Assembly: GCF_964355755.1 (NCBI RefSeq)
Contig: NC_092677.1
Location: 4,176,101 to 4,240,100 of the forward strand
Origin: Antedon mediterranea
Lineage: Eukaryota > Animalia > Echinodermata
Direction of reading: 5' to 3'
Length of the DNA stretch: 64,000 nt
Shown here: piece by piece, positions 1 to 64,000 of the stretch
Numbering within the stretch: the first letter of the stretch is position 1
Layout of the letters: the number at the start of each line of letters is the position of its first letter
Notes under the pieces: model-generated
Database searches by the model: none
Told to the model about the DNA's origin: nothing
The model's input: only the letters and a program-made list of their open reading frames with translations
Translations under genes and position numbers: made by a program

Positions 1-3000
1 TAACTCATCACAATCCTATACATGGCCAGCAGACAAATGTACTTTCATCTACACTAGATAACAGCCTACTTTCTTCCGTTTTGCCAAATGTAGAAAAATC
101 CTGGCTACCAGGCTTGTAAACTTTTCAGTATTTCACAAAAATCATTTTGAGCTTGTTGGGAACAAATTTGTAATTAAAATGGGGCAGAAAAAGTTGGTAC
201 AAAATAAAATTGTAGCAATTATTTACGAATATCCGTTGGTGAAACCTTTAAAATGTAGACCTATAGTAACTATCCTACTTGATTGCAATTTGAAGGTAAT
301 TAATTAAACATGTTTACTTTAATTAAAATTGAATTATTTTAAAAGTGATGGAATCATAATATTATTTTGTGATAAATAATTGTGTTATTTTTGTTCAATC
401 AATATGTAGAAACAAGGAGAATAAATGTATAGGTCCATAGAGAATTGTATTGTTAATTGATGAAAATGAGGCACAGCGAGTATAACGTTCTTGACTTTCA
501 GAATTCTACATGAACCATGCAGTTTGAATATTAATAAACATTTAATAAACAAAAAACAATTAAATTAGGATTAATAGACTCATGAGGTCAAGGTGAAATA
601 CCTTCAAGAAAGGCTGGCATCTTCTCAATTCAGTGTAATAATAATATTCAAGCATTTAATAATTTATTTGTAGAAATTTGTCAGTGAAGAGTTTTAATTG
701 ATTGAATCATGTGATGGGTTAACAAAGTTGTTGGTTATTTTAGTAATATAGTACCTGTCAGCAACCCATGCGCACACCTTGAAAAAGTTCCTAAATATCC
801 TAAATATTCCCTATCCCACTGCCATTAACATTTACTCATTTTTTTTTAGATCTTAGGAAGATTTTGTTTATGTTTATCTTGGTTGACTTGGTTGAACCAA
901 ATCCTGCACCAAAATTGTGTTCAACACTATTTTACAAGGGTTTTATGTCGAAGCTGGTCATTAGGGACCCTCAAAACAATACAATTTTAACAAATGATAC
1001 TAATGAAAAAAACACTTTGACAACAGCTATAATTACAATTTAAATATCTGTGCACATGTGTGAAGCAGTTTTCACCGGATAATAACACTTCAAATGTAGA
1101 ATCAAGGTTGTTTTAGGACAGTCGAGATATAATACAAATAAGTCAAAAAACTTACATAAACCTGAAATATTCCAATTGCCAGCTTCTTTTTACCAATGGC
1201 AATGTAGAGCAGGAAGTTGAAAAGTACATCCACTATGCCACTTCAAATCAATATTTTGCTACTCCTCCTCCTCCTCCAAAACGTTTTTTTCTCTTCTCTT
1301 CACAGTTTACGATTTCCAAAATAATAATAATTACGACTTATTGTTCTCAAGAAAGAAAATGCCATCTATCTAGCATCTTTTCCCTGGTCTATCCATCGCT
1401 GTTGTCAATTATTATATATCAGTAGAGAAGTACAGTTGTTGGCTCTCTCACAGGGCCACACATCTGAAGTAGGAAAAGCAAAATTCCTTTTGACACACTA
1501 TATGGTCTGTTCCATTTATCATGCAGGGGTGTACACTCACGATTCAAGTTTATTCTGAGAAAAAAAAATCAGTTTTAATACGCATTAGGTATAATCTTTA
1601 TAATCTTAATCTAAATTACAATGATAAACAAATGGTATCTCTACTTGATTTATAAACTATATATTTGTGTTGGAAAATTAACAATTATTAAGTGTGTACA
1701 TAAGGTGTTACTGTACTATTTACACTATCATCAAACGCTAGTATAAATTATACATTTTCAATTAAACTTAATAGTTTGAGAGAAACATGCAGGAGTAATT
1801 ATATAATTCTCAAAGGTACAATTGTAAGATCATAACAATATCAAGTTGATATCAGTAAGCTAATAACAATGTTGATAAAGTATAATTGATAATGTTCCAT
1901 AATATTGTATCGATAAAGAAAAGTTTAAAAAAAAATCATGTGAAAATGATTTACACTATATCGAACCATAATAATGTTTTACCCCCTTTGAGACATCCCT
2001 AAGCAGGGGCCGGGATCCCCCTATTGAGGGGGCATCTGTATAGTACTGTACTGGACATTTTCCTGTGAAAAAAAACAAGGGTATGTTTTACAACTGAAGT
2101 ATGAAAACCTATTCAGGGGACATCTGTTAAAGGAAGGCTCTGTTGGTCCGGAAGAACTGCCCTTAATATGGGTTTTACTGTATTTTGTTTACAAGACCAG
2201 TCAATTCTGGCTTATGAGGGAGCAAATTAATTACAGATAAAAAAACAAAATAACAAGGTTTAATAATCCTACAACACCAAATAAATAACAACCACACGTC
2301 AAGCAAAGAACTAATATAAATATGATAAAGAACAACTTTAAGAGATCCAATAAAACTAATGTAAATATGGTATTCTACCCAATATATTCAAATAATAAAA
2401 TTTATTACTATTATTATAATTAGTATATTCCTCAATATTACAATAAAAGACCGTGAACTCATTAAGAAATCTCCATCAATGAGCTTTATATAACATGTCC
2501 TCGACTGATAATTGGCATAATATGGTAATTTTAATCATTAAACCAAAGATCTATTACACAACGTTTATTTTGATTGGTAATTGGAATAATGGACAAATAT
2601 GGATATAGAGTCCTTGAACATTGTTATTAGTATTAGAAAAGATACTGACCGACACAACTACAAGTTCAACTCCTCTCTCAAAAAATCGCCAAGATTTATT
2701 ATTTAATTTTATGTATGGGCACGTTGCACGTTGTCAATAAGGAATCTCGTACAGTACTCCACCACTGCCCTGAAATACAAGGCGACGATCCATTCATAAG
2801 ACTTAATTTCATTCATTCACTTTCCACACATTGTACAAAATATAATACATTTTAGGAAAAAAAATAAGCTAACAAAAAATTTTTTTTTTTTTAAATTTTA
2901 AAGTTCTTATTATTCCAAAATACAATTTACAATGCATACTTTGTTAAAGTAGTCACATCAACCTTTAAAATGTAATTTACAGTGCTGGTTTCATGTTCAC

Positions 3001-4181
3001 TAACAAAAAAATGGCTCTAGTTAGTTAAATGGAATTGCTTCCTTGTTTCTTGGAAAAATTATAGAAACAGGAAAAGTACAAGATTATGTTGTGGTTTTAC
3101 AAAAAGGATATAGATTTTTTTTTTTTTTTTTTTGGTTAGGATATTGTAAATAAAATTAAAAATATTCACCTGTGAATTTTAGTTCGTTAATTAAAACATT
3201 TTAAAATTAACATTTACAATGTAGTATTTATTTTATTTTTAAATAGCAAAAACGTTTTAAGAGTGTGTTATAGCCACTCGAACAAGAATAAACTGTTTTG
3301 ATTTAATCACATTTGTTACTTTTTTAACCATTATTTCTTGCCGTTCTGTTTGTAACAAACAAAATTGATTTATAACAATCTTTTTACAAGTATAATGTAA
3401 TTATGTTTATCATCCTGCATACAATTGTCCAAAATTAATGAAAATGGTGGTTTACCACAAAAAAAATAAATAAAAATAAAAGTATTTTCAAATATCCAGA
3501 GGTTGTTTTAAATTTGTTAATAGGAGCATGTTGTTAAAATTATGCTGGGTTGAAGAAGATATAGACTTAATACGTTTAGTATGTTTTAACCTTTTGATAT
3601 TGTAACTTTTTTTATATGTCTTTTATGTGTTTTTTTTCTGTATTATGTTTTTATGTATGTTCTAATTGATTGTAACAAGGTGCTGAATCTCACATTTTAT
3701 ATTTAATACAGCAATATGTGACAATAAAGTTTATATATGTCTGTCTTTTCTAAGTGGGTATTTCCAAACTCCACATATCATTCATGCTATAAAAACTAAC
3801 TTAAACATAAAAAATAGGGCTAAAATATATTTTATTATTTTCACTTATTACATTATACAGAATCAGCATCAAAGAGGTGCCGACAAATGGCTGCTCTTTA
3901 AATAGGCACTTAGTGAAATAAGACATTCACAAGTATACAGTGTCTTTGCAGATAGACATACTATAATAATTGAACGGCTAATTATTGATCCTAGGGTCAA
4001 AACACTTTATAGATTCATCAGTCTTTGATAAATGCTTCTACTGCCTAGAGGCTCTATCCGGTTGAAGCAATATAGCAGTTCTATTTCATTAAGTATTGGA
4101 AAAAGGTTTTAATATTGAAGAAATGGTGAAAAGCTATCAATGTGAGGCACTCACATTCATGTTTTCAACATTAGACTTTAA

Positions 4182-4665
4182 AGCTCAGGTACAGGCATGA
4201 ATTTTAAATATAATATTTGGTTAATTGTACATAAATCAAATATTTGTAACAGAAATCAAGACGAAAAAACATGAATTTCTCTTAATATGGCCAAATACAA
4301 AATTTTGCAAAATTCTGCCATAAAAACCAGGAAGACCTTTTTTCAGTAGTTAGGTAGTTAACCTAATGTAATAACATGTCTTGTGACTCCCTAGAAGGTG
4401 AAAAAAGATGGTGGATATACGGTGGATAATTTTTGCTATAGCATGAAAATAAAAATTTGAAGTTGAATAAAAATTCCAGAAATGTAATATTCAAGTTATA
4501 TTACCTTTACTTTGTCATCTGATAAAATTTTTTACCACACTGTTTATTTTTCGTAGCTTTTTAAAATGCCTCTCTATTTACAAAATTATGAAACATAGGG
4601 GAAACTATAGATCGATAATTATTGGAATGTATGATCAATAGAAATTTTTTGCCCGCACCTGGCCT
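4182..4665. mobile_element. Non-autonomous DNA transposon, Kolobok-like (TTAA target duplication)
   Basis: TTAA on both sides (4178-4181, 4666-4669). Imperfect TIRs AGCTCAGGTACAGGCA / TGCCCGCACCTGGCCT. A second, inverted partial copy lies at about 44848-45180. Confidence 0.6.
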
Positions 4666-5143
4666 TTAAATATGATTTAAAATAGAATTATCGTAGTACT
4701 TGAATAAACAGGGATGTCTAGAAACTTCCAAGATTACCCCCTTTTATGGAAAACCAAGTTATAAATCCCATTCCAAACACCATCCATCTCAACCTGCAGA
4801 GGCATGGCCACCCCCACCTTTCCCCCAAAAAAGGTTCACTTTTATACGCTTACATATTCAAAGTATGTGCAATTTATGAATACCCAGCAGCTCTAGTTTT
4901 CAAAATGTTCTTGATCCACCCCAATCATGGTGGGCTGGTCCTGTTGACTTTCATATAACTACCATTTTCATAGCAGCTCTATTTTTCAAAATGTCCATAG
5001 GTCGTTTCACATTTACAATTTTTGTGCTCCCTCCCCCGCCCCCATCCCCACTCACCCGACAAAAACCAGAAGAGCTTGTCTGTTAAATCCTCTACAGTAA
5101 TTAAAACCTACCCACAGTTATATAACAGAGATATGTAACTTAA

Positions 5144-5769
5144 AGACCCCTTCCCTGCAATTTTGGACGTTTTTTGGAAAATTATACATATATATCACTT
5201 TAAAAACATTAAACCATGTCATTTCTTGTCTTAAATGTACGTTTTATGGTAAATTATAATAAAAAGTGAGAAACAATGCACTACCTAAGTAGCTCGCGGC
5301 GATCGACCTCTCGTGGACGGTCTTAGGCCTAGCCTAGCTAGGCTTAGTTTTGTAGGCCTAGCTGGTAAACATCGGTAACGTACGAACATCGTACGCGAGC
5401 TATATACCTAGCCTGACGTTGTATAGTTGCTGCATTAATTGTCTTTCTATTTTTGCCAGACTCCGTTGATACAAATTGGGGAAAACCCGGTATTTTCGCT
5501 GAAAAGTTAGGAGTCTTCCATTTGTTTTGGCCTCACGATCGATCGAAAAGTGGGCGAATTACAGGTGAAAAACAAAAATATCAATCCGCGCGCAATGCAT
5601 TTTGGGATTTATAGCGGGCCGCTATAATTATTAAAATCGACTTATTTTTCACATTTTTAACCGTTTAAAGACGAAAAAAGTTATCGCAATAGGACCATAT
5701 AGTATTATTTTTACATTAAATATAGTTTGTGATCTTAAATTAGATCTAAAAAACGTAGGGAATGGGGCT
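5144..5769. mobile_element. Non-autonomous DNA transposon, Kolobok-like (TTAA TSD, AG...CT ends)
   Basis: TTAA|AGACCCCTTCCCTGC ... GTAGGGAATGGGGCT|TTAA. The internal segment (about 5290-5495) recurs at about 16845-17145. Confidence 0.65.
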
Positions 5770-6769
5770 TTAAATATGGCTATGAATTTAATATAAAGTA
5801 CTTTGTACCAATATTTTTAAAATCATTGTATCAACTATAAATGCTTACGCAGATCGATATTCTACAAATATAAAATGCTATTTCCTACTAAGTCTGACAA
5901 GATGCATTGCATTGAAACACCTGGCGATATTGAAATCACATGACATTAACAAGATATTTGCATGCCAGTGTCATGGCAACCATACACCTGTACAGGTGAG
6001 ACAGGACTGATGACAATTAACCAACCTTGAGATAAAATACTAGCACAATTATAAAAACATACAATCAATAGTTAATAAATAATTATATGTTTTTACAGGA
6101 AATGAATACAGTATGAACTTTTTTTGTTTTCAGGGAAAAAATGACCTTTTCAAAATTTGATGTTTATTAATCTATATTTTTCATGCTTTGAGGGAAAATA
6201 CAATTTTATTCAAAAAAAAAAGAATAGGTTTCATTAAAAATAAATAAAAAATTTGTTAGGTTCAGGCCTCTTTATTTAAATATGTTTAAATACTTCCAGC
6301 CTTTTTTCCACTGATGGACACCCCACTGTTGTTCCTTTTCTTCTACACAATGTGCTTTAGAAGAAAAATAATTTAGAACAACTTAACCATCAACTTGAAC
6401 TGTACTTAATCTTTTCACATTGAGTAACCGATTACATAAGTCCAATCAAATACACCATCTGTGGCTACAGTAACTGCATTTGAGATGGACCACATGCTAT
6501 TGAAAATATGAAACACTTGTTTATGCATTACACCCCTGCTACTGCAGTGTAATAGTTGCTACACAAGACAAGTATGCTGTTAATTAATGGTATGTTGTAC
6601 ACTTAAGAGCATGGAACACGACACATGTCAATAATAAAATGAATATTTAATCTATTGCAACTACTGCACATTTTTCATGGGGAACTGTATAAAAGATCAC
6701 ACAAGGACTTAATTATTACTCTGATATGATTTAGATCAGCTTATAACTCTGCTCTAGCAGCTCTTCTTA

Positions 6770-6928
6770 AGCTTTGTTTATGCTATCAAATGTTGTGTGA
6801 CAAAATATGATGAGCCCATATATGAACATGATGTTGTCATATCACTACCATATGCGGACATATATCACCACCATATTTGGGCACATCATACTTTTTTGTC
6901 AAACTAGTTTCATAGTGTAGACAGAGCT
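6770..6928. mobile_element. Harbinger/PIF-like MITE family A copy
   Basis: TIR consensus AGCTCTGTCTACACTATCAAACT, internal CATATCACTACCATATTTGGG motif, TTA on both flanks. Confidence 0.8.
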
Positions 6929-8250
6929 TTAGAAACAATGCTAGTGCCGGAAAAATGCTGTACAGGCAACAGTGCTTTATGAGCAGGTTAGATAACTTAA
7001 TTGTTCTGTCGGAAGACCATACCATGAATACTGTATATTCATTCTCCGTATATTCCACAGTTGTGTGAGAAAAGAGATATTATGCAACATACAAAATAAC
7101 ACATCTTTAAATCTAATGTTAATTCACGTTATTAGACAACAAATTGATTGACTTTAGATTTATGACTCCATTGTCATTACAACTGGACCAAAGATAAATA
7201 TTTGTCTCCAGTGAAAAACACGACAGACAAGCTAATTGATTAAAGTGATCTACTCACTATGTCTATGGAGAGTTGTAGGTCGCAAAACAATTTGTCTTAT
7301 AAGGCAACCATAAAGTAATTAAAATAATAATTATGCTAATCCTTATTTATATTCATATACCTATACTCACAATGCATGTAATTATCTCAGATTTTTAAAG
7401 CCTTTAGAACTGTCACAGCATAGGCCAAGATGTATTTTTAGATGAAGAATTTTTAAAACACTTTTTGTACAAACTCATTTTTCCAGAATTTATAATTTTA
7501 TTTATTTTTTTTTATATGTATTATTTATTGAATAAACCTTAATGAACTCACACACTGCATATTTTGTTCAGGAAAAGTCAAACTCTCATTTGATTCTGAA
7601 TTGGAAACCTGGGGATATGGTGAGCCAATGAGCCGTAACGTTTATACACGATACCATAACAGGTTGAACGTTCATTTATTGTATGTTAGTAAAAGTTAGA
7701 TTTCCCTCTAAATTTACTGGATAAATTGAAATCCTAAAATTACATGGGATTTAAAGATATCTTGTTCCCAAAACATAAAAAAATGTGCATAAAATAACTT
7801 TAAATAGGTTTTTTTGTTAACGTTGTATCACGTTGTGTTCCGGGTGACTATTTTGTTTTTTCCTTCTTTACTTTTTTATTTGATAAATAGTTTTGGTAAA
7901 AGTGAAAATGTGATATTTAAATGGCCTATTTTACTTTTTTAAAGGGACAAAATAAAATTATTGTTTAAAAAATTAGCAAGTCAGTTGGTTAATTGTATTT
8001 TATAATTATTGTATTACAGTATTAGGAATACAGGGAAGTGAGTTACGGCATGTGATGCCTCGGGGTGTGGCGTGCTCATGTCTTAAAATCGTGTCAAAAC
8101 AAAGAAATACAACAAGGTCAAGTTAATGAAAGTATTCTGGTTTTGTTGAAGAGAAATAAATATATTGTAAACTCAGGTAGATAATACTTACTAGTAGTAG
8201 TGCACAGTTTTCTCAACTTACAATAAATAATAAATCTAGGCCCAAGTTGT

Positions 8251-8614
8251 AGTCTTGATGTCATTTTCAACAGACTTGATGAAACATTTCAGCAGTCTTG
8301 ATGAAAAATTTCAGCAGTAATGATGAAACATTTCAGCAGTCTTGATGAAACATTTCAGCAGTATTGATGAAACATTTCAGCAGTCTTGATGAAACATTTC
8401 AGCAGGATTAATGAACATTTCAGCAGTCTTGATGAAACATTTCAGCAGTCTTGATGAAACATTTCAGCAGTCTTGATAAACATTTCAGCAGTCTTGATAA
8501 ACATTTCAAGAGTCTTGATGAAACATTTCAAGAGTCTTGATGAAACATTTCAAGAGTCTTGATGAAACATTACAGCAGTCTCTATGAAACATTTCAGCAG
8601 TTTTGACGAAACAT
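8251..8614. repeat. 22-bp minisatellite, about 16 copies (GTCTTGATGAAACATTTCAGCA)
   Basis: Directly visible tandem units with few substitutions and 1-bp deletions; no spacers. Confidence 0.95.
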
Positions 8615-9809
8615 ACCTTTAGCTTTGGAGAGGCCTTTTTGAATACTTACTAAAACATCAGTTATATATCACATCTTTTTACAGAAATACTAAATATGCA
8701 AAGTAGCACCTGGATGATCAACAGTGTTACTTAAAATCGGTCATTAATCACCCAACCTTTGACCCCAATATTCACATTTCAAAAACTATGAATGTTTATT
8801 GGAAAATCTAAAAATATGATATGCAATCGTAGCATGAAGGAAATAAATCTAAAATTCTGTGAAAGCTATAGCCAAAGTTGTCACCAACTTTACATAGTTT
8901 ATGTCATTTTGAAACTAAATTGTAAAGACGTCTCATAACAAAAGTGAATACAATACTTTATGAAACATATTAACATTAATAAAGAGCATCTAATTGTGGA
9001 AAATTAAGTATACAATATAAGATGGAATAATTGTATAGTTGTGTCATTTAGATTCTTGGCAAGTTTAAAGAAATAGGCCTGGAACAATAAATTGGGGAAA
9101 AGAACACATTACTGGATGGAATATTTATTTAGGTTGTTTAATAAACAAATAAGAAAAATTAACTTTGGGGAAAAAACACATTTTTGGATTGAATATTTTT
9201 TTTAACCTTTTTGTATGCTATTATTTTATAGGCAAATGTGAATGTGACCCATTTCAATTTATTTATGACAAGTCACATCTACTTTTTAACCAAATCAAAA
9301 TAGTTGCAAGTGTTAAATTTTACATAAAAAAAGCAGCCTGGTTGATAGTAGTACATAGATGAATTAAGGATAAAATAAACAAGAAATATTTCTTACAAAA
9401 AACGCTGCTCACTTATTGAAAAATATTTTTTATTTCAAATGTTTTTGAATGTGTCATTTTATTGTCACATAATAGTTATTTTACCTGAAAAAAATGTAAT
9501 TTAAAGCAACAAATACTTAAATTGTCTGTCAGACAATGGTTTTTGGGTTTCTTTTCTTTTTTTATATGTGAATAAATATTATTTTTTTGTTACAGAAGTG
9601 AATACTCAATTTCTGTCACTTTAGTTAATTTTATTGCTAAGGTCAAATCTGGGGGTCACTTCATCACCCTAGATATTTCAATTGTGAAGTATCCTATTAC
9701 AAACACAAACTTTAATGGACTGTTTCGATAATAATTCAATGAATATCTGACAGTGAATATACCAGAAATGCTTAGGGATTTTTAATTTTAGCATGAAATG
9801 TCCTAATAC

Positions 9810-10030
9810 TCTTTCCCAGACGTTTTTTGGGTCTACTGTAGCAGCTGGAATCAATAAATTATAGTGGAGTTTCCATTTTCACAAAACTGTCTGTCCTTAG
9901 AACTATAACTGCTGCTTGCTTTAGCTTCTGATTGAGTAGTCCTAATGGGACGTAGCGGGCTAGAGCAGCAGCCTGAAAACATAGAATTATTATATTACCT
10001 AGTCTATGGAAAAACTGAGAGCAAACATAA
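9810..10030. repeat. Dispersed repeat fragment (paralog at about 43125-43310)
   Basis: Shared sequence AGACGTTTTTTGGGTC..GCAGCTGG..ATAAATTATAGT.GAGTTT..CAAAACTGTC..CCTTAGA at both sites. Confidence 0.75.
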
Positions 10031-10514
10031 AACACACGTCTCATTTATCTGGTAGCCTAGGGATTACCCATAAATCTCCAGGGACCCATGGGCGTCACAG
10101 TTGTATATAGGTAATTTCTAATGTCATACTGCCACAATGTTACATAATTTATATATATAATTTATATAACATCAAATGCTCTATTAGATATAATTACAGT
10201 AATTTGGAGTGAATGGATTGAACACTACGTGATTGCATTGACGTTAAGGTAACTACTGTAGCTCCAGGGATGAGAATATTATTCCAGGTGCCTAAAGGTT
10301 TTCTGTGACCTTACAAATGTATGTAGTTTGACTTTCATGATTACATTTGTAACTAAACCTAACACACTGAATTTAATAGGTTTTTTTCTGGTTATGTTAT
10401 AAGTTTATATGATGGGGATATATAAAGGTAATACACTGACAAAGTGGCTGTGTTGCTGTTGTTGTTGTTTTTTCTGGCTGCTTTACTTTTACTTTATTGT
10501 TTTGGTTTAGCTTT

Positions 10515-10845
10515 TTGCTTATTTTTTATCTCCATTGAGATCCATCCACTGCATGATACCAACAGCATTGTCATTTTTCCACGCTTATTTCATTTTTTAT
10601 CTCCATTGAGATCAAGCCACTGATACCCACAGCATTGTCATTTTTTCAGTGCTTATTTTATTTTGTATCTCCATTGAGATCCAGCCACTGATACCCACAG
10701 TATTGTCATTTTCATTGCATATTTTGTTTGTACCTCCATTGAGATCCAGCCACTGATACCCACAGCATTGTCATTTTGTCAGTGCTTATTTTATTTGTAT
10801 CTCCATTGAGATCCAGCCATTGGCAACCAAGGCACTGTCATTTGT
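10515..10845. repeat. Tandem repeat, about 66-70 bp unit, 5 copies
   Basis: Recurrent core TATCTCCATTGAGATCCAGCCACTGATACCCACAGCATTGTCATTTT starting near 10527, 10598, 10666, 10731 and 10798. Confidence 0.9.
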
Positions 10846-13498
10846 CCATAGATTTTATAGACCTTATATATATAAATTTATTTATTCAAAAGGAAAATTA
10901 CTGAAAACATTAAAAAAGCTAAAACAAAACAAAAAAGTACAAAAGTCAGAAAGAAATTACCAACCTTATTTATTCAACTAAGTGGTAGGTAGTCTAAAAC
11001 TCCAATAAAAACAATTGTAATGGTAACCAAAACTAAAAATTAATTTGGCAACCATTTTGGTAAATACAAAAAAATGTATACATACACCCAGACAGACACG
11101 AAACAAATATTAGACAAACACCACCCACACTGGGAATACTCCAGTATGGTTTCCATCTGGCAAAGATCTCAGAACAAAACACTTCTTCAAACAAACAGGT
11201 ATAGGCTACCTATAACCCTGATCTTATAAGCAGATGTACAGTGCTTGTAAACCCTGGGGCTAGGTGTATTTATAATTCAATTTTCATATTCAGTAAAATC
11301 TGTGTCAATGCACGCTGAGATTGAATAAGGAATGTATCTTCCTTTAAAAAGATAATACTGAAAGTTATCAAGAATCAGATAGACTTTCTTCATCAGTACA
11401 TCAATGAAGTAGCCTGGTTAGGTTTATCTAACTAATCTAATTTGCATGTTTAGGTGGCTCTAGTTATGATCGCCTGTAGTGGAACTCACCATCACGTACT
11501 AAAGTATATTTTAATAAATGAATTAAAGTATAATGGTAAAATACAATCATACACATTGTTCCTCGATTTATATTAAAATTTAATGGTAATAACATTTCAC
11601 ATAAGATTATATAGTTTTCATTTTAAGATATATTGAATTTTTTTTATTTTGAAAATATTTCATCCATATCAACAAACGTACAAACAGAAAAAGAAAGAAG
11701 AAAATTCCAAAATTCTAAAAATATATATATATTTAAACTATTTTCTAAATGGAGTTCAAAATTGAAAAAAAGTTGGGTGTCCCAACGGAAAGGTTCTTTG
11801 TATCGTTCCACATTTATTTTAATTAGAACAATATTTTATGAGGGTGGTCCATCCAGCTGAAGCTGATCATGGAACCTCAGAACAATACAGAGCAATTCAA
11901 ACAATTTATAACTATACATTTTACGCTCCTGATATTCTAATTGAACCTTTGCGTATCACCTCCAAACTTTGTACGTCTGTGTACAGGATCAGGGCAGCCT
12001 ACGATGTTCTGAGATAACTATTGGTAATTTTTTTTATCTTCTTTCTACGATCTACATAAATTTCAAAAAGAAAACCAGATTTTTTAGGTTAATCATGATG
12101 TTAATAGTTATTAGAATCCTTTGTTGAGCTAAAATTAGATGTTTGCTTATTTTCTTTATTGTAGCAAGGATTTGTTTCTCATCCTGCAGAATTCATACAA
12201 ATAATTGAAAAATATACTATGTGTTGGTTTTAACAATAGATAATTGTGCTTTTAAACAGTGTGATATTGAAGGATTAAAGATATACTGTAATTACTGTAT
12301 AGGGTTAATTAATCTATATTAATTGCACTGATTGTAACATCAAACCTTGCACAAACCATCCTCCTAGGATCTTTGGAAGGAAAACGAAAACGAGGCTGTC
12401 CCAGAATGACTTAAAGGGATAACATCAAGACATGGAACATGCCATTCTACCAGCTTCTAGACTCTGCCGAAAATGGAAGGACTTGGAGCACTGTATCTCA
12501 TCTACTATGGACTTCCTTTCTACCAAGCGTAAAAAATGACCCAAGAAACACTAGTTACCTAAAAGTATAGATATCTCTCCACCCCCCACTCGCTACCCCG
12601 ATACAAATCATATTCAACAATATTACAGTGGTTGATTGATTACATCAGAAATGGAGAATTTCCATTAAAACAACTCTCAATCAATCGGTTTCTGGAGATA
12701 CGTCACAATAATAGAAATTATAATAAAAATAATGAAGCTATATACTAAATGGTCCTTATATTGATTAAAGTAGCACAAAGCTGGTAAAAATGTTTTTACA
12801 ACATAATCAGACGGACGGAGACTAAAGGTCATTATTTTTGTAATACTATTAATAATTACTAATAATAATTTACGTTTCTGTGGAAACCATAGATGTACTA
12901 GGGCTACATAGATCGTCAACGATAGATGCGAAATGCAGTGGTGTAGCCACAAGAAATAGTGGTCCGGTTTTCACAAAAAAAGGGAACAATCTCTGTTCAA
13001 GCCACTGGATTGTCAAAGGCCTCTGAGAAAAAATTGGTCAGGTTGAAACAACTTTACCAACCGTACTGGTGGCTACGGCCCTGAAATTATTCACTAACAG
13101 TAAGGAGAGACCAGTAAAAATGGCCGTCACAGTTTAAATATTATTTAGTACAAGACAATAATCTAAAATAATATACTATATAAGAATATAAAAATCAGTT
13201 TACTGTAGCAAACGATGGTCAGACAGGTGATTTCTAACCATGCATTCCAATTTGCTGGTTTGCATTGTGGAAAATGCGTTGCCAAAGAGGGCCTAGTATT
13301 AGAGCTTAAATGGTAAATTTATTTCATAATCTATTTTTGTATATAAAAAAAAGAAAAAAATTGAAATAAATTGCACTTTTTAGCTGGAGACAGGATATCA
13401 CCTGAAACTTCCTCGATAATCAGGAGACTTGGGAGGTCTGTTGAAGCGAAATAATATTTTTAGCTTTAGTTATTTAAGGATCAATTCAAAAGAAGTTA

Positions 13499-13662
13499 AG
13501 CTCTGTCTCACTATCAAACTACTGTAGTTTGACAAATAATGTGATGTGCCTAAATATGGTAGTGATGTGTATAAATATGGTAGTCATATGACATCATCAT
13601 GTCCATATATGGGCACATCATATTTTTTTGTAACATAAACTATGATAGTGTAAGACAGAGCT
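13499..13662. mobile_element. MITE family A copy
   Basis: Both TIRs present with TTA flanks. Carries a CTGTA insertion at a TA (13520-13526) relative to other copies. Confidence 0.85.
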
Positions 13663-14325
13663 TTATTATAGTTGACCACAAACTTGCTCTGTAAAGCAGG
13701 TACGCTCAGGCTGCCGGCGACTCGACACACTTTCAATTTCATTATATCCATCAATGGAAGAAAAGAAATCAAACATGAAGAGAATTCAACCATACCTCAT
13801 GTCATGCCGACTACTATTGATTTCAGATATTATAATTGACAGACAAATGTGTGTCTTCTGTTGAACCCATGCAATGTATTGTACCGTCATGTTGTCTTTG
13901 ACAAAGTAGGATACGGGTATAGCTTAGGGATAAATGTTAGACCCTGTGCCGTCTATGTCAGTGGGAGTTGGTTATTATTACATTTGGTACCTCAAATATG
14001 CAAGAAAGCCCAATGTAGACAACACAGCAGATGCAACAGGTAGAAATGTATAAACTATAAGATAAGTTTATTGTATTATATAATAAGACAAGTTTTAAAT
14101 TAATTTAAATTATGGCCACTTCTCGTCAATTTTATTTATGTACAGTGCAGTACTTATATGCGCCATATAAGGCTCTGTCTACACTATTAGTTTATGTGAC
14201 AACAAAATGGATACTAACAAGTATGACTTGAAACCAGAAAAACCCCCTTGCACTTCATGGTATTATATTATTTCTAAGTTTATTAGCATATACATTTAAG
14301 TTCTGTGTACACAAGATGCTTATAC

Positions 14326-14486
14326 AGCTTTGTCTACAATATTAAACTTTGTGACAATAAAATGTGATGTGCCTATATATGGACATGATGATGTCATCAC
14401 TACCATATTTGAACGTACCGTATCACTACCCTATTTGGGCACATCACACTTTTATGTCAAACTAGTTTGATAGTGTAGACAGAGCT
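14326..14486. mobile_element. MITE family A copy (plus a 5' fragment at about 14170-14210)
   Basis: Both TIRs and the internal 21-bp motif are present. Confidence 0.8.
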
Positions 14487-15919
14487 CAACCTTAATAAAG
14501 TTCGAGCATATTGTTTAATTTTGAATCTTTCACTATTTTTAGATTAGAGCTTTATATATTATTTACATTTATATTGAACACAACAAATACATAATTATAA
14601 TTATTAAATAAACAAAAAAAACACAAGTAGTCATTTTTATACAAGCAATAAACGCAGCAAGCACAAGTGATGTATTCTTCATGTTGGATATTGTTTTACT
14701 AAATCTAATTGAGCGTTCACACTCAAATGTATCAAATGTAAAACATGTCATAGTTTGATATCTCTATTTAGTTTCATAAATTGATCATCAAATCTGTACA
14801 AAACGTGATAAATGTGTTTGGCTTCAAATAACTCTATAGATCACTGGCAATAGGGAGTATTTCTGTAATATGTTACTCAGTTTATTTCTTTCAATAAATT
14901 AAAATGTTATGATTTTTTTTACATAATAACTATGTTATTATATATATTATAAGAATAAAAAATTGAAAATTTGATATGAAATGTTATATCATTTTATTTT
15001 TATTTATCATATCAGCTTAAGCGGTAAACACATTAATAATGTACCAGATGAAATTCTAATTATTTGTGAAAAATGTATGTGATTTTTATCTGTAATCGTA
15101 AATTTTAAGAGGTAACTACTTCACAGTACAAATGTGTGTTACTTGATTGATTTTTGTATCTAAGTTTTAACTTCACAATCATTATGATTGGACAAAACAG
15201 AACAATGGCAAACCTCAAAAAGCTAGGATTGATTGCATGCCCGTCCCCCACCCCTTAAATTGAGAACCCCTCCCCATGATACTATTTACTATTTAAGAAA
15301 TCCAGCCTCCCAGACCTCTAATAAAACTACTTGTTGAAAATCTTTGATTTATCTTTGAATAAACTTATCACAAGATGAGTTATATTTAAAAGGATGAAAT
15401 AATTTTAATAAACTTCATATGTTGCGCAATGACATATCAAACAAAGGCTTTCCATAGTACTCTTATAGCTGCAATCTAGATAATTGAATAACATATACGC
15501 AAAAACATATTAACTCATTAGTTAGCGAACAAAAGGCATTTTTTAGTGTTCTAGTGTTATTATTGTTCATTGTGCAAAACTGTAGAGTAATCTTTGATCT
15601 CTTTGAAGACCTGAAAATGGCGCAAGATGCCATATATTAATTGGAAATGAATTAAATGTTCTCAAATGCTATTAAATGTTGCAAACGCTAATGAATTAAC
15701 GAGTACTTAATCCTATTAAAGGATACCAGAATTATAACAACATAATAAAGTCGTATTTATTGGAATATCATAAAAATAGTGACCTTTGACCTTCTTACCT
15801 TTCATGTAATTCTTCAGGAATCATAAAATATAACTTTACTAACCATATTTATTAAAATAAACGGGGCATGTTACAAATATTGCACTAAAAAAATAAACGC
15901 CTCCCCTGAATAATTGGCC

Positions 15920-16013
15920 ATTTATGGACATGATGATGTCATTATTACCATATTTATGCATATCACTACTATATTTGGGCACATCACAATATTTTGATAG
16001 TGAAGACAGAGCT
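15920..16013. mobile_element. MITE family A, truncated copy
   Basis: Internal motif plus right TIR GATAGTGAAGACAGAGCT. Confidence 0.75.
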
Positions 16014-16597
16014 TTACATCTGAGTTAACAGTGCCATAAACTGACCGAACTGAGCCGTCAAATAGAGAAGTCGGTCACTTTTATACTACGTGTTGTATCC
16101 ATTCATTAATGAAATATTAACAAAATTGCTAGATTTAAAAGGATTCAAAGTACAGAACAATGCGTTATTGCAGAATAAATTATCAAATTAATTGCAGTTA
16201 GTTTAATTTCTTTCTAAATACAATAGATTCTCTAGACAAATAGTACATTTGCACTATTTTGTTTGTTTGTTTTTATTTCTTGCTCATATAAAAATAACAG
16301 TGGAACAGAAATATACATCAAAAGTCACAGACTTAAAAAACAACAAAGTCAGAACAAAGAAAAGAAACAGGCAAATTCAGTCCAAAGACAACAAAAAAAC
16401 GAGTAGGAGCAAAGGATAACCCTCTAAACCCGGAGGTTTGTATCCTGAGGGGTCCCAAAAAGAAAAAAACATAGGAAAAATGAACAATCAGATGGCAGGA
16501 AGTGAGAAAAGGCCAAAGTTAGTCAACTTATATCAGTTAAAATAAGATTTGTTTATTTAACACAGATAAAGATGCATCATCATCAATGCATTTAATT

Positions 16598-16660
16598 GAG
16601 GAATTGAACCCAGGTTTTTCTGTGTGATAGTCAATTTTCCTAACCACTCGGCTATACCAC
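16598..16660 (-). mobile_element. tRNA-derived SINE head or tRNA pseudogene
   Basis: Minus strand shows Pol III A box TAGCCGAGTGG and B box GGTTCAATTCC at tRNA-like spacing, but no convincing acceptor stem. Similar decayed heads occur at about 18410-18470 (-) and 23295-23362 (+). Confidence 0.5.
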
Positions 16661-17307
16661 ATCTACGAAATAGAATATTGAAATTCTGTGATGTTGGTAT
16701 CATCCTTCCAGCATTGATGCAATCAAGTAATATAGAGGGCTCACTACCTAAATATTGATTCGTCTATTTAGAACCTCTGCTTTATGAGATCAATTTCATA
16801 TTTATTTTTATTCTATCTGAATGAATATTGTACAATAGTAACTTACTCGGGTTGAATGTTCTCTCATGGATGGTCTCAAGCCTAGCCTGGCTTAGTTGGA
16901 TTGGACCCCATTGGAAATAAGTTTACTTTTTATTTGTCGACTTAATGGGTTATCCTAGTATTCTCTTTAATATGTACATTGTATATTTTAACTATTTTTA
17001 TGAATATCGAATAAAATCAATCAATCAAACACCGATAACGAACGAACATCGTACACTAGCTATTAGGCCTAGCCTGGTGTTGTCTAGTTGCTGCATTAAT
17101 TGTCTTTCATCTTTTGGAAGAATGCAAATTGGGGAAGACCCAGTAGTTCGGTTGATACGATGAAATTGATATATTTTAGCAGACAAAAGATACATGAATA
17201 TAATATACAGTTCCATGAAACATTCAGTCTGCAGATTGAAACAATACACAGACTGAAATAAAGGAAAATGGATCTATTTTCTGCTTACGTTTTCATGATC
17301 AATCGTG

Positions 17308-20009
17308 TCAAACTTTATAGAGGTCAAGGTCATCAAGCTGTGTTTCGTCGTTATCTACGTATTCTATTATTACATCCCCACCGTTGAACAGAGGTTCGTC
17401 TTCATGGAGCAGTTTGGTCAGCTTCGCATCCATCGGGAATGTTGAACCAACAACCGGATGGAAAAGTCGGAGTTTCTTAAAGAAGAAAATAAAGATTTTT
17501 TTTTTAAAGCTCTGTCTACACCTATCAAACTTTATGAGACAATCAAAATGTGATGTGCCCATATATGGACATGATGATGTCGCTACCATATTTAAGCATA
17601 TCACTACCATATTTGGGCACATCACACATAGACAGAGCTTTATACAAGCATATACATAAAAAAAACTTGTAGAGCTTAATTAATGGGACACCTTCAGGAT
17701 CCATAGAAGTATCTTCTAAATAGCTGTTAGTCTTAGTGTTATAAACATATTATTGTCACAGGACAGTGTCCCTTTAGATGTCCCCACCCCAAGAAAAAGG
17801 GGTTGTGTTATTACATATATTGTCCCTTGTTTGTTTCAAAGGACAGTTCCCCTTTATTAGCTGCCCCTCTCCCCAAACAAGAAAAGGGTTGAACTTAGTG
17901 CTAAAACTTATATTGTCCCTTAGTTGTTTCATATGACAATATTCTTTTAATAGAGGTGTTTTCCCAACAGGTTCCATTGAGCATGCAATTTCAGATAATA
18001 GGTATTTTTATTTACCTTACTATCTGCTAGATTGTTTTCGTTCCTTAAGCTTGCCATAGTTGCTATTTTGTCCACAAGGCGACCTACACTCCATTCTTTT
18101 GAAAAATACATTGCTTTGCTCTTCTCTTTACACCGATGTTCAATGGGTAAATATACTTGGAAATATAAACGTTCAGTCTAAGTAAAACAAATGCAATAAA
18201 GAGTATTAATAAGATCAATTAATTAATTAATAGAAGGAAATTTAATAAGATTAATTAATAGAGAGAATTCGCTTATATTTTACAGAGCAAATAAAGAGAT
18301 AATTTAATATTTAAAAAAAATTAAATATAATTTTAACTTTTAGTGCTTCATTTGAGGCTTAGGGAGTAGAGTTGAAAGAGTCGTAAGTTACAACCCTGAT
18401 ACTACTGTAGGTCAGGATTGAACCTTGGACCTTGGGATTAGAAGGCAAACATGTTAACAACCAAGCCACAGCTGCACTACCTGAGGAATAGAAGCATCAC
18501 CAACTGCATGCATCTTCATCTTTATGAGGGCCACCTTAGCAGCGGTCTTCTGTGCCTTGCTGCTCAGCTGTTTCTTTGGTTTGGGTGGCTTTGATTTTAT
18601 CGAGTCTGCAGGAGAATGATAAAAATAAATTTAAAAAATAAACATTTACTGTAAGCCTACTGCAATTAAAGCTGGGTTCCTTTTGTTGACCTTTAGCTTT
18701 TACTGTACCTGTTATTTTTTTCACAAGCTCAGCTGTTTTTTGCATTGGTTCTGGCTTTTCTATCAGCATTGCACAGGAATGATCTTGTTGATGTCGATGT
18801 CTGAAAAACAAAATTGAATTGAAAAATTACTTTGTAAATTGTTACGTAGTGATACAGAACATATCTGCTTGAAATAAAAGAACACTTTTTTTTCTTGAAG
18901 TGCCTTTCTTAGACACCAGCAGTGAAAGTGCTACTAAATATGGAGATGATGGTCACTTTCTGGCCAATCATGCCTGTACACCTTACCGAAGGCAGAAGTT
19001 CTTTCTGCAATGTTCACATATAACTTGTGTGGGTACTTTATCCTTGCACTCAGTTAGTTCACATGGATATGATGAGAAAGTTGATGTTGGAGGTTCTGAT
19101 GATACTCCTCCAGTATCTTGAACATCCTATATGGAAAAACAACTATGTATAAGTGAAAAATGAAATTTTTTTTCAGGATATTAATTATATTTTTATTTCA
19201 TGCAACTTACTTGTATGCATTGGTGCAAGGATTTGCTTCGATGATCTTTACTATAATTAAAAATATTGTTTTCATATAAGTTATAACCATATATGATTGC
19301 TGATGAATAAATATAGAATTATAAAAAAAGTACAAACAAATCTATATATAAACTTGTAGGAATAATATTATTAATTGATACTTTCAGTCACACACAAATA
19401 TGACTAATGTCATGTGTAATAATTATGTTAGTCAACACTAGGGCCAGGCCTATACTTATAACATTATACATTAACATTGTGTTTGTTTCCTATTAACTTT
19501 AGACTTTGAAATTGATCGTAGATTTTATTTTTTTAACATACCAAAAGACTTGACAACAGTCCTCACAGTTGAATGGAAGAAAATCTGAATAGAAAAAAAA
19601 AGGATGTGTGTTTGGAATGTAAAATTGATGTTTATTTTTAATTAATTAATGTTTTAATTAGTCTAGAATTAAGTAAATGATAAATGACCAACACAACCAA
19701 CCACAAACAAAAACAAAAGGGCTAGGCCTGTGTCTTGTTTTGGACTCTCATGGAGCAGCCACTCAATCAATCGGCGAAGAAGCCCTGGTGGTACGGTGCG
19801 GGTAAAACAAGTAGGAGGCGGCCTAACCTAGATCGATCTTACGCCGCGAATACGTTTCATTATTATTTTTAGAGTCGTTATTAATTACGTTCATTTCAGC
19901 TCATGTATTAACAAAGGAAATTTAATTTATTCATGTAACTAACTAATAACTAACCAAGTTGATTGCAATTTGGAAAAGAACAGTGTTCGCCGATTTCAAG
20001 TTCAGCCAT
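17308..20009 (-). CDS. ZFAND1: AN1-type zinc finger protein 1 (two AN1 fingers plus C-terminal ubiquitin-like domain), 274 aa, 8 exons
   Basis: Exons 20009-19955, 19584-19542, 19250-19211, 19126-18987, 18800-18709, 18605-18481, 18177-18016, 17475-17308. All introns are GT-AG with compatible phases (825 nt). Translation: MAELEIGEHCSFPNCNQLDFLPFNCEDCCQVFCKDHRSKSLHQC...CEHCRKNFCLRHRHQQDHSC...KTAAKVALIKMKMHAVGDASIPQTERLYFQVYLP...WSVGRLVD...LFNGGDVIIEY. Confidence 0.95.
17508..17639. mobile_element. MITE family A copy in ZFAND1 last intron
   Basis: TIR and internal motif present; lies about 30 bp from the exon 8 acceptor. Confidence 0.85.
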
Positions 20010-20239
20010 CGCGGTTTCTTCGACAGTATGAAACGGAACCTTCACCGTGCTAAAGTTTTCGTTCTGGCCAATCGGATCGTCGGATTGTTGATTTTTTTTC
20101 ACACAATAGGACTTCAGTGGATACAATTTCTCATCCACCATGATTTCGCAAATTGTATGCTTGACTAGTTTCGATAAACAACCGCGTGCCACACAGTGTT
20201 TGTGAATTACTACTTTACTTTTTGATTCATTATTTCATA
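20010..20239. promoter_or_regulatory. Bidirectional promoter/5' UTR region shared by ZFAND1 and PSMG2
   Basis: Divergent ATGs at 20009 (-) and 20240 (+). Locally CpG-rich, with a CCAAT box near 20068. Confidence 0.8.
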
Positions 20240-23200
20240 ATGTTTATTCCATTAAATTCTAGCGATACAAAGTGGTCAGATTTTACATTAGTCTGTGTAC
20301 GTATTCCTGAATTTACAGTCATATATATGCTTTGCATGTTATTATAATGCAGTTTAAATCTAGGCTAAGTAAAGGCTGTAAAAAATATAAGTGGATAGCC
20401 TGTCTGAGAGCATCTGGATACATAGATCCCAAAAGCAAAGACGATCGGGTCCATTTTAGGGCGCTAGTTCCGTTTCGCACCTGTTTTTATTTCGACTTCC
20501 TTTTGACTCCAAATTGTTAAGCAACTTATTGTGAATACCACACATTAAAATTGGGCCTCATAAGTACTTTTATGAAGAAGAATCACATAAAAAGTAACAA
20601 ATAAATCCTTAAATTGATGATTTTACAGACATGTTTCTCGCATACCGTTCGCCGCGAATTTAGCATACTCGAAGTTCAATATTTTCGTTTCTATGGAGCG
20701 CCAAAAGAGCAACAACAATAGATGGTTAAAACCTCAGTGGAATGCGTCTTCTTTTAATGCATTTATTATTGAAATACACGTTTAATTTTAATATATTTTG
20801 TCAATAAAAATGCTGTAACATTTTACTGCTAATAATTTGCTGTTTTCAAATAGCAACCAACCCTAGGCCTAAGAGTAAGACTAAGACTATAAGAGGAATA
20901 TTATTTAGATCAGGTATACCCCTACAGTACATGTAATATGATGATGAATTTGTCGATTTTCATTCCTAAAAGTTCCTGCAAAAACCATGTACAGTATCAA
21001 CAGTAAAATGTTTGTTACATTGACAAAATTGAACGTAATTTTCACCAATAAATGCATTAAATATACGCAATTTACTGAGTTTTTAGCCCTCTATTATGAT
21101 TGCTCTTTTGGCGCTCCATAGAAACAACAACATTGAACATGGAGTATGCTAAATTCACGAACCGATGTGCGGGAAACACGTCTGTAAATTCATCAATTTA
21201 AAGGATTTATTTTTTACTTTTTGTGTGATCTCCTTCGTAAAAGTATTTTTGAGGCCTAATTCTAAGGTGTGGTACTCACGATAAAGTTACTTAACCAATT
21301 TTGAGTCGAAATAAACGACAGGTGCGAAACGGAACTAGGCCTAGCGCCCATTTTAGGCTAATACAAATTATAAAGCATTTTCTGTACACATTAAAGTATG
21401 GGAAAGTTCATAATAATAATAATTCCTTTAGTAACTTCGAAGTTTAGGTTATATCTCTTATTACAAAATATTCACAATAATATTTGGTTATCCGTACTTG
21501 GCGGATAACCCCTTGTTATTGTCAGGATCTTTTTTTTTTTTTAGATTTAGTTTTGTTATTATAAATTTTAAAAAAAAAACAAATTATTTTTTCAATTTTG
21601 TCTAGCCCTGCATTTCTGTAGGTAATGTTGGGCAGCTAGCAACAGATCTTATCATCTCCACTTTAAAGATGGAGCATGTTGGTTATCTTTCTGATTCCAG
21701 TATGCTACCAATGTGCGGCAATGACCCATTTAATACGTCAGGCCTTGTAGAAGGAAAACTGTGCACAACAGCAGAGGGTAAGATATGGTTTGGAGGTTGA
21801 GGTACACCTTACAATGGATTCAAATCGACTTAAGCTCTGTCTACACTAGTGTGATGTGCCCAAAGATGGTAGTGATATGACATCATCATGTCCATATATG
21901 GGCACATCAAATTTTTTTGTCAGATCAAGTTTGATAGTGTAGACAGAGCTTAAGAATTTAACATGATTCCAGATTTTTAATTACAAAATAAATAAACAAT
22001 ACGGTTTAAGAAATATTGTTGGTATTCAAAACTTAAAACTACATACACATCCATTTGAAAAAATTCCTATCAAAATCTTTTCCTTTATTATTTTTCCTTT
22101 AGTATACCAAAGTGATGAGAAAAAATTACTGGTGGTACAGTTGCGTGCCTTGCTGGTGAAGGTGTGTTAAGCTCTGTCTACACTATCAAACTAATCTGAT
22201 GTGCCCAAATATGGTAGTGATATGACATAATCATGTCCAAATATGGACACATCAATTTTTTTGACAAAAGTTTGATTTGTGTAGAAAGAGCATTATTATT
22301 TATCTTTCATTAAACATTAATGACTTTAAATGACTATTTTTCTGAAATACCATTCATACGTAAACATCGCAGTTGAAAAAAATATTTTCACCTCGGAATA
22401 GGCGAATGCAGAAGGGGAGAAGGGAGATACCAGTTTCCACCCAACTAATCTAAAAAATATATAATGTACTGCTTTATGATTTGAATAAGCTGTATGTTTT
22501 TATCTTTATTAGGGTAAACACAGCCAGTTCAGAAAGAAGTTACTTGACTGGATCAAACGGAGTAACTTTAGTCGAGTGATTCTTCTAACAAGCAGTTTCG
22601 CATATGAAAGAATAGATTCACAAATCACAGGGTATATCTGAGCTACTTATTAAATTTGTCATGATACCTCTGGTATAATCCGACCCCCTAGAACACAAAA
22701 TTGGGCCGACTGTGAAGGTGGGACTATACCTGGTTTAGGGAAGAAATTGATTGGTAAGCATTTCTTGTAAAAACCTTATTTGAACTGGCTAGATATAAGC
22801 CTACATCCAGATCAAAAGTCAATACTAGGACTATACCTGGGGATACTGTGAAATCAGACATAAAGTAGAGGGTGGGATTAGACTCTAGTGGGATTATACC
22901 TGAGGATATACGTTATTACTACAATAAAGAGGAAGATACATCAATCGTCATCAAAAAAATGTTCATTCATGTTGAAACCCCACTATCTACACACAATAAT
23001 ATCCCTACTTTTATTCTACTCACAGATCACCTCTGCGATATCTTACAACACCAATGCTAGAAAAACATCCAAATTCACCAACAAAATGCGGCTTGGGGCA
23101 TTGGAAACAACTTGAGAGGCGGGATTTTGTGTGGTCACCAGAACCAGAAGGGACATCAATACCTGAAGCTGCCAAAGGTGTTTACATACCAGGTGGAGGT

Positions 23201-24288
23201 ATTGCTAAAAGGTTCTTTGAAGACTGGTATGGTTGAAGATATTTTATTTATTTATAAAAACGAAAAAGAGATCAAAATGTCGCCATCGGCGTAAGCTCTG
23301 TGGTCTGGAGGTATATGAACGCCAGGCTAGTGATCTGGAAGTCATGGGTTTTGAGTCCGACCCAAAAATGACTTGCAAAGTGTTCTCAAAATATATAGAG
23401 TATAAAAAGTAATTTACGTCCGAGTTGGGCAAAGCATCTGAACAATTAGAATCGATGCTAATAAATTATGATTTTTAACATTTCTATTCTATTTGAACTA
23501 GTTGCCGGGAAGATATTGCACTCGCTATTCTACTGAATTTCTGCTCCGAGGGTGATAATATTCCGCACGCCCTCCAGCTAGCAAACTACTTGAATGAGTG
23601 GCTCAAAGTCACAGAGAAATCGGTATGTATATAGGTACATTAAAACAAGAGCATTAAAACTCCTTCATACTGAAAATGATTTGTAGTGGAGTAGTAGCTT
23701 GCAATCCCAGGGATTGATTCTGACCTAATGACGCCCTAAGCCTCAAATAATTAATCATGTGTACATTATCTAGTTCTAGTTATTGCATGACCTAGATGAT
23801 TGTAGGGGCGTGTCAGATGAGATGCAGTAGTAGTACTCATCATGATATGATACACAGGCATAAGCTATATCTCCCAGCAGTGCCTATCTCTTCTCCAAAA
23901 TGTGAATAATAAATTACACAAAACATTCGGGTGCACTTTAAAGAACCTATTACATTTTTCAAGATGAGTAGGGGTGGGGGTGGGGGAGATACCCCGGTGT
24001 ACAAGTTCACACACAGCGACTGTCATGGACAGAAGAGAGTGCACCTTAGTTTGGCACTGATGTGACACTTAGGGTAGAAGTATATAGTTGAAAAGTAACA
24101 CCCCAGTTCACTGTGCCATGAGCAATGATCCATTCATTTGAATAGCAAAAACTCTTATAATACATAACATGTATAAGCTGGTTCAGTTATATTTATTTCT
24201 ACAGAAACAGGCATCAGGGTGTTCTTTCAAGATACCAAGCTCATGGACATTGCTATTTGGAAATGCTGTCAATCCGGAACTATATTGA
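20240..24288 (+). CDS. PSMG2: Proteasome assembly chaperone 2 (PAC2), 270 aa, 7 exons
   Basis: Exons 20240-20296, 21606-21777, 22103-22161, 22513-22631, 23026-23226, 23502-23622, 24205-24288. GT-AG introns, phases consistent (813 nt). Translation: MFIP...FTLVCPCISVGNVGQLATDLIISTL...IPGGGIAKRFF...FCSEGDNIPHALQLANYLNEWL...FKIPSSWTLLFG. Confidence 0.95.
20461..21347. mobile_element. Foldback/Mutator-like element with about 350-370 bp diverged inverted arms, in PSMG2 intron 1
   Basis: About 20461-20830 is the reverse complement of about 21001-21347 (GCGCTAGTTCCGTTTCGCACCTG.. / ..CAGGTGCGAAACGGAACTAG). Flanking direct repeat CCATTTTAGG at 20451-20460 and 21348-21357; the TSD could be read as 6, 8 or 10 bp. 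Confidence 0.85.
21833..21950. mobile_element. MITE family A copy (PSMG2 intron 2)
   Basis: Both TIRs present. Confidence 0.85.
22170..22292. mobile_element. MITE family A copy (PSMG2 intron 3)
   Basis: Both TIRs with TTA flanks; begins 8 nt after the splice donor. Confidence 0.85.
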
Positions 24289-24574
24289 ACTATCCCCCTC
24301 TAAACACAATTAGTGAATAATAAGATTGGAAAGTCTGACATTTCGGATGACGAATTTCTAAAAAATCCAAATATGGATTGCTATAAAAACAAAAAGGTGG
24401 GCAGCAGTGGACCCAAACAAAACACAATAAACATGTTTTGTTACTTTGTGCCTTCCATACCTACAGTTATGGTGTACAACGAGTGCCATAATTGGTCAGC
24501 AATTATAAATTTACACAAAGGTGTACATTAATTGGTTGGTATATTTAATGTACTACCATTATTATATTTTTTAA

Positions 24575-25334
24575 CGCTGTGGCTAAAGATACGGTACCGT
24601 ATTCTAACTTCTGTTTACTAAAGGTACGGTAAAATTGCATTACGTCATAATCAGCCAATGGGGTGCTGGTACGTGTGTGACGTCATCGTATAAGGACTTT
24701 TGATTTTTTTTTCATATCGCGTCTGTTGTATGTAGAGAATTCCTGTCGGCGGCGCCAGGCTGCATGGATGTGTGTGCGCTGATGAGGGTTTTATTTTTAT
24801 TCCAAATGGCCTTTATAGGCCTATATTTTTTAAAACTTTGTTTACAATGGTGACCATAAACAACAAGCAAATGCGGACAATAAAGGGGCCCTCAAATACT
24901 ATGATTTTTAGACAGTAGCCCCAGGTCTGAGTCACAGAAATCAGCGCACACATGCAGCTGGCATCGCTTTCCCTACACAAACAAACTCATATAATGAGGT
25001 TATAGTACGTAGTAAGTACTAGGCCTAGGCCTCTTTTGAAACGGTTTTCTGTATTCTAGAATTAAAATCAACATGTTTTGGCTTTTCAATAATAATAACA
25101 GACGTAGGCTACATTTAGTTTTTGTCACACACGACGGCGATAATAGCGATAAATGAAACATAAAGAAAATGCGGTTGATCACTGTTTTCGCGATATGAAA
25201 AAAATCCCCAAGTCCTTATACGATGACGTCACACACGTACCAGCACCTCATTGGCTGGTTATGACGTAATGCAATTTTACCGTACCTTTAGTAAACAGAA
25301 GTTAGAATACGGTACCGTATCTTTAGCCACGGCG
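24575..25334. mobile_element. Young non-autonomous Mutator-like (MULE) element, about 147-bp TIRs, 9-bp TSD
   Basis: 24575-24721 and 25189-25334 are near-perfect inverted repeats. ATTTTTTAA is duplicated at 24566-24574 and 25335-25343. Confidence 0.9.
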
Positions 25335-27887
25335 ATTTTTTAATAACTTGCTATCTATTGAATATACGGTAATAATACCAGTTGAAATATGGGTTTAACT
25401 ACAGAAGATTATTATTAAGTACTTGGTTAGTTAACATCAAGTAATGAGATACTAAAATTAAGCCAAGATGGTAGCAGTAACAAGTTACTGGTACCACACA
25501 TGCTCTTAAAACCTTACCAAATACACAAGCTAATTAGCTAGTTAACAATTATAAATTTAATTAAACAACAGTAAAGTAACAAGATAATTCTTTATTTAAT
25601 AATAAAAGCATAGCACAGATTATTTCGACCCCTACCATAAACGTTCGTGTAACACTACAACAACTAGCAATTTGATGATGAAAAATATTATAAATTATCT
25701 TTCAAACTAATATCTTACAAATATTGTTTTCATTTAACACCAATATATGGTATAAATCTATTGCCATCAATGTGATGGAGTACATAGTCAATGGACCCCA
25801 CTATACTGCCATACTATGTTTTGTCAAGCCTGTAGACAAGGGGATTGAGAGTTCAAACAAACCCTCATTTTTGCTGCCGTGCCCTTAACAAACAGTCAGT
25901 GGACGTGATGTTAAGTAGGCCTAGCTTATGGATGATTTTTGCCCCATTTGTGAGAAAGAGAAGCCTCCAATACAAATCCTTGATTCTAAAATTTACTGCA
26001 TAATTGACAAGGTAATAACAAAAATGGCAATGACTGGTAAAAATACATGTACAATGTACAGTGCGATACTATTAGACAGTGCTATGACCAAAGGGGTGGG
26101 GTTGTTTTAACGAGTAGATGCTATTCTCTATTTATGTCACTATCAAGGCCGTAGCGAGAGGTTAAAAACAGAAGAGGCAAAGATGCTTTAAATATAATTA
26201 TTAATATAAAATATGACGATCTGTGTGCTGGAGAATTGAGGTGGAATGGCAAGCGCCTTGTCTGTCTCATGCTGGCTACGGCCCTGAATGTGTATTTATT
26301 GCTATACTTTAATTTAATTTTTTATGGGTTCAAATTAATCATAAAAAATAAATAATCTGTTTCATATCTGCGATTTCCAAATTAAATTCACAACAACAGT
26401 ACTTATACTACTACTGTAGTTGAATATTAATAATTACATAAAGAAATGTAAGGTAATTTGAGTACAATATTTTCTTTGATCTTAGACAGTAGAGTATTAT
26501 TGTATTATCAAATGATTGAGAAGAAATACAGGTCACTCTATTCAGGACACATCCATATTATAAGGACAACCCTAAAGGGGAAATCCCTTTTAATATGACC
26601 CTATTAAAGGGGTCCTGAAGATGTCCCCTAAATATTTCTACTAGTTTCTTCTGTATTATTTTATTGGACGGTTTTATTGTATAATATAATAAAGCCATAT
26701 GTAGAATTATTATACATTTACAAGAACATATCTTCAGATATTAATAAAATAAATGTGTGCACATGCTAAATATTTGTGATGTATAATATTATCCGTACAA
26801 CAATACATTTATATCAAATGCTAAAAAGGATAGCTTAGTATAAGTTTTTTCAATTTAAGACCTGTTTGGGGTTAGGTTTCTTGTGACCTTTGAATTTTAA
26901 CTGCAAGTAATAATAAAGGGTCAAGTTTAAATGAAATAATAATTTTTTCCCCTGATGCAATGCAGTATAATAAAGCCTACACACTATAAGACTTTTACCT
27001 AGAAATTTATCATAATTAAATTGAGTCTCATTCTCATTCAAAGTTACTTTACTGCACAAAAAACTGGAATGAATAAATTTTAAAAATCTCACTTTTATTT
27101 TTGTTGGCCTTACAATATCAATAATTCACAATTATATTTATTATTCTATGTAATTCACAAGCTTAAAAACATCAAAATCTCTATACAACTATTTAATTAA
27201 TTTGTGGCCTAAAACATTGTTTGTAGAGTATAAGTTAGTTGATCTCTGTCAAGGGAAAAAACAGAATGTTGAAATCAACAATTCTAGTAGATTAATGTTT
27301 AAAAATCGGGGGCAACTCTCCGAGATATTGACACACTTGGGTCAACAACCCATGCATTAGATAATAAAGTATTTTGTTTTTGTGTGTATTTAAGCACAGT
27401 GCAGTACAAACAAACATACAGTAGTCTAATATTTATAAATACTTGAATTAAAAAAATTCTTTTTCAATAATTACAACTGAAAAAACCAGAAATACTAAAC
27501 AGTACACAACATATGGTTGAATTTAATAATTAGTAAATGAAAATTAAATAACATGTAAATAATTATTAGCATTAATATTCTAGCAAATTTTTGTCAATAA
27601 TATAATACCTCAATATGTTTCAATCAATATGATGAAACATAATTTATATAGAAAAAAAATGATATTTTTTAATTAGACCTCTTCATAATTATAATTTACA
27701 TGAGGTAATAGCACAGTTTTTACAATCATAATTAATTAACAAATAATGTTAATTAATATACAACTTTTTAATCTGTATTAACATAAATACAAGTTGTTTT
27801 TATATCAAACACAATGTATTAAAATTAATATCCTTGAAAAAAAAGTGGATTAATTTTACAGATTATAATATTGTTAACAGAGTACAT

Positions 27888-30800
27888 TTACATATTCCTA
27901 ACTCGCTCCTCTAAAGCATTCAACTGGTTAGCAATCTCTTCTGGTAAGTCCCTATTTACTTGTTCATCAAAATATGTACGGATTGATTGTACTTCCTTTT
28001 CCCAGAATTCCTTTGGCAAATCGAAGATTGCATCCATATCTACTGGCTCGAGATTGTCCGTATTTATACTGCCCTTCGTTGGCACAAGACCGATCGGGGT
28101 TTTCTTGGAATTGTCTTCTCCGTCAACTCTACGGCAGATCCAATCGAGCACTCGTGAGTTTTCACCGAATCCAGGCCAGAGGAATTTTCCTTCTGAACTC
28201 TTGCGGAACCAGTTGACGTGGAATATTTTTGGTAATTTTGCGCCCTGATGGTTTTCCATACTCAGCCAGTGGCCCAAATAATCACCAAAATTATAACCAA
28301 AGAATGGTCTCATTGCAAATGGATCATGCATTATTACTTTACCTAGAAAAATAAAAAACCAAATAATTTTTTTATTTACTTATTAAATATACATGTTATA
28401 TTAAATAATTTGTTAAAAAAATTCTACAATAAATAAGGTAAAAAATAGCAATCTTTTGATACGCCACTAAAATAAGCAGCTATTGAGTCAGTCTAACAGT
28501 CGTTCGGTGCATGCTCATATGTTTCTGAGCGTTCACAATGACCTTTGTACTCAATAGCTACATATACAGGAACAGCAATAGATAGAATCATCAAAAAACA
28601 GATTACAATATTTCTAAAAACATAAACAATAATGTAAAAATCAATTAAACATTTCAGAAAAAATGTTTTTACTTAAAAAAAATATCTTTTTTAAGAAGAA
28701 GTAGACCATATTATATAACGCCTAAATAAATTCCTGTCATTTGATTGGACGATTGTTGGTCACATGGCGTGCAATAGTACCATACTTACCAACATGTTCA
28801 GCTGCAGCAGTTGATTCTGATCTCATTGCAGCTCCTACAAATACTCCATGTTTCCAATCAAAAGATTCGTATACTAGGGGAACACCTGAAAGACAATTGT
28901 ACATATTATAGTCGGTTTATATAAAAAAAAAAAACACTAATATACATAGTGTTGTGAAACAATGTTTCAGTTATAAAGCGCCTATGTATTTTAATATGAT
29001 TCCTAAAATCATTCGACAATCTGAAAATGTTATTTCCTTTAAACGTGAACTTAAACAATTTATTTCCAGTTAATATTGTTCGTACTATGTATATATATAT
29101 ATATATATATTTTTTGTTTTTTTCTGTCAACGATTTTAACTTTTATATGAATTTTATATAATCATTGTAAATTTTTAAGCCTTTAATATATTTCATGTCA
29201 TTTTAATATTTAATATTTTATGTGTTGTACTGTATGTTTGTTTTATCGAGGGCCCTGAATGATCAGTTCTATTAGGAACTGGATAGGCTACCCTCAGTAA
29301 ATATGGTAATAAATAAATAAATAAATTTTAATCTATGTACTAATTGTTATTGTCTTTCCAATAGGATGAAATGACCTTCCTAATTTCGAACCCTCCCAAT
29401 TACTTGAAAGGAATACTTTATCAATTGATAACATTTACACAAATCAAGGCAATTTAACAACAGGATGTTGAGATCTGGAGATCAAAGGGTTTATCTGTGG
29501 CTGCGACATGATCAGTTCAACACCCCTGCGCGCCGTGAAAAATATGTATATAGTACTGTAGTGTTAATATTTGTCGCAGCCAGACATAAGATCAAAGGGC
29601 TGTTCTTGTTCCTATTTTGGCAAGGCAAGCTCAGTAGGGTCCTGTTGTGAGATTTCACACTCTTTCCAACCTTACCTTCTGGTCTACGCCCACCAAACAC
29701 AATAGCGTCAATTGGCACTCCTTCAGAGCTCTCCCAGGCTGGGTCCATGGTAGGACATTGGCTGGCTGGGGTGCAGAATCTAGAGTTAGGGTGAGCTGCA
29801 AGGATCTTCTTGCCTGTGTCTGTTAACATGTCCTTATGCCAGTTCTTGTGGTCTAGCCAAGATGTGTATGTAAGGCCCTAAAAAATAATAATTATAAACG
29901 TAATGACCTAAAAGAATAGTTAAAATAATAATTTTTCTTATAAATCTCTATCGTTACATGTAGTGATTGATAAGGTTTTATGAAAGAAGTTATAGTAAAA
30001 AAAAAGTATTATACCCTCTGAAGATCTGTCTACACTATCAAACTAATTTGCAAAAAAAATGTGATGTGCCCATATACAGACATGACGATGTCATATCACT
30101 ACCATATTTGGGCATATCACTACCATATTTGGGCATACTGTATCACTACCATATTTGGGCACATCACACTTTTTTTGGCAAAATTAGTTTGATAATGTAG
30201 ACAGAGCTTTTTGGTATGTTTATATAGCTGGAACTGGTTGCTCCAGACAAATAATTATTTATAGTAAATTTGGCAAAGTAGGAAAATATCTTACACTTGG
30301 TGTTTCATCCTCTAATCCTTCCCACCAGAACCCTCCCTCGGAGGTCTCTGCTACGTTTGTGAAGATTGTGTTTTTCTGAATCGTCAGCATTGCGTTTGGA
30401 TTTGTCTTCATCGACGTTCCTGGAGCAACTCCAAAGAATCCAGCCTCTGGGTTGATAGCACGGAGCTTTCCTTCGCTGTCGAACTTCATCCAAGCGATGT
30501 CATCACCAACGCACTCCACCTTCCAGCCAGGAAGGGTTGGGTTCATCATGGCTAAGTTGGTCTTTCCGCAAGCACTTGGGAAAGCCGCTGCAATGTACTT
30601 CTTCTGCCCTTCAGGATTTGTGATGCCTAAAATCTATATTTAATCAAAAAGTAAAACAATGTCATGTTTTGGTTTTTTTGTCCTCAAGAATGCATATTTA
30701 ATTAATTTAATTTATAAATTGGCTAATACTTAAATTCAATCAAAACAGTAATAGTGTCAAGGTTTTTTTGGTTTTTCCTAAGAAATGTCATAATATAAAT

Positions 30801-33800
30801 TCATAATTGTGTTACTTTTGTGTATCTAATTTGCCCTTGAGGTTGATATACTCAAATCTGTACTATATTATTTATATTTTATTTTTTTTGTTTTGAGGTC
30901 GAGCCTATTCACCACAAGCTTTGATTTCTTTTAGGCTCCTCAACTTTATATTTATATATTTGGAGTGAAATAAATGAAATGAAATGTATTTCAATATGAT
31001 TAAATTATTGGTTTGTAATGGTTTTAATTATTTCATTAAAAAAAAAACAATTTGACTATGAGTGTTAAGTGTAGTCTGTATTCAATTATTAATATGATGA
31101 ATGGATAAATAAGATGCTATTATGTTTTCTAATGGTTTCAATTATTTAATTAAATTTAACAACCATTCTTACCAACATATGTTCGGCTAACCATCCCTCG
31201 TCTTTTGCGATGCGTGACGCAATTCTCAACGCAAAGCACTTCTTGCCGAGTAAAGAATTTCCACCGTATCCGCTACCGAATGAGCAGATTTCCCTTTGGT
31301 CAGGAATGTGAGCGATTAGGGTCTTTGCGGGATTACACGGCCAGTTGTTTACAGGTGGTTCTAAAATAAACAAGTTAAATTAGTTACATTGTATATTTTA
31401 TTAGAATATTACAACAATAGTTTATTTTAAAAAACAGCTTGTATTGTCCATACAGTATACTGTAGTATACACCTGTCTCACCATACATTTTAGATAATGA
31501 AGATTACTGTATAAAACTTTCAAGATAAGAAGAAAAATGTTTCAAAATACTTACTCTCCATTGGAAGAGGTTGTCCCACCGAATGTAAACATTTGACAAA
31601 TTCTCCGTCTCCTAGCGTATCAAGAACTTTACCTCCCATTCGAGTCATAACCCTCATGCTAGCTACAACATAGGGGGAGTCGGTAACCTGGATGCCGATC
31701 TTGGACAGTGGAGACCCGACTGGTCCCATACTGAATGGAATAACGTACATCTTTCTTCCTGGAATAGGTTATAATTTATAATTACAATTGTTTATATCAA
31801 TGGGTTTTTTTTATATAGTGGATTTACAATTGTAACAATCTTTCAAACACAAACTCTATTAACGGGCACATCTTTGGGACCAAAAAGGTGTCTCCTTACT
31901 ACTACTAAGGTTCAGAGAATATGTACATGGTACAGTACTGTTAGTATTTGTTGCAGCCAGACATAAGATCAAAGGACTGTTACGAGTTCCTATCTTGGCA
32001 TGGCGAGCTCATGGTCCTGTATATTGCCTTGGTCCAATGATTCATAATCAGGACTGTATTTGGTCGAATTAATGTTTGTGTACAATCTCGAAGAAATGGA
32101 AAGTTTGCTGTTGCTAATATACAGTACAGTAAGTATAAATACTCTAAATACAGACAGGTTGCTTAGTAGGTCTACTGTATTGTCATCTACGATTTTCAAC
32201 TTAAAATTGAAATTGACAATTTAATAAACTACGGTTGTACCTTTCATACATGCTGGAAAGCGTTCCCTGAAGTCTTGCTGGAGCTCGTTTTGAGATCTCC
32301 ATTGACCCAGAGTTCCTTTAACATCCTCCTTCACAATTGGAATGGTGTCTCGTTTGTTTGGTGTGCATATTACGGTCTTGCTCTCCACTCTGGCTACGTC
32401 CTTTGGGTCAGTCTTTGCAAGCCAGCTAAAAGTTAATAACATTTGCACAATATAATAATATGTTTAAGATTTGTTAAGTGCACATATCCACTAAAGTGCT
32501 CAAGGCGCTGTGGACTAAATGTTACACTTTCAATAACATGCTTCTCCCCTAAGGGTCTTGTCATGTCCTGCAGCCACTTACGGCGCTTACTCTTCTGTCC
32601 ACGACACAGTGGCTGAGTGTAAACTAGTACATAGTTTACTGCAGTGATCGCCTAGTTACTGCAGTAATTGCAGGAGAATAATTTGAATCATGAAGCTCCT
32701 AAGCTGTACACAAGATTTAAAATTGATATGGTTATCCGTTTAGTTGGTAAAAATTTAAATATTGATATTGTGTGTCACACAATAAAAAGGTCTGTTCAGA
32801 CAGCTATAAAAACCATTAAAAATATGATTATTTAACAATATGTTTAACATCTGGTGGTAATGTTAAGTAAATACAGTACACCAATGTGGTTCATATAACA
32901 ATGATGCATCATAATGCTGTACAATATCTTAAACATTGTAGAGTTACTAAGAAATGTACTGTGTACAGCATATTAACATCAATATCTAAAGGAAAAATAC
33001 TGAAAAAATGTAAATGTTGTGGGTACATTCAGTGGCTGGATTTCAATGGAATTCTAATAAAAATTTAAAGATAATATAAGCAAAATCAAAACGATATTAA
33101 AACGGTAATAAATACATACAGTACAGGCAGTAAGAAATTGCAAAGCTTTCGAAAAGCTTCCTAACTTACTGTAATATATACAGTACATAAGTCTTTTTTT
33201 CTAAAGTGATTCAATGTGTGCCAAATGTATTTCTTTTACAAATATTAATCCAAATCTCTATTTACACATGACTTAAATTGTTCAGAAAACAAATCAATAG
33301 GATGGTACAGATTGGTATTTCACAATATAAAAAATTAATGTTCATGACTTGCAGATGTAACTGGAAATTAGAAAATGATTTGCATAACAAAGGCGATCCG
33401 ATGACTACAGTACAACAATACCTGTTTGTTTTATCTCTAGATAGAATTCTACACTTTATAAAAATACTCAAATGGCAAAAACCACAACACAATGCAATTT
33501 AAGTGATGACCATTCTTTAGTACTTAGTAGTAATAATAGATTGTCATGTGACAATGTGGTTTTCACTTCCTTTCATTATCTAACCTTTCAATATTAACCT
33601 ATACTATATTTAAATCTTTTTCTATAATTCCTCTTTAGGGACCATTCAAAAAGTTTTCCTGACAATTTCAATAAAATAAATTAATAAACATGAATAATTA
33701 AGGATTTCAATATTTTAAAAAGATGATTATTTTTTGTTATGTTATTAATAATACTGATTATAGTACTGTACTCTTTGTATTCAAGATAAATTTAACCAAT

Positions 33801-36344
33801 TAAATTTAGACGGAGTCAAATCACAGCAAAAAAACCAAAAAACTTAACTATACTGTATTGTATAAAATCGGCATTTAAATATTATCAGTTATCAAGTTGC
33901 TGGTAGTATATAAGTGTCATTTTATAAAATAATGTGTTTGTACTGTCTAAGTAGTAATACATATCTTTTCTTTTGCTCATCTTTAGAATGATCTGCAACA
34001 TAAAGAAGTGATGACCAATTGGTATTAAAAAAATGTTTTACAAATTATTTTGATACTTTTTGGTTAATATTGACTCGGTTTTTTTAAAAAGAATAGTTTG
34101 TTAGACGCCTTTTGAGCAATGTGCTGGTGAACAGAGTGGAAAAGGAGAGAATGTGATTGGGATGGAAATACTATAGAGAATGAAGACAAGATTGTGACCA
34201 AAGACTGGGTTCACTTGAGAAAAAATGTGCAGCCTTGCGGGCAAAAGAGGATAGGTACACTGTATGTACGAAATGCTAAACGTCACCTATCTTTTGTAGG
34301 GGACCTAGACCGACAGTACATAAATGCTTTGTACTTTAAACAGAGACACTTGACTTTAAAAACTGTCACCCCTGTAAAGCTCTGTCTACACTACCAAACT
34401 ATCATGGACATGATGATGTCATATAACTACCTTACCATATTTGGGCATATCACTACCATATTTGGGCATATCACTACCATATTTGGGCATATCACTACCA
34501 TATTTGGGCATAGCACTACCATATTTGGGCATATCACTACCATATTTGGGCATATCACTACCATATTTGGGCATATCACTACCATATTTGGGCATATTAC
34601 TACCATATTTGGGCATATCACTACCATATTTGGGCATATCACTACCATATTTGGGCATATCACTACCATATTTGGGCATATCACTACCATATTTGTCAAA
34701 CTACTGTAGTGTACGCTACAGTACTTGGCAACTATTCAATTATTAGAATTTATTTAATGTATGTAGTTTGACTGTAAAAACAATGTCCCGGTTTTAATCC
34801 ATACAATTGAAATATTTTACGGACCTTGGACTGGTTGTTTTATCAAGATTACTTCACACATTTTCTGATAACCTGTCGCAGAATTCTTACTAAGTAAATT
34901 TTACCTGGACTAAACAAACAAAACAGTTCAGTAGTTATGCTTTATGAAATAGGTGGGTGGGCCGGCTACACACTCTCAATAACAGGGCAAGGGATTAGTT
35001 ATATTTATTGTACAAGTGTACAGTCAACTCTCACAATACAGGATTCACTGGACACCAGAAACTCTCTTTTAACTAAACTTTTTGGCCTCCAAAATCTGTT
35101 TCACAATAAAAACAGCCTAATTGTGTTCGGTATTGGGAGTGTTAGAACTACCTACTTATGAATCACTGGTCATTACTTGAAACAATGGAGTGATTCAACA
35201 AAACTAAAAAGTATTTAAAAGTGAAAGACAAAGGAGGAACACATTGTCACAATTATGTTAATCTCTGTCTACAATATCAACCTTTATGTAACAAAAAACA
35301 TGATGATGTCATATCACTACCACATTTGGGCACATCAAATTTTTTTTTTTTCAAATTAGTTTGATAGTGTAGATAGAGCTTTACAAGAAGGTATCATGTA
35401 GGCCTTCTGAATGTGATGTGCCCATATATAGACATGGTGATGTCATCACTACCATATTTTGGCACATCACGTTTTTTAGTCAAACTAGTTTGAGTGTAGA
35501 CAGAGCTTTACTGTACTGTAGGAGTGATTAAGAAACTTCAGACAATAAAGGTAGTATGAATATAATATTGCAAAATTAATAACAACACTAAATTACCAAT
35601 TCTCATATTTTGTTAGTCTTTTTATCATGCCTTCTTCTTCCATAAGCTTTAGAAGTTGTTGTTCCTCTTCTTCTGATCCGTCACATATATAAATACTGTC
35701 CGGTTTGCAGAGCTCTGCTTTTTCCAACACATACTCTTTGACGTGAGGTCGTAAGTCATTCACTGTCATCGACGACATGGCTGGATGTGTTGTTACTGTA
35801 AAACGTCTCAACTTTTGAAAACTGTTAAATGATTTGACCACAGAGGTACTTCTCCTAAAAAAAATAAAATTAATACAGTATATAATTGATTATGATTGCT
35901 TATAATAATTTAAAAAAAGTACGTCTGACAGTAGTCCAGACAATTCTTGGCTTATACTAAGACATGCTATTAGTTTGTTTAAAACAACTACAGATTAGAC
36001 CCAGGTAAATATTTTTTTGAAAAAGTAGATTTTCGATTAATTCTGACATTCAACATTAGTCATTACTGTTGTTGGAAATCTAAGAGCACATATTATTAGG
36101 ACTGTATTTCGAAGGCGTATATTTAAACCAACCAAACTGCTATAAATTACTAATATGAATGCGCTCTTTCAAACTGACACGTACGCCTAGGCTAGCCCCT
36201 CCTCCTACACAAACACAACAGGCATTGTTTAGTGTCCAGCAACAACCGGTTGGTTGGACGGTCCCTTCTTTTGAAGAGGCCTAGCTTCAAGATTATTTTT
36301 AACACTTTCACTTACCGTAACAGCTGAAATGTTAATAGTGTCAT
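27888..36344 (-). CDS. PCK2: Phosphoenolpyruvate carboxykinase [GTP], mitochondrial-type precursor, 651 aa, 9 exons
   Basis: Exons 36344-36316, 35854-35597, 32425-32241, 31758-31555, 31360-31173, 30633-30295, 29877-29676, 28885-28790, 28342-27888. GT-AG introns, phases consistent (1956 nt). Contains [60 protein letters not shown] and [10 protein letters not shown]. The N-terminal 35 aa are Arg/Ser/Thr-rich with no acidic residue. Likely co-orthologous to vertebrate PCK1/PCK2. Confidence 0.96.
28950..29325 (+). mobile_element. 5'-truncated CR1/L2-group LINE 3' end in a PEPCK intron
   Basis: 28957-29073 reads [38 protein letters not shown], the typical ORF2 C-terminus pattern, followed by a 3' UTR and (TAAA)n tail. 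Related tails in reverse orientation at about 11810-11870 and 51590-51930. Confidence 0.7.
30022..30208. mobile_element. MITE family A copy (PEPCK intron)
   Basis: Both TIRs and three internal 21-bp units, one interrupted by CTGTA. Confidence 0.85.
34378..34714. mobile_element. MITE family A copy with the internal 21-bp unit expanded to a 12-copy minisatellite (34433-34694)
   Basis: Left TIR, then (TACCATATTTGGGCATATCAC)x12, then a degenerate right TIR. Confidence 0.9.
35261..35507. mobile_element. Two adjacent MITE family A copies (35261-35380; truncated 35410-35507)
   Basis: TIR and internal motif matches. Confidence 0.8.
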
Positions 36345-37560
36345 TTTGAAGCACACTTTTATATACTATTTTAGATCAAATAAATAAGGATTCTATTGCT
36401 AAAAATATACAAAAACTGTCAATTCACTAAGTGACCACAGCATCAAACGGCGCGATCAGCTGGATTGAAGATGACCTAATGCAAAGCCGGCCGGGAGATC
36501 AATCTGCGCAGACTCAAATGTCAATTCACACATAGGAAAATTCCACTCATTTGTGCTAAAAGCAACAAAATATACCAAAAAGGCAAAATTTGCTATTAAC
36601 AACTTATTTCTGATCGGTATATTATTATTATTGATTTATTTTTATGTTTTAATTAATTATTAAATTCAAATTTGATAATTTTATGAATATTAATTTCGGT
36701 TAATTAAAGTAGATCGCCACTAAGTACAGTCTTGTTATCACCCGCGTACTAATATTAAGTATATGTGGAGGTGTGTAATAATTACAGATTTTGATTGGTT
36801 AAATAAGTGGTGTGTGTCGCCGGTGTGGCCATTGCATCATTGTTTTTGACAACAGCTGATCGATGTGGTAAAACGTATAGTAGCCACGAATTATTTTATG
36901 ATTAATACGCAATCAAAACAAATATTCCTCCTATGAAAGCTTTATATTAAATCTACTACATTAACGTATATAAAAAACCACGATATAAAGATAAATGATG
37001 TATTTTAGTCCTAGCCCACTGTTAAGAAAAAAAAAATTAGGATCGCGTTTTCTTTCTGTTTCAGGTAGGTGGGTGTTTGTAAATAACTAAGCTATGCCTA
37101 CTGAGTAGTATTCGGACACTGATGTATACTAAATACAATATTTATGGAAAAACTCCACAGTTCTTTTCAGAATTAATATACGTGGTGACGGCAAACTTTA
37201 TATCAACATATCAATATATATTTATCATAATATCAAACTCATAGGCCTATCAAGATAACTTAGTTACTACATATTATCTACTATATCTTCGTGATTTATA
37301 TTATGTATAATAATGGATTTAACAAGAAAAAAAACCAATTGATTTATATTCGTAATCAATAAAGCATGATAGTTTTATTTATCTGTGCTTGTAATACTAG
37401 AAAATTCAACTTTAAAATGAATCACATCACTAATAGTTATCCTCGTCGACATTTTCGTCAGCTATTTAAATTATATTTTGTTATCTAACTGTTTCGTTAT
37501 CATTGCTATTATTGATAATGATCTACAATTAGAAAACCGGAATTAAAAACGTGTACTTAC

Positions 37561-37592
37561 CTTAGTGAGGATATGACGAGAACTACGGACAT
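37561..37592 (-). CDS. Putative alternative first exon (1b) of PEPCK: MSVVLVISSL(R)
   Basis: Perfect donor AAG|GTAAGT at 37561/37560. The ATG at 37592 gives 32 nt, phase 2, in frame with PEPCK exon 2. TATAA at 37637 and an Inr-like TCACTT (+1 about 37609) lie at canonical spacing. Confidence 0.6.
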
Positions 37593-37599
37593 TGATCAA

Positions 37600-38430
37600 C
37601 TTATCAAGTGACGACACGGATGACAGCGACAGTTATAATCGTAGGAACAAATAAATATAATACTTTAAGATTAAATTGCCTTGTGAGATGGTTTTAATAT
37701 TGTGACGTACAATATGAATGGCTTTGGTATGGAAAATAGTGGGCATGGCATATTTCTGCCGTTTCATTGGCTAATTCGGGGGTGTGTTCGGTGACATTTT
37801 GTGGAATAACTATTGTGAGTCAATAGTCCGTGACGACTGGCGTATGATGCAACCATCATTTTATTGTGTTTGGAAAATGACAAATTATTGTCCTTGTTTT
37901 AAAATGATTCTGCACTATTTACTGTATAATTTAAAAAAGCGTTTTCTTTACTAAAAAAAAACTTCGATTCACTATTATTAAGCATAAAAACCAAGGGAGG
38001 CATAAACCATGCGTCTACTGTGACTTTTAAGTTTATGACGATTTGTTTTCTTCAGTGAAATCTGAAAGGACATGTTAACCTCCACAGAAAATTAGTAGAC
38101 GACCTGGCCTATTAATTCTATGCCATTGAACGAGCGCGCGTCAAATCACGTGGGCCTCCTGAATATGGGGTTCTGAGATTAGCCTATTTATTTAAAAAAA
38201 GACGTCCTTTAAACATCAACTCAGTGTGAAAACCACTTTACGGATGAGTATTCTTACAATGCATTGATATAGGTACAGGTACAACGTATAAATATGCCAC
38301 GTCGGCAACCAACAATGACTTTGACGACATTTTACAATGACACGGCCTCGACTCCAAAGTTAAATCTACCGTACCTGAGACACCGTACTGTGTTGTGACG
38401 TGTGAGCAAGAACAATTACACTGACGTCAT
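37600..38430 (-). promoter_or_regulatory. TATA/Inr promoter with CCAAT and CRE elements upstream of PEPCK exon 1b
   Basis: TATAA at about -28, TGACGTAC at 37703, CCAAT (minus) near 37766-37770, TGACGTG at 38396, and a perfect TGACGTCA at 38422-38429. Confidence 0.5.
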
Positions 38431-39579
38431 AAATAATTCTTTACAAAACGGGCCGGGTAGGGGACCAAGGAGGGGGAGGGGTGGTGTGTGGGTTTGGGTG
38501 GAGCGGGTTGCTGCATGGTTCACGTTTCCTGCGATCCTGGTATTTATGTAACACGTACATAATCTATCTTATAATGTACAGGTAATCAAATGCAGTAGTG
38601 AAGTCGTATGGCCACAAATGATTTAATATTGAATGTTTGCTTCATTAAAAAAGCTGTATTATTAAAAACACTATTATTTCTTTGTTTATTATAAATATTA
38701 ACATTAATAATAAACATTTATTGTGGTAAATGATGGCAATATCGGCTACTTTCTTCTTTCTTTCTTTTATTTACCCAAAATAAATTATAAGCATGGTAAA
38801 CATATAAAACCAAATCATATCGTGGGAACAAAAATAGTAAAAACTAATCAAATTTAATATTTGGAAATCTTAGGCTTTAGTTAGTTATAGAAAATTTGAC
38901 AGGGTTGGTTTTTTTTTCCAAGGTAGAAATACGAAACGACCCGCGAATATTAATGGAACTTAACCCTCTAAACTCTCTCAATTATTAAAAAAAATAAGAA
39001 GCTATGTAACTAATGTATTGGTCAAATAAGGATTTTGTACCATTTGACTAGTGGGTCACAAGAGGCAAATTAGCCTATGTAATTTTTATACCCACACACA
39101 ATAAGTTTCAAGTTTCAATGAAATGTTTTGGTAAACACAAAATGCATCGATTATCATGATCGACAGAGCAGCCATATATATGGCTCTGGTTATCGAAACG
39201 TCATAGCTCCCTCTATAGTTGATAACTAATTATGCAAATTTCGATGTAGCTAGCAAAAAAAAATTATTATTAAAAAAATTATTTTAAAGTTATTTTACGT
39301 AAAAAATACAACAGGATACACTAAACAGTACCTTTTATTTACGTGGATTATTAATCTTGATAACATTGAAATTATGTAATATGTTGTATTACGGAATTTC
39401 CAATGACACTGGAAATTCTAGATACACGACAGCAGCCGACATGTTGACAACAGATACTTAAAACAATTAAAACTTGTATTAATACATGTAGTGCAACACT
39501 TAATATTGATAATTAATGTGCAAGTTTAAATAAATATAAATATCAATATTAATGTTAGTGCAATAATTAAATTAAATAA

Positions 39580-39955
39580 AATTAATTAAAAATTTGCTTT
39601 AAATTAAAATTCTATCCCATAGTTGGCTTATACTTAAAAATTAATTAAACAATTTTCTTTAAAATAAAATTCTATCCCATAGTTGGCTTATATTTAAAAA
39701 TTAATTAAAAATTTTCTTTAAATTAAAATTCTATCCCATAGTTGGCTTATACTTAAAAATTAATTAAACAATTTTCTTTAAATTAAAATGCTATCCCATA
39801 GTTGGCTTATATTTAAAAATTAATTAAACATTTTCTTTAGCCTAAATTAAAATGCTATCCCATAGTTGGCTTATATTTAAAAATTAATTAAAAATTTTCT
39901 TTAAAGTAAAATTCTATCCCATAATTGGCTTATATTTAAAAATCAATTAAAAATT
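39580..39955. repeat. AT-rich tandem repeat, about 59-60 bp unit, 6 copies
   Basis: Core CTATCCCATAGTTGGCTTATA recurs every 59-64 bp. Confidence 0.92.
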
Positions 39956-40916
39956 GATTTTAATTTATTTCTTGATTATTTAAGAGGCCAATATGACGTC
40001 ATGTGGCGATACGAAATTTTCTCAAAATTGTCATAATATAGCTTTCTTTCTTTTATTTCGAATTTGTTTTTTGATCTGGAAGTTCATCATATTCCCACTG
40101 TGCTTTCCTATCTTTTGTTTAACTGTTTGTTGAAAGGAAATTGTACAGTAGCAGTATAATGTATTGTTATTCAGTGACATTTATCAAATTTGTATTTTAA
40201 TTACTTATTAATATATTTTATTAATCCTCCGTATTTATTGATGATCTTTTATTTATTTCTATTGTTTGTAAATTACACAAACGAAGTCATTATTTGGTCT
40301 CACGCCAAAAATTAATTATTTAAATTTATAATTAAATTAGAGGTGTTATATATTTATATATACACATTTATTCACGAGACTGGTGTATACAGCACAACTG
40401 TTGTTTTTACACAAGTTCGTGATGATATATGTAAAACTAATCGTTGGAAACGCTCTACCATCCCATAACATTATTGATAGAATGAATGAAGCTTCTCAAA
40501 CTAAAACTTTGTAGGTTTGCAACATTAATAATAATGAACGAAGTAATGAATACCACATGCCTTGGTTTATGACTGAATCTGGGTCTTTTGGCATTTTAAT
40601 AATTTTAACAACTTTTATAGCTATTTTTAATAACTAATTTTAACTAATTTAATAGTTAATAATTCATTCATAATAACATTTATTTCTTATCTTTCAAAGT
40701 AAACGAAATAACAATTTAAATATAAATAATTCAGAGGCAAAACCCAGAAAGTAATAAAATTTGGAAAAAATAGTGATAATTAATAAAACACTATATAAAT
40801 ACAAAAAAAAGAAAGAAACATTTTAAAAGAAAATTACAGCAAAATCCCTTCCGCTATTTAGTACCACCGGTATAAATAAAAACAAGTTAAAGACAAATAA
40901 AAAATCTTTTAAACGC

Positions 40917-42224
40917 TCAAAAAGGATTATTTAAAATTGCTAAGAACCTTGATTCTGAAAGTGTGGAACCTCTTTTGGAAATGGCAACACATTTACAGCG
41001 GTCAACCTCCTTGATGAGGTCAAGAAGTGATCGTTCTTTTTCTTCAGAACCGTCACATCTATCAATGCTGTATGGTCTGCAGATCTCAGCCATCTCCATG
41101 ACGTCTTTGACGCCAGGTGTAAAGTTATTCTCTTTCATCTCAGCCATTGCGGGGTGTGTTGTGTTTGTAAAGCCTCTCTTTCCCGTCATCACAGCCATTG
41201 CGGGATGTGTTGGCAATGTAAAACCTCTCTTTCCCGTCATCACAGCCATTGCGGGATGTGTTGTGTTTGTAAAACCTCTTTTTCCAGTCATGGTAGCCTT
41301 TGCTGGATGTGTTGTGTTTGTAAAACCTCTCTTTCCAGTCATGGTAGCCAATGCGGGATGTGTTGTGTTTGTAAAACCTCTCTTTCCCATCATCACAGCC
41401 ATTGCTGGATGTGTTGTGTTTGTAAAACCTCTCTTTCCCGTCATGGTAGCCATTGCTGGATGTGTTGTGTTTGTAAAACCTCTCTTTCCAGTCATGGTAG
41501 CCATTGGGGGATGTGTTGTGTTTGTAAAACCTCTCTTTCCAGTCATGGTAGCCATTGCTGGATGTGTTGTGTTTGTAAAACTTCTCTTTCCAGTCATGGT
41601 AGCCATTGCTGGATGTGTTGTGTTTGTAAAACCCCTCTTTCCTGTCATCACAGCCATTGCTGGATGTGTTTTGTTTGTAAAACCTCTCTTTCCCGTCATC
41701 ACAGCCATTGCTGGATGTGTTGTGTTTGTAAAACCTCTCTTTCCCGTCATCATAGCCATTGCGGGATGTGTTGTGTTTGTAAAACCTCTCAACTGTTGAA
41801 CATTGTTGAATGTTTTGACCACAGAGGTACTTCTAAAAAACAAATAATAAATGCGATTCCGGTAAAATTAGGCGCTAACGTTAATTATTGACAATTGAAA
41901 CCAGTCAACGACCTCAATTAAGAGGACGATTGAAAGAAAAGCTCTGTCTACACTATCAAACTTTATTTGAAAAAAAAAGTGATTTGCCCATATTAGACAT
42001 GATAATGTCATCACTATTTGGGCATATCACTACCTCATTTGGGCAGATCACTACCATATTTGGGCAGATCACACTTTATTTTTGTCAAACTAATTTGATA
42101 GTGTAGACACTACAATAATTAATACACAAGTAGAGCTTCAGAACAAAAAGTAATGGAAGTCAAAAATTCTAATCGTGCTTGACTGCCATAGCACTTGTAC
42201 TTACCGCAACAGTCGAAGTGCCAT
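40917..42224 (-). CDS. PEPCK-derived two-exon gene: duplicated exons 1-2 with a 17-aa repeat expansion, predicted 311 aa, no catalytic domain
   Basis: Exon 1 42224-42205 (MALRLLR, donor CG|GTAAGT) aligns with PEPCK exon 1 and its 5' UTR. Exon 2 41832-40917 (acceptor TTTTAG) aligns with PEPCK exon 2 (STSVVK.FN..Q.LR.FT.TTHPAM ... VK..V.E.AE.C.P.SI..CDGSEE). Phases join, the ORF is intact to TGA, and a minus-strand AATAAA lies at about 40686-40681. Could alternatively be a pseudogene. Confidence 0.7.
41136..41789 (-). repeat. Coding 51-bp tandem repeat, 12 full plus 1 partial unit (RGFTNTTHPAMA[V/T/M]MTGK)
   Basis: Directly visible; no indels among units. Confidence 0.97.
41940..42109. mobile_element. 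MITE family A copy in the intron of the PEPCK-derived gene
   Basis: TIRs and internal motif present. Confidence 0.8.
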
Positions 42225-43635
42225 TTTCAAGAACACGTTATCGTATGTAAAACAATGAATCCCCTGGAATGCAGAAATTACCACCAAAGTGTCACGTCCA
42301 AAATCAGTAAATGACACGATTTAAAATATAAACAATTAAGAATAATTTATCATATATTATAATTGACGTCACAATAGTTGCCGACAATATAATTTGTTTA
42401 TAATTCTATTCACGTTTTTAATTTAGGAAGTTCGTAAGATTTCTTTAGATTCATTGGTTAAACTCGTTGTTTTGTATTCAAATTGTATCATTGTACGTAA
42501 ACAAAATTTAAACCAACCAACTAAATTTCACTTGTACCTTGTTGTTTAAATGAGAATAAATAATATCGTATCGTATCGTAAAATGATAGGTGTGGAAACA
42601 GGGATTACTTTGATCATCATAAGGTCTCCCTCTATGGGCTATTTGTACCTTCGTATAAAGCATATTGTTAAATTATCTGTGAAATGTAAATAAACAAGAA
42701 ATATTTCTTACAAAAAACGCCGCTCGACATTTTAAAATGAATCATTGTTCTTTTGATTAATTTATGATTAATTATTAAAGATGTCCTTTAATCGCAAAGA
42801 TACATACAAATCACAGATAGTTAATTGTATACACAGCATTTGTAAGACATGTGTACCTTTCCAACAATGTATTATTTGCTAAAAAATATTACTACTAATT
42901 AAAAAATGGCATTTAAAAATGGTCAATTTTTAACTTTAATGTGTTGTAGGCTGTTTGTGTGTGAGTTCGACCTGTACTGTAGGCATGCAACTGAATACCC
43001 TCACGAGACAACGTGACTTCACGGTGGTACACAAGTGAGAAATTTCTTCCAGTCTGTTGATTCGCGTCAACCAATCAAAGGGCGAGAATCCAAAATCGTT
43101 CAATCGTGAGCCCTCATAGACTCTCTTTTCCTAGACGTTTTTTTTTTGGGTCCAGCAGCTGGGACCTATAAATTATAGTCGAGTTTACAAATTCGCAAAA
43201 CTGTCGGCCTTAGATACTAAGGATACCGCTATGAAACAGCTGATTAATGAATATGTCCTCTTGGGACATAGCTGGCTAGAGCCGCGGCGCGAACAAAACA
43301 CATACGCATCTACATTTCACTGGGTTTAAATGTCCACGTAATACAGTAGTGACGCATCATGCCGCGATGGATTTAATAACGTAACGTACGTTTGTGTTAG
43401 GCCTACGACACTATAGGATACTGCATTTCAGGTATTGAAAAATCGATTGATCACACTCAATTGTTAGTATATAGTGCCTTCTATGTATCTGGTTACGGAA
43501 CCTGGGATGTAAAGCACTGTGCTGGTTGTGCTTTAAACTTGGTTCTTCTCACACGCAATTAATTTCACTTCATTCATATACGATTAAACTGATCCGAATC
43601 TATCCGAATTACACATCCAACGTCCGTCGTAGTCA

Positions 43636-44742
43636 TAAACTCCGATATAACTCCGATGTATTCCTACCTCCGATATAACTCCGATTTATTCCTCCGATGT
43701 ATTCCTCCGATATAACTCCGATGTATTCCTCCGATATAACTCCGATGTATTCCTCCGATATAACTCCGATGTATTCCTCCGATATAACTCCGATGTATTC
43801 CTCCGATATAACTCCGATGTATTCCTCCGATATAACTCCGATGTATTCCTCCGATATAACTCCGATGTATTCCTCCAATATAACTCCGATGTATTCCTCC
43901 GATATAACTCCGATGTATTCCTCCGATATAACTTTGATGTATTCCTCCGATATAACTCCGATGTATTCCTACGATATAACTCCGATGTATTCCTCCGATA
44001 TAACTCCGATGTATTCCTACCTCCGATATAACTCCGATGTATTCCTCCGATATAACTCCGATGTATTCCTCCGATATAACTCCGATGTATTCCTCCAATA
44101 TAACTCCGATGTATTCCTCCGATATAACTCCGATGTATTCCTCCGATATAACTCCGATGTATTCCTCCGATATAACTCCGATGTATTCCTCCGATATAAC
44201 TTCGATGTATTCCTCCGATATAACTCCGATGTATTCCTCCGATATAACTCCGATGTATTCCTCCGATATAACTCCGATGTATTCCTCCAATATAACTCCG
44301 ATGTATTCCTCCGATATAACTCCGATGTATTCCTCCGATATAACTCCGATGTATTCCTCCGATATAACTCCGATGTATTCCTCCGATATAACTCCGATGT
44401 ATTCCTCCAATATAACTCCGATGTATTCCTCCGATATAACTCCGATGTATTCCTACCTCCGATATAACTCCGATATATTCCTCCGATATAACTCCGATGT
44501 ATTCCTCCGATATAACTCCGATGTATTCCTCCGATATAACTCCGATGTATTCCTCCGATATAACTCCGATGTATTCCTCCGATATAACTCCGATGTATTC
44601 CTACCTCCGATATAACTCCGATGTATTCCTCCGATATAACTCCGATGTATTCCTACCTCCGATATAACTCCGATGTATTCCTCCGATATAACTCCGATGT
44701 ATTCCTTCGATATAACTCCGATATATTCTTCGATATAACTCC
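43636..44742. repeat. 24-bp minisatellite, about 45 copies (CTCCGATATAACTCCGATGTATTC), occasional +CTAC variants
   Basis: Highly homogeneous tandem array without spacers. Confidence 0.97.
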
Positions 44743-44847
44743 AAAGATTTCAGAGGTACCAGGATGTAACTTTAAATCCAATAGAGTATGAAGACAATAG
44801 CTTCTCATGAACGCATCGCCCTCCCCTCCCCTAACGTCACCTCTACT

Positions 44848-45180
44848 TTAAGGCCAGTTGCAGGCAAACGAATTCATACTTTCCAATAATTATCGATCTA
44901 TATAGTTTCCACTATGTTTATAATTTTTCAGTTGGAATTGCCCAGGTGTGTTGGTTTGTCAACATTATGTAAACTTGAATAATAACTTGAATTTTACATT
45001 ATTTTGTGTTTTTATTCAACTTCAGATTGGTTATGTTCACGCTATATCAAACATTACCTACCGTATATACCCACTCAATCAATTTGAGTCATCTTGAGGT
45101 AAAGGTAATCAGTATCAGAACTACAGACTGAAAAAAAAGAAGTCAGATTTGTTTTCTTCGTGATTTCTGTTACACCATTT
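44848..45180. mobile_element. Inverted partial copy of the 4182-4665 element
   Basis: TTAAGGCCAGTTGCAGGCAAA..CCAATAATTATCGATCTATA..GTTTCC..CTATGTTT is the reverse complement of about 4580-4668; similarity continues to the 4410-4500 segment. Confidence 0.7.
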
Positions 45181-48100
45181 TAATTCATGTACAGTGCACA
45201 TTTAATATCTGAATTTCCTGCCCGTAGCTGAGTCTATATGGTATTGTTATAGTTTTACTAACTAAAACTATACGTTGTAAGCGAGTTATAATAGTTGTAT
45301 AGAAAATCTGAAAATGTAAAGGTTAAGTGACGATTATAAGTCAATAATTCAATCCCATATGGAGTCACTGTTCGTTGGTTGAAATTTATTGCTAGCGTAG
45401 AAATGTTATCAATTTATCCACTTCTTTACTATCATTTGGGAACTGCTGTAATCCTAAATTCGTTGAATCAAGTAACTAGACTTTGTACAACGCAAAGTTA
45501 AAATGATCATGACGTCTGTACTTCATTGCATGGTAGCTTTATATTACCAATTCCGAATTTATTCAGGTCATATAATTAGGCCAAAACAAAAACATTTGTA
45601 CAATGTGTATGTGAGATAGCCTGGTTCTATTTAAGAAGACTGAAGCTCTTTCAGATTAGGCCTATGTAACTGTTTGTGAGGTAAAGCCTCTTTCGTTTGT
45701 AGTTTTACCGTTCGTCTTTTAACAGGTGAAATTTTCACAGTGAGGTGTATTTATGCTCTTTAATTAAATATTGATATAAAAAACTGATCCTCTGCAAATT
45801 CTTCCCGCCCGCGCACGTCCGGTCGTCCGGGTCAATTTTATTGTTTTAAAATCAGTACAAAACCTGAAATCCAGGTGCATTTGAGGTGACGGGACACTGT
45901 CTTTTACAAAAATAATACCAACAGTGGATTGTTTACAATTTTTTTGTTAAGTCTGGTTTTAATTAGTAACAATCTCACGTGTAATTACTTTATTTTTGAA
46001 TATCTTTTTGTGTCTTCTTTTCTCATTTATTTAACAGGTGCACTTACTATAGCATGAACCACCCACTTGTGTGAAAAGAATTTAAAAATATCACAGACTT
46101 GTACTATAACAAAACAAACGGTCTTCGACCCGTAACATTTGTTTCATCGCATAGCCTTTGTACACGAATACATAATGGACATGCTACTAACTACTACTTT
46201 TATATTTTGATGGGCTTATGTCAACTCGGAAATGGAAGCTCAACTCAACCCAGCTGTAGTGTGAAGACCTAGACAAGGGGACACTGGTGAACCTTTCGTT
46301 GAAAATTCGAACAAAAACTAAGTTATTCGAGAAAAGATTTCCAAAGGTTGCTAGTAGGCTAGTTGACAAACTTTGTGAAACTGCAGAAAACACGTTCAGT
46401 AATATCACAATAGCAAACCTTTCAAGATTTGCAAACTCAGCACATTCTGAGAATGGTAAAGTTTACTAAAACCACCTTTACCAATAGAAGGTTTGAAGGA
46501 ACGTGTTAGTGTATATAGTTAAACAAAATCCTAACGGAGGCTCCCATTGCAGCATGACAATAACAGATTATTTTATGCCTGCAATTGCTTTAAAACGCAG
46601 AAAATAGTTGGTGTTATTAAATAATAATAATAATATAATTATACACGCTTGTAAACAAAATTACTGTCTAAAATTACTAAAATCAAACAGGTTTGTTTTT
46701 CTCAATGTGCAATTACATTCAAAATGTCTTTCTTTTATGTTACATATAAATATTTAAATTAATTATGTTGTTGCTTTCTATTTAACAATCTATGTTGTAT
46801 GTTAACATCTTCAAAAGTAACACTCGGGATCTTAAATAAATAAATAAATAATGAAAGTGTATACTGATTAAGATATTCTTTGCATTAGCTTTATCTAACG
46901 TTGTCAATCGGACCGATGACAGAAAATGTTCAGTCTGGTCTAAATAGTTAACCATAATCAATACCAAAGTTGATGAATGACGTTTTGAAATGAAATCATA
47001 AAAACACTCATAATTAAGTTTAATTCGAAATTAATGCAAGTAAACTTTATCATTATAATACATAGGGGCACGAGTAACTAGGTCAGGAGGTCATGTGATT
47101 AAGTGAGGCTATGTGGGGGAATACAATCCTGCTGATTATCGAGGGATTTCCCTCGCGTGCTTGTACAAGAAAAGGGAAACCAATATTGACTTGAAACATA
47201 TGACACGTGTTCAACACCAAAATGGTGTTACGATACTACCTCGAAATTATATGGTTTTTGTTTTGAATGACATGGACTGAGAAAGGCGGTAAAAGTAAGT
47301 GATTTTGTCTAGAATTGCTTTGACACAGCAATTTATCTGCTGGTATAAATGTATTTTCACAATATTAGGAGGAGGAGTCTTTGTTTATTCTATCTTGTAT
47401 TTTTAGAAACACAAATATGAAGAAAAAAAACACTGAAAAATATTTTTTTATTTTTTTTAACATGCCATTTTAATATCCAATTTCACTAAAAATTGGATCT
47501 AAACAAAATGTATTTACCTGAAAAAACTGTCATTTAAAGCAAACAATAGTCAAATTGGCTGCCAGCCAATGGATTTTTTTTGCTGAATTTAACCATTATT
47601 ATGTTATTTTAGTGAAGGAAACAAATTTCTACGAAAGTGATTAACTTTATTAAAACTACAAAATGGCATATTCAAAGTCTGATTTAATTAATCTTCATTG
47701 TTCATGTTTTTGGGTGACAATACATCTTTAAGGTCTGTTTTCAGTAGGTGAATGTATTCCCCCATCCCCGAATCGAAATCGTTTCAATGTTTGAATACGA
47801 AAAAATATACGCAACCAATCAAAGCTTATGTTCTATTAATGATAAAATTCTTAAAGTACGAAGCAGGATTAAAGCACTCTATAAATCAGACATTCCTTTT
47901 TGTTTTAAGAAACCAAATCGAAAGGAAAACAAATCAAAGTTTCTTCTTCAATTTAGTTATTCATAAGAAAAACATACAGATATCTAAAGAGCATGGGTTT
48001 GGACGACAGATCCACTGAAACTACGCTATTCACGTGACCTTTAAGCGTGGACAGGGATGGCTATTAATTGGTGATAAAACAAACCAATTAATAGTAGTAT

Positions 48101-48645
48101 TAGACTGTGCTTTTAGTAGGACTATTACTTAAACGCCCACCACATTGACCAATCAGAGGACCATTAAAATAATTTATTGTTATTCATTTCATTTTATAAT
48201 TTATGGATATATAGCCTAACTTACAAGTCAAGCAAAGTAAATAAAAATGTCATTCCATATAAACGTGGGCGCTAAAGATGGTTGTTTGCAGTGTAACGTC
48301 GTCAAACAAAATTTACAATTTACTGTATTAGAAACTGACAACATTTTGGTTTGGTATATAGTCCATGGGATTTAGCTAAAAAATGACCCTTTTCTCACAC
48401 AAATTGCAAGAAAAGGTTTTTTTGATGAAATGTGTTCTTTAGACCCTACTGAACATATTTATCAACGTTAGGACATTTTTCGACAACGGGAAATAGCCTA
48501 ATTTGCATAATTAATAATGGCCGCCATTTTTAATAACGTATACTCTGTATCTAGGAAACCGCTAGTCACAGATACTTAATTATGGTGTCAAAATCGTTAG
48601 AATATATGTTTTTATATTCACTTTATTAATATGAGGTGGGATTGG

Positions 48646-48799
48646 TATGGCGCGCCAAGCTGTAATTTATTCAAGCAATAGAGATATCGTTTTAATAGAT
48701 CTCTATTTAAAACTAAGATATCTTTATTAAAAATTAAGATATCTCTATTTAAAACTAAGATATCTTTATTTCCGCCGAAAAAAAAGCTTGCGCGCCATA
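48646..48799. mobile_element. Small MITE with TIR TATGGCGCGC(C)AAGCT and internal about 21-bp AGATATCT repeats
   Basis: Inverted termini TATGGCGCGCCAAGCT / AGCTTGCGCGCCATA with about 5 internal AGATATCT-containing units. Confidence 0.75.
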
Positions 48800-51700
48800 G
48801 ATAAGGATACAAGAAAAGCAAGGATACTTTAAAAATGTTCTCTCCGGCAAGAAGCGATTATGACGAAATTAAAAATTTGATGTGTTATAATTCCAACTGT
48901 TTCCACAGTTATGGAATGTAAAGAATTTTGTAGAACTTCAACCAATGCGAGTTTACTGATTCTGAAAAGTTCACACACCTTCTTTGCGACACGAAAAAAA
49001 CTATAACTGAAATCGTAAAAAAAATGAAGAAAGTCTAACATTTTAAAAAGATTTGAGACTCATATAGATCCAAATGAAAATGTACATGTTTAATATGTCT
49101 GGTCTGGTCTAGTTCATTCACTATACATTCACTCACTCACTTATTTGGGACACCCCTGTTCGTAGAGACACCTCTGTTTTGGAGACACCTCTATTCGGGG
49201 GAACACTTTCCAGTGAACCAAACGAGAGTAAACAAACGATTTTACACTAAGACCAACTCCTATTCAGGTGACACCTTATTTTTAATGAGAAAGTTTTTGG
49301 TTTTCTTCTGTCATGTTTTTGACGTTTCATGTTTGAAATAGGTCAATACAAAATATTTTAATAACCCATGGGAAAATATTCTTTAAACACTTACCCAATT
49401 TGGTTAGTATATAGCTTATTACATCTGAACATTCTACAACATAATGTAAGCAAAACCCGGATGTAGACACATGGAGACTTTGTTGGTTCAGATGTACTTT
49501 TTTTGTTGTTATTTGAGACAACAACAATTTGTCAGACGTTGAGTTCCATCATCAAAGAGCGACAGATGCCAAAGAGGCGTTTAGACTCCAGCACTCTCAC
49601 GACAGCTACAGTAACGAACACGCTAGATATTTTAGCAAGCTGAACACCGTTGTTGACAGGAAGTGTCAACACGTTTATTAATAAACCACATACCGGATTT
49701 GCTCTTCTTTCAACTACCTTTGAAAAATATGTATACGATGAGGGTTGAATTTGAATCCCTTTTTGACCCAATTGTTTGTCATGACTCAATGATTAACCCC
49801 ACCTGGTATTCCAATAGACATCAGTCAATCTTAATCATAAAACATTTTACAATTGAATTTAAAGATAAAGAGTTAAAGATGAAGATTAAGTTTATTAAAG
49901 AAATAATTTACATTTTTTTTAATCATTTATACTTACTGAGAAACGGTTGTTTAAAAATCAATTATATACCTACGTATTAATTACTTTCATCAAAACATTC
50001 ACATAAAATTATTTCTTAGTGGAATTAGTAAGTAAAACACCAATATGTTTTTGTGTGAGCATAGAGGATTACACCAAGATTATAAAATAGTAATTGTCGA
50101 GTCTGTGCTCGTTAATAATTCATCTATTGTATGAGCACCTCATACACTACTTTCCTAGAGAAACGATAACGTTGAAATAGCAGTTATTATTAATTGGTTT
50201 AATTAATTTCATAATCAATTATATTTTTCAACAAAAACACAAGACTGTAATATAGGATGTGTAGGACTCTTTATAAAGAATCTCACAAATGAACTTCCTT
50301 TTATACACGACTTTTGTCAAAGTAACTTGCTAGAGAAACGATGTTGCCGTTTAAATAGACCTTAATAAAAACATACAATATCTGCTCTATCAAAGTATGA
50401 TGAAGAAGTCCTTAGTCTACACTGAATATAAATGTCTATTTAACCACTTACTGTTAGGCTCCATTCTTCTTTTAGGATAAAATACAAAGAAATGTAAAAA
50501 AGATGAGTAAGAGCTATTGTTTTAATGTGATCAGTTCAGGATATCGTATACAAATCCGTGTATTTAAAATTCAATATTTATACGAACCTCGTAGTCATAT
50601 GTAATTGCTCGCTATTCCCAAAGCATACATACATTAGCAATTGGTAAGTATTTATAGAGCTATAAAAAATATATATTAAATGCCAAGGTAATATTCTGAT
50701 TGTTGAGGACATCACCTAACCTCCGAATGGACAGATAATAAGGATGTTATCAGTAATGACCGATCGATTCCGGTTTTCAACCTATTACAAGTAAATCAAT
50801 GGGCATTAGAGCTATCAAAATAATTTGATTATTATCCTAACGTATAGTATGTAACTTGACATTTAGGAGTTATGCACCACACGGTCACCTTGATTTTTTA
50901 GGAAAAAAATGAAAATGAATGTTATCTGTAGGCGGAATATCACAACCAACTCTGGCAGAACCCTGGTTCAAACCGACCACTTTAATACTTGGATGGCGAT
51001 CTTTAAAAAAAATAGAAGAATCAATTAAATATTAGTGTTATCGTGTTCAACACATAAATAAGAAGACAGTGTGATCCGAGATATTATAAAGCTACTCACG
51101 GTCAATGTCATCTGAATTTAATTAATGAGGACAATTAGAATTAATGATAATAAATTCGTTATCTGACATTGCTGACATTTTGAATTCACAACATCTCGAG
51201 ACCCGAAAACAATAATAATGTGCCATTAAAAGTTGCGTTTGATATAGGAATCGTATTGACCAATCAACGGCCTGAAGCGTGGGAACGTTAACGGCTCGAA
51301 TTGACCAATCACACACGTTACGCGTGGGCAAAACAACGACTGAATCGACCGAGAAGAAATCACCATAGTTCAGAAAAGTTTAATAGCTAATTTATTGTAT
51401 AATTTATTATGAAATATGGACTTAAAATTCTGCGTATTCTTTTTTTTAAATTTGTCTAAATGTAAGTATAAACTTTAGTATGATGTTTGATTATCGTGTT
51501 ATGACATGTTGCGTGGGACGGTAACGTGAAATAGTATTAGCACAATTAGACGCGGATGGATATGAACCAATTAGCGGTCTTCAACATCGTTTATTTGTTT
51601 TAACAATATTTTACGAGGGTGGTCCATCTAGTCGAAACTGATCATTAGGGTGTCATTAGGGACACTCACAAAAATACAACATGACGAGACATAAACATGT

Positions 51701-53172
51701 AACAATGAAAATGTAATTAAAATAGATATAATTAATAAAGATAAACAAAATAAAATAAAGCACGAACAAATTTGAATCAAAAATTAAATAAAATGAAATA
51801 AAATTGGCCATCTCAGAAAAGAAGATAGGAAAAAGGAAGCAACTAAACAAGAAGATGGTTTTTAAGCAGAAATTTTGAGGAAGAGTAAGATGTTCAAAGC
51901 AAGTCGGATATCATTCGTATGAGAATGCAATTCAGTCTTCATTTTCATTCATTTTTTTCAATCCTTATTCATTTTACTTATTTCATATTAATTAGTTGCA
52001 TAAACTTAAGCTATTTAACGACTTGTGTTGTAGTGAAAGTTTAAAGAAGATTCGATAACGGCCTTATTAGTCTACTAAACATTTCCAACGTATTAGTAAT
52101 CGGCATGTTAGTTTCAGATTAGCAAAAGAAAAACCACAAAACACCATGTGTGCATAATCAGTACTGAAAAAAAACCGGCTAATATGGTAGCATCGATACT
52201 TACAAAGACATTGCGTTTTAATAAGCCAGATATTGTATATTGAATTTATTTATTTTGTTTTAATAATAATAATTTAAATTTGTTTTTAACGCGCCTTGAG
52301 CACTCTTGAGTGGTATGTGGTCTATAGAAATCTATATTATTTTTATATTTGCAAAATGCTACTTCGATTAACAAATTCAGATGCCTGTGTTGAAAACAGG
52401 AAAAATTATATTAGGTAAACAAAATCACAATCTGTATCGCAATACGCATTTTAGGATGGCCCCACACTGCGATAATTTCAACTGATTTAGGGGCGATTAT
52501 TGAATATGCCCTTAAAATGGCTCCCTTAACACTTATTAAACGTGTCCCCAGAGTGTCCCCACACGACGAAAGTTCTACAAAAAATTTGAACCATGCGATC
52601 AGACAATATTTTTCTTCGAAATATTACTATATAAATTGTTCAATATTGATTCTGTATATGCACTGCATCGCATGCGGTGTCTGTACATAATTATGTTAGT
52701 ATTAAACTAGTTTTATGGCCTATGAATTTTAAAGACATCACATGTGATACATAATGTGACACTGTGATTACCTAGGATACAGGATATATTATAGAGTACC
52801 CAGAATCAGCTCGGCCCGCATTACAAACAGTACCGTACTTAAGAAGTGTTTATAATTAATTGTATTGTCTTTAAATAACAAAGATGTATGTCGTATAAAT
52901 AAACTTATAATTGAGGCAGTTTTAACTTATTTGATTTTGATTTTTTAGTAATTAACAATAAGTTTATACGTAATAATGTAATAATGACGGTAATGTATTT
53001 CACCCGTGTCTGCGGCTGTCTCTAGGTAGATCTTAACTGACTATTGACAGTCAAGTACCTGCTCAGGGCTGTACTGTATCACATCACAAAATAGCATTAC
53101 CAAGTATCATGGGAATATTTTGTATTACAGCAGCATCTCTTTTGTATCACGTGCGGTGCCTGTATCATGTAA

Positions 53173-53322
53173 AGCTCTGTCCACACTATCATTGACAAAA
53201 AAGTGTGATGTGCCCAAATATGGTGGTGATATGCCTAAGTATGGTAGTGATATGACATCATCGTGCCCATATATAGACAAATCACATTTTGTCACATAAA
53301 GTTTGATAGTGTAGGCAGAGCT
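53173..53322. mobile_element. MITE family A copy
   Basis: Both TIRs with TWA flanks. Confidence 0.85.
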
Positions 53323-53737
53323 TTAGTCTAGGTTAGCTTTTGGTTAGGTTATGAATACTATACCAGGAAATGATGTGATGTTGTATTACCAAATTCCTAT
53401 GATACTGGAGAAGAAATTTAGATACAGTAGTTTAAAAATCGGGTGCATATCTAGATGTAGAGTCTGGCAAGCGGAGCCCTCGCGTGTCACTCAAAGTACG
53501 TTGGCCGGCAGTCAATCTTTAACAAGTGTCGGTATTTGATTGCAGGATAAACAATGTTTGGAATATTATTCGACACATTTGTCAACACCTCATTCTAAAC
53601 TATTCATAAATTTCTTTGTCGATAGAATTGTTGACTGAAAAAAGCTCTGATGACGTTGATGTTTGAATATTTCTGCTGGTCGATTTAGCATTTACATTTT
53701 TGTCACCCTGAAGTATAGAAGCTCTGGGTCACCTTAA

Positions 53738-53938
53738 AGCGTGGTTCCCACTAGAACGCAGCAATGTATCGTCGCAAAGTTCTGTATTGCGTAATCACAA
53801 GTGGGAACCGACGGTGCAACAGTACTGCAAACATCGTATGTTTGATTTCACGCAGGCGGGACAAATACAATTATTAGAAGGGCATTTTCTTACGTTGCGT
53901 AGGTTGCGTTACGTTGCGTCGCTAGTGGGAACCAATCT
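53738..53938. mobile_element. Harbinger-like MITE family B copy
   Basis: TAA|AGCGTGGTTCCCACTAG ... CTAGTGGGAACCAATCT|TAA; highly similar to 58530-58730. Confidence 0.85.
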
Positions 53939-54591
53939 TAAGGAACCCGAGGACTGATGACGATAATGGAGGGAAACGATTACCTGATAACTTAGAACGT
54001 TTGCATGGAATAAAATATATAATCACATATAGGCCTAGTCGAGCTAATATGACATCATCACGCTTTATCAAGACGGATGTTATAGGTCCACGTGACGGCC
54101 AGCACAATACGCGCGCGCGTAGGTACTAGATCGTCGCAAATTGAAAGATCAATATATTATTTTACATTAGATTAAATAAACGACCACCGCAGTTGGAAAA
54201 ACATTTTGACATTCAGATTCTTAACAATGTTTGCAGTAAAAACATAAAATTATATTTATTCATCCCACACGAAGCTCATGAAATAGAAACATAAATCTTA
54301 AAAAACAAGTATAAATGTTCAATTAATTATAACGGTATTTTCATTGCTTTGAAAGAATTACGGTGACGTAAAAACGATGTCGTCATAGTACAAAATGATG
54401 ATAAATTAGATTAGGTTGTATAAAGTAGGAGAAAACCAGTGAAAACACAAAACACGGCAATATACCTATCACCAGAGAAATTCCCTGCTATCACAGATTA
54501 ACTGTGCAATTCTATGTGTGAATTTAGGAAAGTTAATAAGAACTTTGCTCGAAGGGTGCTCGGATTGCATTAGATTTGTTCTCGCACGTAA

Positions 54592-54749
54592 AGCTTGGTT
54601 CCCACTAGAACGCAACGCAATGACGTAAGCCGCAACGCAAGCAAATTGACCAATCCAAGCGATGGATTATTCGAACCGTTCCTTGTCATTGGTCAACTCA
54701 TTTCCGTTGCGTCTACGTCCTTGCGTTGCGTTGTAGTGGGAACTAAGCC
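54592..54749. mobile_element. Harbinger-like MITE, family B TIRs with a different interior
   Basis: TAA|AGCTTGGTTCCCACTAG ... GTAGTGGGAACTAAGCC|TAA. Confidence 0.8.
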
Positions 54750-55370
54750 TAATGATGACCCAAACGATCGACGTACGCGCAAATCATGTGCTTCGACCAA
54801 TCACAGGAGATAGTTCGATGAGGCACATCTCATCTGTACATACGTCATTTTTGTATCCCAGTTCAAGCTTTCAGAGCATCCGTAAATTGGCATTTCTGTA
54901 TTTAGGAGGACTTCGTTCAAACGACGTCTGTTCGCTCCGCTTTTTGTGCAAATGGTCATATAAGAAATAACATAGATTTTATTGTTTCCGCTTACGATTT
55001 CCCGCTTATCGTTGCCGCTTGTCTGTGTAAATTGGCCCTTAGACGTTGTTTTTCATTAATAATATTTTATCTCCGCTTAAGATAAGATACTACAAAAAAG
55101 GTATTTTCTATAAGAGGTCAATCTCCAGACATCCTTCAGCTTCCGAATGTGCAGGTGGAGAAAGTTTATGTGTATTTACGCTGGTTTTATAAAATATAAC
55201 AGCATTTATACGACCTATATTTTTATTGAGGCGATAACGATAATAGGCTATAGCAATTTGAACCAAATAATAATATAAATAAAATCAGGATAAATATGGC
55301 GTTTCATACTGTACTACTTGAGCCCGAAATAACTACGGCCTTGGGGAAAGTCAAACAAAATGACATGTAA

Positions 55371-55494
55371 AGCTCTGTCTACACTATCAAACTTGATATG
55401 ATGTCATATCACTACCATATTTGGGCATATCACTACCACATTTGGACACATCACACTTTTTTGTCACATAATTTTTGATAGTGAAGACAGAACT
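55371..55494. mobile_element. MITE family A copy
   Basis: Both TIRs present. Confidence 0.85.
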
Positions 55495-57194
55495 TTAGGA
55501 AGTTTCCAATGTTCTGTTTGGCAATGACGAGTTTCCCTTGTGAATACAAACAAATGTTATCTTAATTGCGGACTAATTTATAAATAATCACAGGTGGTGA
55601 GGTCAATTTACATAAATGCATCACATCCCCATGGCATAATGACCAGACAAGCTAGGCCTACTACGTCACTTAAATTAATTGCTTCCGCGGCGTTCAGGCC
55701 GATAACCATCATACCCTTACCCACTATAGAGATATTCATTTTGATCATTATCAGGGCCAAAAGGCCAATAACGAATGACAGATCTGACACATAGTAGGCT
55801 AACCGCCCCCCTCCCCACCTCCGTCATCAGGTTGGGTCTTACCACCACGAACTGAGGACAGTTTGTAGTCCCGACGCGTAGGCCAACCAAGTGAAGATGC
55901 TTAAACAGGTACATACTAAGCACATTTCCTCTTACCCGGCGCGAGTGCCTAGTCCCGTCCTCAACAAGGACGACAGACGAAGGTTGGCGTCAGCAGACAC
56001 GAAACTGTACACTGTTTGTTGTCGGTAGGCATGATACCGCACGAGTATCGAGTACTTCATACTAATGTTAGTGTCACCGCGCTTTGTTTTCTATCATTTC
56101 ATTATTCCCATCTGGAAAATCGTCCGCTTACAATCTCACCATCATTCACGCAATATCACGGTGTTATACGACCACCAAAGTTTAGATAAAACATTCCAAT
56201 TCTAAGCCATCAAAACTAAGACCATGAAGGAGTAAGTGCCAACTTACTCAGGAAATTGACTCCACAACGCGTGTGGGGAAATTAGTCTCTCGGCGGGTTT
56301 CACTTTTTCTTAAATTGGTGTCCGTGGTTTTGCTTCTGAAGTTCTAGTTATACTCTTGTCAGTTGTGAGTCAATGGCAATTTTAGAACTACGATGCAAAT
56401 TGAATGGCATTAAGATTATATAGACAAGCATTGTCAACTTGCCGCGAAAGAATTTTTACAAATCTGTATTTTTTATTCATTCGAAAAGTACAAATTTAAT
56501 TCAATCAATGGATTAATTAGAACTGCATAACGCTGTATTGACACGAGATACAAGCTTGAAAATGTTGGCAGCATTTTTATGCTATTTCAAAAACAAAAAT
56601 AAAAGAGAATATAAGGTTTGCAACGGGAAACTTTTGAGGCAGCGGCGTAACGGCTATCGGCTATGAGCGCTCGCTGGCTAAACACAGGGGCCCCGGGGCC
56701 TATATGGAGCCCCTGAGCAGTGTCCAGAGGAAAAAACAGGCATTGAAATATGTTGAAAAAGGCTAAAAACATCCGAGGCCTGCAGGGTTGGAGGGTCACT
56801 ACACCAGGGTGCTGATTTTATTCTTTTTTATATTAAGTTGCCATGAGAAAAACCAATTTCAAATCTTTCGTTGACGAACTATTTGACAATAAAGTTATCT
56901 TGTACCTTGTATCAAGCCTCTGCGTTAACCAACTGCTCGGAGGGTAGCAATCTTTGGTAAAGTGTAATCCCGACAATATTTTATAAACCAATAGGCCTAC
57001 GCATAATAATATTATTTTAATATACACTGATCTAAATAAGTATGAACAAATCGAGGTCTGAAGAGCCTACAGTATTTGTCGAAACAAAGGGCCTAGTATG
57101 ACATCAGAGCTTTGAGGTAACGTAATGCTATAGGCCTAAACATAATATTTAAAACAGATTAGGATTTTTAAACATGTTGGTTTCCATGCCGTAA

Positions 57195-57351
57195 AGCTAT
57201 ACACTATCAGACTAGTTTGACAAAAAACGCGTGATGTGCTCAATTATGGTAGTGATATGCCCAAATATGGTACTGATATGACATCAACGTGTCCATATAT
57301 GGGCACATCACATTTTTTTGTCACATAAATTTTGATAGTGTAGACAGAGCC
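57195..57351. mobile_element. MITE family A copy
   Basis: Right TIR intact; left TIR partly deleted. Confidence 0.8.
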
Positions 57352-58529
57352 TTTACTCTTATCCTTCATCAAATAGAGGTTTTCATGTTGTTGTTGTTCA
57401 ATATATCAAAAATAATCCCTGTTTAAATTGTACCTATATTTGTTAAAATACCAATTAATTCAATACAAAAGTCTCAACGAAGATAACTCAATAAATAATT
57501 TACGAGAGATTCGTTTAAATGACTTTCATTCAGGCCAACCATCATCATTATGGGTGGGTGTTAACGAAGGATGAAGTAACATAACGATATAATATCAGAT
57601 ATCAATATTGTAGGCCTATGCGGTCCTACACATATACATTTGCCTTCCAGGTGACAGGGTTATTAAACACACTCATTTTCGGCTTTGAAAACCCTCGTTC
57701 ACGAACCAATTCAAACCGTGATCACAGTTTATACCCAACGAGTGCAATGCAACGCATAGCGTCTTGACCTTGGCCATGGAAATCGGTTTTACGTCATACT
57801 GACGTCATAACGAGTTTGCATTAGCTTTGCTAACTGCACCGTTGTGGAAATCTCGTCTTCCTTTATAGACGAATAGAGAATTATGTTTATTTTATCTTAT
57901 AAAAACAAACTTATAAAATTGAATAATTAAGAAAATATTAATTACAGTGGGTCGCCAATAAGGAGACACCTTTCACGATCATTTAGAAGTTTTGAAAAAA
58001 ATTCCACTTGTAAGTGTCCTTTGAATAGAGGTATTCACTGGGTAGGGGTGTCTCTTGAATAGGGGTACCCCCAAATGAGTAATTCTAGGCTACTATAGCC
58101 AAAACGAATTCGCCATGCACAGACATGATGTAAATAAGTATTTATTTTATGAGGTCATGCGCATATTAAAGAAAGTCTTATAGGCCTACCAATGTACAAA
58201 GCCTTATAATACTGCATAGCAGTAATAAAATATAGGACCCTAACAAAAGACACATTAAATTGTCATGTTACATTATAAACCCTCGTAGTTTGACAATAAC
58301 ATTATTTTGCGGGTACAGTAAGCCAAATATATGGTTTCATTTTATGCAAGCCTAGATAAAAAATGTAATAAAAATATTATGGGAAGTTAAATCACTCACC
58401 TAACCCATCACACACACACTACCGGTATGGGCTCGTTTAAGGTCATCGGAGAACCGCGTAGATTGTCCCACGTATCCTCAGAACGCGGAAACCGCGCGTC
58501 CACTTCGCGTTGTGTGTAAATGGTCATAA

Positions 58530-58730
58530 AGCGTGGTTCCCACTAGAGACGTAACGCAACGCAGCAACGTATCGACTCGCGCAAGGTGCTGTATTACGTA
58601 ATCACAAGTGGGAACCGACGACGCAACAGTGCTGCAAACATCGCCGGTTTGATTTCACGCAATTATTGGAAGGGCATTTTCTTACGTTGCGTAGGTTGCA
58701 TTACGTTTCGTCGCCAGTGGGAACCAAGCT
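58530..58730. mobile_element. Harbinger-like MITE family B copy nested in an older repeat
   Basis: TAA TSD. The flanks rejoin to a sequence seen uninterrupted at about 54945-55040. Confidence 0.85.
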
Positions 58731-59184
58731 TAAGAAATAAAATGGATTCTATATTTGTATGTGTAAATTGGCCTTCATGTGTTATTTACCCGGGGAAATT
58801 GGTTTAATGGGCACCGTCGCTTACTTTGATGGGTAGGTCACCGAATTACCCGGGCAAGAACATACACATGTTCTCAATGCTGTCGAATACGAGGTGGATA
58901 ATACACAGTACCAATTAGCTTCTTAACGGAACGGTTAAAAATCAAAGTGCTTACTAACGGTTAGTTCGTCACACGCTTTCAACACAGCATAACAGCAATC
59001 ATCTCTCGTCAAACAGAGCGAACCAATAACACAACAAGTTACTGATATTCCTCATCTTGGAAGTTTCAGGATTATGAGCCAATAACGATTGTATACCAAG
59101 ACCCATTGAGAACGACGGGTAAATAGCGCATCCTGATTGGTTGTTCATTGAATAAGCGCGCACACATTCTGTACCCGGTTTACC

Positions 59185-59220
59185 TATAAACAAGAAAAAC
59201 GTATTTTGCTTGTCAGTATG
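59185..59220 (+). promoter_or_regulatory. TATA-Inr core promoter
   Basis: TATAAA at 59185 and TCAGT Inr with +1 at 59215 (30 nt spacing). CCAAT boxes near 59023, 59080 and 59137. Confidence 0.6.
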
Positions 59221-59298
59221 GTATTATTTCACTGTTATATGAGTACGAATATTGGAATAAATTGATTATCTGTGTAGTTTTGTACAAACACGTATAAA

Positions 59299-59332
59299 AT
59301 GGAATTTTCCGTGTTGATCTTTTTAATTGTGG
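59299..59332 (+). CDS. Probable first coding exon of a secreted or membrane protein gene (MEFSVLIFLIV-, phase 1); the rest was not identified in the window
   Basis: AAAATGG start context, hydrophobic signal-peptide-like sequence, strong donor G|GTAAGT, and position downstream of the TATA-Inr promoter. Confidence 0.55.
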
Positions 59333-60289
59333 GTAAGTACAAGTTTATTATTTTTACGTTATGGCCTAGAACATAATAGTACACATGAGTATAAATCGGC
59401 ACCTTGAATTATGCAACAACATATACCTATATATTAAAAATGACAGTTCTTTTTAGGGTTCACTTTATAGCTGCCTACTAAATCTATTATTACGTAATCT
59501 TCTATTAGAAAATAATTTAAAAAATGGAAACTGACTGTCCCAAGTCACTTAGATACTAGTCTGACTGTATTAATTTTTTTTTAAACTCTAACTAAAATTT
59601 AAGCTGCTACTATGATTTATAACTAAAATTCATTTAATTTTATATGCATAAATAATAAAAAATAATTATATTAAAATGTAACCTGAATAAATAAATAACT
59701 TGCAAATGTATTCTTTAAAATGATTATAAATGTTGAATGAAAACATTATAAGAACATTATACGCAGTATGCATGCAATAATTTTTAATGCATTTGGCAGA
59801 TGTTAATCGACAAAGGAGAGGGAGGGGTTTTTTTTGTGTATTTTATTATTGATTAGCTTAGGGGAATGTTTCTCCATTTATTTTGCAATGCTGTAGCGGT
59901 CTAGCATTCTAGCGTTGTACAAAGATGGCATGAAATATAAAACACGTTTTGGTGTCAATAATGTTTTAATACATGATATGGCGTGGTAGTGGTACGTTCC
60001 CTGTATGTCACTCACACTAACGAAAATCCATAATGTGCGATTAATGCCATCACATTAGCTATTGTGACAACGGCTGAACACTTTTCTTAGCCTCTCTCTG
60101 GAAAATCGATTTTCATTGAGAAAGAAGTTCAAAATCACCGTATACAAACTAAACAGATTATAGGCCTAGCTACAAAGTAGTAAATGTGGACCCAACCACT
60201 TTACGTGAAGTATACTATCCTGTTTCTGCGAAGATAAAACGAGGGTTGAAGAAGGAACTCTTTTGGTTTATAACGAAATGTATCCGTTA

Positions 60290-60431
60290 AGCTCTGTCAA
60301 CACTATCAAACTTTATGTCACAAATATGGTGTAGTGATATGCTCAAATATGGTAGTGATATGACATTATCATGTCTATATGGGCAAATAACATTTTTTTG
60401 TCACATAAAGTTTGATAGTATAGACAGAGCT
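60290..60431. mobile_element. MITE family A copy
   Basis: Both TIRs with TTA flanks. Confidence 0.85.
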
Positions 60432-62349
60432 TTAAAAGACACTAAATCACAAGTGAAGCGTTGCAAAATACTTCAGGTAGAATTAATATTCACACTGAGG
60501 CGAACACGTGGTGAGAAGAATATACGAATGACTTTGTAATTTTTTCATAATGTGTTTCTTGATGTGATCTTGATGTAGATTCTCTTGTGACGCGTTTATG
60601 AGTGTTACTGAAAAACAGGAAAGCCGTTTGCCGCAGCTCATGTCTTTAAACAAATAAAACGACCGCGCGTGACCCTGGAGGAGGGTTGAACGCCTTCGCG
60701 TCAACCCCATCCGTAAAAATAATGATGTAATTCAAAAAGTTTATGAGCTCTTTTATTTATAGATAAAAATGGGAAATACGGATAATTACTTAACTTAATA
60801 TAAGTGATTTGGTATATAAATTAGGTTAGTTGTTGTGGTTTATGGTGAACAATCTTTGATGTTCTTGCCAAGTTGTCAAGGCCCACTCATTCCCTTGGAA
60901 CAAGGGACACGCTGGGGACAGGAGAGGGGTTTTCTCAATTACAAACGACGCGCTCGCTAGGCCTAACTGTGATTATGTTTTATGACACATTTCAGTTGTC
61001 TTTATGGCCCATCTATCTTACAACGAGAGAATGCTGGGGAGGAAATGTTATTCCTATTATCACTTATTTCATTTCTAATTATTTCGGAATGAGTCATATC
61101 TAGCCTATAGAAATGACTTTGGCTAAGAATAGGCCAACATTTAAAGTACCACCTGTGTTCACACGTACGAGTTAATCGTGTATAACATTTAAGTTCAGCT
61201 GATCCGAATCAGAATTACTGAACATCCGACGTAAGCGCACATTGGTTAATTATCTTTAACTCGCCGTTAACTCCGGCGTAAGCGCACATGTGAACAGTTA
61301 ATCTCTTACCTAGTATGTCGTTAACACCGATACAACTCCGATTAATTTCATTCCGATTCAGAGGTATAAGTACTGTATATTCGAAAATAAATACAGACTC
61401 TTTTATAATAATATATTGTTCAGGCAATTTTCAAATTTTGTTTGGTAACTTCTTTAAACTTTTTTTTTTCTTTTGTAGTGCATTAAATTACATTCTTTGA
61501 ATATCATTCTTTTTGTAATCAATGAATTGAATTTGAAATTAATTGATTTTTCTAAATGGTGTAATACTGTTTATGTATATGAAATTCCACCTTGTAACTA
61601 TAGCCTAACAGGCATAACTGATAGTGTTCATTATTATACAATGTTTATTTAAAAGTTCAAATGTTCTTCTTCCATCACATTTATATTCATATAATAACGA
61701 TTTCCATATATATGTTACCAGAATCTGTAATAAACTTCACATTCATAAAACATAAAAAGACATCTTTTAAAACAAAGTTAGATTACTTCCTGAAAACATC
61801 ATCATCAATTCACCCATAACACACATTTTGTTGTTTCTAATTTAAAAGATTACTAATTTAAGTTATATGAAATAAAACAATAGTTTAATTTTACTTTATT
61901 TATCTGTAGATTTTTGTTATTTTTATTTATGTACTTAATTGTTATCATTGTTTTTTTAAATTATATTTTCTGTTGGCACTTTCATAACAAGCTTTGCTTT
62001 TTCAAACCTTTACGTTGTATATTGTTAAGAAATTAGATTTATGTTTGTTTATGAATGAAGGAAATACATCTGATTTTGATTGATTGATTTTGATTGATTG
62101 ATTAATTGATTTTCATTGATTATCTTTTTATGTTTAAATGTGTCAGCATGATGAGTGTTTTTTCCATACAGTAAGGAGTAAAACGAAACAGTTTGTTAAT
62201 CAAGTTTCTCTAATTACCAAAATAAAATAAAGATTACTAATTATTCGTAATTGTCACTAATTCGGAAATGACCGATAACTAACTTGACAATCACACTTGT
62301 CTGATTATTAGGTAATAGTTTTATTATGGCTGCTGTCTTCATTGACTTA

Positions 62350-62490
62350 AGCCTTGTCTACACTAGCAAACATTATGTGACAAATAAATGTGATGTGCCT
62401 ATATATGAACATGATGATGTCATATCACTACCATATTTGGGCAAATCACACTGTTTTTTGTCAAACTAGTTTGATAATGTAGACAGAGCT
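62350..62490. mobile_element. MITE family A copy
   Basis: Both TIRs with TTA flanks. Confidence 0.85.
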
Positions 62491-64000
62491 TTACGTATGA
62501 TAACAAACGTAATTGTAGGCCTACTGCTAGTAATAGTTATTTACTTTGACCGAAAATTGGACAAACAAATAATATATGGATTTACCTGAAAACTGTAATT
62601 TAAAGCAACAAATAGTCAAACTGACTCTGGAGGTTTTTGGTTGAATTTAAATGTTTTATAAATTAAAACCTTTGTTTTCCTATCGAAGTGATTAACTTTA
62701 ACAAAACTGAGAAATGGCCTATTTAAGTCTTTTTTATTAATCTTTATTTTTCATGTTTTTTGGGATCTTTTATGTGATAGGATTTTTGTTATTCTAAACC
62801 AAAGTATAATTCATCAGCTGAAGTCCAGTTTTTAGTTTATGCGTTGATTCTCAATAATACAAAATAAATGACATAATACGATACATAATATTCGTCTAGA
62901 CATCCTACGTAATCATAATGCAATATATTAAACACTTGTTGATATATGGTATTATTTTATATATAACTGGATTATTGAGGTCAAGATCAACAATGTCATA
63001 TAATATAGGCACTATTACTGGATAAACATGCCATTCCAATAGTAATGGAAACAATCTTTTTTGCTCAAAATAACTTCCACACTCTTAAATCACGTTTATC
63101 CTATACGAAGGGAACATATTAGTACTTTAATACAATGACCTTTTGAACCTCCTTATTTTTATATTCTATTGGTATTTGACAAGGTTACGCTCCCGAATAG
63201 ACAAGCAAAACAAACGTGGTTCTGCGATTATATTAACAAACAAACTTCCTCAAAAAAGTTTGAGAATATTATTTAATAGAGGGCGCTACCAATAAACTAT
63301 TTACAGATACTATTTAAAGATATTACAGTGTAGTGATCAACAACATCATCACCCATTCTTATCTCAATTCTGACATGAGTGTTGCATTCCTGAAAACGGG
63401 GCAAGATAATGGTACAATGTACCAAATACATCATCCTCAGATTACGAATATATCTATATTCCAAAGATTTTTTTAAATTTTAATTTTTAAATATTCTTAG
63501 CATTTTCTACGTTAGTGAGATATATTATTTATTTATTTCGGTTTTTAACAAGCCTTCATGTTTTAAACTGTTCTATTAGTTGTTTTGTTACTTTTGTATG
63601 TACTGTAGGTCTAATTATCTTCTGACAAAATATGACATCGATATTGATAAGATAATACCAATTAACGTAATTAACAATACAGAGATTAGAATCTATTGGA
63701 AAATCTTGGACTACAAAAATTGTCCTCATTATACGAGTGGTGTTCTCATAAATATAGACGTTAGTTGTATTGTAGTGTAACAAATATTCGGCTTACCCGA
63801 TACAAGTTTCGGTTGATCATTTCTAACCGTTTTTTTAAAAACTTTTAGGGCTTTTACATTTTCAATAACTTACATAAATCAGTAGTTTAAAAGAGATGAA
63901 CAAAATATATATGTTGATTGATATGATTTCCTCTCATTCGGTTCACATGGAAGTTTCCACTTAGAGTTCCGTGTTCCTGGAATAGGTTGTGTCCCAAAGT

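Follow-up and report, generated by a model that had tools for sequence, protein, structure and literature searches.

The window, by which is meant the whole 64,000-nucleotide stretch analysed, carries on its minus strand the PEPCK gene of the feather star Antedon mediterranea (27888–37592) and, upstream of it on the same strand, a partial duplicate of that gene with an internal amplification and a recruited 3′ end (Table 1). All exons of the intact gene, hereafter the parent, were located by tblastn, and its exon 2 is 100% identical to RefSeq XP_071957603.1 over the 85-aa exon. Both alternative first exons of the parent lead into one common presequence-like stretch, and its product is presumably imported into mitochondria. 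RefSeq labels the parent "cytosolic-like", and in-frame Met codons situated directly after the predicted MIP cut could initiate a cytosolic form (cf. Prx V).

Table 1. Features of the partial PEPCK copy, its flanks and the parent gene (window positions).
Feature	Position	Strand	Basis or frequency
CCAAT box, a common motif	42453..42457	-	143 in window
Palindromic CRE-type site TGACGTCA, ~55 nt upstream of putative start	42364..42371	-	6 in window vs 0.56 expected
TCATTT, presumably an Initiator-like motif, aligned with parent TCACTT (36429-36434); likely start region	42309..42314	-	
Copy exon 1: 5′ UTR and MALRLLR (CDS 42224-42205), with 9-nt deletion relative to parent and no in-frame ATG upstream	42205..42312	-	run X1 coverage
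Phase-2 GT-AG intron of copy, 372 nt, alignable with parent intron at its ends only	41833..42204	-	
MITE-like dispersed repeat within copy's intron	41938..42109	.	
Start of copy exon 2, remainder of presequence-like N-terminus	41790..41832	-	
Array of 51 nt x 12.9	41135..41790	-	
Final repeat unit and what is left of the PEPCK N-domain's initial ~35 residues (57% identity to P0003 26-83), without Pfam match	41007..41177	-	
Recruited non-homologous tail (~29 codons) and TGA stop; parent's exon-2 donor missing	40917..41006	-	
AATAAA within dispersed repeat (~40660-40765), candidate polyA signal	40679..40684	-	268 in window
Parent alternative first coding exon, isoform X1 (MSVVLVISSLR)	37561..37592	-	
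Parent exon 1, isoform X2, from which copy's exon 1 derives	36316..36344	-	
Parent exon 2, from which copy's exon 2 derives	35597..35854	-	
Remaining exons of intact parent	27888..32424	-	tblastn

Several repeats lie in and around the two loci. A very abundant MITE-like element of ~150–180 nt occurs in the copy's intron, at 30021–30203, 34433–34695 and 35255–35511, and in about ten more places; its internal 21-nt unit is expanded to 12.5 copies at 34433–34695, and its summed depth in the DNA runs is tens of thousands of times the baseline. An AT-rich tandem array (59 nt × 6.3, 39578–39955) is located between copy and parent, possibly near the duplication breakpoint. Minus-strand exon fragments at window positions ~17300–20250 resemble what we take to be an AN1-type zinc-finger gene.

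The copy comprises PEPCK exon 1, the ends of its intron and most of exon 2. Its ATG lies at 42224 and that of the parent at 36344, 5,880 nt downstream, which bears out a preliminary description of the sequence in which exon 1, the 5′ UTR, the splice sites and exon 2 were said to be duplicated about 6 kb upstream. The coding sequence (42224–42205 and 41832–40917; 936 nt when spliced) specifies a predicted product of 311 residues plus a stop, with a mass of 33.9 kDa and a pI of 11.1, and the intron is bounded by the donor GTAAGT and the acceptor TTTTTAG. Copy and parent DNA align by blastn with 80% identity over 110 nt (E 8e-21) and 72% over 159 nt (E 1e-17). Likeness of the 5′ UTRs is weak when taken alone (score 49, with shuffled sequences reaching 54 for a 22-kb target), and adjoins the aligned exon without a break. 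Indels between copy and parent amount to 9 nt in exon 1, 3 nt at the acceptor and 3 nt at KEYV/KD-V. All of these, together with the steps of n × 51 nt in the repeat, are real and keep the frame, as first described.

Homology of the copy to the parent protein (P0003) is confined by tblastn to residues 6–40 and 26–83. It ends within exon 2, ahead of the exon-2 donor, and no duplicate of the later exons (3 onward) was found in the window by tblastn at E ≤ 1. Pfam detects PEPCK_N in the parent exon and no PEPCK family in the copy (P0001) at E ≤ 1, its one match to the copy being weak and unrelated (E 0.016). Membership of the GTP-dependent PEPCKs is defined by PEPCK_N plus PEPCK_GTP domains, and on that definition the copy falls outside the family. 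These results support the view that the copy is non-enzymatic and stops before any catalytic residue. Within the window, no match was found to the ~29-codon tail, and neither the distal first exon of the parent (37561–37592) nor its promoters were found to have a homologue in the region upstream of the copy.

An assembly artefact was considered and ruled out, as the unique parts of the copy are covered by DNA contigs from three runs of one sample and by contigs of a second sample. Judged by DNA depth, the copy is single, with its unique contigs at baseline. The longer paralogue is the ancestral one: PEPCK of the outgroup Anneissia matches the parent over its full length and in its first ten residues. 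The feature is real, and is probably a young gene of putative function.

The array has a period of 51 nt, 91% matches and 0% indels, and encodes a 17-aa unit, RGFTNTTHPAMA(V/T)MTGK, that aligns with parent codons 26–42. These codons hold a predicted site of presequence cleavage. Precursors cleaved first by MPP and then by MIP are described as sharing the R-10 consensus R-X↓(F/L/I)-X-X-(S/T/G)-X-X-X-X↓ (PMC7996597, PMC8847149). The parent site is an exact R-10 motif (Anneissia has Ala at −5), and the motif recurs in 11 of the 13 units and is lost in the other two. The repeat had been described as a presequence-cleavage junction amplified 12–13 times, which these motifs support as a prediction. 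Two further motifs accompany it, Gly-Lys-Arg at all 12 junctions and N-x-T in 12 of the 13 units. Three of the array's six frames are open, so a long frame across the repeat says nothing in favour of a gene. Changes within the array show a weak bias towards silent sites (pairwise pS 0.155, pN 0.075; 0.68 for distinct variants). All 12 spacings equal 51 nt (0/12 off period), compared with 5/42 off period in an adjacent 24-nt minisatellite at 43692–44742 that was used as a non-coding control. This minisatellite (24 nt × 43) exhibits a strong strand skew, several frames open for 200–304 codons, and 4-nt frame-shifting insertions.

Divergence of the copy was assessed against both the parent and the outgroup. 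Over 72 aligned exon-2 codons, 29 of which differ in amino acid, dS is 0.56 and dN 0.25; the ratio of 0.44 (uncorrected pN/pS bootstrap 0.32–0.94) does not demonstrate that the copy is constrained, since constraint acting on the parent halves the value. In an ungapped comparison with PEPCK of Anneissia japonica (76 columns, leaving out the tail and 8 columns with gaps), 40 columns are the same in all three sequences, 22 are changed in the copy only (21 with a better exon-1 alignment), 2 in the parent only and 5 in Anneissia only, and 7 differ throughout. The copy thus shares five states with the Antedon parent and two with Anneissia, from which it most likely arose after the Antedon/Anneissia split, although not recently. 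Simulations fit omega 1 at d 0.15–0.2 or omega 0.5 at d 0.4, and the copy's amino-acid change resembles near-neutral drift, the copy branch being compatible with omega 0.5–1. Constraint on the amino-acid sequence, as earlier proposed, is therefore not upheld: the pairwise ratio is 0.44, yet changes confined to the copy outnumber those confined to the parent by 22 to 2. Nor were synonymous differences accepted as proof of constraint. The seven codon pairs quoted for that argument are real, but at conserved residues they are synonymous by definition.

The claim that the copy is still open fared better. It contains no stop, and given 22–29 amino-acid changes the neutral chance of gaining none while keeping the ATG was 0.04–0.12 by simulation. 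The two deletions that the outgroup places on the copy branch (9 and 3 nt) are both multiples of three, as opposed to 5/45 indels in non-coding repeats. This calibration employed 10 disjoint non-coding repeat pairs (≥120 columns, E ≤ 1e-8, PEPCK pair excluded), which are mostly MITE-like and indel-prone. The joint neutral chance of no stop, a kept ATG and both deletions in frame is ~5e-4 to 1.5e-3, about 1e-3 before ascertainment, with the intact splice sites uncounted and with the statistic inflated by the locus having been picked for its openness. It is quite probable that the reading frame has been kept by selection. Six coding variants were found in two samples, two of them synonymous, four missense, and none a stop or frameshift.

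Five runs cover the stretch, none of them on record as RNA; one, X1, from one study, is guessed to be RNA. An 88-nt contig of run X1 matches 41833–41754 without difference, and its first 8 letters depart from the intron, whereas DNA contigs continue through. The exon 1 contig of the same run ends 6 letters from 42210; inclusive counting puts that end at the donor. X1 contigs representing two haplotypes extend over 40884–41185, through the stop, and end at 40884. Joints and loose ends listed at the intron are filled by the intronic repeat. Run X1 leaves 42307–42495, 43315–43600 and 39970–40379 uncovered and 41866–41928 nearly so, where the DNA runs have coverage; as holes in its contigs prove nothing, these gaps were not used as evidence. 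If run X1 is RNA, the copy is likely to be spliced at acceptor 41832. Of the expressed and spliced 311-aa product first proposed, splicing is made likely by a contig whose match to the genome breaks off precisely at the acceptor, although the 8 letters do not bridge the junction. Expression depends on the guessed nature of the run. Depth over the edge units of the array is ~3× that of the flanks in run X1 and ~10× in the DNA runs of the other sample, a difference that contigs cannot interpret; the number of units may vary between individuals.

The CRE reported at 42364 is present as the palindrome TGACGTCA, and no counterpart of it was found in the parent's proximal promoter. Perfect sites of this kind are ~10 times commoner in the window than expected (38422, 39994 and 42364, as well as 24678, 25224 and 57800), and the first three lie within 4 kb round the two PEPCK-type promoters. 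The CCAAT box and AATAAA are likewise present where described, but both are too frequent to count (143 and 268 in the window), and AATAAA sits in a dispersed repeat with a DNA depth of >100× baseline. Both were dropped as evidence for a gene.

The reading placed first here, tentatively and as something close to an even call, is that of a lineage-restricted partial duplicate of PEPCK, likely spliced and frame-selected, whose product is predicted to enter mitochondria and to be cut into short peptides. The first 25 residues of the copy include 4 basic and 0 acidic ones, the first acidic residue occurs at 238, and there is no hydrophobic core (maximum 9-residue KD 0.59). Its best 18-residue hydrophobic moment is 0.83 versus 1.38 for the parent, so targeting of the copy may be weaker. 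Following import via the inherited basic N-terminus, MPP would cleave at R-G↓F up to 13 times per chain; internal sites within polyproteins are among those described as cut by MPP (PMC8734313). MIP would then remove FTNTTHPA octapeptides, so that peptides of 8 and 9 residues would appear in a burst, and a remnant of ~76 residues starting MAEMKENN would be released, for which AlphaFold2 predicts no fold (pLDDT <50). A single import event would in this manner load the MPP/MIP/PreP pathway with ~12 presequence-like peptides. In yeast, uncleared presequence peptides are described as inhibiting processing (PMC5391191), and as a speculative last step the peptide load might tune the processing of other precursors, including PEPCK. 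The selected property would most likely be a translated, imported, cleavable chain rather than a fold.

An unlikely alternative to this polyprotein is a transcribed relic, in which a truncated duplicate plus a coding minisatellite stayed open by chance, or through an earlier working paralogue, and has no selected protein function. Near-neutral change has reached residues that crinoids and lungfish have in common (PDSI>PYSI, ICDG>RCDG), four of the six coding variants are missense, and the silent bias within the array is weak. Open frames are also cheap in such repeats, three of six being open in the array and 200–304 codons being open in the non-coding 24-nt array 1.5 kb upstream. Furthermore, no orthologue was found: among 1.84 billion representatives there were 69 matches, of ≤46% identity and driven by the period. 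A relic is harder to reconcile with the joint neutral chance given above, which leaves the intact splice sites out of account, and with the absence of remnants of exon 3 or later exons in the copy's vicinity. As the stop lies in the last exon, decay of nonsense transcripts is not expected to be what keeps the frame open.

Rather improbable is the proposal that the repeats form a two-strand β-solenoid with Thr-Asn-Thr ladders, a curli-like or surface-binding scaffold in which the cleavage motif is incidental. Single-sequence AlphaFold2 models a regular coil of 7+5 strands per unit over residues 21–210 (pLDDT ~80–90), whereas a wrong-frame translation of the array scores 46.6, and the Val-to-Asn change and Val/Thr alternation would suit such a fold. 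VIA-align places the model nearest to the ice-binding β-helix 3p4g (Z 22.0, rmsd 2.5, 234 aligned, 3% identity) and to curli CsgA 8c50 (Z 20.2, rmsd 7.9, 223 aligned), but many unrelated β-helices score close behind, and Foldseek returned no match to the model at E ≤ 0.001. The wrong-frame control likewise formed a strand ladder, mean pLDDT exceeds 60 in just one of five models, and every unit bears a Pro and a net positive charge. AlphaFold2 is moreover described as confidently modelling 32 of 78 random perfect repeats as solenoids (PMC11795689). Given this repeat bias and the close-scoring unrelated β-helices, the solenoid stays a rival.

The Gly-Lys-Arg junctions raise a further alternative, which is quite improbable: a new secretory precursor in which convertases cut at Lys-Arg and Gly becomes an amide, releasing 11 copies of the 14-residue amidated peptide GFTNTTHPAMAVMT. 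Gly-Lys-Arg is an amidation/convertase signal of the kind described for calling crinoid peptide precursors (PMC9793003). All 12 junctions of the copy supply the dibasic-bounded peptides with C-terminal Gly by which neuropeptide precursors are recognised; the motif is not in the parent, and its three codons hold 2 silent and 0 replacement variants. N-x-T is also new relative to the parent. Among the 1.84 billion representatives, the top match is an unnamed precursor with multiple GKR-bounded copies at a period of 17 residues and with 7/17 identities in register, and at least 11 GKR occur in 7 of the 69 matches, most of which share the period alone. In a supplement to PMC9793003, TGKRGF is found at junctions of the Anneissia pedal peptide/orcokinin (PP/OK) precursor. 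Entry into the secretory route is the obstacle. No signal peptide is recognised by hydropathy in the copy, which has no upstream in-frame ATG, although an unseen 5′ exon is possible. The 9-nt deletion in exon 1 took out hydrophobic residues, and the parent's more hydrophobic alternative first exon has no homologue upstream. The junction Lys can also be explained as having arisen where the duplicated units join. The copy could act as a peptide precursor only given an unseen 5′ exon, and it is not a member of the PP/OK family.

Very improbable, too, is an action of the locus in cis or as RNA on the downstream PEPCK gene, by transcriptional interference or as a competing RNA, with the protein as a by-product; the shared strand, a distance of 3.3 kb to the distal first exon of the parent, an own CRE-type site and 72–80% DNA identity to the parent's 5′ end would suit it, but it leaves the kept frame unexplained. 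Use of the copy as an alternative 5′ module spliced to PEPCK exon 3, giving a long PEPCK isoform, is scarcely credible: its orientation matches, it is directly upstream and the parent already has two first exons, yet the exon-2 donor is gone, the start of the N-domain is degenerate, X1 contigs pass through the stop, none of the loose ends listed points to a cryptic donor, and the sole longer protein found is the ordinary 651-aa isoform.

Searches for relatives of the copy product gave no homologue among proteins of 167–532 aa and the parent only among longer proteins. The ESM Atlas yielded no usable match, and no such annotated product was found in collections that include the parent's RefSeq isoforms, as far as coding annotation is concerned. 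A search of the literature outside subscription journals found nothing on this locus or on any amplified presequence.

Among known systems, antifreeze glycoprotein genes form a gene family and offer the closest parallel in origin. As described in PMC3449122, the antifreeze glycoprotein of Antarctic notothenioids came from trypsinogen through a partial enzyme-gene duplicate that retained the 5′ UTR, the first exon and intron and a portion of exon 2, after which a short segment close to the beginning of exon 2 was amplified internally to give a repetitive chain. The same account gives it a 9-nt unit, a secretory route and a proven function. The PEPCK copy differs in that its 51-nt unit is a predicted mitochondrial cleavage site, it is single by DNA depth, its 3′ end is recruited and its function is putative. 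Partial duplication with recruitment is also described for fog-2 and Hun (PMC3449122), where, as here, a truncated copy is completed by unrelated adjoining sequence, but two thirds of the PEPCK-copy product is amplified signal and not a retained domain. With respect to processing, Arg5,6 (PMC8734313) is an MPP-processed polyprotein with internal MPP-type sites behind an N-terminal presequence, and Atp25 is another. They are described as releasing folded proteins at one to three sites, whereas the PEPCK copy would release a dozen near-identical peptides plus a small remnant. GTP-dependent PEPCK itself (PF17297, PF00821) is the direct ancestor, with parent residues 1–83 represented in the copy, which has no such Pfam match and no nucleotide- or substrate-binding part.

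The PEPCK copy departs from the known route of partial duplication in having amplified a predicted mitochondrial processing site. Provided that its protein is produced and processed, the locus would be a second clean case of the antifreeze-glycoprotein route, with the donor beside the copy and each step readable, and the amplified piece would be a trafficking/cleavage signal rather than a structural motif. One 51-nt duplication and a few point changes would have converted a presequence to an array resembling a neuropeptide precursor, and multi-copy peptide precursors might arise in this way. It is conceivable, though on balance doubtful, that an address label has become a gene product in this way, with a dozen processing-site peptides per molecule either regulating MPP/MIP/PreP in mitochondria or serving as an amidated signal via Gly-Lys-Arg. 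If the copy is a relic, it serves instead as a warning that a pairwise dN/dS of ~0.45 and a confident AlphaFold2 solenoid can arise without protein function.

Crinoid PP/OK precursors were also compared with the copy. As described in PMC9793003, they have ~12 tandem G-K-R-bounded units with Phe near each N-terminus and the TGKRGF junction, features that the copy shares. The copy differs from them in having no signal peptide, no Asp-X-Leu core and no C-terminal aromatic residue, its unit instead containing His-Pro-Ala and ending in Met-Thr-Gly. Because its DNA descends from PEPCK, any likeness would be convergent, and a PP/OK gene was rejected as the DNA donor of the unit. Four motifs searched for are absent from seven supplement files of PMC9793003, and the available text of that study reports no PP/OK precursor in A. 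mediterranea. The peptide listed there for AmedPCNP4 has the same sequence as the one that comes first in the PP/OK precursors of Florometra and Anneissia, and PCNP4 may be a fragment of the missing A. mediterranea precursor.

Follow-up and report, generated by a model that had tools for sequence, protein, structure and literature searches.

A minus-strand open frame of Antedon mediterranea that encodes 13 tandem copies of a predicted mitochondrial protease site is probably a truncated copy of the first two PEPCK exons, in which one 51-base site has expanded to 13 copies and which is drifting under little or no selection. The frame lies in a 64,000-nucleotide stretch of contig NC_092677.1, the window, to which all positions refer. 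A preliminary description had interpreted it as a giant presequence that is cut serially by mitochondrial processing peptidase (MPP) and MIP/Oct1, and that acts as a decoy or as a source of signalling peptides.

The PEPCK gene and its truncated copy

An intact PEPCK-GTP gene occupies the minus strand from approximately 37.6 to 27.9 kb of the window and is, exon 2 included, 100% identical to Antedon mediterranea PEPCK-GTP (XP_071957603.1, XP_071957602.1). Two alternative first coding exons feed its single exon 2, and both N-termini are basic and acid-free and carry a match to R-10, the consensus for cutting by MPP and then MIP/Oct1. The source record calls the protein 'cytosolic-like' despite these basic, acid-free N-termini. 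As judged from sequence, the locus under study duplicates only the first two exons of this neighbouring gene, in truncated and diverged form. The features of parent and copy are listed below.

37561..37592, minus strand: parent alternative first coding exon, start of isoform X1; translates to the N-terminus of P0004
36316..36344, minus strand: parent first coding exon 1b, start of isoform X2; 100% tblastn match to P0002 residues 1-10, with the spliced GT-AG joint to exon 2 contained in run X1 (presumed RNA)
35597..35854, minus strand: parent exon 2, holding the single ancestral unit at 35758-35808
27891..32424, minus strand: the seven further PEPCK-GTP exons of the intact parent; above-cut-off matches to Pfam PF17297 and PF00821, and tblastn with P0002
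42205..42224, minus strand: counterpart of parent exon 1b, the first coding exon; ATG, codons MALRLL and two bases of Arg, then a GTAAGT donor
41833..42204, minus strand: predicted GT-AG intron of 372 nt, phase 2 as in the parent
41790..41832, minus strand: start of the duplicated exon 2; 14 presequence-like codons, 10 of 14 identical to the parent
41135..41790, minus strand: 51-bp coding minisatellite, expanded from parent codons R26-N42; R-10 in 11 of 13 units, G-K-R at 12 of 12 junctions
41005..41140, minus strand: degraded remnant of the start of the PEPCK N-terminal domain; about 45 residues, 72% nucleotide identity to the parent
40917..41004, minus strand: tail of 28 codons followed by TGA, not alignable to the parent, with the parent donor unrecognisable

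The copy of exon 1b is 9 nt shorter than its parent and aligns locally to positions 36290-36420 with a score of 50 that was reached by none of 1000 shuffles, and copy exon 2 retains 72-80% DNA identity to parent exon 2 on both flanks of the array. On the minus strand the frame 40917-41867 is open and spans the array; when copy exons 1b and 2 are joined by analogy with the parent, the predicted splice product is an open frame of 311 codons. The copy-intron joint was absent among the 15 joints listed of the 26 in run X1. The range originally assigned to the locus, 41136..41832, ends at the splice acceptor, and its true start, the ATG exon, lies outside that range. The copy intron also holds a short dispersed, high-copy repeat (~41938-42110) that has inverted ends, contains a 21-bp unit and recurs at 30021-30203, 34420-34726, 35260-35512, 57200-57354 and elsewhere. 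Its 21-bp unit is expanded to 12.5 copies at 34433-34695, where four frames are stop-free.

Downstream of the array, parent homology stops near 41005, and the parent sequence after approximately residue 80 is lost from the copy. The remnant matches PF17297 below the cut-off (E 0.0081), covers only profile positions 3-49 of 218 and shows radical changes within the conserved stretch preceding CDGS. Homology of the tail to the end of the parent exon is not significant, the alignment score being reached by 857 and 1616 of 2000 shuffles, and remnants of later PEPCK exons were not detected near the copy by tblastn to E 10. The complete PF17297 and PF00821 domains of a PEPCK-GTP enzyme are accordingly absent, and what the copy displays is truncated homology to a neighbouring intact gene. 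Exon 1b, the intron phase and exon 2 are homologous between the two, whereas the copy has 13 units in place of one and is missing some 570 residues, among them the entire catalytic portion. The reading as a giant presequence finds no support, as no enzyme lies behind the array: homology ends at ~41005 and the frame stops at 40917.

An enzyme with such a presequence would be made if the copy served as an alternative 5′ module and were joined to PEPCK exon 3 by splicing, and the copy does lie on the parent strand, 5 kb upstream, with one AG↓GT in the correct phase at 40948/40947. This donor is, however, far from consensus, no GT[AG]AG donor occurs inside the copy exon, and the domain piece of the copy is degraded. 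Both listed Antedon PEPCK isoforms use the normal exons, a weak search found no longer protein containing the copy region, and the run X1 contig that reaches past the candidate donor (40948) continues for only eight letters, too few to count as bridging. We regard this arrangement as hardly credible.

In the wider window, searches of open reading frames of at least 40 residues on both strands from 36 to 64 kb gave no Pfam match above cut-off, and hence no neighbouring gene that explains the locus. Exons of a ZFAND1-like gene, with zf-AN1 and UBL_ZFAND1 matches, lie at 17311-19126 on the minus strand.

The array and the origin of its motif

The minisatellite has a period of 51 bp, 12.9 copies and 91% matches, and all of its units evidently descend from one ancestral unit, which corresponds to parent codons R26-N42. 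R26 is the site of the only R-10 match in parent PEPCK, the remaining 615 residues having none, and this match sits at the predicted end of the presequence. In passages of PMC8847149 and PMC11626719 the R-10 consensus is given as R-X↓F/L/I-X2-T/S/G-X4↓X, the arrows marking the cuts. By this consensus, MPP would cut the parent after R27, and MIP would then leave Met36 at the start. Because these cuts would leave Met36, the source of the internal ATGs of the array, the motif is likely a genuine processing site that has been inherited and copied 13 times. The motif in the array is explained by descent, since the parent carries its single R-10 match in the ancestral unit. Moreover, because the 13 units were copied from a single one, the motif count, the basicity and the lack of acidic residues amount to one observation, not 13. 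The PEPCK orthologue of Anneissia is without the -5 residue of R-10, and the MIP part is therefore unconserved even within the parent family.

Each unit had been said to contain RGFTNTTHPAM. The core R-x-F-T is indeed present in all 13 units, but the exact motif occurs in only seven and the R-10 pattern (R at -10, F/L/I at -8, T/S/G at -5) in 11, units 3 and 12 having K or P at -5. Approximately 3% of random 17-codon stretches from the 64-kb window match R-10 by chance. Two further claims were borne out. The first ~235 residues were described as basic and without Asp or Glu, and in the predicted spliced product the first acidic residue is number 238, with 30 Lys or Arg before it; in-frame GCAATGG was attributed to most units and occurs in 10 of the 13. 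The internal ATGs, copied from the codon of parent Met36, all lie downstream of the first ATG of the copy, which is in a strong context. The MPP/MIP reading thus survives in that the unit goes back to the MPP/MIP site predicted in the precursor of a mitochondrial-type PEPCK, but not in its count of 13 sites.

The 51-bp unit was likely multiplied by slippage or unequal crossover, and the expansion would have taken place in a minisatellite-rich region that holds six arrays of more than 250 bp, this one included. One of the other five has four stop-free frames. A 24-bp array of 43 copies lies at 43692-44742, just upstream of the copy's first exon, and a 59-bp array lies at 39578-39955, where a run X1 contig skips 186 bases, which suggests copy-number variation between individuals. 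A plus-strand antisense frame, 40981-41799, is open across the array from an ATG; its start is Ser/Arg-rich, and it is likely due to chance. The other open frames of the array gave nothing above cut-off in a Pfam search. Matches of the full frame in the PDB to proteins with 34-residue repeats were rejected as an artefact of twice the 17-residue period.

Divergence, selection and expression

Over 75 aligned codons, 26% of bases and 41% of residues differ between copy and parent, and the pairwise omega of 0.40, to which the constrained parent branch contributes, is distinct from 1 (p 0.009). With Anneissia as outgroup and 56 positions for branch assignment, 16 changes fall on the copy branch, two on the parent branch and six are ambiguous; the copy protein changes approximately eight times faster than parent PEPCK-GTP. 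Under a two-branch model in which synonymous time is taken as equal and the parent omega is fixed, the copy-branch omega is 0.52-0.63, with 1 not rejected and 0.1 rejected. The copy probably evolves almost neutrally, at an omega of about 0.6.

Allele differences in contigs point the same way. The complete run X1 table for the copy frame holds five non-synonymous differences and one synonymous, whereas in the parent exons none of 13 is non-synonymous among the 40 of 203 rows listed (Fisher p 0.0005). One of the five copy alleles could reflect a misplaced repeat unit, and two of them are neighbours; counting the copy as three of four gives p 0.006. These alleles say little on the array itself, because five of the six lie in the remnant or the tail. 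Among array units, seven of 20 variants are synonymous (p 0.12-0.25 against neutrality), or seven of 16-17 when counted as codon events (p 0.04-0.17), the latter being a weak hint of constraint in the array. Two amino-acid changes fall on the three motif positions, and both destroy R-10; with selection on the copy weak or absent, the selected decoy or signalling role originally proposed is not upheld.

The frame itself tells a somewhat different story. Given 26% nucleotide divergence, a stop-free copy frame has a chance of 0.09-0.19, and the three alignable indels (9, 3 and 3 nt) as well as the 51-nt unit are all multiples of three, as against two of 17 listed non-coding indels. The copy also retains its ATG and both splice signals despite this divergence. 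Frame retention suggests that the frame was selected during part of the copy's history, and a dead copy poorly explains a frame that survives several in-frame indels. This evidence is only moderate, because the length of the frame is what drew attention to the locus, which moreover is disrupted by the break at 41005. The locus might then be a young translated gene whose frame is under selection and whose function is independent of the processing motifs, for example a basic, Thr-rich, disordered protein. The retained frame and an omega point estimate below 1 agree with this; the allele differences, which mostly alter the protein, and the lack of an orthologue or annotation do not, and we hold such a gene to be unlikely.

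Transcription of the copy is possible. Contigs of run X1, which carry neither strand nor level, cover 38789-39105, 39614-40496 and 40940-41202 as well as the array interior, that is, portions of the copy and of the 2 kb that follow it; the lack of cover at 37450-38649 and 42490-42700 proves nothing. AATAAA sites occur at 38771, 38722 and 38690. An annotated protein matching the copy was not found in the protein collection by word-based searches, five candidate translations or a similarity search, the 73 representative matches showed neither unit words nor PEPCK similarity, and no orthologue of the copy appeared among the protein matches examined.

5′-partial tandem duplicates and pseudo-exons with coding minisatellites form a general class. 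Like its members, the copy is truncated, neighbours its source, experiences relaxed selection and has been lengthened by repeats; it differs in that the repeated unit coincides with a protease recognition site. It may also be likened to the young open reading frames elongated by tandem repeats that are treated in PMC12888051. The order of events would be a tandem partial duplication of the first two PEPCK exons after the split from Anneissia, then divergence, then a young expansion of the array.

Possible fates of the encoded protein

If the protein is made, import into mitochondria followed by internal MPP cuts is plausible. Residues 1-21 of the predicted N-terminus have the composition of a presequence, with three Lys or Arg and no acidic residue, and a hydrophobic moment of 0.56, compared with 0.65-0.75 for the starts of crinoid PEPCKs and 0.49 for a cytosolic one (a simple calculation on the predicted splice product). 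Any product would be imported via this basic N-terminus. Internal MPP cleavage is established, and a strong N-terminal presequence lets MPP cut internal sites, as passages of PMC8734313 describe; MPP would for this reason cut some of the R-G↓F sites of the array. The pieces would be cleared by presequence peptidases as a by-product (PMC5391191).

A stronger proposal holds that the array is a selected mitochondrial polypeptide, cut serially by MPP and MIP to 8- and 9-residue peptides that serve as an MPP decoy or a peptide source. In its favour are the genuine ATG exon with its basic, amphipathic start, the R-10 matches, the frame maintained through in-frame indels, and the inhibition of processing by presequence peptides that are left uncleared (PMC5391191). 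The motif is inherited rather than evolved, however, and broken in two of 13 units, the MIP part is unconserved in the Anneissia orthologue, and neither a selection signal for such a polypeptide nor an orthologue of one was seen. In addition, the repeat units are weakly amphipathic (moments of 0.04-0.48 by the same simple calculation), and internal MPP sites reportedly need a presequence-like context (a passage of PMC8734313). We judge this proposal unlikely.

Eleven units match the R-10 consensus of substrates cut by MPP and then MIP/Oct1 (PMC8847149 and PMC11626719, in part), but known R-10 substrates have one site ahead of a folded protein, whereas the copy has 11, no folded cargo and a cleavage that is predicted from sequence. 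The MPP polyproteins (yeast Arg5,6 and Atp25, S. pombe Rsm22-Cox11, rice RPS14) and the two-step substrates frataxin and Neurospora Su9 resemble the copy in having more than one MPP site per precursor, according to sections of PMC8734313 and PMC8847149. In these known multi-site substrates, one or two sites separate functional proteins and are conserved across species; the copy is instead a near-identical tandem array, and its lack of an orthologue and its omega of ~0.6 contrast with the conserved functional products of an MPP polyprotein.

The G-K-R junctions admit another interpretation, in which the array now serves as a co-opted, neuropeptide-like precursor and convertases cut at Lys-Arg after Gly to release about 11 amidated 14-residue peptides. 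The peptides would be dibasic-bounded with a terminal Gly at every junction, two features by which crinoid precursors are recognised (PMC9793003), only synonymous changes occur there, and the parent has V-N-R at this position, making the signal new; Gly plus a dibasic pair arises in approximately 0.8% of random 17-codon stretches. Still, G-K-R was spotted post hoc, and with 10 of the 17 columns invariant, the invariance of three given columns has p 0.18. With the homologous first exon the product has no N-terminal signal peptide, its best 9-residue hydropathy within the first 35 residues being 0.59. Mechanical prediction offered 34 candidate upstream exons, of which one with a signal-like sequence, ending at 55843, was rejected as having no support.

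The best of the 73 representative matches, the unnamed protein P0008 (E 7e-19), has 15-mers between G-K-R in the same register, although E-values are inflated by periodicity. The P0008 cluster (ENA, unnamed) consists of repeated 15-mers with an Asp-Pro-Leu core between G-K-R and resembles pedal peptide/orcokinin precursors. According to PMC9793003, echinoderm precursors of this type share with the array short repeats between dibasic sites, a Phe near the start and a terminal Gly; that of Anneissia has 12 copies, and none was found in A. mediterranea. By the definition in that source, the array differs: its units have His-Pro-Ala, with neither an Asp-x-Leu core nor an aromatic residue at the C-terminus, no signal peptide precedes them, and they descend from PEPCK. 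A word search of the text of PMC9793003 and seven supplements, with cells read to 400 characters, found the unit absent from the crinoid precursors. Co-option as a neuropeptide-like precursor is in our view highly improbable.

Taken more broadly, it is doubtful that a new polyprotein gene has arisen here from an enzyme presequence, being translated, selected for its frame and cut into a dozen near-identical peptides, either by MPP/MIP in the matrix or, should a signal-peptide exon precede it, by convertases that act at G-K-R and yield amidated neuropeptides. If translation and cutting did occur, the product would offer a natural MPP substrate with many sites in which processive scanning by MPP could be tested, or a case in which the origin of a multi-copy neuropeptide precursor can be traced to an unrelated enzyme gene; neither was found in the open-access literature. 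Function of the copy is more likely absent; if it has a product at all, this most likely represents a by-product of decay and not a functioning source of peptides. As a decaying duplicate the locus would be ordinary, and it would illustrate how one slippage event may turn a single protease site into a polyprotein-like layout.
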